Notes under the pieces: generated by a model
What the model was told of the DNA's origin: nothing
The model's input: only the letters and a program-made list of their open reading frames with translations
Database searches by the model: none
Assembly (NCBI GenBank): GCA_963813075.1
Contig: CAWEXU010000006.1
Coordinates: 1 to 64,000, forward strand
Length of the DNA: 64,000 nt
Origin: Methanotrichaceae archaeon
GTDB taxonomy: Archaea > Halobacteriota > Methanosarcinia > Methanotrichales > Methanotrichaceae
Direction of reading: 5' to 3'
In this document: positions 1-64,000 of the stretch, piece by piece
How the letters are laid out: every line of letters starts with the position of its first letter
How positions within the stretch are numbered: the first letter of the stretch is position 1
Program-made: the position numbers and the translations under genes

Positions 1-930
1 GCACTGATGAGCTACTACTCGGCCAGCTGTGTGATCATGGATGAGGATGTCTCCATAGAGGACGGGAAAGCGGTTGCAGACGGCCTGCTCAGTCAGTTCG
101 GCTTCCAGAAGTTCCAGTTCCGGCCGGATGAAAAGAGGAGCAAGTACTACGTCCCCGGCACTCAGATCGAGGTCTTTGCTTATCACCCGGGACTGGTCGG
201 CTCGGCCACCAAATACAGCAGCGGCTGGGTGGAGGTGGCGACATTCGGCATCTATTCGCCCATTGCCCTGTCCCAATACGATATTCCCTATCCGGTCATG
301 AACCTGGGCCTGGGAGTGGAGAGGATCGCCATGATTCTGCATAACTCTCAGGATGTCCGGGCGCTCTCTTACCCCCAGTTCCAGAGCAATTGGGAGCTCT
401 CGGCACGGGAGATGGCCCAGATGATCACCATTGATAAAGCCCCCTGCACTCCAGAGGGGCAGGCAATAGCCGAATCAGTGGTCGGGGTGTGCCTGGAGCA
501 GGGCGATACTGCCTCTCCCTGCGAGTTTCCTGCCTGGGAGGGAGAGCTCTTCGGCAGGCATATTCAGGTCTCGGTGGTCGAGCCGGAGGAGAACACCAAG
601 CTCTGCGGACCGGCTGCCCTCAATGAGGTCGTGGTCCATAAGCAGAACGTCATGGGCATCCCCCGCACCTCTCGCTGGGAGGAGGCATTCAATGAGGGAG
701 TGACCACAGGCATTCGATTCATCGATTCCTTTGCCGCTCTTGCTGCCTATGAGGTCGAGGTGGCGGCCATGAATGGCCAGGAGTCTGAGACCAGAGCGAG
801 GATTGTGAGAAGCCCGGCGGATATAAACATCAAAATCCACCCAGCTCTGGAGAGGTACATCACCAGCTACAAGCACAAGATGGACCTGAGGGGACCGGTT
901 TTCACCACGGTAAAGAGCAAATTGATCTGA
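1..930 (+). CDS. sepS: O-phosphoseryl-tRNA(Cys) synthetase, C-terminal part (gene starts before the window)
   Basis: Motifs [21 protein letters not shown] and [14 protein letters not shown] are typical of SepRS. Confidence 0.93.
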
Positions 931-931
931 G

Positions 932-1633
932 GTGATCATGAAGGACGCATCATCCAATGCCGCTGCCAAGAGGGAGGCGGGCGAGGCGGCGGCAGAGCTG
1001 GTCAGGAACGGCATGGTGGTGGGCCTGGGAACGGGCTCCACCGTCGCCTGGACGATAAAGAGGCTGGGAGAGAGAGTAAGAGAGGAGGGGCTGGACTTTT
1101 ATGGCGTTCCCACCTCTTTTCAGGCCGAACAGCTGGCCATCGAATCAAAAATCAGGCTCACCAGCTTAAACCAGCATCCAGTTCTCGATCTGGCCATCGA
1201 CGGGGCAGACCAGGTGGACAGAGATTTGATGGTGATCAAGGGGGGCGGAGCGGCTCATACCCGGGAGAAGGTGGTATCCTGCTCGGCCCGAACTTTTGTC
1301 ATCGTTGCCGACCAGTCCAAGTTTGTGGAAAGGCTGACCTGGCCGGTGCCGGTGGAGGTAATTCCCATAGCTTTTAGGCTGGTGGAAAGGCTCCTCGATG
1401 AGATGGGGGGCAAACCCGTGCTGCGACAGGGATTGAGGAAGGACGGACCGGTGATCACCGATAACGGCAACTTCGTTATGGATGTCGACTTCGGGACAAT
1501 CGAGGAGCCATCGTCTTTAGCGGCCAAAATCAGCCCTATTCCGGGTGTTGTGGAGCACGGCATATTCGACAATCTTGATGAGCTGTATCTCGCCCGGGCG
1601 GGCGACGTGGTGAGAATTAGAAGAAAGGATTGA
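932..1633 (+). CDS. rpiA: Ribose-5-phosphate isomerase A
   Basis: [26 protein letters not shown] and VITDNGN motifs. Confidence 0.96.
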
Positions 1634-1685
1634 TTACTATTAAATAATAGAGGAACGTAACTCATCTTTAGAGTTGATATTAAAT

Positions 1686-1838
1686 ATGGCAAAACCTATC
1701 AGGCTAGGATTGGTTCTCGAAGGTGAAGCTGCGAAGGAGTTCTGGAAGAACGAAAAAGCCATTGAGTTTACCCCAAAACAGTTGGCCCTGTTTAAAGAAG
1801 CCAAGAAGATTTATAGAACCAATCGCAGCCGACTTTAA
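1686..1838 (+). CDS. 50-aa small protein, putative antitoxin of the downstream GNAT (not in the ORF track)
   Basis: Hand-translated MAKPIRLGLVLEGEAAKEFWKNEKAIEFTPKQLALFKEAKKIYRTNRSRL; its stop overlaps the GNAT start (TAATG). Confidence 0.7.
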   Translation: MAKPIRLGLVLEGEAAKEFWKNEKAIEFTPKQLALFKEAKKIYRTNRSRL

Positions 1839-2383
1839 TGGGCAAAGAAAAGATCTCACCAGAGGAGCTTAGCATCGAGCCCTTAAGTGCTAGATTTAAC
1901 TTGATGCCTTTCGATTCAGGCGATAAAGATCTAAATGAATTTTTGAAAGATGATGCGCTGGGCGAACAGCAAATCCTCCTTAACAAGACACATATCTGCT
2001 TTTGCAGAGATCGTGTAGCAGGCTATATTGCACTAGTCGCAGATTCTGTTCGAGTGGATCGCCTTGATGATGGCGAATGCCTAAATGCCAGCAAGTATCC
2101 TGTATATCCATGCCTCTTGATTGCTCGGCTTGCCGTGGATATAAGACTTCATGGTCGTGGACTTGGGACCTATTTGCTTCTGTTTGCCATAGGTGCAGCT
2201 CTCGATGGTCCGATAGGATGCAGATATTTGGTCGTGGACCCGAAAAAGGATTCAACTAAATTCTATGAGGATTTCGGATTCAGGTATCTGAAAAAGAGCA
2301 ACAGAATGTTCTTGAATATTCGGGAAGCTGCCACTCAGCTAAAACCTCTTGAATCGTTGGATCCTTGGATGGATGAGGAATGA
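1838..2383 (+). CDS. GNAT N-acetyltransferase, AtaT/TacT toxin-like
   Basis: FDSGDKDLNEFLK N-terminus, LIARLAVD..HGRGLGTYLL acetyl-CoA motif, FYEDFGF. Confidence 0.85.
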   Translation: MGKEKISPEELSIEPLSARFNLMPFDSGDKDLNEFLKDDALGEQQILLNKTHICFCRDRVAGYIALVADSVRVDRLDDGECLNASKYPVYPCLLIARLAVDIRLHGRGLGTYLLLFAIGAALDGPIGCRYLVVDPKKDSTKFYEDFGFRYLKKSNRMFLNIREAATQLKPLESLDPWMDEE

Positions 2384-2465
2384 TTAAGGATTGATGGAGG
2401 GGGTCAAAGGAGATGAGCCTTCCAGGTAAGCTTTCGGGGCTGGTTTGTTGTAGCCCCGAGATCTC

Positions 2466-2783
2466 TCAGGGCCTCAGGGAATAGATCCTTGACCGTCCTT
2501 TCTTCTGTACATTGATTTTGCCTTCCCGGCCCAGCCAGCCCAGTGCACCGTGAACATCTTCCGTCCGCAGGGCGGAGGCGCTGGCCAAATCTCTGGCCAG
2601 CATCGGGCCCTTCAGATTGAGCAGGTCCCAAATGATGCCGGCATTGATGCCGAATACCTGATCCACAGACTCCTCTGTCATCCCTCCTCCCCTCCCGGTC
2701 GCTCTCTTCGGTTTGACCGCTACTGCTTCGGCCATCCCTTTCTTCTTCCTGGACCTTGGTTTCTTCATAGTTTCATTGGCCAT
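2466..2783 (-). CDS. Small winged-helix protein (DUF2582-like)
   Basis: FGINAGIIWDLL...VHGALGWLGREGKI pattern. Confidence 0.75.
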   Translation of the reverse strand: MANETMKKPRSRKKKGMAEAVAVKPKRATGRGGGMTEESVDQVFGINAGIIWDLLNLKGPMLARDLASASALRTEDVHGALGWLGREGKINVQKKGRSRIYSLRP

Positions 2784-3170
2784 CTTTTATATCCTCCAAT
2801 ATGTATCCTGTTTTTAATAGGACTTCTTTGAATTTAAGGTTTTTCTGAACCAAAATTGCACGTATATACCGATCCCGGCCCAAAAGCAATAAATACCGAG
2901 CACTATTACCTGATGGCTCGTAATGGTTCTGCATAAAGGATGCAAGAGATCTATGGCTGGCGATTTTCTCGAGGGCTATTGCCTTTCTTCTGCCAGGCTG
3001 CGCTCTCAAGATAATAATCCTCCTGGAGATATGACATCAAATTTCCCTGGGTGGATTCCTGCCAATTCCTGCGGGGCATTAGTTGCTGGCAGATCTCTGT
3101 CGCTGCCTGACAGCAATCTCTAAATATTCAAATGAAGAATAGAACGGGAAGAATTCGGAGGTCTTAAATC

Positions 3171-3740
3171 ATGCTTGATCGATTCAAAAATTCTATGATA
3201 CTGTTGATCGCCTTTTTCATGGCTATCTCTGCCCTCTTTGCCATCGCCCTGGCGGAGGATGATAGCGGCAGTCCTGAGCACTCTATTGGCTCGGACGATT
3301 CAGATTGGTGGACCACATACCCGGACAAAAACGTCAACTCCGGCTCTGCCGTCGATCACCCGGATTGGGTCCTGGAAGCTCTGGAGGAAAAGCCCCTGCT
3401 GATCCTGATTCACCAGAACAACTGCCTGCCCTGCAAGACCCACGTCCCCAGGATCAATGATGCCGTGCAAGCCTTTAAGGACGATATTCTGTACTACGAC
3501 ATTCTGGCTGAGGGGGACGGCTTTAAAAAGGCTCTGGAAATCCTCGATGTCTATAACCCCACAGGAAAGAAGCAATATGTTCCCACCACCATCTTCCTCA
3601 CCCTTATCGAGAACGAGGATGGAGAGGTCGAGGTGGGCTGGCATAGCGAGATCGATATCATGAGCACGGACAAGATCGAAGGCTATGCAGAGGATTCCAT
3701 TTATTACCACGAGCAGAATGCAGCCGACTGGGAGCAGTGA
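3171..3740 (+). CDS. Exported thioredoxin-fold protein (copy 1)
   Basis: Signal peptide, CLPC motif, YVP cis-Pro loop; overlaps the next gene. Confidence 0.8.
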   Translation: MLDRFKNSMILLIAFFMAISALFAIALAEDDSGSPEHSIGSDDSDWWTTYPDKNVNSGSAVDHPDWVLEALEEKPLLILIHQNNCLPCKTHVPRINDAVQAFKDDILYYDILAEGDGFKKALEILDVYNPTGKKQYVPTTIFLTLIENEDGEVEVGWHSEIDIMSTDKIEGYAEDSIYYHEQNAADWEQ

Positions 3741-5308
3741 TCGGCTCAATGGCAGTGAAAGATGGGACCGGTGATCTGAAAAGGCTGAGCAATCTGAGCT
3801 CTAATCCTGTTCAAATCCTCATTTTGCTATTTTCCATCCTCACTTTATTCTCAGTCCTATCCATTTCCCTAAATCTATTCATCAGTCCCGCACTGGCGGA
3901 TGAAGTGCAGGCTCCGGACTTCAGCGCTACCAGCTGGGATCAAAAAAGCTTTAATCTATCCGATTTCCGGGGATCCCCGGTCGTCCTGCACATAACCAAC
4001 ATCGAGAACCCGCTTTGCATCGAATGCGAGGAGTCTCTGGTGGGGCAGGTAAAAGAGCTGGCAGCCCTCAAGGCTTCTGACCCCAGCGTTCAGATAGTCA
4101 CCCTGAATCTGAGGAAGAACCCTTACTCCATGGACGGCCGGGAGCTGGCAGAAAGCTGGTGGGAGGTCAATATAACCTGGCCCTGGACTGAGGACCTGGA
4201 CCCCTATCCCATAGGCAGCAAATACCTGGACTACTGGACGGTGAGAGGCGGCTCCTCCAATCCCACCATCGTCCTTATCGATAAAGAGGGCAGGATCGGC
4301 CCGGTCTACCATGTCTACCGGGTGGGTGAGGGGGTAGAAGATGGGGTGCAGAAGGCGGACAGCCTCCTGGATGACCTGCAGGATCTAAATGAGAGCATAC
4401 TACTCGGGCAAAGGGGCGCTTCCTCGACCGGTGGGCAGGATGCCGGCCCGGAGGCGGAAACCGGTATTCTCTCCACCCTCTGGGCCAGGATGGAAAATGA
4501 GGTCTCAAGAAAGGATGTCACCACTCTTGGCATGTTCCTTCTGGGGATCTTCACCTCCCTTGCCCCCTGCTCCATCGCTCTGATGATCGCCGTGTTCTCT
4601 TATGTGATGACCGTTCGCAGGAAGGACGAATACCTGCGAGCCAGCGCCTCCACCTCAAGAGAGGGGTTCATGATCGGCATCGCCTTCACCCTCGGCATGG
4701 CGGTGGTCTTCTTTGTGCTCGGCCTGTTCATATCCCAGGTGGGGGTCTTATTCCGGGACTCGAAGATCTTCGACCTTCTGGCCGGGGGGATTATGGTCCT
4801 TCTTGGAATCAGCAGCTTCAAGCCCCTGGGGGAGATCATCGAGCCGGTCACAACTCGCATGCGCCTGAGCCGACTCCCCCGTTCCCTGAATGACGCTTCC
4901 GGTGAGGGCTCAGCCGAGCCCCTGGAGGAGAAAAAGAGCCTGATGCAAAAGGCAGTGGAGTTCTCGCTGAACCTCTTCCGCTATTCCGCGTTCATCGGTG
5001 CCTTCACTTTGGGGATCTTCTTCGCCCTGGGCTGGGCTCCCTGTGCCCTCTCCATGGTGATGCCGGTCCTGATCTGGCTGGCAAGCCAGGACGTCGCCCC
5101 CCTGGTCGGCGGGACGATGCTCTTCTTCTTCGGCATCGGCCACGGAGTGCCCATCATCCCCATAACCACCTTCTCCAGAATGGTGGGCGGCAGGATCGGG
5201 GAGAAGTACGTATCGGTGGGAGAGTGGACCAGCAAGGTCTTCGGGCTGCTGGTGATCCTGGTGGGCCTGGTCTATGCCGCCAGGTATTTTGGATTTTTGC
5301 TGTGGTGA
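3737..5308 (+). CDS. Redoxin (TlpA-like)-CcdA/DsbD membrane fusion protein (copy 1)
   Basis: APDF..LSDFRG redoxin domain with CIEC; transmembrane domain with LAPCS and GWAPC cysteine motifs. Confidence 0.85.
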   Translation: MIGSMAVKDGTGDLKRLSNLSSNPVQILILLFSILTLFSVLSISLNLFISPALADEVQAPDFSATSWDQKSFNLSDFRGSPVVLHITNIENPLCIECEESLVGQVKELAALKASDPSVQIVTLNLRKNPYSMDGRELAESWWEVNITWPWTEDLDPYPIGSKYLDYWTVRGGSSNPTIVLIDKEGRIGPVYHVYRVGEGVEDGVQKADSLLDDLQDLNESILLGQRGASSTGGQDAGPEAETGILSTLWARMENEVSRKDVTTLGMFLLGIFTSLAPCSIALMIAVFSYVMTVRRKDEYLRASASTSREGFMIGIAFTLGMAVVFFVLGLFISQVGVLFRDSKIFDLLAGGIMVLLGISSFKPLGEIIEPVTTRMRLSRLPRSLNDASGEGSAEPLEEKKSLMQKAVEFSLNLFRYSAFIGAFTLGIFFALGWAPCALSMVMPVLIWLASQDVAPLVGGTMLFFFGIGHGVPIIPITTFSRMVGGRIGEKYVSVGEWTSKVFGLLVILVGLVYAARYFGFLLW

Positions 5309-5335
5309 TGGCAAAATGAGGATGGTGAAAACATC

Positions 5336-6705
5336 TTGACAATGCTGGAAAGCCTGCAGGAGATTGTCGGGGAGAGGGTCTCCTCCTCACAGGCGGAGAG
5401 ATGCTGCTACTCCTCAGACGCCTCCCAGGTTTCCGGCCGCCCTGATTTCGTCGTCCGGCCAGCTAATACCGGCGAGGTCTCCCGAATTCTGATGCTATGC
5501 AATGAGAGGGAGGTGCCGGTTGTCGCTCGGGGGCGGGAAGCGGGCTTGCCGGTGGGGCGTCGCCGGTTCGGGGGGGCGTAATTCTGGATATGTCCGGAAT
5601 GAATCGCATTCTGGAGATGGATCTTGAGAACCTGCAGGTCATCGTCGAGCCGGGGGTGGTGGCAGAAAAGCTCAATCGGGCTCTTGCCCCTCACGGATTC
5701 TTCTTTCCTCCGGACCCGGGCAGCAGCGCCTTTTGCACCCTCGGGGGCATGATCTCCTATAACAGCAGCGGCATGCGCTCGGTTAAATACGGCACCACTA
5801 AAAATTATGTCCTGGACCTCGAAATTGTGCTGGCGGACGGCAGGGTGATTCATACCGGCTCCCGGAACCTCAAATCCGCAGCCGGATACGACCTCACCCG
5901 GCTGTTCGTCGGCGCAGAGGGAACCCTGGGCATCATCACCCGGGCCGGACTGAAGGTTGCCCCTCTGCCCAAAGAGAGGAGGCTGGTATTAGCCAGCTTC
6001 GAGAGCGCAGAGGCTGCCGGCCAGGCGGTGATAGCGGTGTTCTCTCAGGGCATAACCCCATCCGCCTGCGAGATACTGGACAGGATCTCTCTGAAGGTGC
6101 TGAAGCTTGTCGATCCCGATCTTGCCCTGCCGGACGACGGGGACGTGATACTCTTCGAGGTGGACGGAACAGAGGCTTCGACCGCAGAGGCTGCAGCGCA
6201 GATCGAGGAGGTCTGCCGGCCGATGGCCATCACCATAAAAGCGGCCAAAGGCGGTGAGATGGAGCCCATCTGGGCGGCGAGGAGGCTGGTGGGAGCGGCC
6301 ATTTCTCGCCTGGACCCCAAGAAGACCAGGATCTATATGGGCGAGGACGTGGGGGTTCCCATAAAGCAGATTCCGGCACTGATTAAAAGGGTGCAGCAGA
6401 TCACTGCGGGCCTGGGCATACCGGCGATGAAGTACGGCCATATCGGAGACGGAAATCTGCATGTCGCTCTGTTCATCGATGTCAATGATCCGGATCAGTG
6501 GGAGCGGCTCAGGACGGCAGCGGACAGAATCCATCGAGCAGCCCTATCCCTGGGGGGGACGGTCAGCTCCGAGCACGGAATTGGCCTTGCCCGGGCGGAG
6601 TATATGACCGAGCAGGTGGGGGAAGAGAGCATAAATCTGATGCGAGCGATAAAGAAGGCTCTGGACCCCAGGGGGATACTCAACCCCGGCAAGATGGGGC
6701 TGTGA
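5336..6705 (+). CDS. FAD-linked oxidase, GlcD/D-lactate dehydrogenase family (frameshift near 5530-5580)
   Basis: [57 protein letters not shown]; split across ORFs 5336-5581 and 5590-6705. Confidence 0.88.
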
Positions 6706-6712
6706 TTCTGAT

Positions 6713-7823
6713 ATGAATAAGATCTCTCCCGATCGCAGGAGTTCCAGGCATCCTGTCAAGGAACCTGAACTTATAGATCTTGAGGCGGTCAATCAGTGCG
6801 TTCGCTGCGGTACCTGTCGCACCGTCTGTCCGGCCTTCCTGGAGGCTGGTTGGGAGTCGGCCAACACCCGAGGGCGGATGATGATCATAAAGGAGCTCAC
6901 CTCGGGGCGTCTTCAGACGGATGCAGATGTGCACAGGAGCCTTAACACCTGCACCACCTGCGGCCTGTGCACTGAGAACTGCCCGGCAGGCATCTCCCCA
7001 CCGGATATCATCGAGAGGGCGAGAAGGTTGCTTGCCATTCAGGGAAAGATGACTCCGGAGCAGGATGCTCTCAGCCGGAATATCTTCCAGAGCGGCAATA
7101 CCTTTGGCACAGGGGACGACCGGCTGGCATGGCTCCAGGACAGGAGCCTGGTCAGGAAGAAGGCGGATTATGTCTACTTCGTGGGCTGCATGAACTCCTA
7201 TCGCTACCAGGAGACGGCAAAGCGCACCTTCTCCATCCTCTGCCGATTTGGAGCCGCACTGCTGCCAGGAGAGCAGTGCTGCGGCTCGCCCTTGCTTCGG
7301 ATGGGATTTGATGCCAGTGAACTGATCGAAGAGAACTCGAGGCAGATCAGGGAGATTGGGGCGAGAACGGTGATCACCGGCTGTGCAGGCTGCTATACCA
7401 CCCTGAAAAATAGCTATGGGAATCAGTTTCAGGTATTGAGCGTGCCCGAGTTTCTGGCCGAGCACATCCTGGAGTTGGATATAAAGCCCCTGGATATCAC
7501 TGTGACTTATCACGATCCCTGCCACCTGGGCCGGCACAACCGGGTCTACGAGCAGCCGCGCCAGGTCATAAGGGCCATCTGCCGCCTGGTGGAGATGAAG
7601 ATCAAACCGGAAGGATGCCCGGTGCTGCGGTGGAGGGGGCGGGGTGCGAGCGGGATATAAAGATCTCTCATTGCAGATGGCCAGGAGGAGGCTGGCGGAT
7701 GTGCCGGATGATGTGGACTACATTGTCACCTCCTGTCCGCTGTGCATCAGGAATCTGAGGGATGGGGGAGGAGGAGAGAGGGTGATCGATCTGGTGGACC
7801 TGGTGGGAATGGCTATGGAATGA
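6713..7823 (+). CDS. GlcF/HdrD-like Fe-S protein with CCG domains (frameshift near 7600)
   Basis: Two CxxCxxCxxxCP motifs, [14 protein letters not shown]; the second CCG domain continues in another frame to a TGA at 7823. Confidence 0.85.
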
Positions 7824-7878
7824 TGCGGAATAAGCTGTCATAATGCATGATGAGCTGTCCATGGATGGAAGCCATCCA

Positions 7879-8675
7879 TCATGCCGGGATGCTACTCTTT
7901 CGGTAGAATATCTGAAATCTTTCGCCGTTCTCTTCCACTCTATATCCCTCGTAGCCCTTCCGGATAAGCTCCCTTTGGCCATCGATGTTCGAGCAGGCAA
8001 TTCCGATCTCATCTCTCGCTGGCAGCTTCGTTGCAGGCGGTCAGCCGGCTGGTTCCCTTCTTGTAAAGGATGTATCTCCACCAGCCACGCGAACTTGGGA
8101 ATCAGTGCCCGGACCGTGAACCCGCAGGAGAGGAAGTTATTCAGGCTGACCGGATTTTTCGGGGATACGGTGCAGCAGATGTGCTCGTACCCCGAGCTTT
8201 CCAGCACCTGTAGGTGGGCTGCGGCCAATTCCCGCTGCAGGCCATAGCCCCGGAAATGAGGGTGGACGGCGATGGCCTGGAGGTGGGCGAGTTTTTTCAG
8301 ATCCTCATCCGCCGAGGTTTAGATCCCGGCCCAGGTTATCTTTCTCCCATCCCTGGATAGCGAATTATGCTATAGGCGGCAAGCTTTTCCTCTGCCAGGA
8401 CCCCCAGAACGGAGAGGTCCGTCTGGAATATCCGGCTGGAGGTACTCCTCATCATGGGGCATGAAGATTTCAATCTCGGGGAGGGCGCTGACTACTAAAG
8501 ACTGCAGGGCGGCCAGGTCTGAGAGGGAGCTCTTGGCAAGAAACCTCATCTCCAGGCTCTTGCCCCGTCTTACGAAGCTGCGGGGATAGGAATCCGCCAT
8601 CTCTCTATGGCCGGTCAAATGCTCATGTCTCGAATGCTCTTTTTCTTCCATATTCAGTTCTCTGGAAATGAGCAT
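7879..8675 (-). pseudogene. GNAT-family acetyltransferase, fragmented by several frameshifts
   Basis: Fragments LAALQSLV..., AVHPHFRGYGLQR (minus strand, ~8235-8272) and CCTVSPKNPVSLNNFLSCGF lie in different frames; ends approximate. Confidence 0.6.
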
Positions 8676-9339
8676 GATCAGGTCCCATGATATTCATTTA
8701 GCCCTTTAAAGTTTGCCAGAAATCTATTTAGCTCTGTCCGGAGTTGAGCCCGCCAGGCGAATAATATACTAATTATAAATTCATCGGCAATCTTGTTTTA
8801 AACAAGGATCTCATGCCGGTTTTTCATTCTACATCCGAGAAAATTCGTATCTCCTAAACCCTTCAACGGCTGGCCTCCAATTGTATCCAAGCCTCCCCGG
8901 CGTTGAGGGGACCCCGTTGGCCGCGGCCAGCAGGCCGACTCGCGGCGTGCACAAAAAAAACAGTCCGTGTAGATCAATCTTAGCCTTGATAACAGCCCTG
9001 GATTCGAGAACTCAACTATGCTGACGTTTGAGATCCTTCGAGCTTCTTAAAAGCAGTTCAAACTTTCACCTGGGTCCGCCGGGCGAATTTTCCCTTTAAT
9101 ATATCTCAATGCAAAACCATCAACCTATCATTCCGATCTCTCTGACTTTGGGGAGCCCATGTTGCCTGTGTCCCGAAGGGCCGACTCGCGGCGCCCACTG
9201 AAAAGACTGCCTGCACATATCAGTGCTAACCTTAATCCTGCCCAGATTTGGGAAATCAACTGAAAGAGATCACTCTCATCAAAATAATCCTAAATACAAA
9301 GGCAAGTCCGACCGGCAAGCTGCATCCTCCGTTAAGCGC

Positions 9340-9639
9340 TTACTTCTTCCTGGATTCAAAATATCTTTCGTACTCCTTTATGAGGGCCTCTTCATACAGA
9401 TCCTCGATATCCTCGGGAATGAAATTCTGCCTTCTTACCTCCCTGATCATTTCACGGCCCTCAATCTCCTCTGCCGTCATTCCCTTCTCGAAGTAATCGT
9501 GAAATAATTCTTCCAATCCTTTTACTTCCATAGAGCACTTTCCGACCTTGACCTGGCGGCATCCTACGGTCCACTCGTAGTAGCAATCCTTCTTGCCGTT
9601 CTTCCTGGCCAAAACCCCATCCATTGATATGTTAATCAC
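9340..9639 (-). CDS. Small conserved hypothetical protein, paralog of 19592-19894
   Basis: Shared RQ(V/I)xVG...GL(E/D)E...NFI..Y..A...EY.RY pattern. Confidence 0.7.
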   Translation of the reverse strand: MINISMDGVLARKNGKKDCYYEWTVGCRQVKVGKCSMEVKGLEELFHDYFEKGMTAEEIEGREMIREVRRQNFIPEDIEDLYEEALIKEYERYFESRKK

Positions 9640-9652
9640 ATCCGAATTCCAT

Positions 9653-9952
9653 TTAGAAAGTATAAATCCGACTTCCCTCTGCCATCATCTCCTCCACCAG
9701 GAGCTGGTAGAAGTCCTCCGGCACCCTCACCCCTTCTCCCGCCTGCACACCTCTCGCTTCCAGGTCCTCTTTGCAGGCTAAAACCCTTCCAGGCCATTTT
9801 CCCATGAGGGCCTCATCCAGAAGATTATAGACCCCGTCTCCCGCCAGATAGAGAACGGGATCTTCACTGTGCTCCATCAGGCGCAGGCACAGCTCTGTCC
9901 GTTCACACTTAGGCGGCCTGGTCAGAAAGAAGATTTCCATTTTATCCCACAC
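9653..9952 (-). CDS. DsrH/TusB-family sulfur relay subunit
   Basis: LYLAGDGVY and ACKEDLEARGV motifs; adjacent to DsrE/F-like genes. Confidence 0.8.
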   Translation of the reverse strand: MWDKMEIFFLTRPPKCERTELCLRLMEHSEDPVLYLAGDGVYNLLDEALMGKWPGRVLACKEDLEARGVQAGEGVRVPEDFYQLLVEEMMAEGSRIYTF

Positions 9953-9955
9953 CTA

Positions 9956-10297
9956 TCATAAAGCTATGAAACTATCTGCTGCCCGGATCAGCTCCAAGAA
10001 CTCATCCTCATCCACAAGCTCCACTCTCTCCACCAGCCCCTGGCTCAAGAGGCCTCTCTCCGCCAGGGAGGGCTCGTGCGCCAGGACCCGCAGCTCGGGA
10101 TAGGCATAGAGGATATCGGAGAGGTTCGGCACATCAAGAAGGCTGGAGTTCTGGCCGGCAAGGGCAAGATATACCCCATCCGCGTACAGGCCTAGTGTTG
10201 CATCCATCCTGATGCTAACCGCTGCCGCATTGAGCACGCCATATGCCTTTTCGCTTCCATAGGGAGCGCTGTCAAGGAGATAGAAGATCGATCGCAT
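9956..10297 (-). CDS. DsrE/DsrF-family protein
   Basis: APYGSE, LYADGVY and SLAERGL motifs. Confidence 0.8.
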   Translation of the reverse strand: MRSIFYLLDSAPYGSEKAYGVLNAAAVSIRMDATLGLYADGVYLALAGQNSSLLDVPNLSDILYAYPELRVLAHEPSLAERGLLSQGLVERVELVDEDEFLELIRAADSFIAL

Positions 10298-10340
10298 GAA
10301 AAGTTAACCTCACTCCCTCATAACCTCATGATTTCATGAT

Positions 10341-10385
10341 TCATCCTGACAGTGCTCATCTTGACAGTGTTCATCCTGACAGTGC
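10341..10385. repeat. 3x 15-bp tandem repeat reiterating the last codons and stop of the dsrE-like gene
   Basis: TCATCCTGACAGTGC / TCATCTTGACAGTGT / TCATCCTGACAGTGC. Confidence 0.85.
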
Positions 10386-10739
10386 TATTACCCGGTCGCT
10401 CTTCTCCAGCATCTCTGCCAGGTCGTAGAGGCTGGTGATCTTTATCCCCGGCAGGTAATCCGGGCATGTTCCGTCCTCCTCTGCCTGATAGCCTCTGGCA
10501 GCAGCGCATCTGGCGCAGGCCCTGACCACAGCTCCTCTATCCGCCAGCTCCTGGAATTGCCTGCCGGCATTTCTAAATTGAGAGGGATTCTGGCCGCTCT
10601 TTGGAATATGGACTGCATCCAGATAGAGGAATATGTTCACCTGGAATAAATTGAGCGCCCGGGAGGCGATCTTATAGGTCATATCTGCATTCTGGGAGAT
10701 ATAAGGCCCGTCTGTGAGGATGATGGTCAGGGTCTTCAA
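10371..10739 (-). CDS. DsrE/TusD-family sulfurtransferase
   Basis: GPY, IFLYLDAV and ACARCAAARG with the catalytic Cys region. Confidence 0.85.
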   Translation of the reverse strand: MKTLTIILTDGPYISQNADMTYKIASRALNLFQVNIFLYLDAVHIPKSGQNPSQFRNAGRQFQELADRGAVVRACARCAAARGYQAEEDGTCPDYLPGIKITSLYDLAEMLEKSDRVIALSG

Positions 10740-10761
10740 CTAGCTCACCGGCATGGCATCT

Positions 10762-11559
10762 TCAGAGGTACTCCAGCAGAGTCCTGATGTGCTCAAGATT
10801 GGTGGCATATTTGGGCTCGAGGAGCGGCGTGCATTTATCAATCTCGGTCTCCCTGCCCACCAGCTTGATGGCGAAGGCATAGCAGCTCTGCTCACCGCAG
10901 ATCTGGCAGTCGGTGCGGGGGAGGTACTGGTAGATCTCGGCATGGTCCACCTTGACCTTCTCCCGCGGAACGGGGGTGACTCCCTTAATAATGGCCTCAT
11001 TGATGGTCTTTTTCAGGTCTTCTAAAACCTCCCTCGCCTCTGCCTCGCTCTTGATCATGGTCATGGTCACATTGCCCGTGGAGTAGATGGTGATCAGAAT
11101 ATTCCCCTTCTGGATGATCAGCGCTCCTATCCGGTCCGAGTACCTGGCGCGGGGGAAGAGGGGCTCTAACAGTTTTAGCGCTCCTTCCAGCGGCGGCTCG
11201 AAACGGGCGATTATCCTGAACTTGCTGCTGTCGGCGATGCAGGGCAGGAGCTGACGCAGATCGACGACCTGCAGGGGCCTGGTGCCGGCCAGCTCTTTTT
11301 TGGCCTCTGCCGGCTTCTCAGCCTTGGTCTGCATGAAGTTCGTTCCGAAATCCGTGAGGACTACCCTGCCCTCTTTAATGTCAGCCAGGCCCGCCTGCCC
11401 GAGCATCTGCAGGTGGTAGTCGAGCATGGTTCCTCCCACTGCCTGCTCTATCTCTTCTTTTGTCCTCTCCTTTTCCACCAGCATGGCCATGATCTTCCTT
11501 CTCGTAGCATTGGCCATGGCATTGCTCACGAGCTTTACCTCAGCAGGCGATCCAGTCAT
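10762..11559 (-). CDS. ArsR-type HTH protein fused to a C-terminal 4Fe-4S domain
   Basis: N-terminal NATRRKIMAML...LDYHL wHTH; C-terminal LPRTDCQICGEQSCYAFA...C Fe-S motif. Confidence 0.8.
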   Translation of the reverse strand: MTGSPAEVKLVSNAMANATRRKIMAMLVEKERTKEEIEQAVGGTMLDYHLQMLGQAGLADIKEGRVVLTDFGTNFMQTKAEKPAEAKKELAGTRPLQVVDLRQLLPCIADSSKFRIIARFEPPLEGALKLLEPLFPRARYSDRIGALIIQKGNILITIYSTGNVTMTMIKSEAEAREVLEDLKKTINEAIIKGVTPVPREKVKVDHAEIYQYLPRTDCQICGEQSCYAFAIKLVGRETEIDKCTPLLEPKYATNLEHIRTLLEYL

Positions 11560-11563
11560 TTTA

Positions 11564-11627
11564 TATCACATCTTCATATCGCATCGCTATATCGCATTTT
11601 ATCGCATTATATCGCATTATATCGCAT
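11564..11627. repeat. Intergenic array of TATCGCAT units, mostly at 10-bp period
   Basis: Units at 11577, 11590, 11600, 11610 and 11620, plus a TATCACAT variant at 11564. Confidence 0.85.
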
Positions 11628-11629
11628 CT

Positions 11630-12733
11630 TTAGTTTTCGGATTTCAAAGGGCGTTCACAGAATATCTTCTCCTGGGCGGAAGGATAGTACCTGTCCCTCA
11701 GCTTCAAAGCCACATTCACCAGGGCAATCAGGACCGGCACCTCGATCAAGGGGCCGATGACCGCAGCGAAAGCCTCCTGGGAGGCGATGCCAAAGACGCC
11801 CACAGCAACGGCGATGGCCAGCTCGAAGTTGTTGCTGGCCGCAGTAAATGAGAGGGCGGCGGTGTTCTCGTAGCTCACCCCCAGCTTGTAGGACATAAAG
11901 AAGCTGACAGAGAACATCAGCAGGAAGTAGATGGCTAAAGGTATGGCCACGCGCACCACATCCAGGGGGAGCTGCACGATGTAGTCCCCCTTAAGGGAGA
12001 ACATGACCACTATGGTGAAGAGCAGGGCGATGAGGGTTAGGGGCGATATCCTGGGCATGAAATCCCTCTCATACCAGCTCTTTCCCCGCGCCCGGATGAG
12101 GCTGAACCTGGTGATTATCCCTGCCAGGAAGGGTATTCCCAGGTAGATGAATACGCTTTCAGCGATCTGGGATATGGTAACATCCACGGCCATGCCGGCT
12201 GCTATTCCTAAAGCTGCCGGCAGGACGGTGATGAAGATGTATGCATAGATGGAGTAGAAGAAGACCTGAAATATGGAGTTGAGGCCCACCAGGGCGGCGC
12301 AGTACTCGGTGCAGCCGCAGGCCAGCTCGTTCCAGACGATGACCATGGCGATGCAGCGGGCAAGGCCGATGAGGATTATGCCGTACATGAGATGAGGCGA
12401 GTCCCGCAGGAAGATCACTGCCAGGGCGAACATCAGAATGGGGCCCACGATCCAGTTCTGAACCAGGGAGAGGCCCAGGACCTTTCGATCGGTAAAGACC
12501 TGCCCCAGCTCCTCGTACTTGACCTTGGCCAGGGGAGGATACATCATCAGGATCAGGCCGATGGCGATGGGAATTGAGGTCGTGCCGATCTGCAGGCTCA
12601 GTATGAACCGGGTTATCCCGGGAGCATAGTAGCCAAGGGCGACCCCCAGGATCATGGCCACGAATATCCAGACGGTGAGGTAGCGGGATAGAAAATCCAG
12701 ACCCTTGCTCACTCCATTTGACCCATTTGACAT
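11630..12733 (-). CDS. acr3: ACR3-family arsenite efflux transporter
   Basis: [44 protein letters not shown]. Confidence 0.95.
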
Positions 12734-12796
12734 TTCGCTCCACCATCTCTTGCAAAGAAAATAATGAATAAAGGGGATAAAGGAAACTGAAGGCAG

Positions 12797-13821
12797 TTAT
12801 GTCTTGCCAAGCTTTACGTACTTGGAGCCGTCACCTTCATCCTTACCCTCATGCGCCTGCCAGTCCTCCCAGGAGTAGACGGCAGCCTCGTAATCCATGA
12901 GCTGCAGAGAATATGCCACCAGAGCAGACTGGCTATAATCATCGGAATAGACCACGATCGGCATATCCTTTTCCAGCCGGCTGAAGACTGTGTTCAGGTC
13001 ATCTCCGTTCTTGATCTTGTCCCCTTTGATCACATTTGCCGGGTCCAGGGCAATGGAGCCAGGTATGCGGCCTTTTCCAAAATCGACAAATGGTCGGACG
13101 TCCACGATCTGCGCCTGGCTGGAATTGACATAATCGTATTCAGCTATCACACCCGGCCTGACTGAGGGATTATATTCAACCGCCGGAGTTACCGTCTCCT
13201 GGGCTTCAACCGGCAGACCGGCCGCCTTCCAGTCCTCCAGGCTTCCGTCCAATAGCTTCACATCCTCCTGCCCCAGATGTTTCAGGACCAGGAAGGCCAG
13301 CTCAGCCTCGCCGGAGCTTTCTGTGCTCCCGTATACAACCACGGAGTCCTCTCTGGATGAGGCCTGCCTCTCCCAGGAGCCTGGACAGCTCTTCATCGCT
13401 CTTGATATTGCCATTGCTGTCCAGCAAGTCCTTGCTTGGTATGTGAATCGCGTTCTTGATGTGTGATTTAGCATAACCGTCTCCGTTGGATGCATCAACT
13501 CACCACATCCGAGCTGGAGACGCTCTTCATGGACTTCATGATATTGCCATTGGGATAGGATGCCAGCCTATCAGGCGCATCTTGAGTGCTGTTGGAGCTT
13601 GTCGCTGCGCTTTCTTCCGATCCTTGAGTGGACTGGACCGGCTGACTGGATTCGATGGGCTGAGTGGGCTGACTGGACATTCCTGATCCAGGATCGGAGT
13701 TCAGAAATCCGCTGGGGTCCCAGGTTCCTCCACTGCAGCATCCGCCAGCATTGGCCAGGGGAGCTAAAGCTAACAAAGAAATCATTAGAATTGCAGGAAT
13801 AGCAAAATTAAATTTTGTCAT
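12797..13821 (-). CDS. Secreted tandem-rhodanese sulfurtransferase-like protein (frameshifted)
   Basis: Signal peptide followed by GGCCS; rhodanese hallmarks VKLLDGSLEDWKAAGLPVE and IVDVRP..FGKGRIPGSI; split across frames near 13400-13500. Confidence 0.75.
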
Positions 13822-14227
13822 TGTTGTTACCTCTTTTGTCTTTGGATTCTTTCATAATTTGTGCCAGATTAAGCATCTCAATCACTGCTCCTTCTGAGAG
13901 CCTGTATCTGGACCATCTCCCGTCTTTGCGCTCTTTGATCAGACCGGCATTCTTGAGGATAGAAAGGTGATGAGATGTGCTTGATTGGGGTCGGTCCACG
14001 CCGATCATGATCTCACAGGCGCATAGCTCCCCCTCCCGCAGAAGAGAGAGAATCTTGAGGCGGCAGGGATCGGCCATGGCCTGGAAGATCTCAGATTCCG
14101 CCTTGATCTCCTCCTCATCCAGGTCTACGGTTATGGAGCGCAACCGGTTCACCTTGCACTCCGCCTTATCGCGATCGCCGATGAGCCTGGCCATCCTGTC
14201 GACGGCCTCTTTGGATATGCAGGACAT
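13808..14227 (-). CDS. arsR: ArsR/SmtB transcriptional repressor
   Basis: ADPCRLKIL..GELCACEI...SHHLSILK..GL. Confidence 0.9.
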   Translation of the reverse strand: MSCISKEAVDRMARLIGDRDKAECKVNRLRSITVDLDEEEIKAESEIFQAMADPCRLKILSLLREGELCACEIMIGVDRPQSSTSHHLSILKNAGLIKERKDGRWSRYRLSEGAVIEMLNLAQIMKESKDKRGNNNDKI

Positions 14228-14242
14228 GAGCTTCCTTTCACC

Positions 14243-14386
14243 TCAGCAGCATGAACAGCTTTTTTGCGCACGGAGATTATCCTTCTCTTTCTGCAGACAA
14301 TCGCCGCAGATCCTGATTCTTCCCTTTTCTTTATGTGTGACCAGGAAAAAGGACCTTCCGCTTCTATTGCATATTTCGCATTCCAT
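14243..14386 (-). CDS. 47-aa cysteine-rich small protein (not in the ORF track)
   Basis: Hand-translated MECEICNRSGRSFFLVTHKEKGRIRICGDCLQKEKDNLRAQKSCSCC; GAGGT Shine-Dalgarno upstream; first gene of the arsR operon. Confidence 0.75.
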   Translation of the reverse strand: MECEICNRSGRSFFLVTHKEKGRIRICGDCLQKEKDNLRAQKSCSCC

Positions 14387-14413
14387 AGTGACCTCAAATC
14401 TGCAATATAGCAC

Positions 14414-14438
14414 CATATCCAGCTATTTCGATATATAA
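14414..14438. promoter_or_regulatory. Putative ArsR operator overlapping a TATA box (copy 1)
   Basis: CATATC-N9-CGATATATAA with an ATATC-N10-GATAT palindrome; same motif at 19899. Confidence 0.65.
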
Positions 14439-14765
14439 GAGTTTCCAGTCAGTTGGTGAAACACAATTTCGACATCTGTCTATAATTATATATACTAAAA
14501 TTGATAAAAGTATTATTGCTGTCTACAAAACGTATTTGACAACCAAAGTTGCATGATGTTTTTTAAATATAATTTTACATATGATATTAAGGCAAATGTT
14601 TTCCTCAGGTATGCCTATATAGATCGAATTGACGAAAGTCTTATATCCAATAATGTCGATGTGCCAGGATTAGCTCCTCATACAAGTGACTTGATAGCAA
14701 ATGCCAAGATCCCGATATGATAGCTGGATCGGCATGGGAATGAGTGGGGAAAAGGAGAGTGCATC

Positions 14766-15308
14766 ATGGATATAATATCGAGAAAATCTGGCATAGCCTC
14801 ATTAATTGCAGTATTTCTTCTCGCTTTTGGCTTTTATGCCGCGGGAGCTGAATACTCTGTGGGATCGGAGAACGATGACTGGTGGACGGCATATCCCGAT
14901 CAGTCCACCGGAGCTGGCGGCGAGGTCAGCCATCCGGACTGGGTGCTGGACGCTCTGAAGAATAAGCCTGTCATAATCTATGCGCATAAAAATTGCGGTT
15001 ATTGCGTCCCTCAGACCGAGGCCATGAAGAACATAACCGAAGAATTTGATGGCAAGATCACGATCTTCGATATGGGTGCCGATGGCAGTGACGTCCGGTC
15101 TGGCGAAGCCCTGCAGGCCTACGATCCCGATGGCGGCACTATGTATGTTCCTCTGACCGTCATATTGACCCTGGCTCCTGATTCTGAAGGCGAGGTGGTA
15201 GCAGTATGGCACAGCACAGATCAGGTAACAGGCGAAGAGTGGATCAGGAAATATGTGGAGGACGCCATAAAACAGTATGATGAGAACTCCGCAGACTGGG
15301 ATAACTAA
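14766..15308 (+). CDS. Exported thioredoxin-fold protein (copy 2)
   Basis: Signal peptide, CGYC; shares DWWT.YPD, HPDWVL.AL, YVP, WHS and ADW with 3171-3740. Confidence 0.8.
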   Translation: MDIISRKSGIASLIAVFLLAFGFYAAGAEYSVGSENDDWWTAYPDQSTGAGGEVSHPDWVLDALKNKPVIIYAHKNCGYCVPQTEAMKNITEEFDGKITIFDMGADGSDVRSGEALQAYDPDGGTMYVPLTVILTLAPDSEGEVVAVWHSTDQVTGEEWIRKYVEDAIKQYDENSADWDN

Positions 15309-15338
15309 AGCCGGATCTCAGATAAAGGGATCGTTGCC

Positions 15339-16779
15339 ATGTCCAAAAATTGTAAGCCGTCCCAGATATCGGGATCCATCACTCTTTTTGCTGTATTAAT
15401 TTCCATCATCTTTTCTATCTTCTCCATCTTCTCATTCTTCTTCGTATGCTCAACTCCAGCTCTTTCCCAGGGGGCTATGGCCCCTGATTTTCAGGCAGTG
15501 GATCTTGATGGAAAAAATGTCTCCCTCTCCGGATATCGGGGAGAGGTGGTCCTGCTCCATATCACCAACATAGAAAATCCCCTCTGCCGGGAGTGCGAGA
15601 ATGCTCTTAATGCCCAGACCAACCAGCTCTCCAGGCTGGCGGAAGAGAATCCCGGCCTGAACATCATAACCCTCAATGTGCGGAAGAATTCCTTCTCTCA
15701 GGACGGACGGACTTTAGCGGAAGAATGGTGGAAGGCCAATATCACCTGGCCCTGGATAGAGGACTTTGACCCATATCCCCTCACCGGCAAGTACATCGAC
15801 TACTCAACTCTGGAGGGAGGCTTTGCCAATCCCACCCTGATCTTGATCGATAAAGAGGGGAATGTGGCAGACCTCTACCACGTCTATCAGCTGGGCAAGG
15901 GAGAGATAGACGGCATCCAGAGTGCGGAGTCCTTGAAAAGCGATCTGGAGAGAATAGAGGCAGGCGAAGCCTCAGAATTTGAGGGGATCGCCTCCAGCCA
16001 GGGCATAAACTATCTGGGAATGTTCGCCCTGGGAATTGTCACCTCCCTCTCCCCCTGCTCCATAGCACTTCTGCTGGCCATGTTCTCCTATGTTATGACC
16101 GCCCGCAGGAAGGAGGAGTATCTGAGAAAGACATGCCTCGGCATCAAAAGAGGGCTTTATGATCGGCATAGCCTTCACCCTGGGCATGGCGGCGGTATTT
16201 TTCATCGTGGGCTTTTTCCTCTCGGATATCGGCGTTTTCATCCGCCAGGCCCGCTTCTTTGACCTGGCAGCGGGTCTATTGATGATCATCCTGGGGATAA
16301 ATATCATCAAGCCCATTGGGGAGATCATCGAGCCGGTGCGCTCACAATTGTCTTTTGGCAGAGGCAATTCCGATGCGATTGATGGAGAGACGACAGAGGA
16401 GAAGAAAGGGATTATGGAGAGGCTGGTTGGAGTCTCTATGGACCTATTCCGGTACTCGGCATTCATCGGTGCCTTCACTCTGGGGGTCTTCTTCGCCCTG
16501 GGCTGGGCCCCATGTGCCGTGTCCCTGGTCTTTCCGGTGCTCATCTGGCTAATCTCTCAGGACGTGACGCCAATAGGCGGAGCCCTGATGCTCTTTGTCT
16601 TCGGGGTAGGCCATGGAGTGCCGGTGATACCCATCGCCACCTTCTCCAGAGCGGTGGGTGGGCAGATCGGAGAGAAGTACATCGCTGCTGGAAAGCACGT
16701 AACACGGATATTCGGTCTGGCGGTGATCGTCATCGGATTGATCTATGCGGTGAGGTATCTGGGATTCAAGATGTGGTAA
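15339..16779 (+). CDS. Redoxin-CcdA fusion (copy 2; frameshift near 16130)
   Basis: LHITNIENPLCREC, LSPCS, GWAPC; clear paralog of 3737-5308. Confidence 0.85.
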
Positions 16780-16869
16780 TGCGAAAAGAGTTGCCCCGCG
16801 GTGAGGAGGCCGCCTCCCGCTGGGCTTTTGCATTATCGAAAAGCGGTTTATATTGCAGGGGTCTTGGAA

Positions 16870-17169
16870 TTATTTCCTATCGTCTTCCAGGCTCTCCCTG
16901 GCCAGATACCTCAATCTATCCAGTATGTCCCTGGCTCTCTGCACGCTGTCGCACTGGGAGAGGTCCTTGGGATTGCAGCAGGCCAGAAGGTCCATCATCC
17001 TATCTGCCAGGGAGAATAATCCCTTCTCCTCCAGGCTCTGCAGCAATAGGGCTGCACGATGGTTGAAGTCCCGGCACTCTGAAGATTGGGTGATCTTTTG
17101 GTGAATTATGCAGAGCTCCTCGATCTCCTGCAGCACCTCTCGATCTCCATACTGTTTTGCCATCATCAT
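16870..17169 (-). CDS. Hypothetical protein with five cysteines
   Basis: 99-aa ORF containing LACCNPKDLSQCD; fills the gap between neighbouring genes. Confidence 0.55.
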   Translation of the reverse strand: MMMAKQYGDREVLQEIEELCIIHQKITQSSECRDFNHRAALLLQSLEEKGLFSLADRMMDLLACCNPKDLSQCDSVQRARDILDRLRYLARESLEDDRK

Positions 17170-17288
17170 AACAAATAGCAGGCAGGGAATTTTAATGTAA
17201 CCGGCGCCTGTAGAATTTCATCATAACCCGCTTTCTGCGCCATAAAGCATTAAAGCAACAAACAAAGAACTGACCCTGCACAGGCAGG

Positions 17289-17549
17289 ATGATTTTCATG
17301 ATCAATCTATTAATCGATCGAGAGGGTTGCATAAGCTGCGGCCAGTGCTGGGCGGCCTGCCCCGATCTCTTCGTTGAGAGCGAACAGGATGGCAAAAGTC
17401 AAATCGCCGAGAAGTTTCGCATCGCTGGGAAGCTGGATGAGGGAGTCGCTTTTGAAGATCAAGAGGAATGCGCAAAGAAGGCGGCAGAGGAATGTCCCGC
17501 TCAGGTGATCGGCGTGAGCCCTCCGGCCATGGGCTTCGATGCTATTTAA
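17289..17549 (+). CDS. Monocluster ferredoxin
   Basis: CISCGQCWAACPDLF ... AAEECPAQVI. Confidence 0.88.
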   Translation: MIFMINLLIDREGCISCGQCWAACPDLFVESEQDGKSQIAEKFRIAGKLDEGVAFEDQEECAKKAAEECPAQVIGVSPPAMGFDAI

Positions 17550-17596
17550 ACTCATTTTTCTCATTGCCATCCAGCCAGACAAAATGCTGATTTACC

Positions 17597-18092
17597 ATGA
17601 CGGCATCTGGATATCAGATGATATCAGACTCTGCTTCCCGCTCAGGAGAGGGGAAGAAGAAGGTCCTGTTCCTGTGCACTCACAACTCCGCCCGCTCCCA
17701 GATGGCTGAGGGACTCCTGCGGGCCATGTACGGCGATCGATATGAGGCCTATAGCGCCGGGGTCGAGGCAACAGCAGTCGACCCCCGCGCTGTGCGGGCC
17801 ATGAGTGAGATCGGCATCGATATCTCCGGCCAGCGCTCCAAATCCGCCCAGGAATTTCTGGATACGGTCTTCGACCTGGCGGTCACTGTCTGCGACCGGG
17901 CCAGACAGGCCTGCCCCATCTGCAGCACGGATATCGAGCTTCCCGCCCGGACGCCTCGATGCAAGAGAGGTCATCCACAGAAGCTTCGAGGATCCGGCGG
18001 CGACAAGAGGATCGGAGGAAGAGGAGATGCAGGCCTTCAGAAAAGTGAGAGATGAGATAAAGGATTGGATCTCTCAGACCTTTGGGGGATGA
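17597..18092 (+). CDS. arsC: Arsenate reductase, thioredoxin-coupled LMW-PTPase type (frameshift near 17960)
   Basis: VLFLCTHNSARSQMAEG, VTVCD..CP, and FEDPA..FRKVRDEI in the second frame. Confidence 0.9.
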
Positions 18093-18152
18093 CGGCAGGA
18101 CTCTTTTTTCGCCCTAATTCGCCGTAATATTTCTTTTCTCCTTCTGCAACTA

Positions 18153-19053
18153 TCACAATGCCAGCCAGTTGGCCAGATATCCGACAACAATCGCTATTGC
18201 GATGATGGTGAGCACAAAGGCTGCCAGCATCCTCTTTTTGAAGATGGCGGAAAGAAGCGTCAGCTCAGGGATGCTCGCGCCCGCTCCACCGATGACCAGG
18301 GCCAGCACCGCTCCCGTGCTCATCCCTTTCTCAATGAGGGCCAGGCCGATGGGGATCATGGTCTCCGCCCGGATGTAGATGGGGACGCCTATGATTGCCG
18401 CCACGGGAACGGCAAAGGGATTGTCCCGCTCCGGCGATGCTTGATATCAGCTCCGTGGGCACGAATCCGTGAATGAAGGCACCAATGCCCGCTCCCAGGA
18501 GGAGATAGGGCACGAGCTGGCGGAATAGGCTGAATGCGAAGCTTGCCGAGCGCTGCACTCTTGATTTTGCATCCTCAGCCTGCTGGCAGTCGCAGCAGCC
18601 TCTCACCGCGGCCACAGATTTAACCTGGTTGGCAAAGCCGAGACTGTCGAGCAAAAGACCGATGACGATTGCTGCCAGGAAGGTGACGGCAAAGTAGAGC
18701 GCAGCTGTCTTCCAGCCCAGGAGAATGATGAACAGGGATATTATCACCGGATTGAGCAGGGGCGAGGCAAAGAGGAATGCCATCGCCGAGGCAAAGGGCA
18801 CGCCGGCATTGAGCATTCCCAGGAGAAGAGGTATGGTCGAGCAGGAGCAGAAGGGGGTAAGAGCACCAAAACCCGCTCCAAGAAAGCTGCCCAGAATTTT
18901 GTGCCGCCCGCCAAGAGCCCTCTTTATGGTTTCATCAGGCACATACTCCTGGATCAGCCCCACGAGAAAGGTTATCCCTATGAATAATACTATCAGCTCC
19001 GCGGCGATCTCTATGAAAAATCTCATAGCCGTCGCTAGGTTGTCAATAAACAT
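18153..19053 (-). CDS. ArsP/DUF318-family permease (frameshift near 18425)
   Basis: TPFCSCSTIP, FLFASPLLNP, GAGASIPE. Confidence 0.88.
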
Positions 19054-19083
19054 CTCATCCCACCACCTAAAAATCTTTTTATC

Positions 19084-19503
19084 TTATTTTATCTTCTTCA
19101 GCTCTCGGGCCTGCTTGATCAATTCATTGACCGCGCTGTCTGCCAGGCGGTAGTAGGACCATTTGCCATCCTTTCGCTCTCTGACCAGTCCTGCCTCTCT
19201 GAGGATGGACAGATGATGGGAGGTGGTGGACTGTGGCTTATCAAGAGCAGTCATGATCTCGCATACGCATAGCTCTCCTTCCTTCAAGAGCTTCACAATC
19301 CTGAGCCTGCAGGGGTCGGCAACGGCCTTGAAGACCTCCACCTCCCCTTCCGGGCCATCCATGTCGATCGCCTTCATCAGTGATATGAGCCTTCTGGTCC
19401 TCGACCGCGCCCGATCCTCATCTCCGATGAGCCTGGCCAGGCTGCATATCGCAACCTCGTCGATCGATTCCTCATTGATCTCATCATTCATCGAATCTGG
19501 CAT
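19084..19503 (-). CDS. arsR: ArsR/SmtB transcriptional repressor
   Basis: ADPCRLRI..GELCVCEI; paralog of 13808-14227. Confidence 0.9.
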   Translation of the reverse strand: MPDSMNDEINEESIDEVAICSLARLIGDEDRARSRTRRLISLMKAIDMDGPEGEVEVFKAVADPCRLRIVKLLKEGELCVCEIMTALDKPQSTTSHHLSILREAGLVRERKDGKWSYYRLADSAVNELIKQARELKKIK

Positions 19504-19591
19504 AACTGTCTATTTCACCCACCAACTACTCATAGATTTCTGGCCGGGTCATGAGTGCAGGAATGGCTTTTATGGCCTTTTGAATTGGATC

Positions 19592-19894
19592 CTATTTCTT
19601 CCTGGCCTCCCAGTACCTCTGGTATTCTGCCAAAAAGGCAATTTTATACATCTCCTCTGCCCCCTCGGCGATGAAGTTGAGCTTTTTCAGCTCCTCGACC
19701 AGCTCACTTCCGGTGGAGTCCTCTGGCTTCTTTCCCTTTTTAAAGAATTCCTGCAGGGCTTCATCCAGGCCCATGATTCCTACGCTGCGTCCGCCTACGT
19801 TGATCTGTCTGAGTCCTACAATGCGGGTGCCGCAGCAACAACCGCTGCTGCTCTTATCTCCGAAGATCTTATCTTTCAGTCCCATTTTAATCAC
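19592..19894 (-). CDS. Small hypothetical protein with a CCC motif, paralog of 9340-9639
   Basis: GCCCG N-terminus; similarity to the 9340 ORF. Confidence 0.7.
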   Translation of the reverse strand: MIKMGLKDKIFGDKSSSGCCCGTRIVGLRQINVGGRSVGIMGLDEALQEFFKKGKKPEDSTGSELVEELKKLNFIAEGAEEMYKIAFLAEYQRYWEARKK

Positions 19895-19898
19895 AGAT

Positions 19899-19923
19899 CA
19901 TATCAATAATTGCCGATATATAA
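19899..19923. promoter_or_regulatory. Putative ArsR operator overlapping a TATA box (copy 2)
   Basis: CATATCAATAATTGCCGATATATAA. Confidence 0.65.
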
Positions 19924-20092
19924 TGCTTGCGCCTTATGCAGATTCAGCTAGAAATTGATGTGCATCGAATTGAATTTGTTTTTGATAATCTATATTGCAA
20001 TTCATGCTTATAATTACGCATCAATGATTATGGATATGATATTTTGCTTTGGCTTGGTCGATGACGGGGGGAGATGAAGAAATAAAATAGAT

Positions 20093-20112
20093 TTTTCTGA
20101 TTTTTCAGAAAA
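20093..20112. promoter_or_regulatory. Perfect 8-bp inverted repeat upstream of the AbrB-like gene and arsM
   Basis: TTTTCTGA-TTTT-TCAGAAAA. Confidence 0.5.
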
Positions 20113-20142
20113 TGTTAAATAATCAGAGATCGTAATAAGATC

Positions 20143-20418
20143 ATGGCTGCGAAATCTGATGATAAGGCCTGTTGCCTGCCGGGATCGATGAGCTCCTGCC
20201 GGGTCGAATCCATAGTGAGCATAGATGAGCGCGGGCAGATGGTCCTCCCCAAGGATATCAGGGAAAAAGCAAAGATCCGGCCGGGAGACAAGCTGGCAGT
20301 GGTGAGCATGGAGAGGGATGGAAAGATCTGCTGCCTATCATTGATCCGGGTTGAAGAGCTGGAATGCATGGTGAAGTCTGTGCTGGGGCCGGTTATTGAT
20401 GATATATTCAAGAAATGA
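20143..20418 (+). CDS. AbrB/MazE/SpoVT-fold, Cys-rich DNA-binding protein (HgcC-like)
   Basis: SIDERGQMVLPKDIR..I.PGDKL swapped-hairpin motif with two CC pairs. Confidence 0.8.
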   Translation: MAAKSDDKACCLPGSMSSCRVESIVSIDERGQMVLPKDIREKAKIRPGDKLAVVSMERDGKICCLSLIRVEELECMVKSVLGPVIDDIFKK

Positions 20419-20445
20419 TGTCAGAAGCAGAATTAGAGGTGAATT

Positions 20446-21277
20446 ATGATGGACGATTCAGAAATAAAGGTGCTGGTAAAGGAGAGCTACGGAAAAATTG
20501 CGAGAACGGGAGGCTCATGCTGCCCCACCAAGGGCTCATGCTGTGGAACAGCTCCTCCGGAAGAGATCAGCAAAGGTATCGGCTACTCAGAGGAAGAGAT
20601 GAATGCCGTGCCCCAGGGGGCAAATCTGGGCCTTGGCTGCGGCAATCCAATCGCACTGGCATCGATCAAAGAAGGGGAGACTGTGCTTGATCTGGGCTCG
20701 GGGGCGGGATTTGACAGCTTCCTTGCTGCCAGCAGGGTCGGACCGACAGGTAAGGTTATCGGAGTGGATATGACCCCGGAGATGATCGACAGAGCAAGAG
20801 AGAATGCAGCTATTGGAAGCTACAGCAATGTGCAGTTCAGGCAAGGCGAGCTGGAGGATCTTCCGGTTGATGATAATAGCGTGGATGTTATCGTCTCCAA
20901 CTGCGTCATCAACCTGGTGCCCGACAAGAAGAAGGCTTTCGAGGAGGCCTTCCGGGTGCTCAAGCCCGGCGGCAGGCTGATGGTCTCAGATCTCGTCCTG
21001 CGCCAGGAGCTGCCTGATCGCATAAAGGAATCGATCGAAGGCTATGTGGGCTGCATCTCCGGAGCAGCCTTGAAGGACGTCTATCTGGATACGATAAGAT
21101 CTGTGGGCTTCGGCGAATGTAGAAGTGATTGAGGAATCCGCCTTCTCCCTGGATTTTTTTGTCAGCGACAGCACAGATCAGTCAACGGATCAGAGTCCGG
21201 GAATGAGCGCGGAAGAAGTCAACGAATTTGCAGATTCTGTATCCAGCATAAAGGTGAGAGCCATCAAGCCGCGATGA
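20446..21277 (+). CDS. arsM: Arsenite S-adenosylmethionine methyltransferase (frameshift near 21115)
   Basis: LGLGCGNP, VLDLGSGAGFD, SNCVINLVPDK, GCISGA; the C-terminus continues in another frame to a TGA at 21277. Confidence 0.93.
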
Positions 21278-21482
21278 TGGTGGGATCAGGCCCGGGATCT
21301 GGTGGTCGGAGGCCTGATTTCTTTTTATCTACATGCAAAAAAATAACAATTACGAGATCTGCTGCCCAATATACTGATTCAGAGATTATTCCCAATCACT
21401 CTCTCAATCCCAAAAGATATATAACTAATTAACATGTAGTATCTAGAACTGACGAAATGTAATATTCAGGGAGGATCAAGAT

Positions 21483-21764
21483 ATGGAAAAATTCTTGGGA
21501 ATAGTCCAGGACGGCAGGTTCTCGGTCTTGTTGCCACGTTCGCAATGCTGCACAGTCAAGCTAACCCGCATTGCCAGGCCGGCATCAATAGCCGATGAGC
21601 TGGCAGCATCCCATGCGATCGATCTGGTCGAGCACGAGGGCAAGGCAATCATGGTAACCGGTGTCCTTCCTGAGCGCAAAGGATGGCTCTATGAGGCCAA
21701 TGTAATAGATCAGGCAGGACCGATACTCACGGAGTTGGTCAAAGAGACGTTTAGCTCGGGATGA
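21483..21764 (+). CDS. Hypothetical protein
   Basis: GGAGG SD, 93-aa ORF with a CC pair. Confidence 0.6.
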   Translation: MEKFLGIVQDGRFSVLLPRSQCCTVKLTRIARPASIADELAASHAIDLVEHEGKAIMVTGVLPERKGWLYEANVIDQAGPILTELVKETFSSG

Positions 21765-21995
21765 CCCGCTCAAAAAAGCGAATCCGGAATTTGATGTCCC
21801 TCTCTCAGGAATGATCGGGCCGAGAATGACCTTGTGCAGGATGGGTTTGCCACAAGGTCGGCCCGATCAGCCTCAGGAATTCCGTTTGGGTTTTCATTAT
21901 CTTTTTTCACATCTCTTTGCAGATAAGCAGCCGCTTTGAGGCTATTCCGTGAATTTGTCCACCTTCCCCCTGGCTCATTTCAGGATTGTCTCTCA

Positions 21996-23090
21996 TTACG
22001 AAACGATGGCACCGTAGAGCATTCCCACCAGTGTGGAGATGATCACCACCAGGCTGATGTAGACGCTGGCCTTTTTCGCTCCGATAATCCTCCAGATCAC
22101 TATCATGCTGGGCAGGCTCAGGGATGGACCGGCAAGCAGGAGAGAGAGAGCTGGACCCGCAGCCGTAACTCCCGTGCTGTAGCCAAAGAGAGTGCCGACA
22201 ATTGGCACCTCAAGCAATGTGGGCATATAGAGCAATGAGCCGATCACTGAGGCCAGAAAGCAGGCCAGAAAGCTGCTGGTGCCAAAGATTGTCCTGACCC
22301 ATTCAACGGGCAGGAAGTAGCTGATAATCCCGGTTACAAATGTGCCTGCTACCAAGAGAGGAAAGATCTTCTTGGTCAGCCACCAGGTCTCTTCCAGGAA
22401 GGCACTCTGCTCATCTGGCTGGTAGTATCGATACATCAGGAAGGCAGCCAATGCGATCAGAGCACCAACAATTATTGCCTTGGGCAGGAGCTCTATGGCA
22501 CCGGAGGTAGCAATCAGCAATATTGCCACCAGCACGGCCATGAATATGCCGGTGATATAATTTGGCCGGCTGGTTTGATCAGGTTCTGCATCGGCCTGAA
22601 TCATAGAAGGAGCGGAGTCGGTTTTGCAGCTCTGATCATGTTTTTGAAATATGGCCGCCATGATCAGACCTATGACCACGGCCATGCTGACTGCGGCCAC
22701 CGCACGGGCTATGCCCAGGTCCAGGCCCAGGACCCTGGCGGTGAGGATGATGGCCATGAGGTTTATGGCCGGACCGGAGAATAGGAAGGCCGTTGCCGGC
22801 CCGATGCCTGCGCCTCTCTTTTCGATTCCTGCAAACATGGGCAGAATGGTGCAGCTGCACACAGCCAGTATCGTCCCCGAGGTGGAAGCCACGCTGTAGC
22901 AGAGCCACTTGGGGGCATCAGCACCGAAATATTTGAGTACAGTATCCTTGTTCAAAAGAGCTGCTATTGCACCGGCGATGAAAAATGCTGGAACCAGACA
23001 GGTCAAGACATGCGCCGAAAGGTATTCCAGCAGCGTTGCCAGCCCGGCCTCCAGGGCGGCCATGATGGTGTAAGTTACCGTGAATATCAT
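21996..23090 (-). CDS. ArsP/DUF318-like permease (second family member)
   Basis: AHVLTCLVPAFFIAG, LAVCSCTILPMF, FLFSGPAIN, LLAGPSLSLP; likely start ATG 23090 overlaps the arsR stop. Confidence 0.88.
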   Translation of the reverse strand: MIFTVTYTIMAALEAGLATLLEYLSAHVLTCLVPAFFIAGAIAALLNKDTVLKYFGADAPKWLCYSVASTSGTILAVCSCTILPMFAGIEKRGAGIGPATAFLFSGPAINLMAIILTARVLGLDLGIARAVAAVSMAVVIGLIMAAIFQKHDQSCKTDSAPSMIQADAEPDQTSRPNYITGIFMAVLVAILLIATSGAIELLPKAIIVGALIALAAFLMYRYYQPDEQSAFLEETWWLTKKIFPLLVAGTFVTGIISYFLPVEWVRTIFGTSSFLACFLASVIGSLLYMPTLLEVPIVGTLFGYSTGVTAAGPALSLLLAGPSLSLPSMIVIWRIIGAKKASVYISLVVIISTLVGMLYGAIVS

Positions 23091-23431
23091 CTCCCGCAAC
23101 TTATTGACTCCTCTAGAATCCTTCCTGCCTCTGCGAGTTGCGAGATCTGCTTTAAGGCCATCCGGTCCACGAGGCGGACCAATTCGAATACCTGGGGATC
23201 TTTGATGCTGTAGAGCGTCCTTTTCCCGTCTATTCTCCGATCCAGAATATCGGCCTCGAATAGGATGTTCAGGTGCTTGGATATGGTGGACTGAGATCTG
23301 GAAAAGGCGGGGAGGATCTCGCAAACGCATCGTTCGCCTCCGCTCAGGTATTCGAGCAGCTCCAGACGGGTGGGATCGGATAGAGCGCTCAGAATCTTCA
23401 AGCGCAGAATAGAGACGTCCTTTTGAGCCAT
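23087..23431 (-). CDS. arsR: ArsR/SmtB transcriptional repressor
   Basis: ALSDPTRLELL...GERCVCEI..SQSTISKHL. Confidence 0.9.
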   Translation of the reverse strand: MAQKDVSILRLKILSALSDPTRLELLEYLSGGERCVCEILPAFSRSQSTISKHLNILFEADILDRRIDGKRTLYSIKDPQVFELVRLVDRMALKQISQLAEAGRILEESISCGR

Positions 23432-23627
23432 GATTAGAGTGCGATCACTACATATTCAGATATAAACGTATCGCTATAAGACGATAATAAGATATTGCTT
23501 ATCTCCCCTGACTGTTTCTTTTCGTCTGCAAAGCAGGATGAAAGAATCAAACCCAAATAGAGGGCTTCCCCTTAAGGCGGAGCAAGCGCGCATTTGATAA
23601 AGCGGGAGCGCATGCAAAGATAAAAAG

Positions 23628-24359
23628 ATGATCAAGATACCAATCGATAAGAGCATGTTGTTTGTGATTGTCCTGGCGGCGGCCATTCTCTGCACCATTG
23701 CCTCTTGTTCGGACCTGGTTGGCCCGGCACAGGAGGAGAATAACCGCACTGCTGCGATGCTAAATGGCACAGTCGATGAAGGGTTCAACGGCACAGTATA
23801 CCGCCTGGGTGAGTTAGTGATCGAGGTTGCAGTGCCGGTCAATGCCAGCCGGCTGAATCACACTCTGCCGGAGAAGGTGGATAATATCACCCTTTATGAT
23901 GAAGCCGGGAGTCCGGTGGCCTTAAACATCAGCGACAGGTTCTGGCAGGGCAACTACATCTACAGCCTGAACTTCGAGCGGCATGTCCGGGGGAAACTGG
24001 CCTACAACTTAACCTCACAGGGCCAGCAGTTTGTGATAGCGCCCAGAGAAAAAGGCCCGGTAAGGGTGATTCTTCCCCCGGGTTATGCCACAGGAGACCG
24101 ACTGCTGGGAATCGCCTGGCCTCCTCCTGACGAGATCGGTACCATTGAAGGAAGAAGCGCTCTTACCTGGAATAATACCACCAGGGTATCCTACATCGAG
24201 GTGAACTACTACCGGGACAACGCGCCCGTAGCCTTGACGGTCATCATATCCATCCTGGCCCTGGCGGCAATAGCCCTGCTCATCGAGTATTACTTCAGCA
24301 TCAGAAAGCTTAGGGCATTGAGATTGAAAGAAGAGGAAGAGAAGGGAGAAGTGCAATGA
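23628..24359 (+). CDS. Membrane-anchored exported protein (DUF5803-like)
   Basis: Signal peptide, V.LPPGY motif, C-terminal transmembrane helix followed by YYF..RKLR. Confidence 0.65.
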   Translation: MIKIPIDKSMLFVIVLAAAILCTIASCSDLVGPAQEENNRTAAMLNGTVDEGFNGTVYRLGELVIEVAVPVNASRLNHTLPEKVDNITLYDEAGSPVALNISDRFWQGNYIYSLNFERHVRGKLAYNLTSQGQQFVIAPREKGPVRVILPPGYATGDRLLGIAWPPPDEIGTIEGRSALTWNNTTRVSYIEVNYYRDNAPVALTVIISILALAAIALLIEYYFSIRKLRALRLKEEEEKGEVQ

Positions 24360-25036
24360 GCAAAGCAATCACCATCTGCGATGGAGTCTATGCGGTAGGG
24401 GGACCGGAGCTGTCCCGTTCCGAGGATGCATATGTCTATCTTGTGGATGCAAAGAGCAGTCTCGTTCTGATAGATGCCGGCGTAGGATATGGAATTGAAA
24501 AGATAGAAAAGAACATTCGATCCCTGGGTCTTGAGCCTGCCCGGGTCTGGCATGTTATTGCCACCCACTGCCACATCGATCATATCGGCGGACTTCACCA
24601 CTGGCGGGATAGGTACGCAAGCCGGATAATTGCCCACGAACTGGACCGGGCGGGGATAGAAGGGGAAAATAATGATCTGACTGCCGCCAGCATGTACGGG
24701 GTGAGCTATATGCCGGTGAAGCTGGATACAATCCTCTCCGGCGAGCATAATCAGATGCGACTGGGTGAGGTCGAATTCCAATTTCTTCACACCCCGGGCC
24801 ACACTCCCGGGAGCCTGTCGGTCTATATCGATACCCCAGAGGGGAGGGTCCTCTTCGGCCAGGATATTCACGGCCCGTTCTCTTCCTCCTGGCGCTCTGA
24901 CATCGCTGAGTGGAGGCGATCCATGAGAAAGCTCCTCGACCTTAAGGCTGATTTTCTCTGCGAGGGGCATGCCGGGATCTATAAAGGAGATCGGATCAAA
25001 GAATATATCGAAGGCTATTTGAAAAGATATAGCTGA
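24356..25036 (+). CDS. Metallo-beta-lactamase-fold hydrolase
   Basis: THCHIDHIGG, HTPGHTPG, EGH. Confidence 0.9.
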   Translation: MSKAITICDGVYAVGGPELSRSEDAYVYLVDAKSSLVLIDAGVGYGIEKIEKNIRSLGLEPARVWHVIATHCHIDHIGGLHHWRDRYASRIIAHELDRAGIEGENNDLTAASMYGVSYMPVKLDTILSGEHNQMRLGEVEFQFLHTPGHTPGSLSVYIDTPEGRVLFGQDIHGPFSSSWRSDIAEWRRSMRKLLDLKADFLCEGHAGIYKGDRIKEYIEGYLKRYS

Positions 25037-25111
25037 GGCTGTTCATACTGTTTTCTCGATTTCGTCAATTTTTCATTTTTTTATTTTTTCATTTCATTTT
25101 TTCTTTTACTA

Positions 25112-26171
<1,060 letters not shown>

Positions 26172-26326
26172 TTATTGATTAATTTCCATCTCATGCCTAG
26201 ATATTGATTGCGGTCAAACCTATTGCCGGGAATATCGGATTTGGATTGCCGGGAGGCGATCGAAATCCTGAATATCCCTCTCACTGAATCCATAAACCTG
26301 AGACAAATTCACTTCTTTTTCAACCG

Positions 26327-27551
26327 TTAGGGGATCTGCTTTACAAAGGGCCTCCTGGACAGGAGAAGCCACAGCCCTAGGCACAGGAGCCCCACCAGGA
26401 TATTCATTGACCCCAGGACCTGGATGGTATTGCTCCACTCCTGAGATATGACGGTCATCCCCAAGCTGCCCATTAGAATCCCAAAGCAGCTCATGAGAGC
26501 AGAGGCAGAGCCGGTATCATACTCTTGCTGCTCCAGCATCAGATTTGTGCCCGGGGTCCGGATGCAGCTTCCCATAATCGTCGCCGGGAAAAGGCATGCT
26601 GCAAACGTCCAGGGCTGGAAGCTGCCGAGAAGATACACCAGCAGCCCTCCAAGAAAGGTAAAGACGAAGCCGGCGATGATGATATTGCGGCGGGCGAACC
26701 TCTGAGAGAGGCGCAGATAGAGCATAGGCCCTCCGATCATCCCCAGGGCATTGAAGGCGAAATAAAGGCTGAAATGCTGCTCGCTCAGGCCGAAGCCGTC
26801 GATGTAAATGTATGAGGATGAGGCAATATAGGCCATAGAAGAGAAGCTGAGCAGGGAGAATATAATGAGCAATGAGAAAAATCCGGGATTCTTTGCCACC
26901 ACTGCCAGCCTGCCGATGGACTGGCCTAATGTGCCGGTATATCTTGTCTTCAGCGTCTCCACCAGGGCCAGGCTCCCGGCAAGAGCAATAAGCCCAATGA
27001 CTACCCAGGACCACAAAAACCCCTCTCCAGGATGTGAAGCCTAATAAAAGCGCCCCCAGGACGGGTGCTGCCATGGGGGATATGAGGACCATGGAGGATA
27101 CCCAGGCGAGGATCATCTCCCGGTTGCGGCTGTCGTACACATCCTTGATCATGGCCATGGCCACCGCCGAGGCTGAGCTTCCTCCAACAGCCTGGAGGAT
27201 GCGAAAGGCAATGAGCTGATTGATATCCTGGGATATGGCACAGAGGAATCCCGCCAAAGAGTAAATGGCAAGGCCGGTGATCAGAATAGGGCGGCGGCCG
27301 TATCTGTCGCTCAATGGCCCCCAGAAGAGCATTCCCACGGCAAAGACGATAAAGAAGAATATCAGGGTGAGATTAACCTCTTCGGCTGATACCTGGAAAT
27401 ACCTGGACATGCCGGGAAGGGCAGGAAGGTACAGATCAGTAGATAGAGGAACGAACGCGCTCAGAAATGCGATAAGGGCGATAAGGCCCCGGTTGCCCAG
27501 ATATTTCTGCTTTCTGCCTCCGGGGACAAAGGCTGATTGTGAGTCTTCCAT
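26327..27551 (-). CDS. Bcr/CflA-type MFS multidrug efflux transporter (frameshift near 27015)
   Basis: PLSTDLYLPALP, GPLSDRYGRRP, RILQAVGG. Confidence 0.88.
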
Positions 27552-27565
27552 CTTTTCTAGAGACC

Positions 27566-28153
27566 TCAATCTTCCTTGATAATCCCATCATACTTTTTTT
27601 TCCAGAGCAAAAGATCGCACAGCTTATTGGCACTGGCTACCACCGTCTTCCGGCCGATGCGGTCTTCTGCAGCCGGCCGGACGGCAATGCCCCCAAAATG
27701 GCTATCATCGCCCACAACTATCATTCCCTGGATATGCATCCAGGCGTGAATGCTCTCCAGGGTCTTCTCCTGGCCACCGTTTCTTGAGCCGCCAACGGCT
27801 ATCGCGCAGCCTATCTTATTCTTGAGCTTGAAGTCCTGTCGGCGGAGGGGAATTGTCCGGTCGAAGACCGCCTTGAGTTGAGCTGAAACGTTTCCGAAAT
27901 AGACGGGCGAGGCCACGATTATGCCATCTGCTTCTTGCAATGCCCTCAGGAAATCGGGCGTATCATCTTCTTTGGGACAGGGTTTGCCTTTGCTGCAGTC
28001 CCCGCAATCGCTGCAAAAATCGACAGCTAACTCTGAACAGAGAAGCCTCTCTGTTTGAAAACCATGTTCGGCGGCAATTCTCAGTGCCTCGTTCAGCAAG
28101 AACTCGGTGTTGCCGGCCTTTCTTGGACTGCCAGAGATGCCAACTATTCTCAT
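27566..28153 (-). CDS. Iron-sulfur flavoprotein / flavodoxin family
   Basis: GISGSPRK.GNT, CxxCxxC..C, SPVYFG, SRNGGQE. Confidence 0.9.
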   Translation of the reverse strand: MRIVGISGSPRKAGNTEFLLNEALRIAAEHGFQTERLLCSELAVDFCSDCGDCSKGKPCPKEDDTPDFLRALQEADGIIVASPVYFGNVSAQLKAVFDRTIPLRRQDFKLKNKIGCAIAVGGSRNGGQEKTLESIHAWMHIQGMIVVGDDSHFGGIAVRPAAEDRIGRKTVVASANKLCDLLLWKKKYDGIIKED

Positions 28154-28310
28154 TATACCTTTCACCCTTCCCAGCACATTGCTGGAGGCTAATATATGCT
28201 TTTTTGGTTGGGATATGCTCTTGCGGTTCTATCTCCAATGGCATAGTCCAACAACAAATTCCAACGGCAAAGTTAATATCCAATACCCTAATTTTATTAT
28301 GGGATTTAAA

Positions 28311-28571
28311 ATGAATGCGGAGATCACATCGCTTCTGGAACAGGATGTCTATACTCAGAAAGGCATCTTCGTGGGCAGAGTGGACGATGCCGTCCTGGAC
28401 CCTGACAACGGGGTGGTAAGCGGCCTGGCTCTGGGAGAGGTCAACCGGGATCTATTCGATAGCAAGGGCAAAGGGATCATCATTCCCTACCGCTGGGTTA
28501 CTGCTGTCGGTGACATCATAATTATCAGGCACCTTAAGAGAAATGCAAGGGCTGAGCCAAAAATCGGCTAG
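28311..28571 (+). CDS. PRC-barrel domain protein
   Basis: DVYTQKG..VGRVDD...IPYRWVTAVGDIIII. Confidence 0.85.
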   Translation: MNAEITSLLEQDVYTQKGIFVGRVDDAVLDPDNGVVSGLALGEVNRDLFDSKGKGIIIPYRWVTAVGDIIIIRHLKRNARAEPKIG

Positions 28572-29238
28572 CTGGGAGATCTACTCCGGTCTTCGGGCCC
28601 GCGCCCCTCTGGTGGCGAGGGCGGACGGCCGGGGTTTCAAGAATATCCTGGCAGGATGCAAGAAACCTTACGATGCGGGCTTTGCGAGTTCCATGGCCTC
28701 CTCAGCCAGCAGCCTGTTTGAGGACTCAGGAATCAGTCCAGTGCTGGCGTTCACCTTTTCCGATGAGATCAACCTCGCCTTTCTCGCTGCTCCCTTTGGG
28801 GGGAGGGTGGAGAAGATCGACTCTCTGGTCGCGGGCTCTTTATCTGCCGCTCTCTCTCTTCAGCTGGGAAAGCCCGTCTCAATGGACTGCCGGACCATTC
28901 CTTTATGCAAGGCTGAGATCAGGGAATACCTCATTGAAAGGCAGAATGAGACCTGGAGAAACCATGTATTTTCTTATGGATTTTATATGCTGAAGGGCGA
29001 GGGCCTCGATTCGGCCCAGGCCATGGAGAGGCTGCGGGGGATGAGAGAGAATGAGATTCATGAGCTGGTTTTCCTGAGAGGGATAAACCTTGCCAAGACC
29101 CCCTGCTGGGAGAGAAGGGGTGTAATGATCTATCGCGACAAAGGAAGGATCATGCAGGATTGGGAGCTGCCGCTTTTCTCTTCTCGAGAAGGAGAGGAGC
29201 TGCTGGCCCGGATTCTCAGCAATTCTGCCACTGGCTAA
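28543..29238 (+). CDS. tRNA(His) guanylyltransferase Thg1-like protein
   Basis: RADGRGF, FSDEINL, GRVEKIDS, RQ.ETWRN, WERRG. Confidence 0.9.
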   Translation: MQGLSQKSASWEIYSGLRARAPLVARADGRGFKNILAGCKKPYDAGFASSMASSASSLFEDSGISPVLAFTFSDEINLAFLAAPFGGRVEKIDSLVAGSLSAALSLQLGKPVSMDCRTIPLCKAEIREYLIERQNETWRNHVFSYGFYMLKGEGLDSAQAMERLRGMRENEIHELVFLRGINLAKTPCWERRGVMIYRDKGRIMQDWELPLFSSREGEELLARILSNSATG

Positions 29239-29287
29239 GCATTAGAATGTAGACCGATCGGTCCAGGATATCGCCTTTTCCTGTCCA

Positions 29288-30118
29288 TCAGTCGCTTTGG
29301 GCGAGGATGGTAAAATACTTTTTAATTATCTCTCTATTCTCAGGGGGAAGGCTCTCGATGTAGAGCTCTGATGGCACAGCTGCTGCCTCTCCTGCCTGGG
29401 ACTGCTGAAAGACCCTCTCCACCGGTTTTGTGTTTATGGGGATGGAGCCTGCACCCGTTCCAGGTGATAGCACTAAAGGAAGCTTATTCTCATTCAGCAC
29501 GGCAAGGGATGGATTGCCAAATATGTTTTCGCTGAGGTTTTCATTAAAGCTCAGGTTATTCTTGGGCTCATCATCCTGGAAGATCTCGGATGCTCTGTCC
29601 TTCAGGTCAATGATCGACTGCAGGTCGGCGGTCTCTACCACATTTCCCTGTGCCAGGAGGATGACCAGCGCCAGGAGTAAAACGGCTGCGCCTCCTCTGC
29701 CCACAATCTGCCTTCTGTCCAGGATCTGAGAGGATTTAATTCCCACTAAACTGAGCTTCAGCTCCTCTGCCAGACTTTGCATGGGCAGAGAATCAAGATC
29801 CCTGTTGTCAAAAGCGGTTTTGGCTTTCTCGGACAATTCAGGGCCTAAGAGGGGAAAAATGTCCTCCTTCCTGCGTCTTTTGAGAATGGATGCAGTAATG
29901 CCTCCTAAAATTATGGAGATAATGGCAGGAATGGCTGACAGAAAAAGATTGTCCTGGTAGTAGAATTTCATAAGAGTGGTCAATCCCAGGAACTGCATCA
30001 CGGCATAAATCGCGATTGAGATTATTAAGGCATCAAGAACCCAAACTGTCCGCTCAAAGCGGCGGTATGCCCTCATCAGTCGGGCGAGCGGTCTGAGGAA
30101 CTCATAGTGCCCATTCAT
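29288..30118 (-). CDS. Conserved hypothetical membrane protein
   Basis: 276-aa ORF with three hydrophobic segments. Confidence 0.65.
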   Translation of the reverse strand: MNGHYEFLRPLARLMRAYRRFERTVWVLDALIISIAIYAVMQFLGLTTLMKFYYQDNLFLSAIPAIISIILGGITASILKRRRKEDIFPLLGPELSEKAKTAFDNRDLDSLPMQSLAEELKLSLVGIKSSQILDRRQIVGRGGAAVLLLALVILLAQGNVVETADLQSIIDLKDRASEIFQDDEPKNNLSFNENLSENIFGNPSLAVLNENKLPLVLSPGTGAGSIPINTKPVERVFQQSQAGEAAAVPSELYIESLPPENREIIKKYFTILAQSD

Positions 30119-30324
30119 AAACTTTAATCTGATAATTTGGATAAGTAGTTTTTGAATGAAGGCGCTGAAAAGAGTTTATACCATCAGATTAATCAAGGTC
30201 ATCACTGGCCTTTGCCCCGTCAAGGCTGGCATAACCCCTCGAAGGAAGGCAATAGCGCGACCGTTAAAGAAGAAGATGAAGAGGCGCAAAGAAGATCTGA
30301 TCAGGATTTGGATTCAAGATAAAA

Positions 30325-32382
30325 ATGGAAAAAATAGCAGACATCAATCGGACAGGATACAAGATTTTGGCGATCTTGGCGGCCTTTGCGCTTCTGCCGC
30401 TGCTAATCGTAGGTATTATCTCTCTCCTGGAAATGAACGAGGCATCCCGAGATGTCCAGGAGAATATATCCCAGCTGAGCGTATCCTTGAATCGCTCCGC
30501 TCTCCTGGTGATGCCCAATGAGGCGGATCAGGTGCAGCTTGCCATTGCTAAAGCTGATCAGTATAACGAGCTATTATCCCGCCTGGCCCATGAGAATGAG
30601 CTGGTGGCCAGCTATGCCCGTGACTTCTCTCAGAGCGATAGCTGTGTTCCTCCGGGCGTATGGATTGCCCCGGCCAGCTCAAATCTCTCGACATCTGAGA
30701 AAAGAGATGCCACCATAAGCTCCCTATGCGTGCCAGCAAGAATGATGCAGTCTCTGCATCAGACTGAGCCTGCTTTATCTCTTTCTTTTATTGGAACGGA
30801 AGACGGAGTACTGGTGACCTGGCCCTACAGCAATGAGTCCCTGGCAAGCACCGCTCCTTTTAGTTACAAGGACACCGCTAATTATGCCCAGGCCAAATCG
30901 AGGAAGAAGACCATCTGGACAGGACCCTATGTGAACGATGAGGGAGACCGCATGATGACCATCACCACTCCCTTCTTCAAGGGTGGCGATTTTGTGGGCA
31001 TCATGGGAATGGATGTGTCGATCGAGTCCATCTTCATGGACCTCTCCACCATGAAAGGCAGAGGCTATCCATTCATAATAGACCGGACGGGCCTGATCGT
31101 TGCCCGGCCAAAAAATAAGCCGGACGAGCCGTTGAATATGATATTCGGCTCGGAAAACCTCTCAGAGGCCACCAGTCCCGAGGTGAGGGCGGTGGCAAAG
31201 AAGATGCTCAAAGGAAGCTCAGGATCTGCTATTGTGGCTTTGGGGAGAGCGGACGGGTATGTGGCATATTCTCCCATACCGTCTATTGGCTGGACCCTGG
31301 GAATCGTTTATGCAGCAGAAGAGATGAGCCTGCCTGCCAGGTTCATCGATGCCGGCATAAAAGAGGTAGCGAGCAGTGCGACCCAGGGATTGAGCGATGC
31401 CTCGCGAAGGATCAGAAATTTCGCTTTAATTGCTTTTGCCATTACCACAATCGCGGTACTGGCTGCAGGATTCCTCCTCAGCCGGAGGATTGATGGCGAT
31501 ATCAGCGCGCTTGTCAGAATGGCGGAAAGGATATCCAGAGGCGATTTTGATGTCAGGGCGAAGACCTCAGTAGAGCTGGAACCGCTGGGGGTGGCATTCA
31601 ACAGTATGGCTTTGGGCCTGAAAGACTATACTGCTGCTCTGAATAGAGATGCAATCGTAGAGGGCGGCTCGGGCAAGGAGACCGACTTCATCGCGGAGGT
31701 CAAACTGAGCCTGGCGTCTGCTGTCCTTCCTGAGGAGGAGGGATATGAGATCAAGGCTTTTTACAGGCCCTCAAATGAGAATCGATTCGATCTTTATGAT
31801 ATCTCCAGAGCAGGTGATAAGATAGGCTTCGCCATGGCAGGAGTGGGAGGAGACGGTATTCAGGCAGCAATGCTCGCCATTATGTCGCGAGCTCTTATCC
31901 GCGCCTTTCCAGATAAGCTGAGCCCATCGCGGACCATAAGCGAGCTCAACTATCAGATCAACCAGTATGGTCGCGGCACGAATTTAGCCTGCTTTTATGC
32001 CCTGCTGGATCCAGCCGATCATGTATTGGAGTATGTTAACGCCGGGTACAATCCGCCTTTTATCGTTGATCCAGGAGGGATGGTGGACACTTTGGGCGGC
32101 GGGGGCATAGCTTTGGGTATGCTCGACCGGATGGAGCTTGATGAGACGCGCATACCCATTCAGCCTGGGGATGTTATGGTCATATATTCTGATGGGGTTG
32201 CGGAAGCCGAAGGCAATAATGGAGAGCCTTTTGGAATGGAGAGGCTCATCAACCTGGTAATACATAATCGCACTCTATCTGCAGCAGAGATTCTCGCCAT
32301 TGCAGAAAGGGAGATTCAGGCCTTCTCGATAAGCTCAGAGCATCCAGTGGACCAGGCCATGATAATTATCAAGCGAAGATGA
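30325..32382 (+). CDS. Membrane sensor PP2C/SpoIIE phosphatase with Cache and HAMP domains
   Basis: WTGPY Cache motif, HAMP (ISRGDF..FNSMA), YVNAGYNPP, YSDGVAEA, DQA. Confidence 0.88.
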   Translation: MEKIADINRTGYKILAILAAFALLPLLIVGIISLLEMNEASRDVQENISQLSVSLNRSALLVMPNEADQVQLAIAKADQYNELLSRLAHENELVASYARDFSQSDSCVPPGVWIAPASSNLSTSEKRDATISSLCVPARMMQSLHQTEPALSLSFIGTEDGVLVTWPYSNESLASTAPFSYKDTANYAQAKSRKKTIWTGPYVNDEGDRMMTITTPFFKGGDFVGIMGMDVSIESIFMDLSTMKGRGYPFIIDRTGLIVARPKNKPDEPLNMIFGSENLSEATSPEVRAVAKKMLKGSSGSAIVALGRADGYVAYSPIPSIGWTLGIVYAAEEMSLPARFIDAGIKEVASSATQGLSDASRRIRNFALIAFAITTIAVLAAGFLLSRRIDGDISALVRMAERISRGDFDVRAKTSVELEPLGVAFNSMALGLKDYTAALNRDAIVEGGSGKETDFIAEVKLSLASAVLPEEEGYEIKAFYRPSNENRFDLYDISRAGDKIGFAMAGVGGDGIQAAMLAIMSRALIRAFPDKLSPSRTISELNYQINQYGRGTNLACFYALLDPADHVLEYVNAGYNPPFIVDPGGMVDTLGGGGIALGMLDRMELDETRIPIQPGDVMVIYSDGVAEAEGNNGEPFGMERLINLVIHNRTLSAAEILAIAEREIQAFSISSEHPVDQAMIIIKRR

Positions 32383-32424
32383 ATCCGAGTTGCAAGAAAG
32401 CTTACCTTTTTCCCGCCTGCGTCA

Positions 32425-32720
32425 ACTTTAAATAGCATTGCCAGATAGGGAGAGAGGCCGATGTGGTGGGTTCACTGGATTGCCATTTAGAACTCCGATC
32501 AAATCCGGAATGTCTGTGTGGCGAAATCCTTAAATAGGAACTTCGATCACAATTCGGAGCCGAAAAGAGTTCGTCCTTTTGGCCTGATCCGCGAATTCAA
32601 TTGAGAATTCCTCAAATGAATCCTCTGAAGGCCGCAAGATATAAATAGGAAAAACTCCTTTCGTACTAGGCCAATACTGAGCGCAGGACAAAGCTCGCTG
32701 AAGGGCAAGCTTTAAATAAC
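32425..32720 (+). promoter_or_regulatory. Tandem archaeal promoters of the rRNA operon
   Basis: Four TATA-like boxes: TTTAAATA 32427, TTAAATA 32530, TATAAATA 32640, TTTAAATA 32711. Confidence 0.6.
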
Positions 32721-32917
32721 AGTGCTGCCTACAGTAATGGGCCGAAAAGGCATCGCATCCCTAAGGCTGCGACCCTGATCTGATGATGGGTCGAATTCCA
32801 GGCTGCGATATACGGAACAAGTGGAGACGCGAGTTTTTTCGTGTCTGACAATGGTCTTGGCGACTCAGCCAATTCCGATTGGTTCGGAATATTATATTGA
32901 GAATACTTCCTAGAAGA

Positions 32918-34388
<1,471 letters not shown>

Positions 34389-34524
34389 AAAGTTACGAGC
34401 ATGCCAAAAGGCATGCCTCTCTGAGCCAATCGGAAGCTGAAAATGTCGATCAAGACCATGAAAAGCGAATCAAAAAAAGCGAATCTATCCAGCTAATTGA
34501 TATTCATCTGCTGGGCAGGATTTA

Positions 34525-34597
34525 GGGCTTGTAGCTCAGCTGGTAGAGCGCCGCCTTTGCAAGGCGGAGGCCCTGGGTCCGAATCCCAGCAAGTCCA
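34525..34597 (+). tRNA. tRNA-Ala(UGC) in the 16S-23S spacer
   Basis: GGGCTTG acceptor stem, TGC anticodon in CCGCC-TTTGCAA-GGCGG. Confidence 0.97.
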
Positions 34598-34724
34598 TTG
34601 AACAAATGCACACATCGAGGCAGACTCGATGTGGAAGGGCTGAGGTCCGTTTCTCGCAGGAAGCGGTCCCAGGAAGCCGTGCACAAGCTTTGCGACCAGA
34701 CGCTCACTGAGTTTAGTGGGGCAT

Positions 34725-37620
<2,896 letters not shown>

Positions 37621-37741
37621 CTCCGCTAAACTCGGGCGAAATCTGGTCGCAAAGCAAAATGAGCACGGCTTATAAGCCAAGATCCCTGGACTATATGGTC
37701 AGGGTGGCATAAATACCGGTTCGATTCCGGGTCTTGGAATC

Positions 37742-37868
37742 GAGCATGGCGGCCAGAGCGACAGGGAAACTCCTGAACCCATTCCGAACTCAGAAGATAA
37801 GCCTGTCCACGTTCTGCACTGTACTCAGGTGCGCGAGCCCTCGGGAACTGTAGATCGCTGCCATGCTC
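37742..37868 (+). rRNA. rrf: 5S rRNA
   Basis: GAGCATGGCGGCC...CCCATTCCGAAC...GCTGCCATGCTC terminal stem. Confidence 0.96.
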
Positions 37869-37894
37869 ACCTAACTATCTTTTTTTTATCGCTT

Positions 37895-38177
37895 CAACTG
37901 GAGCTTGGGCTCCCTAATTGCTGTTGTCACGAATCCTACTCAGCCATGCTGCATGGTCGATCGGGCTACTGTGCGCCCGGAAGGGCCGCAAAGCGGGAGA
38001 GCTGCCATGCTCACCTAACATCTTTTTATTAGAGCTTTTTAACTGGAGCTAGGGCTCTCTTAATTGCTGTTGTCACGAATCCTACTCAGCCATGCTGCAT
38101 GGTCGATTGGGCTACTGTGCGCCCGGAAGGGCCGCAAACCGGGAGAGCTGCCGTGCTCACCTAACATCTTTTTATTG
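37895..38177 (+). repeat. Two tandem ~140-bp structured repeats, each ending in a copy of the 5S 3' end plus a T-tract
   Basis: Copies ~37896-38030 and ~38041-38176 are nearly identical; both end GCTGCC(A/G)TGCTCACCTAACATCTTTTT. Confidence 0.9.
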
Positions 38178-38659
38178 TTTGGAAAAGGGGACAGCTTGAG
38201 ATTCAGGATCGCAATCTAGCAGCAAGTTCGTAGCCAAGGTATGCTAGTATTCATGCGTATTTAATCCCAAGACCTGGTAAATTTTTCTGCTTGGAACAGA
38301 GAGCCCGGATTGTAGAATGATTGGAATCATAGGAACATTATTGAAGTACGGCAAGAGAAACTCCGCCAGTTAGACATGGGCTCTTTGAGGCGACGGTATC
38401 TCACAAGTTGCATAACTGCTGAATTACAGTGATAACGATCATGGGCATTGGTTCACGTTTATCGTTCTTATGTAGAGCCATATAGCTGAGCAGAAAGGGC
38501 ATTACCTACCTCCAACTAAGGAAAGGGCCTTAAGTTCACGAATGTATCAGGGCGTCTGCAAGTGACACTGCGTCGATAAAAGAAACTTATAGTTCCTAGA
38601 TAACTGAAGATCACCTTTGCTGTTTTCTTTAAAGAAATTATATTAAGAATACCTTAATA

Positions 38660-38746
38660 CATATTAATAATTGATACTGAACATTTTATCTAAAAAGATC
38701 TCCTTAATATATTTAGATGTAGCGTTCAGTATCAATAATTAATATG
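38660..38746. repeat. Long AT-rich inverted repeat
   Basis: CATATTAATAATTGATACTGAAC ... GTTCAGTATCAATAATTAATATG (1 mismatch), inner ATCTAAA/TTTAGAT. Confidence 0.8.
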
Positions 38747-39025
38747 GATTTATCATAGTGCAACATTATGTGAGAAGGTGAGGCAGCAAATGAAACTTTC
38801 AACCAGCAAAAACAAAGAAAGTATGAAAAGAAATTCCAAGGAAATCCTTGAAGACATTAGTTTTCATCAGAGTGCATTTCTTTGAATAAGAAAATAAAAA
38901 AAATTTGGGAGATAAAGAGATAAAACTCAAGGCGATCAATGCTCATAATCCATTAACATTAAATCTTGAAAGGATTCAGGAAGCAAGGAAACTTATAATT
39001 TATAATTTAGGAAGTTCTGTAGGGC

Positions 39026-39298
39026 ATGAAACAAAAGAGAAGCCATGAAATGATCATGCAAAATATCCTGGAAGTATGTGCTCATGGTTCCGGCAAAACC
39101 AAGATAGTATATCAATGCAACCTGAACTTCACTACGGTAAATCCTTATCTGCTTCAGCTTTTAGATAACGGTCTGCTGGAGGTCAAACCCGGGGAATCAA
39201 CCTTCCAAACGACTAAAAAGGGCCTTGAGTTTATGGAGGTGCTCAAGCAACACCATGATGAGATCTCGAAGATTATTTTGCTGCTTGGAGACAATTAG
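39026..39298 (+). CDS. Archaeal winged-helix transcription regulator
   Basis: KRS..I..NIL..C..G..KTKIVYQCNLNF..YL..L..TTKKG. Confidence 0.85.
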   Translation: MKQKRSHEMIMQNILEVCAHGSGKTKIVYQCNLNFTTVNPYLLQLLDNGLLEVKPGESTFQTTKKGLEFMEVLKQHHDEISKIILLLGDN

Positions 39299-40053
39299 AT
39301 TTTATCATCAACCGGCATTGATAAATCAGAACATTCGATCACCGAAAGTAAGCGGTTTCATCGAAGCGATGCAGATCATCCCTTAACCGGGATAGCATTT
39401 ATCATCTTTCATCATACTTGATGAATAATTAATTTAGAGACTAGAGATAAAATTGGATTGATTGAATACCAGGGCCGTTAATTGAAAGAATACGATTTTT
39501 AGGCCCGGGAATCTGGCACGGAAAATCCTCTGACTTGTACGTGTCGTGCGCTAAAGTCTATTCCGATTATGCTGAAAACATGTGTGCAAAAAAAACGTGA
39601 TGATATACAAGTATCTACATGGGATGCGCCGTATTTAATTGCAGATCTATCTCTATTATCGATCACTTTAATATCTTCGTTACCAAGCTGAATCTTATTG
39701 TTTTTCCATTTAGGATGTAAACATGGAGATATGAAATTTCGATTAGGGGACTGTTATAATCGTAATAATCATAAAATTGATATATTATCTATATAAATTA
39801 TTGCTTATGTTGATTCGAAACAAAAGAGAGAATCTCAGTTAGAATATAAATTTAGACGGCAGATTCTTGCTATTTAATAAAATACTAATGTCCTGTCTCT
39901 ATGGACAGGCTAAATCTGCCCACTAGAAACGAAAAAAGGACAAAAGCTACAATAAAGCTTCTGCTTAGATCGCAGCGCGGAACTGTCTATATTTGATGGG
40001 CAGGCCTGGCAGAGGGAACGGTATAGACAGCTAATAAAAGGAGGTAGAAATAT

Positions 40054-40575
40054 ATGAAGTTGAGCTATTGGGCCCTGCTTCTACTGGCAGGGTTCGTATC
40101 GATAGGTGTATCATTAGCCGTGGATTATTCGGTAGAGACGTCAGGAAATGTTCCATCTATATTGGTCTTTACGCCGCCAGCTGGTGGAGCAATGCCATCC
40201 CTTACTCCTGAGGCAGGCCAACCGATTACAAAAGCAGATCAGTTTAAGGTAAAATGCAACGGTCCATTCGATGTTAATGCTGTGGCTCAGCCAACTTGGA
40301 TGGCAGCCAACGGCAAAATGACCCACTGGGACACTATGTTGGGCATATATCCCGTCAACGGGAAACAACTCAACACCCCTATGCACCTGGTCGGAACCGG
40401 AACTGGTTCCTTTGGAGATAAGGACTTGGGCCAGGTTACTGTTCAGCTCCTCTCTGGCACAGGAACGCCGGAGACTACTTACAGCTTCGATTGGTCCCAG
40501 ACCGTATCGTGGTCTGATTACCCTGACAACAACTATAAATTGGATGTCATATTCGGTTGCCAAAGGGTTGTGTGA
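40054..40575 (+). CDS. Secreted beta-rich protein, pilin/WxL-like (paralog A)
   Basis: GGAGGT SD, signal peptide, no membrane anchor, C-terminal NYKLDVIF strand; aligns with 41642-42205. Confidence 0.75.
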   Translation: MKLSYWALLLLAGFVSIGVSLAVDYSVETSGNVPSILVFTPPAGGAMPSLTPEAGQPITKADQFKVKCNGPFDVNAVAQPTWMAANGKMTHWDTMLGIYPVNGKQLNTPMHLVGTGTGSFGDKDLGQVTVQLLSGTGTPETTYSFDWSQTVSWSDYPDNNYKLDVIFGCQRVV

Positions 40576-40718
40576 ATCAAAGTTCATTGCTGAGGTGGAC
40601 AAGACATTTGCCTAACAGGGCCGCGATTAAATCCGTTGCATGTATCCGGATGAAATTTCGTGGCCCTTCTAAATATTTCATAATTACTACTAATAAATTT
40701 ATAAGGGGGCCATTCAGA

Positions 40719-41531
40719 GTGCGAAGATCTAAATGCAGTCTAATTAATTTAATAGCAATCTTTGTATCGATAAGTTTAGCCAACGGATTTGGCGTCACCG
40801 GAGATCTCATAGAAGATACCATTCCCGCCGGTGGGCATATATCTCATGAGATTATTGTGAATACTAGTGCTACCGAAGGACAATCCAACTTCTTCATAGA
40901 AATTATGGGAGTAGATATGGACCCAGACGGGATAATGACTGCCATCAAAGCAAATAAAGACAACAATCCTAACTCTGCAAGACCTTTTCTATCGATTTCC
41001 CCGGTCAGTTTCCTTCTAGGACCTGGTGAGTCTCAAAAACTTCTATTGGAAGGTGATGTTCCCAGCGATGTCGGCTCAGGTACCAGGTATGCTATGGTGG
41101 AGATATTATCTAAACCCATCGGCTCCAATGAATCAGAACCAAAGATGAGCGCAATGGGAGCCATTAATGCAATAGTTATAATACATATCTCTGGAACAGA
41201 TCAGATTATGACGGGAGAGATCTCTGATCTAAAGATAGAAAAACCAATTTCTACTAAAGTGCAAAATATATCCCTGAATTTCGAGAATACCGGAAACACC
41301 CATTTCAAGGCACTGGTTAAAGCTGATCTGCTTGATGAGATGGGAGAAGTATTGGCAAGCACCTCTACCCCTTTGAGCAGAGCCTCTATATTTCCCGGTG
41401 TTTCCAGGCTCTTTAAGTTTGCTATCACACCTGATGAGGAGTTAAAACCCGGAACTTACTCTCTAAATGCCACGGTAAATCTAGGGGATGAAAGCGTCCT
41501 AGCTACCAAGGTGGTGGAATTCAAGATCTAG
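40719..41531 (+). CDS. Secreted two-Ig-domain protein resembling pilus chaperones / WxL-interacting (DUF916-like) proteins
   Basis: Likely GTG start at 40719 with signal peptide; ISP.SF.LGPGESQK, ENTGNTH, IFPG.SR.F, LKPGTYSLNATV. Confidence 0.7.
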   Translation: MRRSKCSLINLIAIFVSISLANGFGVTGDLIEDTIPAGGHISHEIIVNTSATEGQSNFFIEIMGVDMDPDGIMTAIKANKDNNPNSARPFLSISPVSFLLGPGESQKLLLEGDVPSDVGSGTRYAMVEILSKPIGSNESEPKMSAMGAINAIVIIHISGTDQIMTGEISDLKIEKPISTKVQNISLNFENTGNTHFKALVKADLLDEMGEVLASTSTPLSRASIFPGVSRLFKFAITPDEELKPGTYSLNATVNLGDESVLATKVVEFKI

Positions 41532-41641
41532 CTAACCCGAATAATTAACTAAGCCACTGGGTTTGTTATCCGTGACGAACCTGGAGGATACCTTTTTTTT
41601 TAAAAAGGACAAAGGCAAATGAGGAAGAGGGAGAAAGAAGT

Positions 41642-42205
41642 ATGGGTGAGCATAGCTTTTGCAATAGGTTTGCTGTAAGCATTTATGTCTTCCTTTTCCT
41701 CTTCACCGCTCCCCTGGCAGTCTATCCTGTAAATGTCCAGGCCAATGATGGCAGCTCAAACGTTGTCATGGCGGCTCCTGGGCAGGCAGTCCCTGGCTAC
41801 ATAGTTCTGGGTGATGGACTGAAAGAGGTCTCTATCACATTTGAGGGCAATACCACTAATTGGCAACTTGACCCAATGAAATCTCCGGTCATCAATCAAG
41901 GAACCCTTGTAATAACATGTGATGGCCCGTGGAAGGTTTCAGTATCATCTGATACAGGCGGCTATATGGCAGAACACGATAACCAAAGTCAATATGTTCA
42001 TCAAGGCAAGAAGCTCATTACTCCGATGAACATAACTGCTCAAGGCGGAAACATTGTCAATCTATCCAAAGGAGGAGTCCTGATCGAGGGATCGGGCGAT
42101 AAGAAAATACCAATCGTCTTCGAGCAGGTTGTAACCTGGAAAGATCAGCCTTTGCCGCAAAATCATAGATATAAGGCGCATATTTCCTTCCTTGAAACCA
42201 TATAG
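41642..42205 (+). CDS. Secreted beta-rich protein, pilin/WxL-like (paralog B)
   Basis: Signal peptide; CDGPW, GKKLITPM, QVVTWKDQP..YKAHISF. Confidence 0.75.
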   Translation: MGEHSFCNRFAVSIYVFLFLFTAPLAVYPVNVQANDGSSNVVMAAPGQAVPGYIVLGDGLKEVSITFEGNTTNWQLDPMKSPVINQGTLVITCDGPWKVSVSSDTGGYMAEHDNQSQYVHQGKKLITPMNITAQGGNIVNLSKGGVLIEGSGDKKIPIVFEQVVTWKDQPLPQNHRYKAHISFLETI

Positions 42206-42477
42206 ATAATCCTATCATCCTGCTAATTTTGCTGCGCCATACTACAATTTAATATACCTTATAAAACAGAAATTTTTCAAGCAGACGAAATACCAGAAGA
42301 TATTGCGATCCCGAAATTACTAAGTACCTGCTGATCTTATCTCTGTTACGAACTAAATTTCTAACTTAATATACATCTATCCTTTTATTAATGGAAGTTG
42401 ACACAAATGTAGGCTTTGATATTAGCTACTCAAGCTCGATGCAGCAATATCGGAATTTCAGGCGCAGGTGGTCAATC

Positions 42478-44712
42478 ATGAACTCGAAGGCATATCGAAC
42501 TCCAACTATATTCTTCCTCCTGGCTATGGCTGCCTTCGGCCTCTCCTTGGCGCAGGATGGCAGCCCTTATTTCTCTACCGATCAGAATTCAGCAGGTGCC
42601 TCTCATGATAACGCCTGCACGATTATAGCCGACTTGCCGCAGGGAATCGTTCAGGGTTTAACCGTAACAGACACCCTCCCCAGGGGATTGATTTATGAAA
42701 GCAGCAGTCTTGAGGTCATAGGAACCGAGGTATCCCCTTTTGAGAAGGTAAGCCATCCCAATGACGGAAGCCAGCCTGTTACAATAACCTGGTACTTTGG
42801 CCGGGTGGACAACACTGCCAATCAGGACGTTTCCCTCAGGTTTCAGTCCATCGTTGCAAATGTCGTGAGCAACAAGGATGGAGAGTGCCTGGCTGCCAAC
42901 CAGGTATCCACGAGGTTCAAGGATGAGTGTGGAGAAGTTCACACAGCATTTGGTGAAACCGCTTCCTTGAAGCTTGTAGAGCCCGATCTTAAGATCGCGA
43001 TGAGTTCCCGTCCGGATGGTGGCAAAGCTGCGACCTACACCGTCTCTGTCGGTCACGCTGCCGAGAGCCATGCGGATGCCTATGGCTCTGATCTATCCAT
43101 CCTGCTGCCCGCAGGAATTATCTATTCTCCCGGATCTGCAGAGATAGTCTCCGATCCGCCGGGCGGCGGCGGTGGCGGCGTGTTGGATGACACCAATCCT
43201 CGAGAACTCCAAATTCATTTTGACGAGATCGAGCGCCGCTGGAACGAAGACAATATGATTTTATTGGAGTTCCAGGCCACTACAACTGCTGAGAATGTGG
43301 GGGACCTAAGCGAAATTATTGCCACTCTCGGCTGGAAGAGCACGTCGGAGGATAATTTCGGGACCAGGAGCTACATGACGTCCCAATCTATCCCCGTCTG
43401 CATTCCCGCCAGCATCTCGAGCTATTCGCTCAACATAAATCAGGTCGCCGGGCCGGATCCGGTCGAGGCCGGCCAAACTCTGCTCCTCGCCATAAATTAC
43501 GCCAATACAGGAAAGGATGATGTGCACAGCGTAACGATCAAGGAGATATACGACCGAAATGTTACCTATTTATCGGCAACTCCAGCAGCTGATGCAAATA
43601 AAGAGGACACATGGACGATAGGCGATCTGTTGGCCGGTGGATCAGGAACTATCAAGCTAGAAGTGAGAGTAAACCCTGATAGTTCAGATGGCGAATTGCT
43701 GACAAACTCAGTCAAACTGTCCTGTGAGGAGCAGGCTGCAGATGAAGCAATCACTGAAACGATAGTGAAAGCCAAATCGGATGAAACCGCAACAACAAAT
43801 GCTTCAATCAATAGCATCGGTAATAGCATAAATTCCACCGCCATTAATGATAGCATAGAGCTGCCGCAAATTCCGGGCAATAATACTGAAAACTCAATTC
43901 CAATTGAAAATGATACGAAACTTGATCCGGCCCCGGCGACCAATGATCTGGAAATTGTCACCACGTTCGCTAATTTGACATCGGATGCAGAACCAATCAA
44001 TGATTCATCATCGCTGGATTTAGGACTGAATGATACTAAAATCAATCCAAACGCTGATCAATTCGATGCCTTAGAAGAAGCAAGAGAGCCAACGACTGCA
44101 GAAACGCCATCTCAGGATATTATGTTCCCGTTCGTCGCAGATCTGGCAGATGATGCAGTTGGTCAGACAGGGACTAGAGAGATTTCCTCTGAGATGGAAA
44201 GCGGAAACAGAGACTTGAATCAAAGAGATCCAAATACGATCTTGGATGTTAGCATATTATCCTTTAGCAACGGCATGAAAGTCGATGTGATATTCTCAGA
44301 AAGCAGCATTGGGAGCGATAATGCTTACATAATGTCGCATGAAGAGGATGATGGCCTTAGCATGAGCAGTTCGCGAACCAACGGTTCAGACATTGTCGCA
44401 TCGTTGCTCAACGTGACCGCAATATCTGAATCTATAATAAATCAAACTCATTCGAAGGTAAATCAAACTAAATCGCTGGAGACGATACCCAAGATTGAAG
44501 TCGATGAGACAAATCCAGCCGATAATTCAAAGGATCTGTCCAATAAAGAAGCTGTGACAACTGATATTGTGGCAACTGATATTGGGGCAAATGATATTGT
44601 GGGAACAGATATGCCAGCGACAATTATTGTGGCAGATACCACGGCAACCACTCCTGAGCAAGACAAAAATTCCAAGCCGGATCGACCAGTGAGAAACCAT
44701 AAACAAGCTTAA
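42478..44712 (+). CDS. Large secreted DUF11 / isopeptide-pilin-like domain protein with an acidic, N/T-rich tail
   Basis: Signal peptide from the ATG at 42478; VTDTLPRGLIY, LVEPDLKI, PDPVEAGQTL..I.YANTG, WTIGDL. Confidence 0.78.
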   Translation: MNSKAYRTPTIFFLLAMAAFGLSLAQDGSPYFSTDQNSAGASHDNACTIIADLPQGIVQGLTVTDTLPRGLIYESSSLEVIGTEVSPFEKVSHPNDGSQPVTITWYFGRVDNTANQDVSLRFQSIVANVVSNKDGECLAANQVSTRFKDECGEVHTAFGETASLKLVEPDLKIAMSSRPDGGKAATYTVSVGHAAESHADAYGSDLSILLPAGIIYSPGSAEIVSDPPGGGGGGVLDDTNPRELQIHFDEIERRWNEDNMILLEFQATTTAENVGDLSEIIATLGWKSTSEDNFGTRSYMTSQSIPVCIPASISSYSLNINQVAGPDPVEAGQTLLLAINYANTGKDDVHSVTIKEIYDRNVTYLSATPAADANKEDTWTIGDLLAGGSGTIKLEVRVNPDSSDGELLTNSVKLSCEEQAADEAITETIVKAKSDETATTNASINSIGNSINSTAINDSIELPQIPGNNTENSIPIENDTKLDPAPATNDLEIVTTFANLTSDAEPINDSSSLDLGLNDTKINPNADQFDALEEAREPTTAETPSQDIMFPFVADLADDAVGQTGTREISSEMESGNRDLNQRDPNTILDVSILSFSNGMKVDVIFSESSIGSDNAYIMSHEEDDGLSMSSSRTNGSDIVASLLNVTAISESIINQTHSKVNQTKSLETIPKIEVDETNPADNSKDLSNKEAVTTDIVATDIGANDIVGTDMPATIIVADTTATTPEQDKNSKPDRPVRNHKQA

Positions 44713-44739
44713 GATTTCGATAGTCAGTATGAGGATGGA

Positions 44740-46938
44740 TTGAGGCAAGCCGAAATTGGTTCAAGGTTCTTGATCTTAGCTATCTTCTTCCTGAGTGCTG
44801 CCAGCTGCTCGCCAACCTTTATCTCAGAGTCGTATACCAGCTTCAGTCCCAATCCACATATCCTCCTGTCTTCCGAAACCAACCCCGCTCATGCCATTCT
44901 CAATGCGACCTCGAGTTTGCCAGAGAATGCGGAGAATGCGGAGAATACGGAGATAATCCAAAACGAATATTCTTATAAAAATCAGCAATCTCTTGATACA
45001 GCTCAGCTTATAATGACTGATAGGAGCTACCAAATAGACAAAGCTGTTTCGAACTTTATTTTATGGATAAATAAGACGGCTGATAAATCGATTTATGCAG
45101 AGGAAGAGAATGTGACTTACACTATTAAATATAAAAATAACGGTGTGAGTGCCGCCAAATATGTCACCATCATAGATGCTCTTCCCGATGTAGAAGTCGT
45201 GTCTATGTCCCCTTCCGCAGATTATGTGGCAGAAAATAACCTCACCTGGGATATCGGCACGCTAGTCCCTGGTCAGTCCGGGTCAATAACCTTAGAGGTC
45301 AAGCAGCCGAAAACTTTTAATTCAAATTTCGATGACGACTCCGGCGTCAGCGGAAATGGTTTTGTGAATATATGGAAGAGCCTTTCCACGCATGAGGAAA
45401 TCAATACTCTCTGCAATACAGCGACCATTTCTGGAATCTATGAAGATAAGCGTTATCCATCGGTGTCATCTTCTGTGACCGTCGAACTTGGCGCCAGGTC
45501 TGTAGCCAATATCAAGAACAAAGAGCATGGCAGTGGTTACTACAGAGAGTCGCAGAGCTCTAAAATCAACAACACTATCCCGAGCATAAGGCTGAAGAAG
45601 GATCTGTCTGCCAGGTATGAGCCGGTGGCATTGAGCCTGCCAGAAAATAAGGTTCAAAGGATAAGCTCAAAATGGTCAGATTGTACTTCTGCCTCGACTA
45701 ATGAAAATGGCTCTTTAAATTCAGTAGTCGATGAAAATCGCTATATGGATCTGATAAATAGGGATACATCCTATGATACAAGAAATAGTGAAATTACTTA
45801 TTCCTCCCAGGGAAATTTTTCGGGTGGAATTGCACATATTGGCTATACTAAAAGAGCCGCTGGCAGCAAGAAGGATACCACTTACATATCCGAGACATAC
45901 CATGGAAGCTTCCAAACAAAGCAATCTCTGGACTCTTTCAAAACCAGCCCCACCTATAAAAAAGAAGCATCAGGAACCGGTTTCGTCTCTTCTGAAAAAA
46001 TAGCCAGCTGCAGTCTGAGGTCGAATGAGCTGGGTAGTGGCTCCTACCAATCAGCGGAGTCCATCCAGGGCGGCTCGATCAAGAAGATCATCACTCTGGT
46101 CCATATGCCCAATAATCAGCTGGCAGGCGCATCCAAGATCAGATACGACAGCAAGTGGAGCGAGGCGATGTATGCCCTGGATACAGAAAAAGACACGGAG
46201 ATCTTGAACCGGATCAGTTCGGCAGACTATGTCCAAAAGGATGCGCTGATGAGTTCCTCTTTCTTTTCCATGACCGGCGGATTTAATGGAACGAACAATT
46301 TGAACGCCAGGGCTCTGGAAGATGCGATGAATTCCACAGGAGAATCGTTCCGGCTGGATCAGGTTCTAATAGGCAGTCTCCGGCTGGATACAACCATTGG
46401 CTTAGGCCAGTCATTAAAATATGTATATCCACATATTAATCTTACAAAGCGGGTGTTCCATCAAGATGATGATATCTTCACTTATAGAATATGGATCAAT
46501 AATGACGGAAATGAGACCCTGGGACCTGTTGTTGTAGTGGATCAAATACCGGTGGAAGCGACCTTTATTAGCTCAACTCTCAGGCCGATTGTTCAGGGAC
46601 GAATTGTAAGCTGGACACTGCAAGCTCTGCCACCCGGAGAGACGACGATAATAGACCTCAAAATTTCATTAGAGAGTATTTCTCCTGCAGTTATAAACAG
46701 GGTGCAAGCAGTCGCCAGATACCAAAATCGGACTATCCTAGCAGAAGCGGCTTCATCACCTTATGATACAATAGACGGTATGACAACGAATGAATCGATA
46801 AAATTAGAGGATGCTACTACTTATGGGGATTGGAAACCACCTTCCTGCTTTTATCTAAACTCCAGTATGACCGGTTGTGGTACGGAGATAGATGACTATT
46901 ATAATAACCTCTCTGACAATTGCAGTGATATTCCATGA
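44740..46938 (+). CDS. Large secreted protein with two DUF11 domains
   Basis: KTADK..VTYTIKYKNNG..IIDALP..LTWDIGTL.PG; second domain FTYRIWINNDG..VVDQIP. Confidence 0.8.
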   Translation: MRQAEIGSRFLILAIFFLSAASCSPTFISESYTSFSPNPHILLSSETNPAHAILNATSSLPENAENAENTEIIQNEYSYKNQQSLDTAQLIMTDRSYQIDKAVSNFILWINKTADKSIYAEEENVTYTIKYKNNGVSAAKYVTIIDALPDVEVVSMSPSADYVAENNLTWDIGTLVPGQSGSITLEVKQPKTFNSNFDDDSGVSGNGFVNIWKSLSTHEEINTLCNTATISGIYEDKRYPSVSSSVTVELGARSVANIKNKEHGSGYYRESQSSKINNTIPSIRLKKDLSARYEPVALSLPENKVQRISSKWSDCTSASTNENGSLNSVVDENRYMDLINRDTSYDTRNSEITYSSQGNFSGGIAHIGYTKRAAGSKKDTTYISETYHGSFQTKQSLDSFKTSPTYKKEASGTGFVSSEKIASCSLRSNELGSGSYQSAESIQGGSIKKIITLVHMPNNQLAGASKIRYDSKWSEAMYALDTEKDTEILNRISSADYVQKDALMSSSFFSMTGGFNGTNNLNARALEDAMNSTGESFRLDQVLIGSLRLDTTIGLGQSLKYVYPHINLTKRVFHQDDDIFTYRIWINNDGNETLGPVVVVDQIPVEATFISSTLRPIVQGRIVSWTLQALPPGETTIIDLKISLESISPAVINRVQAVARYQNRTILAEAASSPYDTIDGMTTNESIKLEDATTYGDWKPPSCFYLNSSMTGCGTEIDDYYNNLSDNCSDIP

Positions 46939-46976
46939 ACTTCTAGCTATGAAGAAATACGAGAGAAAGGCTAAAA

Positions 46977-47183
46977 TTAGATACAGAAGGTTCTACTGTC
47001 AAGGAATGAGAGCTTTCGCCCTTTGGGTGCCAACTCCAGGAGGACCTGATAATGCTCTTCAAGGCCTTTCTTCAAATTGGAGACTGCCTCTTCTTCAGTA
47101 GATCCTTGATCAGCTACATTTGTGATCAGGTCAATTGCCACGAAGTATTTTCCTTCTTTATGGATCTGGATTAGAGTCTTCAT
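46977..47183 (-). CDS. Short HicB-like antitoxin (orphan)
   Basis: EGKYFVA..VADQGST.EEAV.NLKKGLE RNase H-like HicB motif. Confidence 0.75.
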   Translation of the reverse strand: MKTLIQIHKEGKYFVAIDLITNVADQGSTEEEAVSNLKKGLEEHYQVLLELAPKGRKLSFLDSRTFCI

Positions 47184-47273
47184 TTGATCTATATTTTATG
47201 CATGTTTCCTGATAAAGTTGATGCCTGGTCTTCATGATTTTAATTGTGCAGCGAAAAGAAGAATCAATAAATC

Positions 47274-47320
47274 CACGCAACCATGTCCCATCCCTCCCCA
47301 AAGGGGCGCGAGCCCTCGGG
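47274..47320 (+). repeat. Degenerate direct repeat, copy 1
   Basis: 36/47 ungapped identity (counted by hand) with 48151-48197. Confidence 0.7.
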
Positions 47321-47435
47321 AAAACAGCAAGATACTAGCTCAAACCGTAACTAGGGATTGCGGATTACTTCCTATCGCGAATACATAAAGCATGCTGCAT
47401 TATAGACGAACGAGATCAAAGGAGAAATTTCATTC

Positions 47436-47663
47436 TCAAAGCAGATCTTGCAGCTCTTCCCTTTTTATTCCTGCATCTTCCAGAATCTGTATGAATGTCC
47501 CTCTGGCAATATTCTGGTTGCTATGGTAAGGAACTGTGACCCTTCTCTTTGTCTCCGGATGAGCAAATATATAATGGCTCCCGGTGACTCTCTTCAGTAC
47601 GAAACCTTTCTTTTCAAGAATCGCCATGACTTTCTGAGGAGTTAGAGATGGCAGCTTAGGCAT
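47436..47663 (-). CDS. hicA: HicA-family mRNA interferase toxin
   Basis: LEKKGF..RVTGSH..F.HP..VTVPYH..I.RGT..IL..AG. Confidence 0.92.
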   Translation of the reverse strand: MPKLPSLTPQKVMAILEKKGFVLKRVTGSHYIFAHPETKRRVTVPYHSNQNIARGTFIQILEDAGIKREELQDLL

Positions 47664-47889
47664 GAGCCTCCACTGTCAACCTGCACTCGATGAGATCGTC
47701 TTCCACAGGAATTGCCTCGCCGTCCTCTATCAGGCTTTCAATATAGCCAACTATTGCATCCCTGGCCATCTCAATAGCCTCTTCCACCGTCTTTCCATAA
47801 GTGATGCACCCGGGAAGTGCCGGGACAAGAACGGTATAGCCGCCTTCAGGTTCCTTACGCAGAATGATTTTATAACTTAGAGTTCTCAT
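47656..47889 (-). CDS. hicB: HicB-family antitoxin (short form, hicBA order)
   Basis: EPEGGYTVLVPALPGCITYGKTVEEAIEMARDAI; overlaps the hicA start. Confidence 0.92.
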   Translation of the reverse strand: MRTLSYKIILRKEPEGGYTVLVPALPGCITYGKTVEEAIEMARDAIVGYIESLIEDGEAIPVEDDLIECRLTVEAHA

Positions 47890-48150
47890 ATTAATGTAGA
47901 CCTATGACAAATGAATTATATCTTACGGCCACTGTAGCATCATCCTAGTTATAGAAGGCAATGCTCCAGACGATTCCTAGTTTTTGGCTCTTCGTTGTAT
48001 CGAGTGGGTAGCGGGATAATTAACCCTGGTGGTTTACGGAATACGGAATAAAGCCGCAGAGGCGCAGAGTGGACGGAGGATCATAAAAAAATGTCGAATT
48101 CCTGTGACTTTTGCACGAACCCACACCAAATAGCGAGGAGCCAAAAGAAT

Positions 48151-48197
48151 CATGCAACCACGCCGCATCTTGTCCCATAGGGTCGTGAGCCCTCGGG
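48151..48197 (+). repeat. Degenerate direct repeat, copy 2
   Basis: Aligns with 47274-47320. Confidence 0.7.
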
Positions 48198-48434
48198 GGA
48201 ACCGACTGACATTCGCCCAGGCCGGAACCAGGGCTGCCTGATTACTGTCATCGCAAATCCAAGAAATCATGCTCCAGTCCTATCTCAACAGAGCACGGGC
48301 CGCAGGAAAACGCTATGGCGCTCATTTTTTCCAACCGGGCTCGAATCCCCAAATGGAGGCCGATAAACTATTTATGTCAGGAAAACCGAAAAACATATAG
48401 GAATTTAGAGCTTGAAGCATGTGGAGGTAAAATA

Positions 48435-48791
48435 ATGCCAAGTATAGTTCACTTCGAAATACCTTTTGATGACGGGCCGCGAGCAAAGACCTTCTACTCT
48501 AACCTTTTCGGATGGAAGATAGAAAGCATGCCTGGAATGGAATATAGCATGATAGACACCTTTGGCGCTCCCGGCGGTGGCATGATGAAGAGGGTGAATC
48601 CGCAACAGCAGATCCTAAACTACATCGGTGTGCCATCGGTGGATGAGTATTCAGAAAAAGTGAAGAAGCTGGGGGGCAAGGTCATAGTCCCCAAGATGGC
48701 TGTCCCGGGAATGGGTTACTTCGTGATCTGTCTGGATACCGAGAACAATGCCTTTGGCATCTGGGAGATGGACCCCAAAGCTAAGCTTTAA
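48435..48791 (+). CDS. VOC/glyoxalase family protein
   Basis: GGAGGT SD; IVHFEIP..RAKTFY..LFGW; DTENNAFGIWE. Confidence 0.9.
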   Translation: MPSIVHFEIPFDDGPRAKTFYSNLFGWKIESMPGMEYSMIDTFGAPGGGMMKRVNPQQQILNYIGVPSVDEYSEKVKKLGGKVIVPKMAVPGMGYFVICLDTENNAFGIWEMDPKAKL

Positions 48792-48833
48792 ACCAAACAG
48801 CAGATGATGGCATCATGAAGGCAAAAATAAAAT

Positions 48834-48971
48834 TTACTTAATCTTTTTTTGGAGCTTCTTGAGCTTCTTCTTGGCTGATTCGCTGCCTGTTGCTGCCTGT
48901 TTCGCAAGCTCCTCTGCCTTGGCCTTCTTCACTTTGTTCAGCTTCTCCAGCTGTTTCTTACTTACTGGCAT
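48834..48971 (-). CDS. 45-aa lysine-rich small protein (not in the ORF track)
   Basis: MPVSKKQLEKLNKVKKAKAEELAKQAATGSESAKKKLKKLQKKIK with a GAGGTGA SD just upstream. Confidence 0.75.
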   Translation of the reverse strand: MPVSKKQLEKLNKVKKAKAEELAKQAATGSESAKKKLKKLQKKIK

Positions 48972-49106
48972 GCGGTCACCTCTTCTTCGCCTCTGGCAGC
49001 CACTCTGAACCTCTTCCCTTTTAAGAATATCCCTGCGTTAATTCTGCCAGCCAGTATGTAGATGCTTCCATTCGAATATCTTCACCTATATCTTCACCTC
49101 CGGCCC

Positions 49107-49995
49107 TCAAGGCCTTGAGCGAGCCAACCTGTAGCTAGCATACCTGTAGCGAGCCAGAGTCTCGGGACCCCAAAGGATTACAACTGCTGCCGCCGTGATC
49201 GCCAGGAGGGCAAAGGCAATGACCGGATCGTAGTGCGAGCCGTAAATGGGAAATAAAACCAGCTCGCTGAGGTTGGAGCTGGCATGAAATGCGACCGCAG
49301 CGAATAGGCTCTTTCCTGTATTGTTGTAGATCCAGACGACTAGAACTCGCAGGACAACTGTGGCTCCACTCTGTGCCAAAAGCCAGATGGGAGCATTATG
49401 GCCCTGAATATAAGGCATCACATGCCAGACCGCCCAGACGATCCCCAGGATTATGCTGGCCTGGAAAGCCGATCGGCGGGCCTGCAATGGATCGGTGGCG
49501 TATCCCGTCCAGCCGATCTCCTCCCCGATCCCGCCAATAAAAAAAAGGGCGAAGAATACAGGCAGCAAATGAATAGGGAACTGAGGATCAGGGACTGGCA
49601 TCTCCGTCAGCTTCATCACTGCATACTCCAGTGCCATGAGAAAGGGCATCAAAAGAAAAATGGGCAAATACCAGACCTTTGCCTTAATTCTTTTGTAATC
49701 AAAGCACCTGCGAGAATTGCCGCTTTATGCCATTTGATCCTTCCTCTCTGTAAATGAGGATCAGTGCTGCGACCATCGGGCAGACGAGCACCAGCGCGCC
49801 TGCAGGTAGACTGAAGGGAAGTGGTAGCTCTTGCTCGGCTATATTTCCCGCCAGCCAAAATGGTGCGGATAGAATGAAAAGCAATAAAAGGAATCTGAGA
49901 GGTGACCTCTCAGCTGACCTCTCAGCTGACCTCTCAGTTGACCTGGCGAAATCATCACCTGGCTCAAATGTTCTCTCCCTGATACCTGCCCTCAT
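49107..49995 (-). CDS. CPBP/CAAX (Abi) family intramembrane metalloprotease (frameshift near 49700; start uncertain)
   Basis: GEEIGWTGY, WAVWH and FHASSN motifs. Confidence 0.82.
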
Positions 49996-50455
49996 ACACC
50001 TTCTCCGCCTCTTTTTCCAGCCTCATGAACACTAGCTGCATCAGCCGGGCGTTCCTCTTCAGCCGCAGCCCGGAGGGGTTGTGGACCACAAGCAGGCTCT
50101 GGCTCCGCCCCCGGTATCCCGGATCCCAGAGTGCGGTCTGGAGGCTTGCCCCGCAGCGCAGGAGGGTGGATCGGGCCCGGGCCAGGGCAGCCACGTCAAC
50201 GGGAATGCTGACGATCTCATTGAATGTCACCAGATATGCCCCAGGAGGAAGATCGATCCAGCCGGATTGGTCGAATTCCAGGGATTCTGTATCCGGCAGC
50301 TTTCGCTCGCTATTTTCAAAGGCCACAGCTCCTGAGGAGGTGAAACGCTCTATCTTTTGAACAGTCAGCTCCATGCCGCACATCTGCGTCTGCGTCTTCG
50401 GGTCTATCATTGATTCTATAAATCCCTGGGCCTCGCCGCCGGTAAGAATGCTCAC
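49964..50455 (-). CDS. dut: dUTP diphosphatase / dCTP deaminase family
   Basis: ARSTLLRCG, WDPGYRGR, RLMQLVF, YEGRYQGE. Confidence 0.88.
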   Translation of the reverse strand: MSILTGGEAQGFIESMIDPKTQTQMCGMELTVQKIERFTSSGAVAFENSERKLPDTESLEFDQSGWIDLPPGAYLVTFNEIVSIPVDVAALARARSTLLRCGASLQTALWDPGYRGRSQSLLVVHNPSGLRLKRNARLMQLVFMRLEKEAEKVYEGRYQGENI

Positions 50456-50610
50456 TTCAGATCACCTTGAATATCTCAATTCGGCACAATTTCCCATTAG
50501 ACATAAATATTGTGCACCATGATCCTTCATCAGAAAGCTCTATTAACCCTATGGCAGGATATATGCAGGTATAATCTGGGAGCCCGATAAACCTGTTCGA
50601 GATCTTAATT

Positions 50611-51360
50611 TTGCCCATCACAGTCATCATCCTGCTTCTCATCCTAGCTCTGCCCCTGATCTTCATATTCCTCTTTTTGCATCTCTCCCGCTCCGCCTTC
50701 GAGATGGTCGGCTTCAGCCATTGGACTGCCACCCTGGCCGTCTTCGGCAGCATTCTGGGAGGCATGGTGGACATCCCACTTATGGAAAATCCATTCGCCG
50801 CTTACCCTGATTGGTACATGGCAGCGATGAGCCAGTACCCGGCAGCATTTCCCACCACCTTTCATCCCCTCTATCTGGCGGTAAACGTAGGTGGCTGCAT
50901 CATACCTCTGGTCGTCTCCGCCCATCTCCTCCTCCGGGGCGGGACATCATTCAGCAAATCACTCCTCGGCATGGCGGTAGTAGCTGTCGTCACCTATTAT
51001 GCCGCAGAGGCCATTCCGGGTGAGGGAATAGTCCTGCCCGTCTGGCTTTCCCCTCTCCTGGCAGCAGTTGTGGGTCTGGTCCTGGCCGGGGGCTACCGCC
51101 GCTCTCCTCCGCTGGCCTATATCAGCGGCACCATAGGGACCCTGATAGGAGCGGACATACTCAGCCTGCTCACCCCGGGAATCCTGCCGGCCCTCTCGCC
51201 CCTGCGGCTCCTCAACCCTCAGCCGGTTGTACTGTCCATAGGCGGAGCAGGGGTTTTCGATGGCATCTTCCTCACCGGAATCATCGCTGTCCTCCTGGCA
51301 GCAGGGATCGTCTGCCTCTTTCGAGGATCGTGCGATGGAGTGAGCGGGGAATTGAAGTAA
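50611..51360 (+). CDS. DUF1614 membrane protein
   Basis: AVNVGGCIIP, GTLIGADI, SIGGAGVFDGIFLTG. Confidence 0.88.
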   Translation: MPITVIILLLILALPLIFIFLFLHLSRSAFEMVGFSHWTATLAVFGSILGGMVDIPLMENPFAAYPDWYMAAMSQYPAAFPTTFHPLYLAVNVGGCIIPLVVSAHLLLRGGTSFSKSLLGMAVVAVVTYYAAEAIPGEGIVLPVWLSPLLAAVVGLVLAGGYRRSPPLAYISGTIGTLIGADILSLLTPGILPALSPLRLLNPQPVVLSIGGAGVFDGIFLTGIIAVLLAAGIVCLFRGSCDGVSGELK

Positions 51361-51398
51361 ACCAAAAAAGGGGATTTATCGATCCGGATGGGGCCGGA

Positions 51399-51794
51399 TC
51401 AGCCGGCATTTATGCTGCCGATCTTCACCGGATAGATGAGCCTCTGGGCGATGTCGCCATTTTCCCAGGGCTGAAGGAGAAGAAGATAGACCTCTGTCTC
51501 TCCAGGGAATACTGCCCGATAGGTGAAGACCTTGGTCTCCGTTAATCCTGTCATCTCTGGACTGGCATTGGCCTGGTACGATCCGGTTCTCGCCAATGTC
51601 AGGAATTGGGGATCAAAGTCGCTCCACCAGCCAAATCCAGTTGAGGGATTCGAGGGGATGGTGATGTTGAACTCATCTCCAACATTTGCATTTATCACCG
51701 GCTCACAGGGTGCATTCTCGCATACGCTGCTGCCAAAAGCCAAAGCGATCATGGAGACGGCCAGGGCCAGGGCAGAGATTGCATATCGTTTCAT
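51399..51794 (-). CDS. Secreted chagasin-type (I42) cysteine protease inhibitor
   Basis: Signal peptide, SNPSTGFGW and QPWE loops. Confidence 0.85.
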   Translation of the reverse strand: MKRYAISALALAVSMIALAFGSSVCENAPCEPVINANVGDEFNITIPSNPSTGFGWWSDFDPQFLTLARTGSYQANASPEMTGLTETKVFTYRAVFPGETEVYLLLLQPWENGDIAQRLIYPVKIGSINAG

Positions 51795-51869
51795 ATATCT
51801 GACTCCTCCAAATTATGGTGATTTATGTTGATTTCTAGCCTTCTTTCTATTTAAGAGGATGTCTGCGAA

Positions 51870-52199
51870 CTATAGACCCACCTTACCGGTTCTGATTGTA
51901 TGAGCCTCTTCGACCGGCACCACGAAGATCCTGCCGTCGCCGATGGCACCCGTCCTGGCAGACTCCTCGATGATCCTGACAGCCTCCGATATCCTTCCCG
52001 CCTCCAGCACCATCATGAGCACCGTCTTTGGCATATCATAGCTTTCCCCGGCAACCACAATTCCCTTCTGCTTTCCCCGGCCGTATACATCAAAGCGGGT
52101 CATGGCAGGGAATCCTTCTGCCTTGAGAGCTCTGACCACCATATCCACCCTTTCCGGCCTTATCACCGCCCAGATCATCTTCATTAAATTAGAATCCAT
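51870..52199 (-). CDS. P-II family nitrogen regulator (NifI1-like short T-loop)
   Basis: IRPE, GRGKQKG, TGAIGDGRIFV, IRTG. Confidence 0.9.
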   Translation of the reverse strand: MDSNLMKMIWAVIRPERVDMVVRALKAEGFPAMTRFDVYGRGKQKGIVVAGESYDMPKTVLMMVLEAGRISEAVRIIEESARTGAIGDGRIFVVPVEEAHTIRTGKVGL

Positions 52200-52312
52200 G
52201 TGGATGAGTATATGGATCTATTTAAGAAAAATTAACAGGATTTCCGAGTTTTGCAGAAGAATTAAGAAATCGTCGGAAATGAGAGGTACAGAGGATAGTT
52301 GAGGTGGGGTGA

Positions 52313-52395
52313 GAAGCCGAAGAGGTTGAATCCGAAGAGGTTGAATCCGAAGAGGTCGAATCCGAAGAGAGTGAAGCCGAAGAGAGTGAAGCCGA
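52313..52395. repeat. About 5.5 copies of a 15-bp tandem repeat upstream of the RNase P RNA promoter
   Basis: GAA(T/G)CCGAAGAG(GTT/GTC/AGT) units with no spacers. Confidence 0.9.
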
Positions 52396-52437
52396 GTCAG
52401 CGAAGGCATTATAAACTGAAACAGGGATTCTTGATAA

Positions 52438-52747
52438 TGCGAGAGAGGAAGGACGGCTGCCGCTGGCCAACTCCGGCCGGTGTGGAAAGTCCCTCCACCA
52501 CTGGACACACAGACATCCCAAAGGATGTGGGGCGAGAGCTCCGGCTCTGGCACAGAAACGAGACCGCGCAGCGTTAAAGCTATGATGCCGGAAGGCTGAG
52601 GTCGCGCTGAATGCGGATGAAACGGCGAAACCCTGTGGGTGCAAGCCAAAATAGAGCTGCGAATTTGGACGTCCAGCCAAGCTCGGGTATGGCGCTAAGC
52701 TGAATGCCGTCATAGAACAGAAGGGGGCTTACTCTCCTCACTCGTAT
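52438..52747 (+). ncRNA. rnpB: Archaeal RNase P RNA
   Basis: GGAAAGTCCCTCC and ACAGAAGGGGGCTTA P4 elements, CAGAAA, GAAACGGC, GCAAG; TTATAAA box at ~52409. Confidence 0.93.
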
Positions 52748-52811
52748 ATCACACTTAATTCTTCTTCTCCCAGGCAAATCTTTATCCTATGACCGCCCTG
52801 CTCTGCAGCAA

Positions 52812-53582
52812 ATGGCCCGAAACCAGAAGGATCACTACTACCGTAAGGCTAAAGAGGAGGGCTACAGGGCCCGATCAGCCTACAAGCTCATGCAGATCAA
52901 TGAGAAGTTCAATGTCATAAAGAAAGGCGATTCCGTGGTCGACCTGGGAGCGGCTCCAGGCGGCTGGCTGCAGGTTGCTCAGAAGCTTTCAGGAGGAAAG
53001 GTGGTGGGAGTGGACCTGGAGGGCATCGCCCCCATTCCGGGAACTGTCACCTTCCGGGCGGACATCACCGCTCCGAGCACAGTGGACCTGGTAAAAGATG
53101 CCCTGGGCGGGGATGCGGACGTGGTGATATGCGACGCTGCTCCCAATCTATCCGGGGCCTGGGACAGAGATCATGCCATCTCCATAGACCTCGCGCGCTC
53201 CGCTCTCAAGATGGCCAAAATGCTCCTCCGGCCGCGAGGCAACTTCGTGGTCAAGGTCTTTCAGGGAGATATGTTCAACGACTACCTAAATGAGGTCAGG
53301 CGGGAGTTTGTCGTTGTTCATGCCCATTCGCCCGCCGCCTCCAGAAAGGAGAGTGCCGAGACCTATGTCGTGGGCAAGAAGCTTCTTTCTGCCCCGGTCC
53401 GCAAAGGGGATATGCTCAATGTCACTATAGACTCTATCGGCAAATCAGGTGACGGGGTAGCCATAGTGGAAGGCTTCGCGATCATTGTCAGGGGATCGAA
53501 GGCAAACGAGCAGCTCCGGGTTAAGATCGATGCCGTCCTGCCCAACTTCGCCTTTGCCAATATCCTGGAGAGAAAGAGTTAA
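52812..53582 (+). CDS. rlmE: 23S rRNA Um2552 methyltransferase with a C-terminal TRAM domain
   Basis: YRARSAYKL, VDLGAAPGGW, KVFQG, SRKESAE; TRAM motif GKSGDGVA. Confidence 0.95.
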   Translation: MARNQKDHYYRKAKEEGYRARSAYKLMQINEKFNVIKKGDSVVDLGAAPGGWLQVAQKLSGGKVVGVDLEGIAPIPGTVTFRADITAPSTVDLVKDALGGDADVVICDAAPNLSGAWDRDHAISIDLARSALKMAKMLLRPRGNFVVKVFQGDMFNDYLNEVRREFVVVHAHSPAASRKESAETYVVGKKLLSAPVRKGDMLNVTIDSIGKSGDGVAIVEGFAIIVRGSKANEQLRVKIDAVLPNFAFANILERKS

Positions 53583-53620
53583 TAACCTGCCCAAGAAAAG
53601 TAAACGGAAGGGGCTAGACC

Positions 53621-53899
53621 ATGGAAGACAATGCAGTGATTTTCATTGGAGACAAACCAGTCATGAACTATGTGCTGGCAGTGATGACCCAGTTCAATAA
53701 GCCAATTGCCAGTGTGATATTGAAAGCCAGAGGGCGAGCCATATCCCGCGCTGTGGACACGGCAGAGATAACCAGAAACAGGTTCATGCCCAATCTGGCT
53801 GTCACGGCCATAACCATCGGCACAGAATCCATTGCCAATGAGGAAGGAAAGACGGTGAATGTCTCTTCGATGGAGATAGTCCTGACCAAGCAGGAATGA
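53621..53899 (+). CDS. albA: DNA/RNA-binding protein Alba
   Basis: [26 protein letters not shown]. Confidence 0.95.
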
Positions 53900-53979
53900 T
53901 TGATTTTAACAAATATTTTTATTCAGAATATTTTTCCTGGCAGGAAATAATTTATTGTCAAGGGGATTAAGGGGTAGAT

Positions 53980-55293
53980 GTGACAGTATTCAGAGCTTAT
54001 GATGTCAGAGGTGTCTACGGCACCGATCTCACAGAGGAGTTGGTGAATAGAGTTGGTGAATCCTTTGGATCTTATGCTGAAGGTGGCACAGTATCTTTGG
54101 GAAGAGATACCCGGATCAGCGGCCCAAGCCTCCAGAAGGCTTTCCTGGATGGTCTTCTGAGCACAGGCTGTCAGGTGAACAGTTTTGGCATCATCCCCAT
54201 TGCCATCATCAGCTTTATCACCTGGATGGAAAAGCTCAAAGCCGCGGCCTACATATCTGCATCTCACAATCCTCCGGAGTACAACGGCGTGCGTTTCAGG
54301 ACCTGTGACGGCTATGGCCTGCTTTATCAGGAGTCCTCTATCATGAAGTATTACCGGGAGGGCGGATTTCTCGCCGGCCAGGGGACCAAGACCGATCGAG
54401 ACCCGGAAGAGGCAATTGAGAGATACAGGGAGTATGTGCAGGATAAGGTGAACCTTATGCGCCCCCTCAAGGTGGTCCTGGATATGGGCAACGGCGCTGC
54501 CTGCACAATGGCCTCATTCTACCAGAGGCTTGGATTTGATCCCCTGATCTTGAACGGCACCGCAGACGGCCACTTTCCCGGTCGGGGTCCTGCACCCAAT
54601 GAAGAGTCCCTGCGCCCTGCCTGCCAGCAGGTACTGAAAAAGGAGGCGGACTTCGGAGTGGGATTCGATCCGGATGCTGACCGGGGAATCGTCATCGATG
54701 ACAAAGGAATGGTCCTGCCGCCGGAGAAGGTGGCGATCATTATCACCCGGGCAAGGTACAAGCCTGGTGACCTGGTCATCTCCGGCTTTGACTGCTCGAT
54801 GATCCTGGAGAGGGAGCTGGAAAAGGATGGCATCAAGGTGGTTCGAGAGAGGGTTGGCGACGTCTTTGTGGCCAACCGGGTGAAGAACTCGAAGGCGGTT
54901 TTAGGTGTGGAACGGAGCGGCCACTTCTTCCTGCCCGAGTTCCAGTACTCGGACGATCCCTTCGCCATGAGCCTCGCCCTGGCTGAGATCATATCCGGCG
55001 GGGAGAAGCTCTCAGATCTGGCCGCCATGATTCCAGATTACCCTTATAAGCAGATAAGTGTCCACCTCAAAGAGGACCCGTCAGCTGTGATGCTCCGCCT
55101 GACCGATTCCCTGGCCTCCCTTGAGCCGGACACAACGGACGGCTTGAAGATCACCACCGATAGCTACAGCGTCCTCATCAGGCCGAGCAACACCGAGCCC
55201 ATCATCCGGCTTTATATCGAGACCACAAAAGGGGATATGAAAGAGCTGGAGGATCAATACAATAATATCATCCACCAGGCGATGAAAGCGTGA
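53980..55293 (+). CDS. Phosphomannomutase/phosphoglucomutase family
   Basis: FRAYDVRG, SASHNPPEYNG, FDPDADR, GVERSGH, RPSNTEP. Confidence 0.93.
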   Translation: MTVFRAYDVRGVYGTDLTEELVNRVGESFGSYAEGGTVSLGRDTRISGPSLQKAFLDGLLSTGCQVNSFGIIPIAIISFITWMEKLKAAAYISASHNPPEYNGVRFRTCDGYGLLYQESSIMKYYREGGFLAGQGTKTDRDPEEAIERYREYVQDKVNLMRPLKVVLDMGNGAACTMASFYQRLGFDPLILNGTADGHFPGRGPAPNEESLRPACQQVLKKEADFGVGFDPDADRGIVIDDKGMVLPPEKVAIIITRARYKPGDLVISGFDCSMILERELEKDGIKVVRERVGDVFVANRVKNSKAVLGVERSGHFFLPEFQYSDDPFAMSLALAEIISGGEKLSDLAAMIPDYPYKQISVHLKEDPSAVMLRLTDSLASLEPDTTDGLKITTDSYSVLIRPSNTEPIIRLYIETTKGDMKELEDQYNNIIHQAMKA

Positions 55294-56201
55294 TCCAGAA
55301 AGACATCTGCATACTCATACCGACCCTCAATGAAGAGGAGTCAATCGAGCCCGTTATCCGGGATTTCCGAGAGCTGGGCTACGATAACATCCTGGTTGTG
55401 GACGGCCACAGCACCGATAAAACCGTGGAAAAGGCTAAAGCGGCAGGAGCACGGATATTCATCCAGTCCGGATCGGGCAAAGGCCAGGCCTTAAAGGAGG
55501 TATTCGGCCATATCAAAGAGAAATACATCCTCCTCATCGACGGCGACGGCACCTACCTCCCTCGGGAGGCGGCCCGGCTCCTGGAGCCTGTCCTGGAGGA
55601 TCGAGCAGATCACGTGGTGGGAGACAGGCTGGAGAACATCCAGGGTGGAGCCATTAAAAGGCTGAACATGTTCGGCAACAAGATGATCAACCGCTTCTTC
55701 GCCGCAATCTACCGGGTTCCTCTTCACGACATCCTCTCCGGCTACCGGGCTTTTACCACAGAAGGAATAAAGATGCTCGAGCTGTCCATGCCCGGCTTTG
55801 AGATCGAGTCGGAGATCACTATAGAGAGCGTTAAAAAGGGCCTGCGGATAGTCGAGGTGCCAATCACTTACCAGCCCCGGCCGGCAGGAACCAAGACCAA
55901 GCTGCATCCGTTCCGCGACGGCCTGAAGATCATTCTTACCATCTTCCGCATGGCCAAGACAGAAAACCCCATGTTCTACTTCGGCCTGATGGGCTCGTTC
56001 GTGGGATTGCTCGGCTTTTTGGTGGGCGTCTATGTGGCCAGAGACTGGCTTGTTTGGAGGATAGAGCATATTCCCCTCACCATTCTTACCGCCATTCTGA
56101 TCATCGTCGGCTTCCAGCTTTTCATGATCGGCATGCAAGGAGATATGATGGCCTCCATGCACCGGGAGATGATGAGAGAGCTCTATAGAAAAAGGAGATA
56201 G
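55290..56201 (+). CDS. aglJ: S-layer N-glycosylation GT2 glycosyltransferase, AglJ-like
   Basis: IPTLNEE, DGHSTD, DGDGTY, DILSGYRA, KLHPFRDG, two C-terminal transmembrane helices. Confidence 0.85.
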   Translation: MIQKDICILIPTLNEEESIEPVIRDFRELGYDNILVVDGHSTDKTVEKAKAAGARIFIQSGSGKGQALKEVFGHIKEKYILLIDGDGTYLPREAARLLEPVLEDRADHVVGDRLENIQGGAIKRLNMFGNKMINRFFAAIYRVPLHDILSGYRAFTTEGIKMLELSMPGFEIESEITIESVKKGLRIVEVPITYQPRPAGTKTKLHPFRDGLKIILTIFRMAKTENPMFYFGLMGSFVGLLGFLVGVYVARDWLVWRIEHIPLTILTAILIIVGFQLFMIGMQGDMMASMHREMMRELYRKRR

Positions 56202-56307
56202 CGATAGTCCGAAGATATAAAAATAGTTTTAGGATATAAAAGTTAAAACTATAAAATTCAAAGATATAAAAATTTTAAAAAATATATTGTTCCGCTAGAT
56301 GCCCTTT

Positions 56308-59300
56308 CTAGCGGAACTCCAGCCTTGCCTCGCTCTTCGCTTCGACAAGATATGCCCTTCCCGGCTCAAGGGTCTCGTTCTCTCCTAAATTGGTCCAATC
56401 CTCGCCCTCATACTTCCAGACAAAGGCCGAGACCAAACCCTTCTTTACCGCCTCCGGATACCTGTACCTCTTATGCTCGGCATTGATGGTGATGTTGGCC
56501 AGGTCCACGCTCTCATTCACCGGCAGGCCGATCATATTCCATCCCACATGCAGGTCCAGCCGGTAGGGCAGATCGACCGGTTTTCCCGGTATCTCCATGG
56601 TGAAGTTCCCGGTGCTGTCTATCAGATATCCCTCTCCCGCCACAAGGCGGGTCACATTTAGCTTGCCAGCCTCTTTCATCCCGAAATCCCACCCATCTTC
56701 GGCAATGGTGAATATGCTCCGGTAGGGCTTGTTCTTCAGGTATCTATCGGCAGATGCATCCAGGGGGTTCAGATAGATGGACACGGCATTCCACCCGGCA
56801 GTGACATTGATCCTCTGAACCTGGCCAGGTATCAACTCATACTCTATCTGGTAGCTCCTCTTCTCGCCTAGCCTCGGCCTGATTATTGGCCACATAACCC
56901 TCTTTTTCTCGCCCAGAGAATATTCGTCATGCCATAGGGAAAGCCCCTCCTCTTTCACCACGACCTTCTCTGCATCTTTGGGCAAGAGCACCTCGCCGAT
57001 AATAGCAGGAGTAGCATCCAGGTTGATATCGCCGCTGGAGCTTTCCGCCTCAATCCAGTAGATCCAATCGGTGGCGCTCTCGTTAAGTGGAGTGATGCTC
57101 ACCATCAAATCCGTCTCATTCTGATCGCTTTCGTTTTCCGCCGAGATCAATGTGGAATAGGGAAGGGAGGGCGAACGGGGCAGAGCAGGCCTGAAGCTCG
57201 GATCTCCCAGGATGACATTCATGTAGGATGTCTGGTTGAGCATCTCATGAACGGACATATCCCAGTTGGGCAGATCATCATCGTACTCAGAGTTCGGCAT
57301 GAGGCTTTCAGTGCCTCTGGATTTGAGCCGGAACAGGTTGTCCGCTTCCATCTGTGCCTGGCCCACAGTGGCATTCTCGAAGACCAGCGATTGGTAGAAG
57401 CTCTTGTAGTAATCATCGGACAGGAAGATGTAGGAAAAGGCAGAGCCTCCAATATAGTTTACCGCTCCCGCCCTTATGAAAGCCAGAGCGATGGAATCCT
57501 CCAGGTTCCCGGGAACATACATCCTTGTTCCTGTCACATTCAGATAGTATCCTTTGAGATTAGAGGTTAGACAGGCGGCAGCAGTGGTGGTCTGAGGTGG
57601 CAGAGTGATCTCTTTTACCTGCGCCCCGGTAAGGGACGAGTCCATCATCGACCAGGCGGACAGCTCCCAGGAATCCTCACTTCCATGATGATCGAAATGA
57701 GCTATATTCTGGCCGTTATTCATCTGCGAGATCGCCTGCTGATAGGTAGCCTCTTCATGGCGCAGATCTTTGACCGCAAATCCTGCCTCCTCCAGGTACC
57801 CCCTTATGCTTATGCCCACGGGAGCCTGAGGGAATGAGAGAGCAGGAGAGGATACAACCAGTCCGTTATTCTTCCAGCTTCCATTAAGCCGGTCATAGGC
57901 CAGGGTGCGGGCCAGGAGTCCTGAGGCATCATACACAGAAAGCCCCATGATTCTTCCCACTGCCACCGTGCTGTAGTTGCTCGTATCCGGCTTGATCTGA
58001 TAGTCTCTGTAGACCTCGTGCTCCATTACATCCGACAGCTTCTGGAACAGGCCGGTGGATATCAGGGGCATGGATCCGGGATCACCGACCACCATAAGAT
58101 ACTCGGGGTCCAGATTCAACTCCGCTACCTTTTGGTTGAGCATCTCCTCCGTCTCCAATGGGTCGATCTGCTGAGGGTCCTTTGCCACATCAACGATTAT
58201 GGCTTTGTGGGAGGATGCGGCCCCTGCTGCGGTCATCGAGAGCCTGGGGACCTTGGTATGGCTGAAAGCGGTGATATTCAAAACATCGACATTGGAGCGA
58301 ACTTCAATGGTGTTGTTGTCAGTCCGGCCTTCATCCGTCTCGATATTAAACAGCCAGTTTCCCGGGGTTAAAAGGGGCACTCTCACATCATAAAGGCCAT
58401 CCCTGGTTATGTTTGTCAGCTTCATTTGGCCAGCTCTCCTGTCCGGGCTGTAGAGGTTGAGGGCCATGTAGCTGGTGTTCCTCTCAATGTTCCAGGAGAT
58501 GTTGGTGCTTCCTGAGTAGATCCATTTGGGATAGGTCAGGTTGATGACCGGCGGATCGTCCACATTTATGAGAGTATGGTTATAGGTGAAGCCATCATAA
58601 GCCGCTGTAGCTCCGGTGTCCAGCCGCTGCGACCAGCCGGCGTCCATGGGGTACATCAGCTCCACCTCCACATTCAGGCTGGCGGATTTTTCAGGCTCCA
58701 GCCGGCTGAAATCCCAGCGGAGGAGAGTGCCGTTGAGAAACGCAGAGGTTTCTGTAACTGGCTTTCTGCTGTAGGGGTCGGTCACATTAACCCCACCAAA
58801 AGCGGTGCTGGTGAGCCTTATCAGCCTCCCCATGGGGAAGATGTCCCGCAGCTGCACGCCCCTGAGCACCTCCTCGCCGGTATTGGTCAGAGTGATATTG
58901 ATTCTCACCACCTCACCATTCTCATCTGCAGGGACCTGATCCGGGCTCAGCTCCATTCTTATCAGCAGGTCTTTTACCATTGAGCGCTCAATCAGCTTGC
59001 TTGAGGCTGGCGGCAGGAGGGATAGATCATGGGAGTTGGTCAAAACCACCATTGTTGGGCTTTCACCTCTTTTTTTCATCTCTTCGATCAAGAGCTCTTC
59101 GCTGCCTTCGTAGAGAGTGATATTCATCTGACTCAGGTTCTGCAATACATTCTTGGATATCGGACCGAGCAAGATCGCCTCCTCAGCTCCCAGCCGGTTC
59201 AATGCAAGACCGGTCTCTTCCGGCAGGGTCTCATTCACAAAAAGCAGCGGCCAGTTCAGGTAGGAGGCAATGGGTGCTGCCTGAAGGGCAGCGGTATAGT

Positions 59301-60642
59301 TCTCTCCCACAATCACAGCTCCCGGAGAGGCTACCCAGCGGCGGCTTATCTTCTCACCCAGGTCGAAGCTGTTGTTGGCCATTATGGTCGCGTCGCTTCT
59401 CCAGGATACATTGCCCACCGCAAGAACCTCTCCCCCAAGCTGATTCAGCAGCCAGCGAGCCGCAGAGGAGGGTGGCTCAAGCTCTGACCAGATGGGCGTA
59501 TGGACGACGTCGTACTCGAAGGCAATTCCCGAGGCACCTGATTCTGCCAGATCCTCGATATAACCTACGGCTCCCTTTACATTCTGGGTGGAGAGGACGT
59601 AGCCCACATAATCATCGCTCAGCCGGATGTAAACCGGGTTAATGCTATCCCCGATGGCCAGCCTGACATCATCGGCTGAGATGGGAGAGATCAATGTGAA
59701 GTCTGCCACCTTTGCCATCCGGGCGAAGTCGTATCCCCGGCTCCGGTCGAAGGGACTGTCCAGTGCCACACCAAGCTTAACCGGGCCCAGGTCAGATGTT
59801 ATGTTCCGGGCATCCATTACGATCCTCATCAGCTGGTCCTGCTTCCACCCGGCCCATCTCTCCCGGTTGTAGCTGTTGGCATTGACCTTACTGATATCTA
59901 TTCCTGTGTCCGTATAGAACCTCTCTTTGCAGATGTCGCAGTAGCAATAATTTTCGTCCTGGAATCCGAACTGGTAGAGGACGACACCATCGACATGATA
60001 GTCATCGATCAGCATCTCGATCTGGTTGTACAGATTGTCCCTCACCTCGGGGTTTGCCGGGCAGAAATAGCTGCTATTGCCTCCTATGGCTGGGTCAGGC
60101 TGCTGCAATAGATAGCTATCGATTCCGGACTGATCCGGCTCCAACGACCTCAGGCCAGCCTCGGCCATCAGGGCCATCTCCTCTTCCAGACCTTCCAGCT
60201 CGTCAGCTGCGGCTTCGGACACTGGTATCTCTAAAGTGACGGCGACATAAGCCTGGATACCGTCCTTTTGGGCTGCTTCCACCATAGACCTGACCCTGTC
60301 GCCAGAGCCGTGTATGGTTATTGCGCTTATATTTGCCCCTTTGAATGTATCCAGAATTGCCGAAGCACCATATCTCTTGATATCGCTCTCTTCGATCCAG
60401 CCATTTCTCTCACCGGCATGGACCTCTTTGGGGAGGATGAGCATCGGCTTGACAGTAGTGCTGTTCTCATGGGAATAGATGGCCAGAGGGGTGGCGGCAA
60501 TAGATGCATGCCAGTCGTCTGCGCCAACCAGGATAACATCTTCGAATTCTCCTTTCACTCCCATAGCCCGTGGCTGGTCATCTGCCCCAGATATCTGAAA
60601 AGTAGATAGTATAATTATAACTAATAAACAAATGCTCTTCAA
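56308..60642 (-). CDS. Giant secreted multidomain protein: glycoside-hydrolase-like barrel, cell-wall-binding-like repeats, DUF11 and C25 (gingipain-like) peptidase
   Basis: Signal peptide; CPANPEVR..VDGV..CYCDIC; AAPIAS..PLLF; LMVVGDP, VGRIMG, FDHHGS..AAAC, ILGDPS; GWN repeats at the C-terminus. Confidence 0.75.
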   Translation of the reverse strand: MKSICLLVIIILSTFQISGADDQPRAMGVKGEFEDVILVGADDWHASIAATPLAIYSHENSTTVKPMLILPKEVHAGERNGWIEESDIKRYGASAILDTFKGANISAITIHGSGDRVRSMVEAAQKDGIQAYVAVTLEIPVSEAAADELEGLEEEMALMAEAGLRSLEPDQSGIDSYLLQQPDPAIGGNSSYFCPANPEVRDNLYNQIEMLIDDYHVDGVVLYQFGFQDENYCYCDICKERFYTDTGIDISKVNANSYNRERWAGWKQDQLMRIVMDARNITSDLGPVKLGVALDSPFDRSRGYDFARMAKVADFTLISPISADDVRLAIGDSINPVYIRLSDDYVGYVLSTQNVKGAVGYIEDLAESGASGIAFEYDVVHTPIWSELEPPSSAARWLLNQLGGEVLAVGNVSWRSDATIMANNSFDLGEKISRRWVASPGAVIVGENYTAALQAAPIASYLNWPLLFVNETLPEETGLALNRLGAEEAILLGPISKNVLQNLSQMNITLYEGSEELLIEEMKKRGESPTMVVLTNSHDLSLLPPASSKLIERSMVKDLLIRMELSPDQVPADENGEVVRINITLTNTGEEVLRGVQLRDIFPMGRLIRLTSTAFGGVNVTDPYSRKPVTETSAFLNGTLLRWDFSRLEPEKSASLNVEVELMYPMDAGWSQRLDTGATAAYDGFTYNHTLINVDDPPVINLTYPKWIYSGSTNISWNIERNTSYMALNLYSPDRRAGQMKLTNITRDGLYDVRVPLLTPGNWLFNIETDEGRTDNNTIEVRSNVDVLNITAFSHTKVPRLSMTAAGAASSHKAIIVDVAKDPQQIDPLETEEMLNQKVAELNLDPEYLMVVGDPGSMPLISTGLFQKLSDVMEHEVYRDYQIKPDTSNYSTVAVGRIMGLSVYDASGLLARTLAYDRLNGSWKNNGLVVSSPALSFPQAPVGISIRGYLEEAGFAVKDLRHEEATYQQAISQMNNGQNIAHFDHHGSEDSWELSAWSMMDSSLTGAQVKEITLPPQTTTAAACLTSNLKGYYLNVTGTRMYVPGNLEDSIALAFIRAGAVNYIGGSAFSYIFLSDDYYKSFYQSLVFENATVGQAQMEADNLFRLKSRGTESLMPNSEYDDDLPNWDMSVHEMLNQTSYMNVILGDPSFRPALPRSPSLPYSTLISAENESDQNETDLMVSITPLNESATDWIYWIEAESSSGDINLDATPAIIGEVLLPKDAEKVVVKEEGLSLWHDEYSLGEKKRVMWPIIRPRLGEKRSYQIEYELIPGQVQRINVTAGWNAVSIYLNPLDASADRYLKNKPYRSIFTIAEDGWDFGMKEAGKLNVTRLVAGEGYLIDSTGNFTMEIPGKPVDLPYRLDLHVGWNMIGLPVNESVDLANITINAEHKRYRYPEAVKKGLVSAFVWKYEGEDWTNLGENETLEPGRAYLVEAKSEARLEFR

Positions 60643-62231
60643 GCGCTCACCTCCTCCAATAAGACACCTGCCTCACGAAGTGCCTTCGTATAATCGTCTT
60701 CAACCCTGCCCACGACCGTCACCTGGGTGAGGGAGGTATTGCTTTCAGTCATCTCCTCTATGGCCTCCAGGGAGGCGGGTGTGACATTGCCTCTGCATAC
60801 CACCATTGGCAAGCTCTCATTCATCGCTATCTGATAGGCTCGGTATATGTCTGCATGCCTGGGGGTGGTCAAAACTGCCCTGGAGGTACCATTATTCCAG
60901 ATCTCCTTCATAAAGAGCCAGCACTCTTCATAGAGGCTTTCGCTATGTATGCGCTTGATTTCGACATCTTGAAGCTCTTTATTGATATCCTGGGGAATAA
61001 CAGATTCATTGCCCAGGATCACGATACTGATATAGCCCTGCAGCCTCTCCAGATAATCTTTGGACAACTCGTCCTGAGGTATCATGTATACGTCCGGGGT
61101 CTTATTGCCAAATAGGGCCAGAGCACCTACTGTGCCATAGATGACATCGTCTCCGGTAACCACCGCCAGTCCCCCGGGAGCTACTGCGGAAATGGTCGCG
61201 GTCTCCTCAGGCATCGGAATGCCATGTGAGTCTGAGAGCTTGAAGATGAGGGGATACTCGCCTGCTTTTGATGCCAGAATGGTGAAGTTAGCATATCCGG
61301 GCTCCTCTGGGGTTACAGACACCGTCTGCGCCAGAGGTATCACCATCAGCTCATCGGGAGAGTACATCGAGACCCATATGTCCTCTTTGACATCTAAAAT
61401 TATCTTGAATTTGCCCTCATAGCTCTTGTTGGTAGCGATCCTCTCCGGGACAACAATCTCCGTATCGTAGCCTCTGACCACCAATCCAAACTCGACCTCC
61501 GCCTGGACCGAGGAGTTCCTGGATCGGTTGCCCAGGGATGTGGCGGTTATGGTTACATTATCCTTCTCGCCTGGCTTGGTCGTCTGTACCTGCAGCTTGA
61601 TCTCATGGGTCGCCCCGGGATCCAGGGGCAGGTCATAGGGCATGCCAAGGGGCTCATCGTCATCCAGCAGCACGACGCTCCAGCCTTCTGGCAGAATTCC
61701 TGCGTCAATCGAGGCGATATCTCTGAATGAGCCCAGATTCTTGACCGCCAGGTTAAACTGGGCAATATCCTTGGCGCTGGCTCGAAGAGAGGCTGATTTG
61801 GCATCTTCCACGGTCATGACAATGCCGTAGCTCTCCTGCACAATGACTTCCACATGAAAGTCTATTCTTAAAGGAATGGAAGGGGGAGCGCTCTCCATCA
61901 GGTATATAGATCCGGTGTAGACACCAGGCTCAGTCTCCGGGGGTATGCCGATATAGATCTTGATCTCTGCCTCGTCCCCTGGTGAAAGAGGTTTACCTTC
62001 CGGAACGTCGATGAAAATATAATCTCCGGCGTTTCCGATCATTTCGGTTTTAGAGATCTTGAAGATGGTTGAGTCTCCATTATTAATCACCTTAAGGGTC
62101 CTCTCGTCACCGTCTCCTGGATGAAGAACGATGTCAAATCTATCTTTATCTGGTGTCAGCTGGGCGGCGCTGGCGCCGATCAGCAGAAACAGAATCATAA
62201 ATGGGTATATCAGCCTCATCTCACACCACAT
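60639..62231 (-). CDS. Secreted Ig/NEW3-like domain S-layer-associated protein
   Basis: Signal peptide, VINNG / VKNLG..LPEGW Ig-like motifs; overlaps the downstream gene by 4 nt. Confidence 0.7.
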   Translation of the reverse strand: MWCEMRLIYPFMILFLLIGASAAQLTPDKDRFDIVLHPGDGDERTLKVINNGDSTIFKISKTEMIGNAGDYIFIDVPEGKPLSPGDEAEIKIYIGIPPETEPGVYTGSIYLMESAPPSIPLRIDFHVEVIVQESYGIVMTVEDAKSASLRASAKDIAQFNLAVKNLGSFRDIASIDAGILPEGWSVVLLDDDEPLGMPYDLPLDPGATHEIKLQVQTTKPGEKDNVTITATSLGNRSRNSSVQAEVEFGLVVRGYDTEIVVPERIATNKSYEGKFKIILDVKEDIWVSMYSPDELMVIPLAQTVSVTPEEPGYANFTILASKAGEYPLIFKLSDSHGIPMPEETATISAVAPGGLAVVTGDDVIYGTVGALALFGNKTPDVYMIPQDELSKDYLERLQGYISIVILGNESVIPQDINKELQDVEIKRIHSESLYEECWLFMKEIWNNGTSRAVLTTPRHADIYRAYQIAMNESLPMVVCRGNVTPASLEAIEEMTESNTSLTQVTVVGRVEDDYTKALREAGVLLEEVSA

Positions 62232-62388
62232 GGCATATGCTGGATTTTTTTACAGTGAATATAGCTATTTTTCTTACCTTATATCCTTTACCCAGAGAAT
62301 TGTATAAGTTCCAGGCACTCTTTATCTGGGCGATCATCTGGATCGACCGGTTTGGGCGATTATCTGGATAGACTGGTTTATATCTGTT

Positions 62389-62892
62389 ATGTGCATGAAC
62401 AGCTTTTGGTGTGTTTCTTTGGACCGTGAGAAAGCAATCCTCGTGGCCACGCCCTTCAAGAAGCGGGGCAAGAAGAGCCTGAAGATAAGCGATTTCATCT
62501 TTGCTCTCTCCCTGGATCTGAAATGGGGGTCTCCGGAGAAGGTGCGCGCTCTACTCAGGGAGGCTGAAGCTGAAGGGATGGTAAAGATGGAAGGAGAGAT
62601 GGTGTCTGCAGGGTCCGACCTGGAGGCGGTGGAGGTTCCCATGGGCTTTAAACCCTCAACGGAAGAGGGCATACTGGACCAGGGAATAAGGCTCATCACC
62701 TCCCAGACGGGCATGAGCAGAAAAGAGGTCATAGCCCTGGCCAATGAGAAACAGGATTCCCTGAAAAAGCTGGTGGAGCTGGATGCGGTGGTCCTCCTGC
62801 TGGCCAGAGAGATGGGGATCGATGTCCACGATCTGGCGGAAAAGGCTTATGAGAACCTCCTTGCCCGCACCAGGGGAGTTCAGGAGAGCTAA
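62389..62892 (+). CDS. DUF2240-like archaeal protein (start uncertain)
   Basis: VATPFKKRG..FIFALSLDLKW.SP..VEVPMGFKP. Confidence 0.75.
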   Translation: MCMNSFWCVSLDREKAILVATPFKKRGKKSLKISDFIFALSLDLKWGSPEKVRALLREAEAEGMVKMEGEMVSAGSDLEAVEVPMGFKPSTEEGILDQGIRLITSQTGMSRKEVIALANEKQDSLKKLVELDAVVLLLAREMGIDVHDLAEKAYENLLARTRGVQES

Positions 62893-62902
62893 GGAGAAAG
62901 AT

Positions 62903-63073
62903 ATGGCAAGCATTACCCTCTATGAGCTGCTGGGGATACCCAAAGAGCGCGCCGATGAAGTCGCCAGGAGGGTCAGAGATGCATTCTCTGAATCGGATAC
63001 GCCCGGGGAATGGGTTGGAAGGCTGATAGAGGAGTTTGGAGTGGACAGGAATAATGCAGATATCTTTGCCTGA
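62903..63073 (+). CDS. Small hypothetical protein, possibly truncated next to the IS element
   Basis: AAGGAG SD; MASITLYELLGIPKERADEV... 56 aa. Confidence 0.55.
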   Translation: MASITLYELLGIPKERADEVARRVRDAFSESDTPGEWVGRLIEEFGVDRNNADIFA

Positions 63074-63103
63074 AGGCAGACTCTCGGGACAGGATGGATA
63101 TGC

Positions 63104-63492
63104 GTCAACCACCGCGTCCTGAAGGGCGCGGCTTGCCTCTACGCAAAAAGTCGCGAGGCGCAAGGGTGGCTGACTCTTCATGCTGACTACACTGTGGCAC
63201 GATAATGTTGTGCTGGCACCCCAGGCACGGGAAGAGGCTTCATCTGTCATGCAATCCACCAGATTCCTTGCGGAATCTCGTGCTTCCGATGCCGTGTCTG
63301 TTCGATTTGCTGGTATGAGTCAGTTAAGCCGTGTGTCTGTTCCTCGTCAAAACGAGGGGAAGTGCCCAACCATATCGAATGGTCTGACTCTAGCAATAGA
63401 CAACAGGAGACAGATTTGTGAGCATAAATAACTTACGGGAGTCGCCCAATTCATACCCACCCTGAAGGATGGGGACTCCTTGGGCAACAAGT
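63104..63492 (+). mobile_element. Non-autonomous IS200/IS605 (IscB-type) element carrying an omegaRNA/HEARO-like scaffold but no ORF
   Basis: 5' GTCAACCACCGCGTCCTGAAGGGCGCGGCTTG and 3' CAATTCATACCCACCCTGAAGGATGGGGACTCCTTG terminal hairpins share a CCTGAAGG loop; GTCAACCACC pairs with GGTGGCTGAC. Confidence 0.8.
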
Positions 63493-63563
63493 TGAAGGGC
63501 GTGGTATTTCTTATGCCAGACCCTATAAGTGCGAGCAGCCGGTAATCGCAAGCTTAATCTGCC

Positions 63564-64000
63564 ATGGGAGAGTTTTCGGCGCTTATGACTCCCAGGGTTC
63601 TATTTACAACCTCTTACCGAAACAGCTCTGAGCCCTACGACTACATCGGGGCCAACACCCGGTCGTGGTTCAGATTTTACTGGCCGCGCATCCAATCATT
63701 TGGCCTGAGATTTCTGAAGCAGAACATTCCGGAGATTGAGATCCTGGAGTTCCCGACCTGGGATGAATACAATAAGAAGCTCCAGGAGGGCTGGGATGTT
63801 GTCGGCCTCTCCTTTTATCTGAGCGAGACCCATGAGGCGGTACAGATGGCTGAAGCGGCCCATAAAACGGGCGCAGAGGTCTGGGCAGGAAACTACGGCG
63901 CTCTGACCACCGCTGTGCAGGACAAGTTCGACAAGATATTCGTGGGATATGCAGAGCATCAGCTAGCACCCTATTTCGGCAGGCAGATTAAGGACATCAT
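63564..64000 (+). CDS. Probable B12-binding radical SAM protein, N-terminal part (runs off the window)
   Basis: Hand-translated ...SFGLRFLKQNIPEIEILEFPTW..WDVVGLSFY..VWAGNYGA; the radical SAM motif lies outside the window. Confidence 0.6.
   Translation, partial: MGEFSALMTPRVLFTTSYRNSSEPYDYIGANTRSWFRFYWPRIQSFGLRFLKQNIPEIEILEFPTWDEYNKKLQEGWDVVGLSFYLSETHEAVQMAEAAHKTGAEVWAGNYGALTTAVQDKFDKIFVGYAEHQLAPYFGRQIKDI

Follow-up and report, generated by a model that had tools for sequence, protein, structure and literature searches.

The filament systems closest to the gene cluster described here are known from both bacteria and archaea. The Elr/WxL pilus, as presented in the accessible part of its report (bioRxiv 10.64898/2026.10.17.759780), is confined to Bacillota; like the present cluster on our predictions, it is usher-free, has a two-domain chaperone whose strand runs parallel to the pilin's last strand, and uses small pilins with an N-terminal donor together with variable large partners, and 96.7% of WxL chaperones carry a membrane helix. 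The Pam pilus of CPR bacteria (PMC13278184, in its available sections) shares with the cluster usher-free assembly, PapD-like chaperones, donor-strand exchange and a predicted acceptor-only tip, but its chaperones and base are membrane-anchored and its major pilins have two domains. The tafi (PMC11821415, PMC12337348), threads (PMC9715654) and bundling pili are, as we propose for this cluster, archaeal non-type-IV filaments that use N-terminal strand donation, and cannulae, in the available text of PMC12518558, are likewise archaeal strand-donation filaments outside type IV; the papers describe such filaments as doing without a chaperone, or as having none that can be identified (PMC11821415, PMC12337348, PMC9715654). 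The sheath adhesins of Methanotrichales combine sheath-protein (SH) cores with Ig-like domains, as do gene 5 and its fused orthologues below, and the accessible portion of PMC11576556 reports that the genes around SH proteins are not conserved, and refers to neither a pilin nor a chaperone as their partner. Thin 10-um pili without a known pilin gene have been described on a Methanotrichaceae member (PMC10598746).

The cluster, from a probable Methanothrix-type methanogen, occupies positions 40054..46938 of the window (the whole analysed stretch of 64,000 nucleotides), where we confirm five co-oriented open reading frames whose translations contain the motifs quoted for them in an earlier sequence-only reading. 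Its features are as follows.

40054..40575, + strand: pilin A, 173 aa, with signal peptide, free N-terminal donor strand and incomplete Ig-like domain; likely shaft subunit
40123..40155, + strand: predicted donor strand of A, residues 24-34; family pattern T-x-[IVL]-x-[AG]-x-V-P
40719 (GTG)..41531, + strand: chaperone-like protein, 270 aa, two domains, predicted to be secreted, without membrane anchor
41136..41174, + strand: predicted chaperone donor strand, residues 139-151 of P0002 (the chaperone-like ORF as used in the analysis, starting at 40722, one codon downstream of GTG 40719), from complex contacts and column conservation
41642..42205, + strand: pilin B, 187 aa, with APGQ-type N-terminal extension at ~41762-41812; likely adaptor
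42478 (ATG)..44712, + strand: gene 4, 744 aa; open frame from 42391
44740 (TTG)..46938, + strand: gene 5, 732 aa; sheath adhesin, by family resemblance

As that reading had also stated, every one of the five proteins begins with a signal peptide-like segment: hydropathy shows an N-terminal hydrophobic stretch in each (best 11-mer Kyte-Doolittle 2.5-2.9) and no later membrane helix in any (best 19-mer ≤1.37), from which we infer Sec export of all five. The cluster ORFs include no usher and no sortase, again as stated, and no membrane anchor. Promoter and terminator scans of the locus with bacterial-type models stayed at chance level, and two small-share metatranscriptome runs contributed RNA traces as contigs of low depth, too weak for use.

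A and B are paralogues, as had been proposed, with 27% identity over 114 aa (E 3e-7) and an alignment of 37 bits against a best of 21.6 in shuffles, 290 of 300 of which aligned at all; the strong Shine-Dalgarno sequence noted for A is present upstream as AGGAGGT. In the AF2 model of A (pLDDT 88.7), residues 23-36 have no secondary structure and form the free N-terminal segment that the earlier reading had expected of a pilin-like fold. Pilus or filament subunits make up 36 of the 41 rows listed by Foldseek, none at E ≤0.001, and several archaeal strand-donation filaments are among the fold neighbours. The best fold match is CsuA/B (Z 7.8, rmsd 3.0, 117 aligned; VIA), in the range under 8 for which the tool urges caution, and the CfaE pilin domain gives Z 7.5-7.7; these are middling scores, Z <8 being common. 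The archaic and alternative chaperone-usher pili to which these matches belong (Csu and CFA/I) also resemble the cluster in their soluble chaperone and in a first-strand pairing that is predicted here; they differ in sequence (8-11% identity), in the lack of an usher gene in this cluster and in the lack of a PapD Pfam match. From the model, A is likely a pilin-like Ig domain with a donor strand and a groove of its own, the features of a subunit that polymerises with itself.

Pfam and NCBIfam returned nothing at cut-off for A and B, and PDB sequence searches with A1, A2, A3, A4, P0004 and P0005 yielded chance rows only. The WxL domain (PF13731) was matched at E 0.1 by 0 of 53 aligned pilins and by nothing in the organism's own genome; a near-invariant W72 is reminiscent of the first WxL motif, as a lead only. 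The tafi markers (TafD peptidase, DUF5305, DUF1102 or Tat pilins) had no Pfam match among the six cluster-region proteins and 53 pilins.

The sequence-only reading had suggested predicting a complex of A with the 270-aa protein, and the expected donor-strand geometry did appear. The interface scored ipSAE 0.81/0.81/0.80 against 0.00 for the best control, on a measure whose mark 116 of 157 solved complexes reached, as did 2 of 215 mismatched pairs, although a pass may stem from resemblance to solved chaperone-pilin complexes; the job held two copies of A, took our own alignments as input, and was scored for the chaperone interface only. The runs share at least 87% of contacts, with partner pLDDT of at least 87. 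Chaperone residues 144-149 are predicted to lie parallel to residues 165-170 of A (its last strand) at constant offset, with an extra pairing between the first strands of the two proteins. On these models the 270-aa protein is predicted to chaperone A by strand donation, and the complex contacts together with alignments may point to a PapD-type fold.

Profile searches with the chaperone gave no match to DUF916 (PF06030), a DUF3324 (PF11797) row below cut-off (E 0.048, 14 bits against 28.9) and weak WxLIP_HBD similarity (3 of 26 family members, best E 0.0015). There was no PapD Pfam row for the 26 members and no PDB sequence match; one neighbour in the Atlas has PapD as its automatic name (0.94). 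The family layout of WxL or Csu/CS1 type that had been suggested for the locus does not extend to HMM membership, either for the pilins or for the chaperone, and the cluster differs from the Elr/WxL pilus, so far as the available part of its report describes it, in having no WxL or DUF916 match, no chaperone helix and no LPxTG anchor. A C-terminal hydrophobic segment occurs in 0 of 37 complete Methanotrichaceae chaperones versus 19 of 19 from other families. A bacterial chaperone homologue adjoins an usher-like gene, and a scan of named genomes with P0002 found one bacterial locus only; the pilin of an Omnitrophota locus was set aside as a relative of the archaeal pilins, with no alignment to their profile (0.6%).

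Gene 4 consists of two related Ig-like domains (the first at ~42610-42975), a DUF11 domain and an acidic, Ser/Thr/Asn-rich tail of 309 aa with 12 N-glycosylation sequons. Alignments place its first Ig-like domain without a first strand, predicting an open edge there; paralogues of the large gene that are unlinked to the pilus retain that strand (7 of 7), and in the loci examined only the truncated form of the domain is pilus-linked. The N-terminal domains as such were dropped as a pilus-specific mark, being matched in 88 of 101 genomes. Gene 5 reads DUF11, two SH cores (~45328-46308), DUF11 and a Cys-rich tail. It matches the genome's small SH proteins (hhalign 97.8%, E 1e-12; reciprocal HMM E 6e-6), which by eye match Methanothrix SH-like sequences in the available supplement of PMC11576556, and had no match in a PDB sequence search; by sequence, gene 5 is a member of the Methanothrix sheath-protein family. 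Of the two large DUF11/isopeptide-pilin-like proteins that had been described, DUF11 stands in both, but the pair are not simply isopeptide adhesins: gene 5 is mostly SH cores, and the position that we take, from the isopeptide motif, to be that of the Lys is Met and Gln in gene 4 domains 2 and 3. A match to a sheath family had been named as evidence against a pilus; the match is real for gene 5 (hhalign, HMM), but it leaves the pilus standing and likely supplies its anchor.

Genes 4 and 5 form one fused gene in most relatives, gene 4 corresponding to the N-terminal half of the fused protein, and are split in this genome. Contigs of two DNA runs, each belonging to a separate study and one perhaps the source sample, span the stop between them without an indel. 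A link of gene 4 to the sheath must here be non-covalent or lost. Neither gene has a pilin domain or a C-terminal helix, and the tip adhesin ending in a pilin domain and the wall-anchored base of the Elr/WxL pilus, as given in the accessible part of its report, are not matched by them, although relatives in other families do have this arrangement; the large partner here is a sheath protein.

The chaperone was matched in 30 of 101 Methanotrichaceae genomes, with no match in the other 71, which rules it out as a factor required for granulation throughout the family; among the genomes without a match is G052 (84% complete), where a close orthologue of the large gene is present. The synteny that the earlier reading had proposed to check holds up: in 27 of the 30 loci a pilin gene adjoins that of the chaperone. 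B does not behave as a paralogue interchangeable with A: it accompanies the large gene in all 15 long loci that contain B, and lies directly upstream of the large gene in 5 of 5 cases away from the chaperone. Seven long loci lack both, but joint loss was rejected, since the pair is elsewhere in five of the genomes, and of the remaining two one is the present genome and one has the pair in a second cluster. B is likely an adaptor tied to gene 4. A fusion (P0149) joins a signal peptide, a donor-less pilin 42% identical to B, an Ig array and SH cores; it is a singleton, accompanied by two incomplete look-alikes (P0130 and a contig-end ORF in L037).

On balance we lean towards a thin strand-exchange pilus that starts on the sheath and grows at its free end with the help of a soluble chaperone. 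All five proteins would leave the cell through Sec, and the chaperone would lend strand 139-151 to the pilin, parallel to its last strand. The SH cores of gene 5 would become part of the rings of the sheath and leave the Ig domains on its outer side, as may be drawn from the accessible part of PMC11576556; the APGQ extension of B would fill the missing strand of gene 4 domain 1, as linkage and P0149 suggest; and A subunits would be added serially, the donor strand of each newcomer taking the chaperone's place in the groove of the subunit before it, by analogy with WxL and chaperone-usher pili. The anchored end would then be the acceptor-only end, which in bacterial systems is the distal tip, and anchoring it would explain both a chaperone without a membrane anchor and a cluster without a membrane-bound base. 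The polarity, the docking of B and the pilin-pilin exchange are steps that we infer. Such a fibre would probably serve adhesion and aggregation. A bolder version, offered tentatively and as somewhat improbable in full, is that Methanotrichaceae rebuilt a chaperone-assisted pilus around the sheath, with the acceptor-only 'tip' embedded in the amyloid sheath, a secreted chaperone that brings pilins to the far end, reversed polarity and no usher or membrane platform, and that this is the 10-um filament of Methanocrinis alkalitolerans. The model is drawn from genes and predictions, and it would require chaperone-pilin pairs to pass the sheath. Weighing against it are also the middling fold scores, the split of genes 4 and 5 in this genome, the singleton status of P0149 and the large-gene orthologue in G052.

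If the proposal is right, chaperone-assisted pilus assembly reaches the archaea, whereas the WxL chaperone system is reported as confined to Bacillota and the archaeal strand-donation filaments of the papers cited above are described as chaperone-free, and a soluble chaperone combined with a protein sheath as anchor would be a third usher-free solution. The cluster names candidate genes for the orphan pili of PMC10598746 and provides the first conserved partner set for the adhesins of PMC11576556, in its available portion, so that the way in which a key acetate-using methanogen attaches and forms granules becomes directly testable. Our literature search found no publication on the anchor-less, sheath-linked version or on a membrane-anchored archaeal version.

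A fibre of conventional polarity, assembled by the chaperone from the cell side with the gene 4/5 protein as distal tip, its SH cores binding either the inner face of the same cell's sheath, as a cell-to-sheath tether, or the sheaths of neighbouring cells, is unlikely. In WxL, Pam and chaperone-usher pili the acceptor-only subunit sits at the distal tip; 36 of 38 large family members carry a C-terminal pilin domain behind the payload; and the split here frees gene 4 with its long glycosylatable tail. The cluster, however, has no membrane-anchored chaperone or base, the 83%-complete genome has no pilin-domain genes other than A, B and a third at C4, and published descriptions have the SH cap and the Ig domains facing outward.

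Short adaptor complexes, in which sheath adhesins receive from the chaperone a single pilin-domain protein or a few of them, so that a modular decoration forms instead of a long fibre, seem to us distinctly unlikely. Several different A-type paralogues in many clusters would suit them, as would the low-depth RNA and a complex score that covers the chaperone-pilin interface and not A-A; one-pilin-plus-chaperone pairs recur, though (L001, L035, L039, L040), and A has the donor strand and groove of a homopolymer.

That gene 4 is instead a base by donation, placing an N-terminal strand (Y-x-I-x-V-D-L-P in relatives) in the groove of B, which donates to A, is quite improbable: the strand does share its register before Pro with the A-type donor, and in other families the base carries an N-terminal strand together with an anchor, but the strand's counterpart in domain 2 and in the intact paralogues is an internal one, the extension of B is unlike A-type donors, and P0149 has a donor-less acceptor at a sheath protein's N-terminus. 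We regard as scarcely credible that there is no pilus system at all, the proteins being unrelated secreted Ig proteins or sheath-assembly helpers, since the missing Pfam and PDB sequence matches of the pilins, and a literature in which sheath chaperones are still to be found, are set against the complex geometry, fold neighbours and synteny, the bacterial homologue beside an usher-like gene, and the 71 genomes with no chaperone match in a group where SH proteins are reported in all Methanotrichales.

In a quick and poorly resolved pilin tree B requires 5 changes against a shuffled mean of 19.8, and given that resolution we claim no donor or order of events. The GC content of the locus is 0.37-0.50, against ~0.53 in its surroundings.

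ORF calls and translations bore out the five genes, the sizes and the motifs quoted in the sequence-only reading, and alignment with shuffle comparison shows that the similarity of pilins A and B, proposed as paralogues, exceeds chance. The ribosome-binding site upstream of A is strong, as had been stated. The five claimed signal peptides hold as a hydrophobic N-terminus in each product, judged by hydropathy, and the same method finds a membrane helix beyond the N-terminus in none of the five.

Features of the cluster and its surroundings (window coordinates)
34525-34597, tRNA-Ala, in the region of an apparent rRNA operon
40054-40575, pilin A
40719-41531, plus strand, 270-aa chaperone-like protein (P0002), with a GTG start at 40719 preceded by a GGGG element
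41642-42205, pilin B
42478-44712, gene 4
44740-46938, gene 5

Pilin A has no match in Pfam, NCBIfam or PDB sequences; of the Atlas clusters assigned to a family, those closest to it are SCPU (14% of members, 0.94) and DUF4402 (59%, 0.92). AlphaFold2 (53-row alignment, pLDDT 88.7) predicts a beta-sandwich beginning at residue 37, with segment 23-36 unpaired. Foldseek gave zero matches at E 0.001, and pilus or filament subunits make up 36 of the 41 rows listed for A; a wide structural search puts CsuA/B at the top (Z 7.8, rmsd 3.0, 117 aligned) and CfaE next, but because every Z is below 8 this ranking is suggestive only. The family numbers 2341 representatives at E 0.001, and among the best 150 of them the pilin domain is C-terminal in 36 of the 38 proteins longer than 260 aa, with adhesin-type payloads preceding it in many of those 36.

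The suggestion that the 270-aa protein is a chaperone for A is supported by modelling, which predicts the two as a complex with a chaperone-type interface. With two copies of A the chaperone scored ipSAE 0.81, 0.81 and 0.80 (best control 0.00), with contact agreement between runs of at least 87% and partner pLDDT of at least 87. Of 157 solved complexes 116 attain the score mark, as do 2 of 215 mismatched pairs, and passing it may reflect likeness to solved complexes. Chaperone residues 144-149 are predicted to pair with A residues 165-170 at a constant offset, so the two strands would run parallel, and residues 23-24 to contact A residues 38-39, a geometry matching published accounts of ElrE and the chaperone-usher chaperones.

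P0002 is matched in 30 of 101 Methanotrichaceae genomes (one match weak and broken) and, phylum-wide, in 23 of 401. The expected synteny is found, with a pilin within about 1.5 kb of the chaperone in 27 of the 30 loci; of the other three, two are cut off by the end of a contig and the third is the weak match. The source genome has a second, minimal pair.

L001:9168-10530 = G000:C4:263173-264529, second pilin and chaperone pair

The chaperone carries a C-terminal hydrophobic segment, presumably often PGF-like, in 19 of 19 cases from other families, as against none of 37 complete Methanotrichaceae chaperones (a sequence truncated at the edge of its locus is not counted). When five loci of other families were viewed more widely, four turned out to encode, close by, a protein that has a C-terminal membrane helix and is likely the pilus base; two of the five have clear tips ending in a pilin domain, and none has a core of SH, the Methanotrichales sheath protein. 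Loci L033, L037, L049 and L050 each contain two chaperone genes, which are possibly subunit-specific.

Outside the archaea, a Ca. Omnitrophota protein gives a 98.3% alignment to the chaperone profile, and its gene adjoins a 940-aa gene that is read as usher-like from its position and domain content.

L080:3599-9572, operon in Ca. Omnitrophota encoding two secreted-looking proteins, the chaperone homologue and the usher-like protein

This operon has no Pfam pilus family and is possibly an undescribed bacterial chaperone-usher type. A Deinococcus match is weak (E 0.004), with a similar neighbouring gene.

Genes 4 and 5 form one protein of about 1000-1370 aa (the large protein) in most relatives; they are split in the source genome and one relative, each half with an apparent signal peptide, and also in two DNA runs. 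Domains 1 and 2 of gene 4 align at 97.7%, and domain 1 starts one strand later. Such N-terminal domains match in 88 of 101 family genomes; in all seven paralogues examined that lack a nearby pilin or chaperone the domain lies inside the protein and has its first strand intact. A 1200-1590-aa sheath-adhesin paralogue (L092-L098) has domain 1 in intact form, unlinked to pilins. There are also giant proteins of 4500-6200 aa (G058:C10:52583-58399; G022:C1:1584538-1587381; the L092 genome), of which two or more repeat the domain pair in tandem.

Pilin B, whose N-terminal extension is of a distinct APGQ type, co-occurs with the large gene in all 15 long loci that hold B, and seven loci have neither. 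It lies directly upstream of all five large genes situated away from the chaperone; of two further close orthologues, one has B farther along the cluster and the other is cut at the contig start. In the singleton P0149 (2241 aa) a signal peptide is followed by a pilin domain that lacks a donor strand and is 42% identical to B, an Ig array, SH cores and a Cys tail; judged by sequence, B and the large gene are here joined covalently.

An HMM of the middle of gene 5 retrieves the source genome's small SH proteins, whose own HMM retrieves gene 5 (E 6e-5 and 6e-6); with the 97.8% profile alignment, these reciprocal matches identify the middle as two sheath cores.

L082 = G000:C30:176244-189320, small sheath protein cluster, at least four closely related copies

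By eye, the small proteins resemble Methanothrix SH-like sequences in the supplement of PMC11576556, a likeness that places the source genome in Methanotrichaceae with fair probability. That paper names proteins of the gene 5 type sheath adhesins and reports outward-facing SH cap domains; its authors detected no conserved gene context of SH proteins.

We consider chaperone-assisted strand-exchange assembly of some length highly probable; A subunits would polymerise by strand exchange. A fuller, sheath-rooted model, in which B would bridge the fibre to the gene 4 product, the gene 5 product would sit in the sheath and the fibre would grow at its free end, is only slightly favoured: genes 4 and 5 are split in the source genome, the fusion evidence rests on a single protein, one genome has the large gene and no chaperone match, and passage through the sheath is unexplained.

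The cluster is real and, compared with known systems, would share the working principle of the chaperone-assisted, usher-free pili of the Elr/WxL and Pam sort (PMC13278184 for Pam), of which it would be a new form. The WxL likeness suggested earlier does not extend to membership, which fails on domain and chaperone family in HMM searches and also on the anchor; the cluster has no usher, as had been noted, and no tafi genes. Archaeal strand-donation filaments are, according to PMC11821415, PMC12337348 and PMC9715654, chaperone-free or without an identifiable chaperone. Full-text search, which leaves most subscription journals outside, found no paper on the cluster. Methanocrinis alkalitolerans M04Ac has thin 10-um polar pili whose pilin gene was not found, according to PMC10598746.

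The low-GC cluster, possibly a genomic island, directly follows the apparent rRNA operon (about 33000-38000, judged from sequence). An Sso10a/HTH_45 winged-helix gene (39026-39298, plus strand), a possible regulator, ends about 750 AT-rich bases upstream. Of 24 sequencing runs listed, 15 contain at least half of the words of the stretch; the samples, from six studies of which one is possibly the source, are of bioreactor, wastewater, sediment, aquatic and biofilm origin. In two DNA runs, positions 46997-47184 have loose ends and a depth far above their surroundings, and are therefore multi-copy in the sampled communities; no second copy was found in the source genome. Two short minus-strand ORFs at about 47430-47889 resemble what we take to be a HicB/HicA toxin-antitoxin pair.

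Follow-up and report, generated by a model that had tools for sequence, protein, structure and literature searches.

A gene-less IS200/IS605 element of TnpB type in Methanotrichaceae with a conserved structured RNA module on its minus strand

Near the end of the 64,000-nucleotide stretch of Methanotrichaceae archaeon DNA that we analysed (contig CAWEXU010000006.1; hereafter the window, from the genome G000) lies a unit without a protein gene, which raises the question as to what kind of mobile element it is, which nuclease it is likely to be paired with and what its interior does. Comparison with a second copy in the same genome (G000:C5:147125-147512, 98.5% identity over 394 nt) sets the element at 63104-63491, a length of 388 bp on the minus strand; the flanks of the two copies differ and TTGA follows both. 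The unit of about 390 bp at 63085..63500 that an earlier note on this DNA had delineated is real, but its true extent is 63104-63491 and positions 63085-63103 are host flank. Some part of the element is matched in 27 of the 61 genomes searched, with near-full-length relatives outside G000 in G005 (87%), G021 (86%), G035 (83%) and G011 (71%, three copies), and over all loci collected from relatives and metagenomes the element stands in 51 distinct flanks. In a close relative of the locus that lacks the element (G032) the upstream flank joins TTGA, so that the empty site rejoins exactly and insertion is seen to occur 3' of a fixed 4-5 nt target without duplication. Three further relatives have TTAG or TTAA at the insertion position and are therefore without the target. 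Subterminal hairpins stand at both ends, as in IS200/IS605 elements, and an ORF search between the ends finds no iscB or tnpA, as the earlier note had reported, and no tnpB either. The element is a real, mobile and protein-free IS200/IS605 derivative of TnpB type, which is a known kind; sibling copies with different flanks and an empty-site allele, both of which the earlier note had named as things to look for, exist, and it had also placed the flank and target DNA correctly.

The host gene (62903..63073, plus strand, no Pfam match), aligned with eight relatives, is about 35 codons shorter than in those genomes owing to a frameshifting deletion of about 100 nt. This deletion ends about 35 nt before the element, which sits at the ancestral stop codon of the gene, and it is from this codon that the TTGA of the target comes. 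The neighbours in the window are a DUF2240 gene (62389-62892) and a radical SAM gene (63564-64000), whose order is kept in many genomes of the genus, and further upstream two large secreted-looking proteins of 1444 and 530 aa are encoded on the minus strand (56308-62231).

Read on the minus strand, the element is preceded by the host target TTCAA (63492..63496), the putative TAM; the earlier note had offered (G)TTGAA, of which TTGA(A) is indeed the host target while the G is the terminal base of the element. The left end (63456..63491) carries a DNA guide, GAGT (63475-63478), next to a subterminal hairpin (63456-63474), and is common to full tnpB elements of G011, in which the four bases beside the left hairpin covary with the target (GAGT-TTCAA, GAGG-TTCAC). 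In IS608 the DNA guide beside the left hairpin matches the target, and the covariation seen here is what this rule would lead one to expect of an element on the minus strand. A putative BRE/TATA-like promoter (63423..63437) follows a short way inside the left end. Its position corresponds to that of the same box upstream of tnpB genes, which in L048/L049 stands about 25-30 nt ahead of the start codon; a scan for sigma-70 promoters, which is not applicable here, returned none. There follow on the same strand a structured RNA module (63175..63394) and the right end (63104..63174), made up of a closing stem, an inner hairpin (63135-63159), a DNA guide CAAG (63132-63135), a subterminal hairpin (63111-63132) and the terminal TTGAC. 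The two hairpins sharing a CCTGAAGG loop that had been noted before are present, at 63111-63130 and 63456-63474, and the 71-nt stem described at the 5' end of the unit is present and covaries. Beyond the right end the host flank at 63084..63103 (minus strand) is the predicted guide, of about 16-20 nt with the length assumed, in agreement with the empty-site junction. Contigs from two RNA-library assemblies span the element from 63104 as far as 63363 or 63373 and leave 63397-63560 uncovered, where a DNA run is continuous; as these contigs are unstranded and without a start, stop at points that differ by 10 bases and may include DNA, their coverage gives a weak hint of an internal transcript start. 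A further RNA run (X17), with a depth of about 2 and a small RNA share, was not counted as evidence.

The ends were examined for the nuclease to which they belong. The last 71 nt of the element translate like the C-terminus of tnpB, tblastn of the interior matches these 71 nt only, and 60/71 positions are identical to the right end of three 395-aa tnpB elements of G000, compared with 36/71 and 37/71 (ungapped) for two other types. The element's right end opens fifteen sites in G000, of which eight have an oppositely oriented tnpB, six are without a gene and one has been interrupted by a further IS; iscB occurs at none. The earlier note had considered these ends typical of IscB elements and had proposed an IscB/IsrB omegaRNA read on the plus strand, with its guide at the 5' end and a TAM on the 3' side. 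In favour of that proposal, the right end of the transposon is where IscB omegaRNAs start (Meers et al., 10.1101/2023.03.14.532601), host transcription here would enter from the plus strand, and the IscB domain PF14239 (RRXRR) matches 2 of 59 genomes of the genus. Neither of these two, however, is among the ten carriers of the element in G000's genus, the carriers covered by the IscB search, and PF14239 gave no match in G000 itself, an 83% complete assembly in which the control is silent. The HEARO covariance model (RF02033) gives no match at E<=1 at the element, yet scores 116 bits on its control, the region ahead of a true iscB in G066, whereas our covariance model of the interior has no match at the iscB loci of the genus. 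Both the fold and the TATA-like box favour the minus strand, on which the guide would be 3' and the TAM, TTCAA, 5', as for TnpB. HEARO does give 19-23 bits on related elements, including one tnpB element, through the right-end stem alone, and it is this weak signal, together with the fact that IscB omegaRNAs also start at the right end, that accounts for the IscB impression. The likeness to the IscB omegaRNA amounts to a right-end hairpin read from the other strand; the element differs in strand, in its 3' rather than 5' guide and in having neither a match to the HEARO core nor an iscB gene, and we regard the IscB reading as already largely refuted and scarcely probable.

We examined the conservation of the predicted helices of the interior. 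The module comprises a 7-bp long-range helix (63384-63390 with 63317-63323), an invariant GGCAC/GUGCC helix (63362-63366 with 63215-63219), a three-way junction (63283-63293 with 63224-63236), a GNRA hairpin (63261-63278) and a further hairpin (63197-63213). From 58 candidate copies we retained 26 below 97.5% identity, and 25 after one truncated copy had been dropped. Across these 25 copies 96.9% of cells pair, compared with 83.4% in shuffles and 32-40% in slid controls, and changes on both sides are found in 30 of 57 pairs (19 of 35 in the interior), values that 0 of 500 shuffles reach; the structure was drawn from the same, related sequences and the covariation figures therefore lean high. 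A first all-against-all covariation scan was not used as it was dominated by the split between two subfamilies. The strand is indicated by G-U cells, which number 81 on the minus strand against 15 A-C cells, by one loop that reads GUAA or GCAA in 25/25 copies, and by the consensus energy over 10 copies, -66.0 kcal/mol for the minus strand versus -51.4 kcal/mol for the plus strand, on which single-sequence folding is weak (z -1.77). The 7-bp long-range helix is complete in 22/25 copies in four unrelated sequence versions, with energies of -10.7 kcal/mol for cognate and -6.4 kcal/mol for non-cognate partners, and, should the GGCAC/GUGCC helix form, would make a pseudoknot with it; this second helix is invariant and never covaries. 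The compensatory long-range changes and the strand-specific G-U and GNRA signatures indicate that selection acts on the interior as an RNA read from the minus strand. The motifs GACTACAC, AGTTAAG and CAACCATATCGA pointed out in the earlier note all exist, but only GACTACAC is conserved across 13 aligned copies.

The module has no known relative among the models that we searched. Apart from the iscB control there was no family-level Rfam match at E<=1 to 5 in the window and 20 loci, and our interior model (R1), run with filters off, scores at most 9.4 bits on tnpB, iscB and family B, C and D loci (described below). A decayed tnpB was rejected as the origin of the interior, there being no TnpB protein homology outside the last 71 nt. 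Likenesses to group I and group II introns, RNase P, HDV-like ribozymes and Cas12f tracrRNA were also considered, and none fits in detail.

The elements resembling that of the window, which we call family A, were then counted in a wider collection. An exact 26-base pattern search returned 70 metagenome loci, 67 of them with a readable right end, corresponding to 40 distinct flanks. Among the 29 complete metagenome copies with a family A left end 24 measure 385-394 bp and five 325 bp. A script matched the left end in 33 flanks, of which four were dropped, three having less than 50 nt of upstream DNA and one a match within the promoter; in the remaining 29 sites TCAA precedes the element in 29/29 and TTCAA in 26/29. 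Left ends have been swapped among family A copies with TCAA kept. R1 matches 13 of 105 genomes of the family Methanotrichaceae, ten of the 13 being in the same genus, and gives nothing convincing outside the family among a sample of 151 genomes of the class; with a second model (R2) G000 was the sole match among a sample of 151 genomes of the phylum. As far as found, the elements thus appear confined to Methanotrichaceae, a family of methane-making archaea. A search for a version with a nuclease gene inside gave none, and TnpB was encountered in 2/70 metagenome loci, both times on the opposite strand and outside the element. The genic placement of 36 insertions (3 sense, 4 antisense, 2 both, 27 neither) shows no sense bias. 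The two G000 guides have no other TCAA-adjacent target in the G000 assembly, which fits self-retention rather than regulation.

A sister family, B, extends these observations. It has three copies in G000 (G000:C30:362653, C31:64871 and C4:82696; L184, L187 and L283), the C4:82696 copy having lost its left end. Its members carry a divergent DUF7557 gene of 46 aa; the right end belongs to the 395-aa (TTCAA) type, the left end is of the TTTAT type and the targets are TTTAT-like. The structural elements of the family B RNA come in the same order as in family A. Among 15 copies both partners vary in 37 of 47 pairs, and all cells (100%) of the long-range helix are paired. Homology between A and B is modest but measurable: the family A profile matches 1/15 B copies at E 6.6e-7 and no shuffled ones, and the family B model finds the equivalent three-way junction in 4/6 A loci at 12-13 bits. 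TnpB was found in 2/35 loci of the family B scan, outside the elements, and 17 of 33 family B pattern matches fall in Methanothrix, Methanosaeta or Methanotrichaceae records, the rest being without a right end or due to chance.

Three intact 395-aa TnpB genes of G000, one of them at G000:C4:55268-56452, follow TTCAA and their products keep the RuvC triad D184/E276/D360. Among solved structures they are nearest to Cas12f, and ISDra2 TnpB is not among their 23 matches. A transposase is available as well, with seven Y1_Tnp matches in G000 and a TnpA-only element bearing the same hairpin at both ends at C4:312559. The 395-type TnpB occurs in 6/13 family A genomes, against 1.6 expected among 105 (Fisher p 0.001, a value overstated by kinship), and 7/13, including G019 (99% complete), are without it at E<=1e-80; other TTCAA-type TnpBs exist. 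Family B joins a 395-type right end to a TTTAT left end, from which it follows that the right end alone does not name the nuclease partner. The 395-aa Cas12f-like TnpB of G000 is likely to be the nuclease that loads the guide. G026 (one contig, 98% complete) holds 10 tnpB copies and no family A or B match. Within tnpB itself constraint on synonymous sites, assessed in 13 copies with few sites per window, extends only over about the last 45 codons (~170 nt), so that the tnpB cis guide is about half as long as the element's RNA. Given both this short constraint and the spread of tnpB without the module in G026, TnpB does not need the module.

Taken together we favour, with a probability of roughly 0.68, a minus-strand gene-less element from which its own promoter drives an RNA of about 290 nt that takes its 3' guide from the flank and is loaded in trans by TnpB. 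The order on the minus strand would be the 5' TTCAA target, the left end, the TATA-like promoter, the RNA of about 290 nt, the TnpB-type right end and the 3' guide. By analogy with Meers et al. (10.1101/2023.03.14.532601), a Y1 TnpA acting in trans would excise and insert the element as single-stranded DNA, and TnpB carrying the element RNA would cut the empty site (TTCAA plus guide), with recombination restoring the element. The weakest step concerns the 5' module of about 220 nt, which would take the place that tnpB mRNA ordinarily has ahead of the right-end domain and may have been kept as a stabiliser of the free transcript or for better loading against competing cis guides. The reason for choosing such a role is that TnpB ordinarily processes its guide out of the mRNA that encodes it (PMC10278001).

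Gene-less elements of this kind are not in themselves new. Gene-less IS605 elements (PATEs) that encode omegaRNAs for TnpB in trans have been described (Meers et al., 10.1101/2023.03.14.532601), and stand-alone omegaRNAs have been reported to work in trans, their biological role being described as unknown (PMC10691335). Processed TnpB omegaRNAs of 79-466 nt are on record (PMC10278001), and the length of the element's RNA alone is therefore not new. Like PATEs the element has no protein gene, has the ends of tnpB elements and would depend on TnpA in trans, supplying an omegaRNA for TnpB in trans with a guide from the right flank; unlike them its interior is not a trimmed tnpB end but a separate covarying module of about 220 nt behind its own putative promoter, with a homologous sister family. 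The IS1341-type tnpB-only elements of the same genomes (395-aa and 377-aa TnpB, Cas12f-related) resemble it in TTCAA target and promoter position, sharing the left end in the 377-aa type and the 71-nt right-end domain in the 395-aa type, whereas the element lacks their ORF and their overlapping omegaRNA is constrained over about the last 170 nt and has no module. The new part is thus the 5' module of about 220 nt, which is conserved, strongly covarying and without an Rfam match; a full-text literature search returned no description of it, although these archaeal elements may figure in the ortholog lists of PMC10278001 and PMC10691335 or in the extended figures of Meers et al.

Three other explanations of the interior have to be weighed against a trans-acting TnpB guide RNA. 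The module could be a separate functional RNA, a self-processing ribozyme or a protein platform, for which the IS605 ends serve as vehicle and in which a TnpB guide is limited to the last 70-100 nt or incidental. Its absence from tnpB genes, which do not need it, would agree with this, as would its many invariant unpaired bases, the homologous folds in two families that differ in left ends, promoters and targets, and the divergent DUF7557 small gene in some copies; the module is nevertheless fused to the right-end domain in every copy read, Rfam yields no ribozyme family match and the insertions in genes lack a sense bias, and we hold a separate RNA to be unlikely. The element could alternatively be passive and palindrome-associated, only its DNA ends mattering to TnpA and the interior being an inherited relic, as might be suggested by shorter elements with the same ends (L098, L015), by the persistence of internally deleted copies (the 325-bp form, L013, L250) and by decayed copies in G070 and G004. 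Long-distance compensatory changes and the strand-specific G-U and GNRA signatures point instead to selection acting on an RNA, and 24 of the 29 complete metagenome copies keep 385-394 bp, which makes passivity quite improbable.

A group I intron fused to IS605 ends and splicing out of host transcripts would share with the element its size and pseudoknot-like fold, and a UAGUC stretch seven bases after a hairpin is perhaps reminiscent of group I P7. Group I introns, however, end in G where the element has a terminal C. They also nearly always follow U (PMC4227781), whereas here the last base of the target is A. With no match to the group I models of Rfam, which are general and not subgroup-specific, no sense-insertion bias and a putative promoter inside the element, we give very little weight to this origin. 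The comparison with known IStrons (group I intron plus IS605; PMC4227781) leads to the same point, in that a large structured RNA inside IS605 ends is common to both while the boundary bases, internal promoter and insertion orientation of the element are unfit for splicing.

The role of stand-alone omegaRNAs becomes testable with this family, which supplies dozens of copies found in nature, a candidate nuclease and TAM that can be named, a structure supported by covariation and a 5' module that is cleanly deletable. A module that improves loading or stability would be a natural coding-free scaffold for compact Cas12f-like nucleases, and a catalytic one a new ribozyme class. A bolder and rather doubtful extension is that the elements form an RNA-only class of IS605 parasites with a new fold of about 220 nt, which would act either as a tracrRNA-like scaffold that captures Cas12f-related TnpB better than the cis guide (families A and B, with TTCAA and TTTAT, addressing different nucleases) or as a guide-maturing ribozyme. 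Such a class would offer a view of a free, self-promoted guide scaffold evolving after release from coding overlap, and of a step between TnpB omegaRNA and Cas12f tracrRNA.

A number of further arrangements were observed among the loci. In two of them (L104, L162) a family A RNA is preceded not by the usual left-end promoter but by a small divergent gene resembling that of family B, and the shared sequence begins at the position of window 63397, marking the likely 5' limit of the RNA. Further gene-less elements, type C (L039, L050, L015) and type D (L040, L084, L085, G000:C29:4957), share the element ends and promoter and have a GNRA hairpin each, with interiors that differ and that neither model matches; by eye they look related, and in type D the inner hairpin of the right end is much longer. 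Family A copies in decay (L251:1000-1340 and L252:960-1280, in G070 and G004), whose ends are broken and whose mismatches are scattered, contrast with the covarying live copies. One family A insertion is common to two species, G005 (L009) and G021 (L010), with a tnpB element inserted about 100 nt away, and at G000:C19:2628 a tnpB-type right end is followed by two opposite-strand ORFs of another IS, apparently inserted into the element. Finally, IMG/VR contigs (L245:1365-2100 and L246) show a family B element and a family A element arranged in tandem at a distance of about 30 nt. An inverted left end separates the two, and part of a 353-aa tnpB lies close by.
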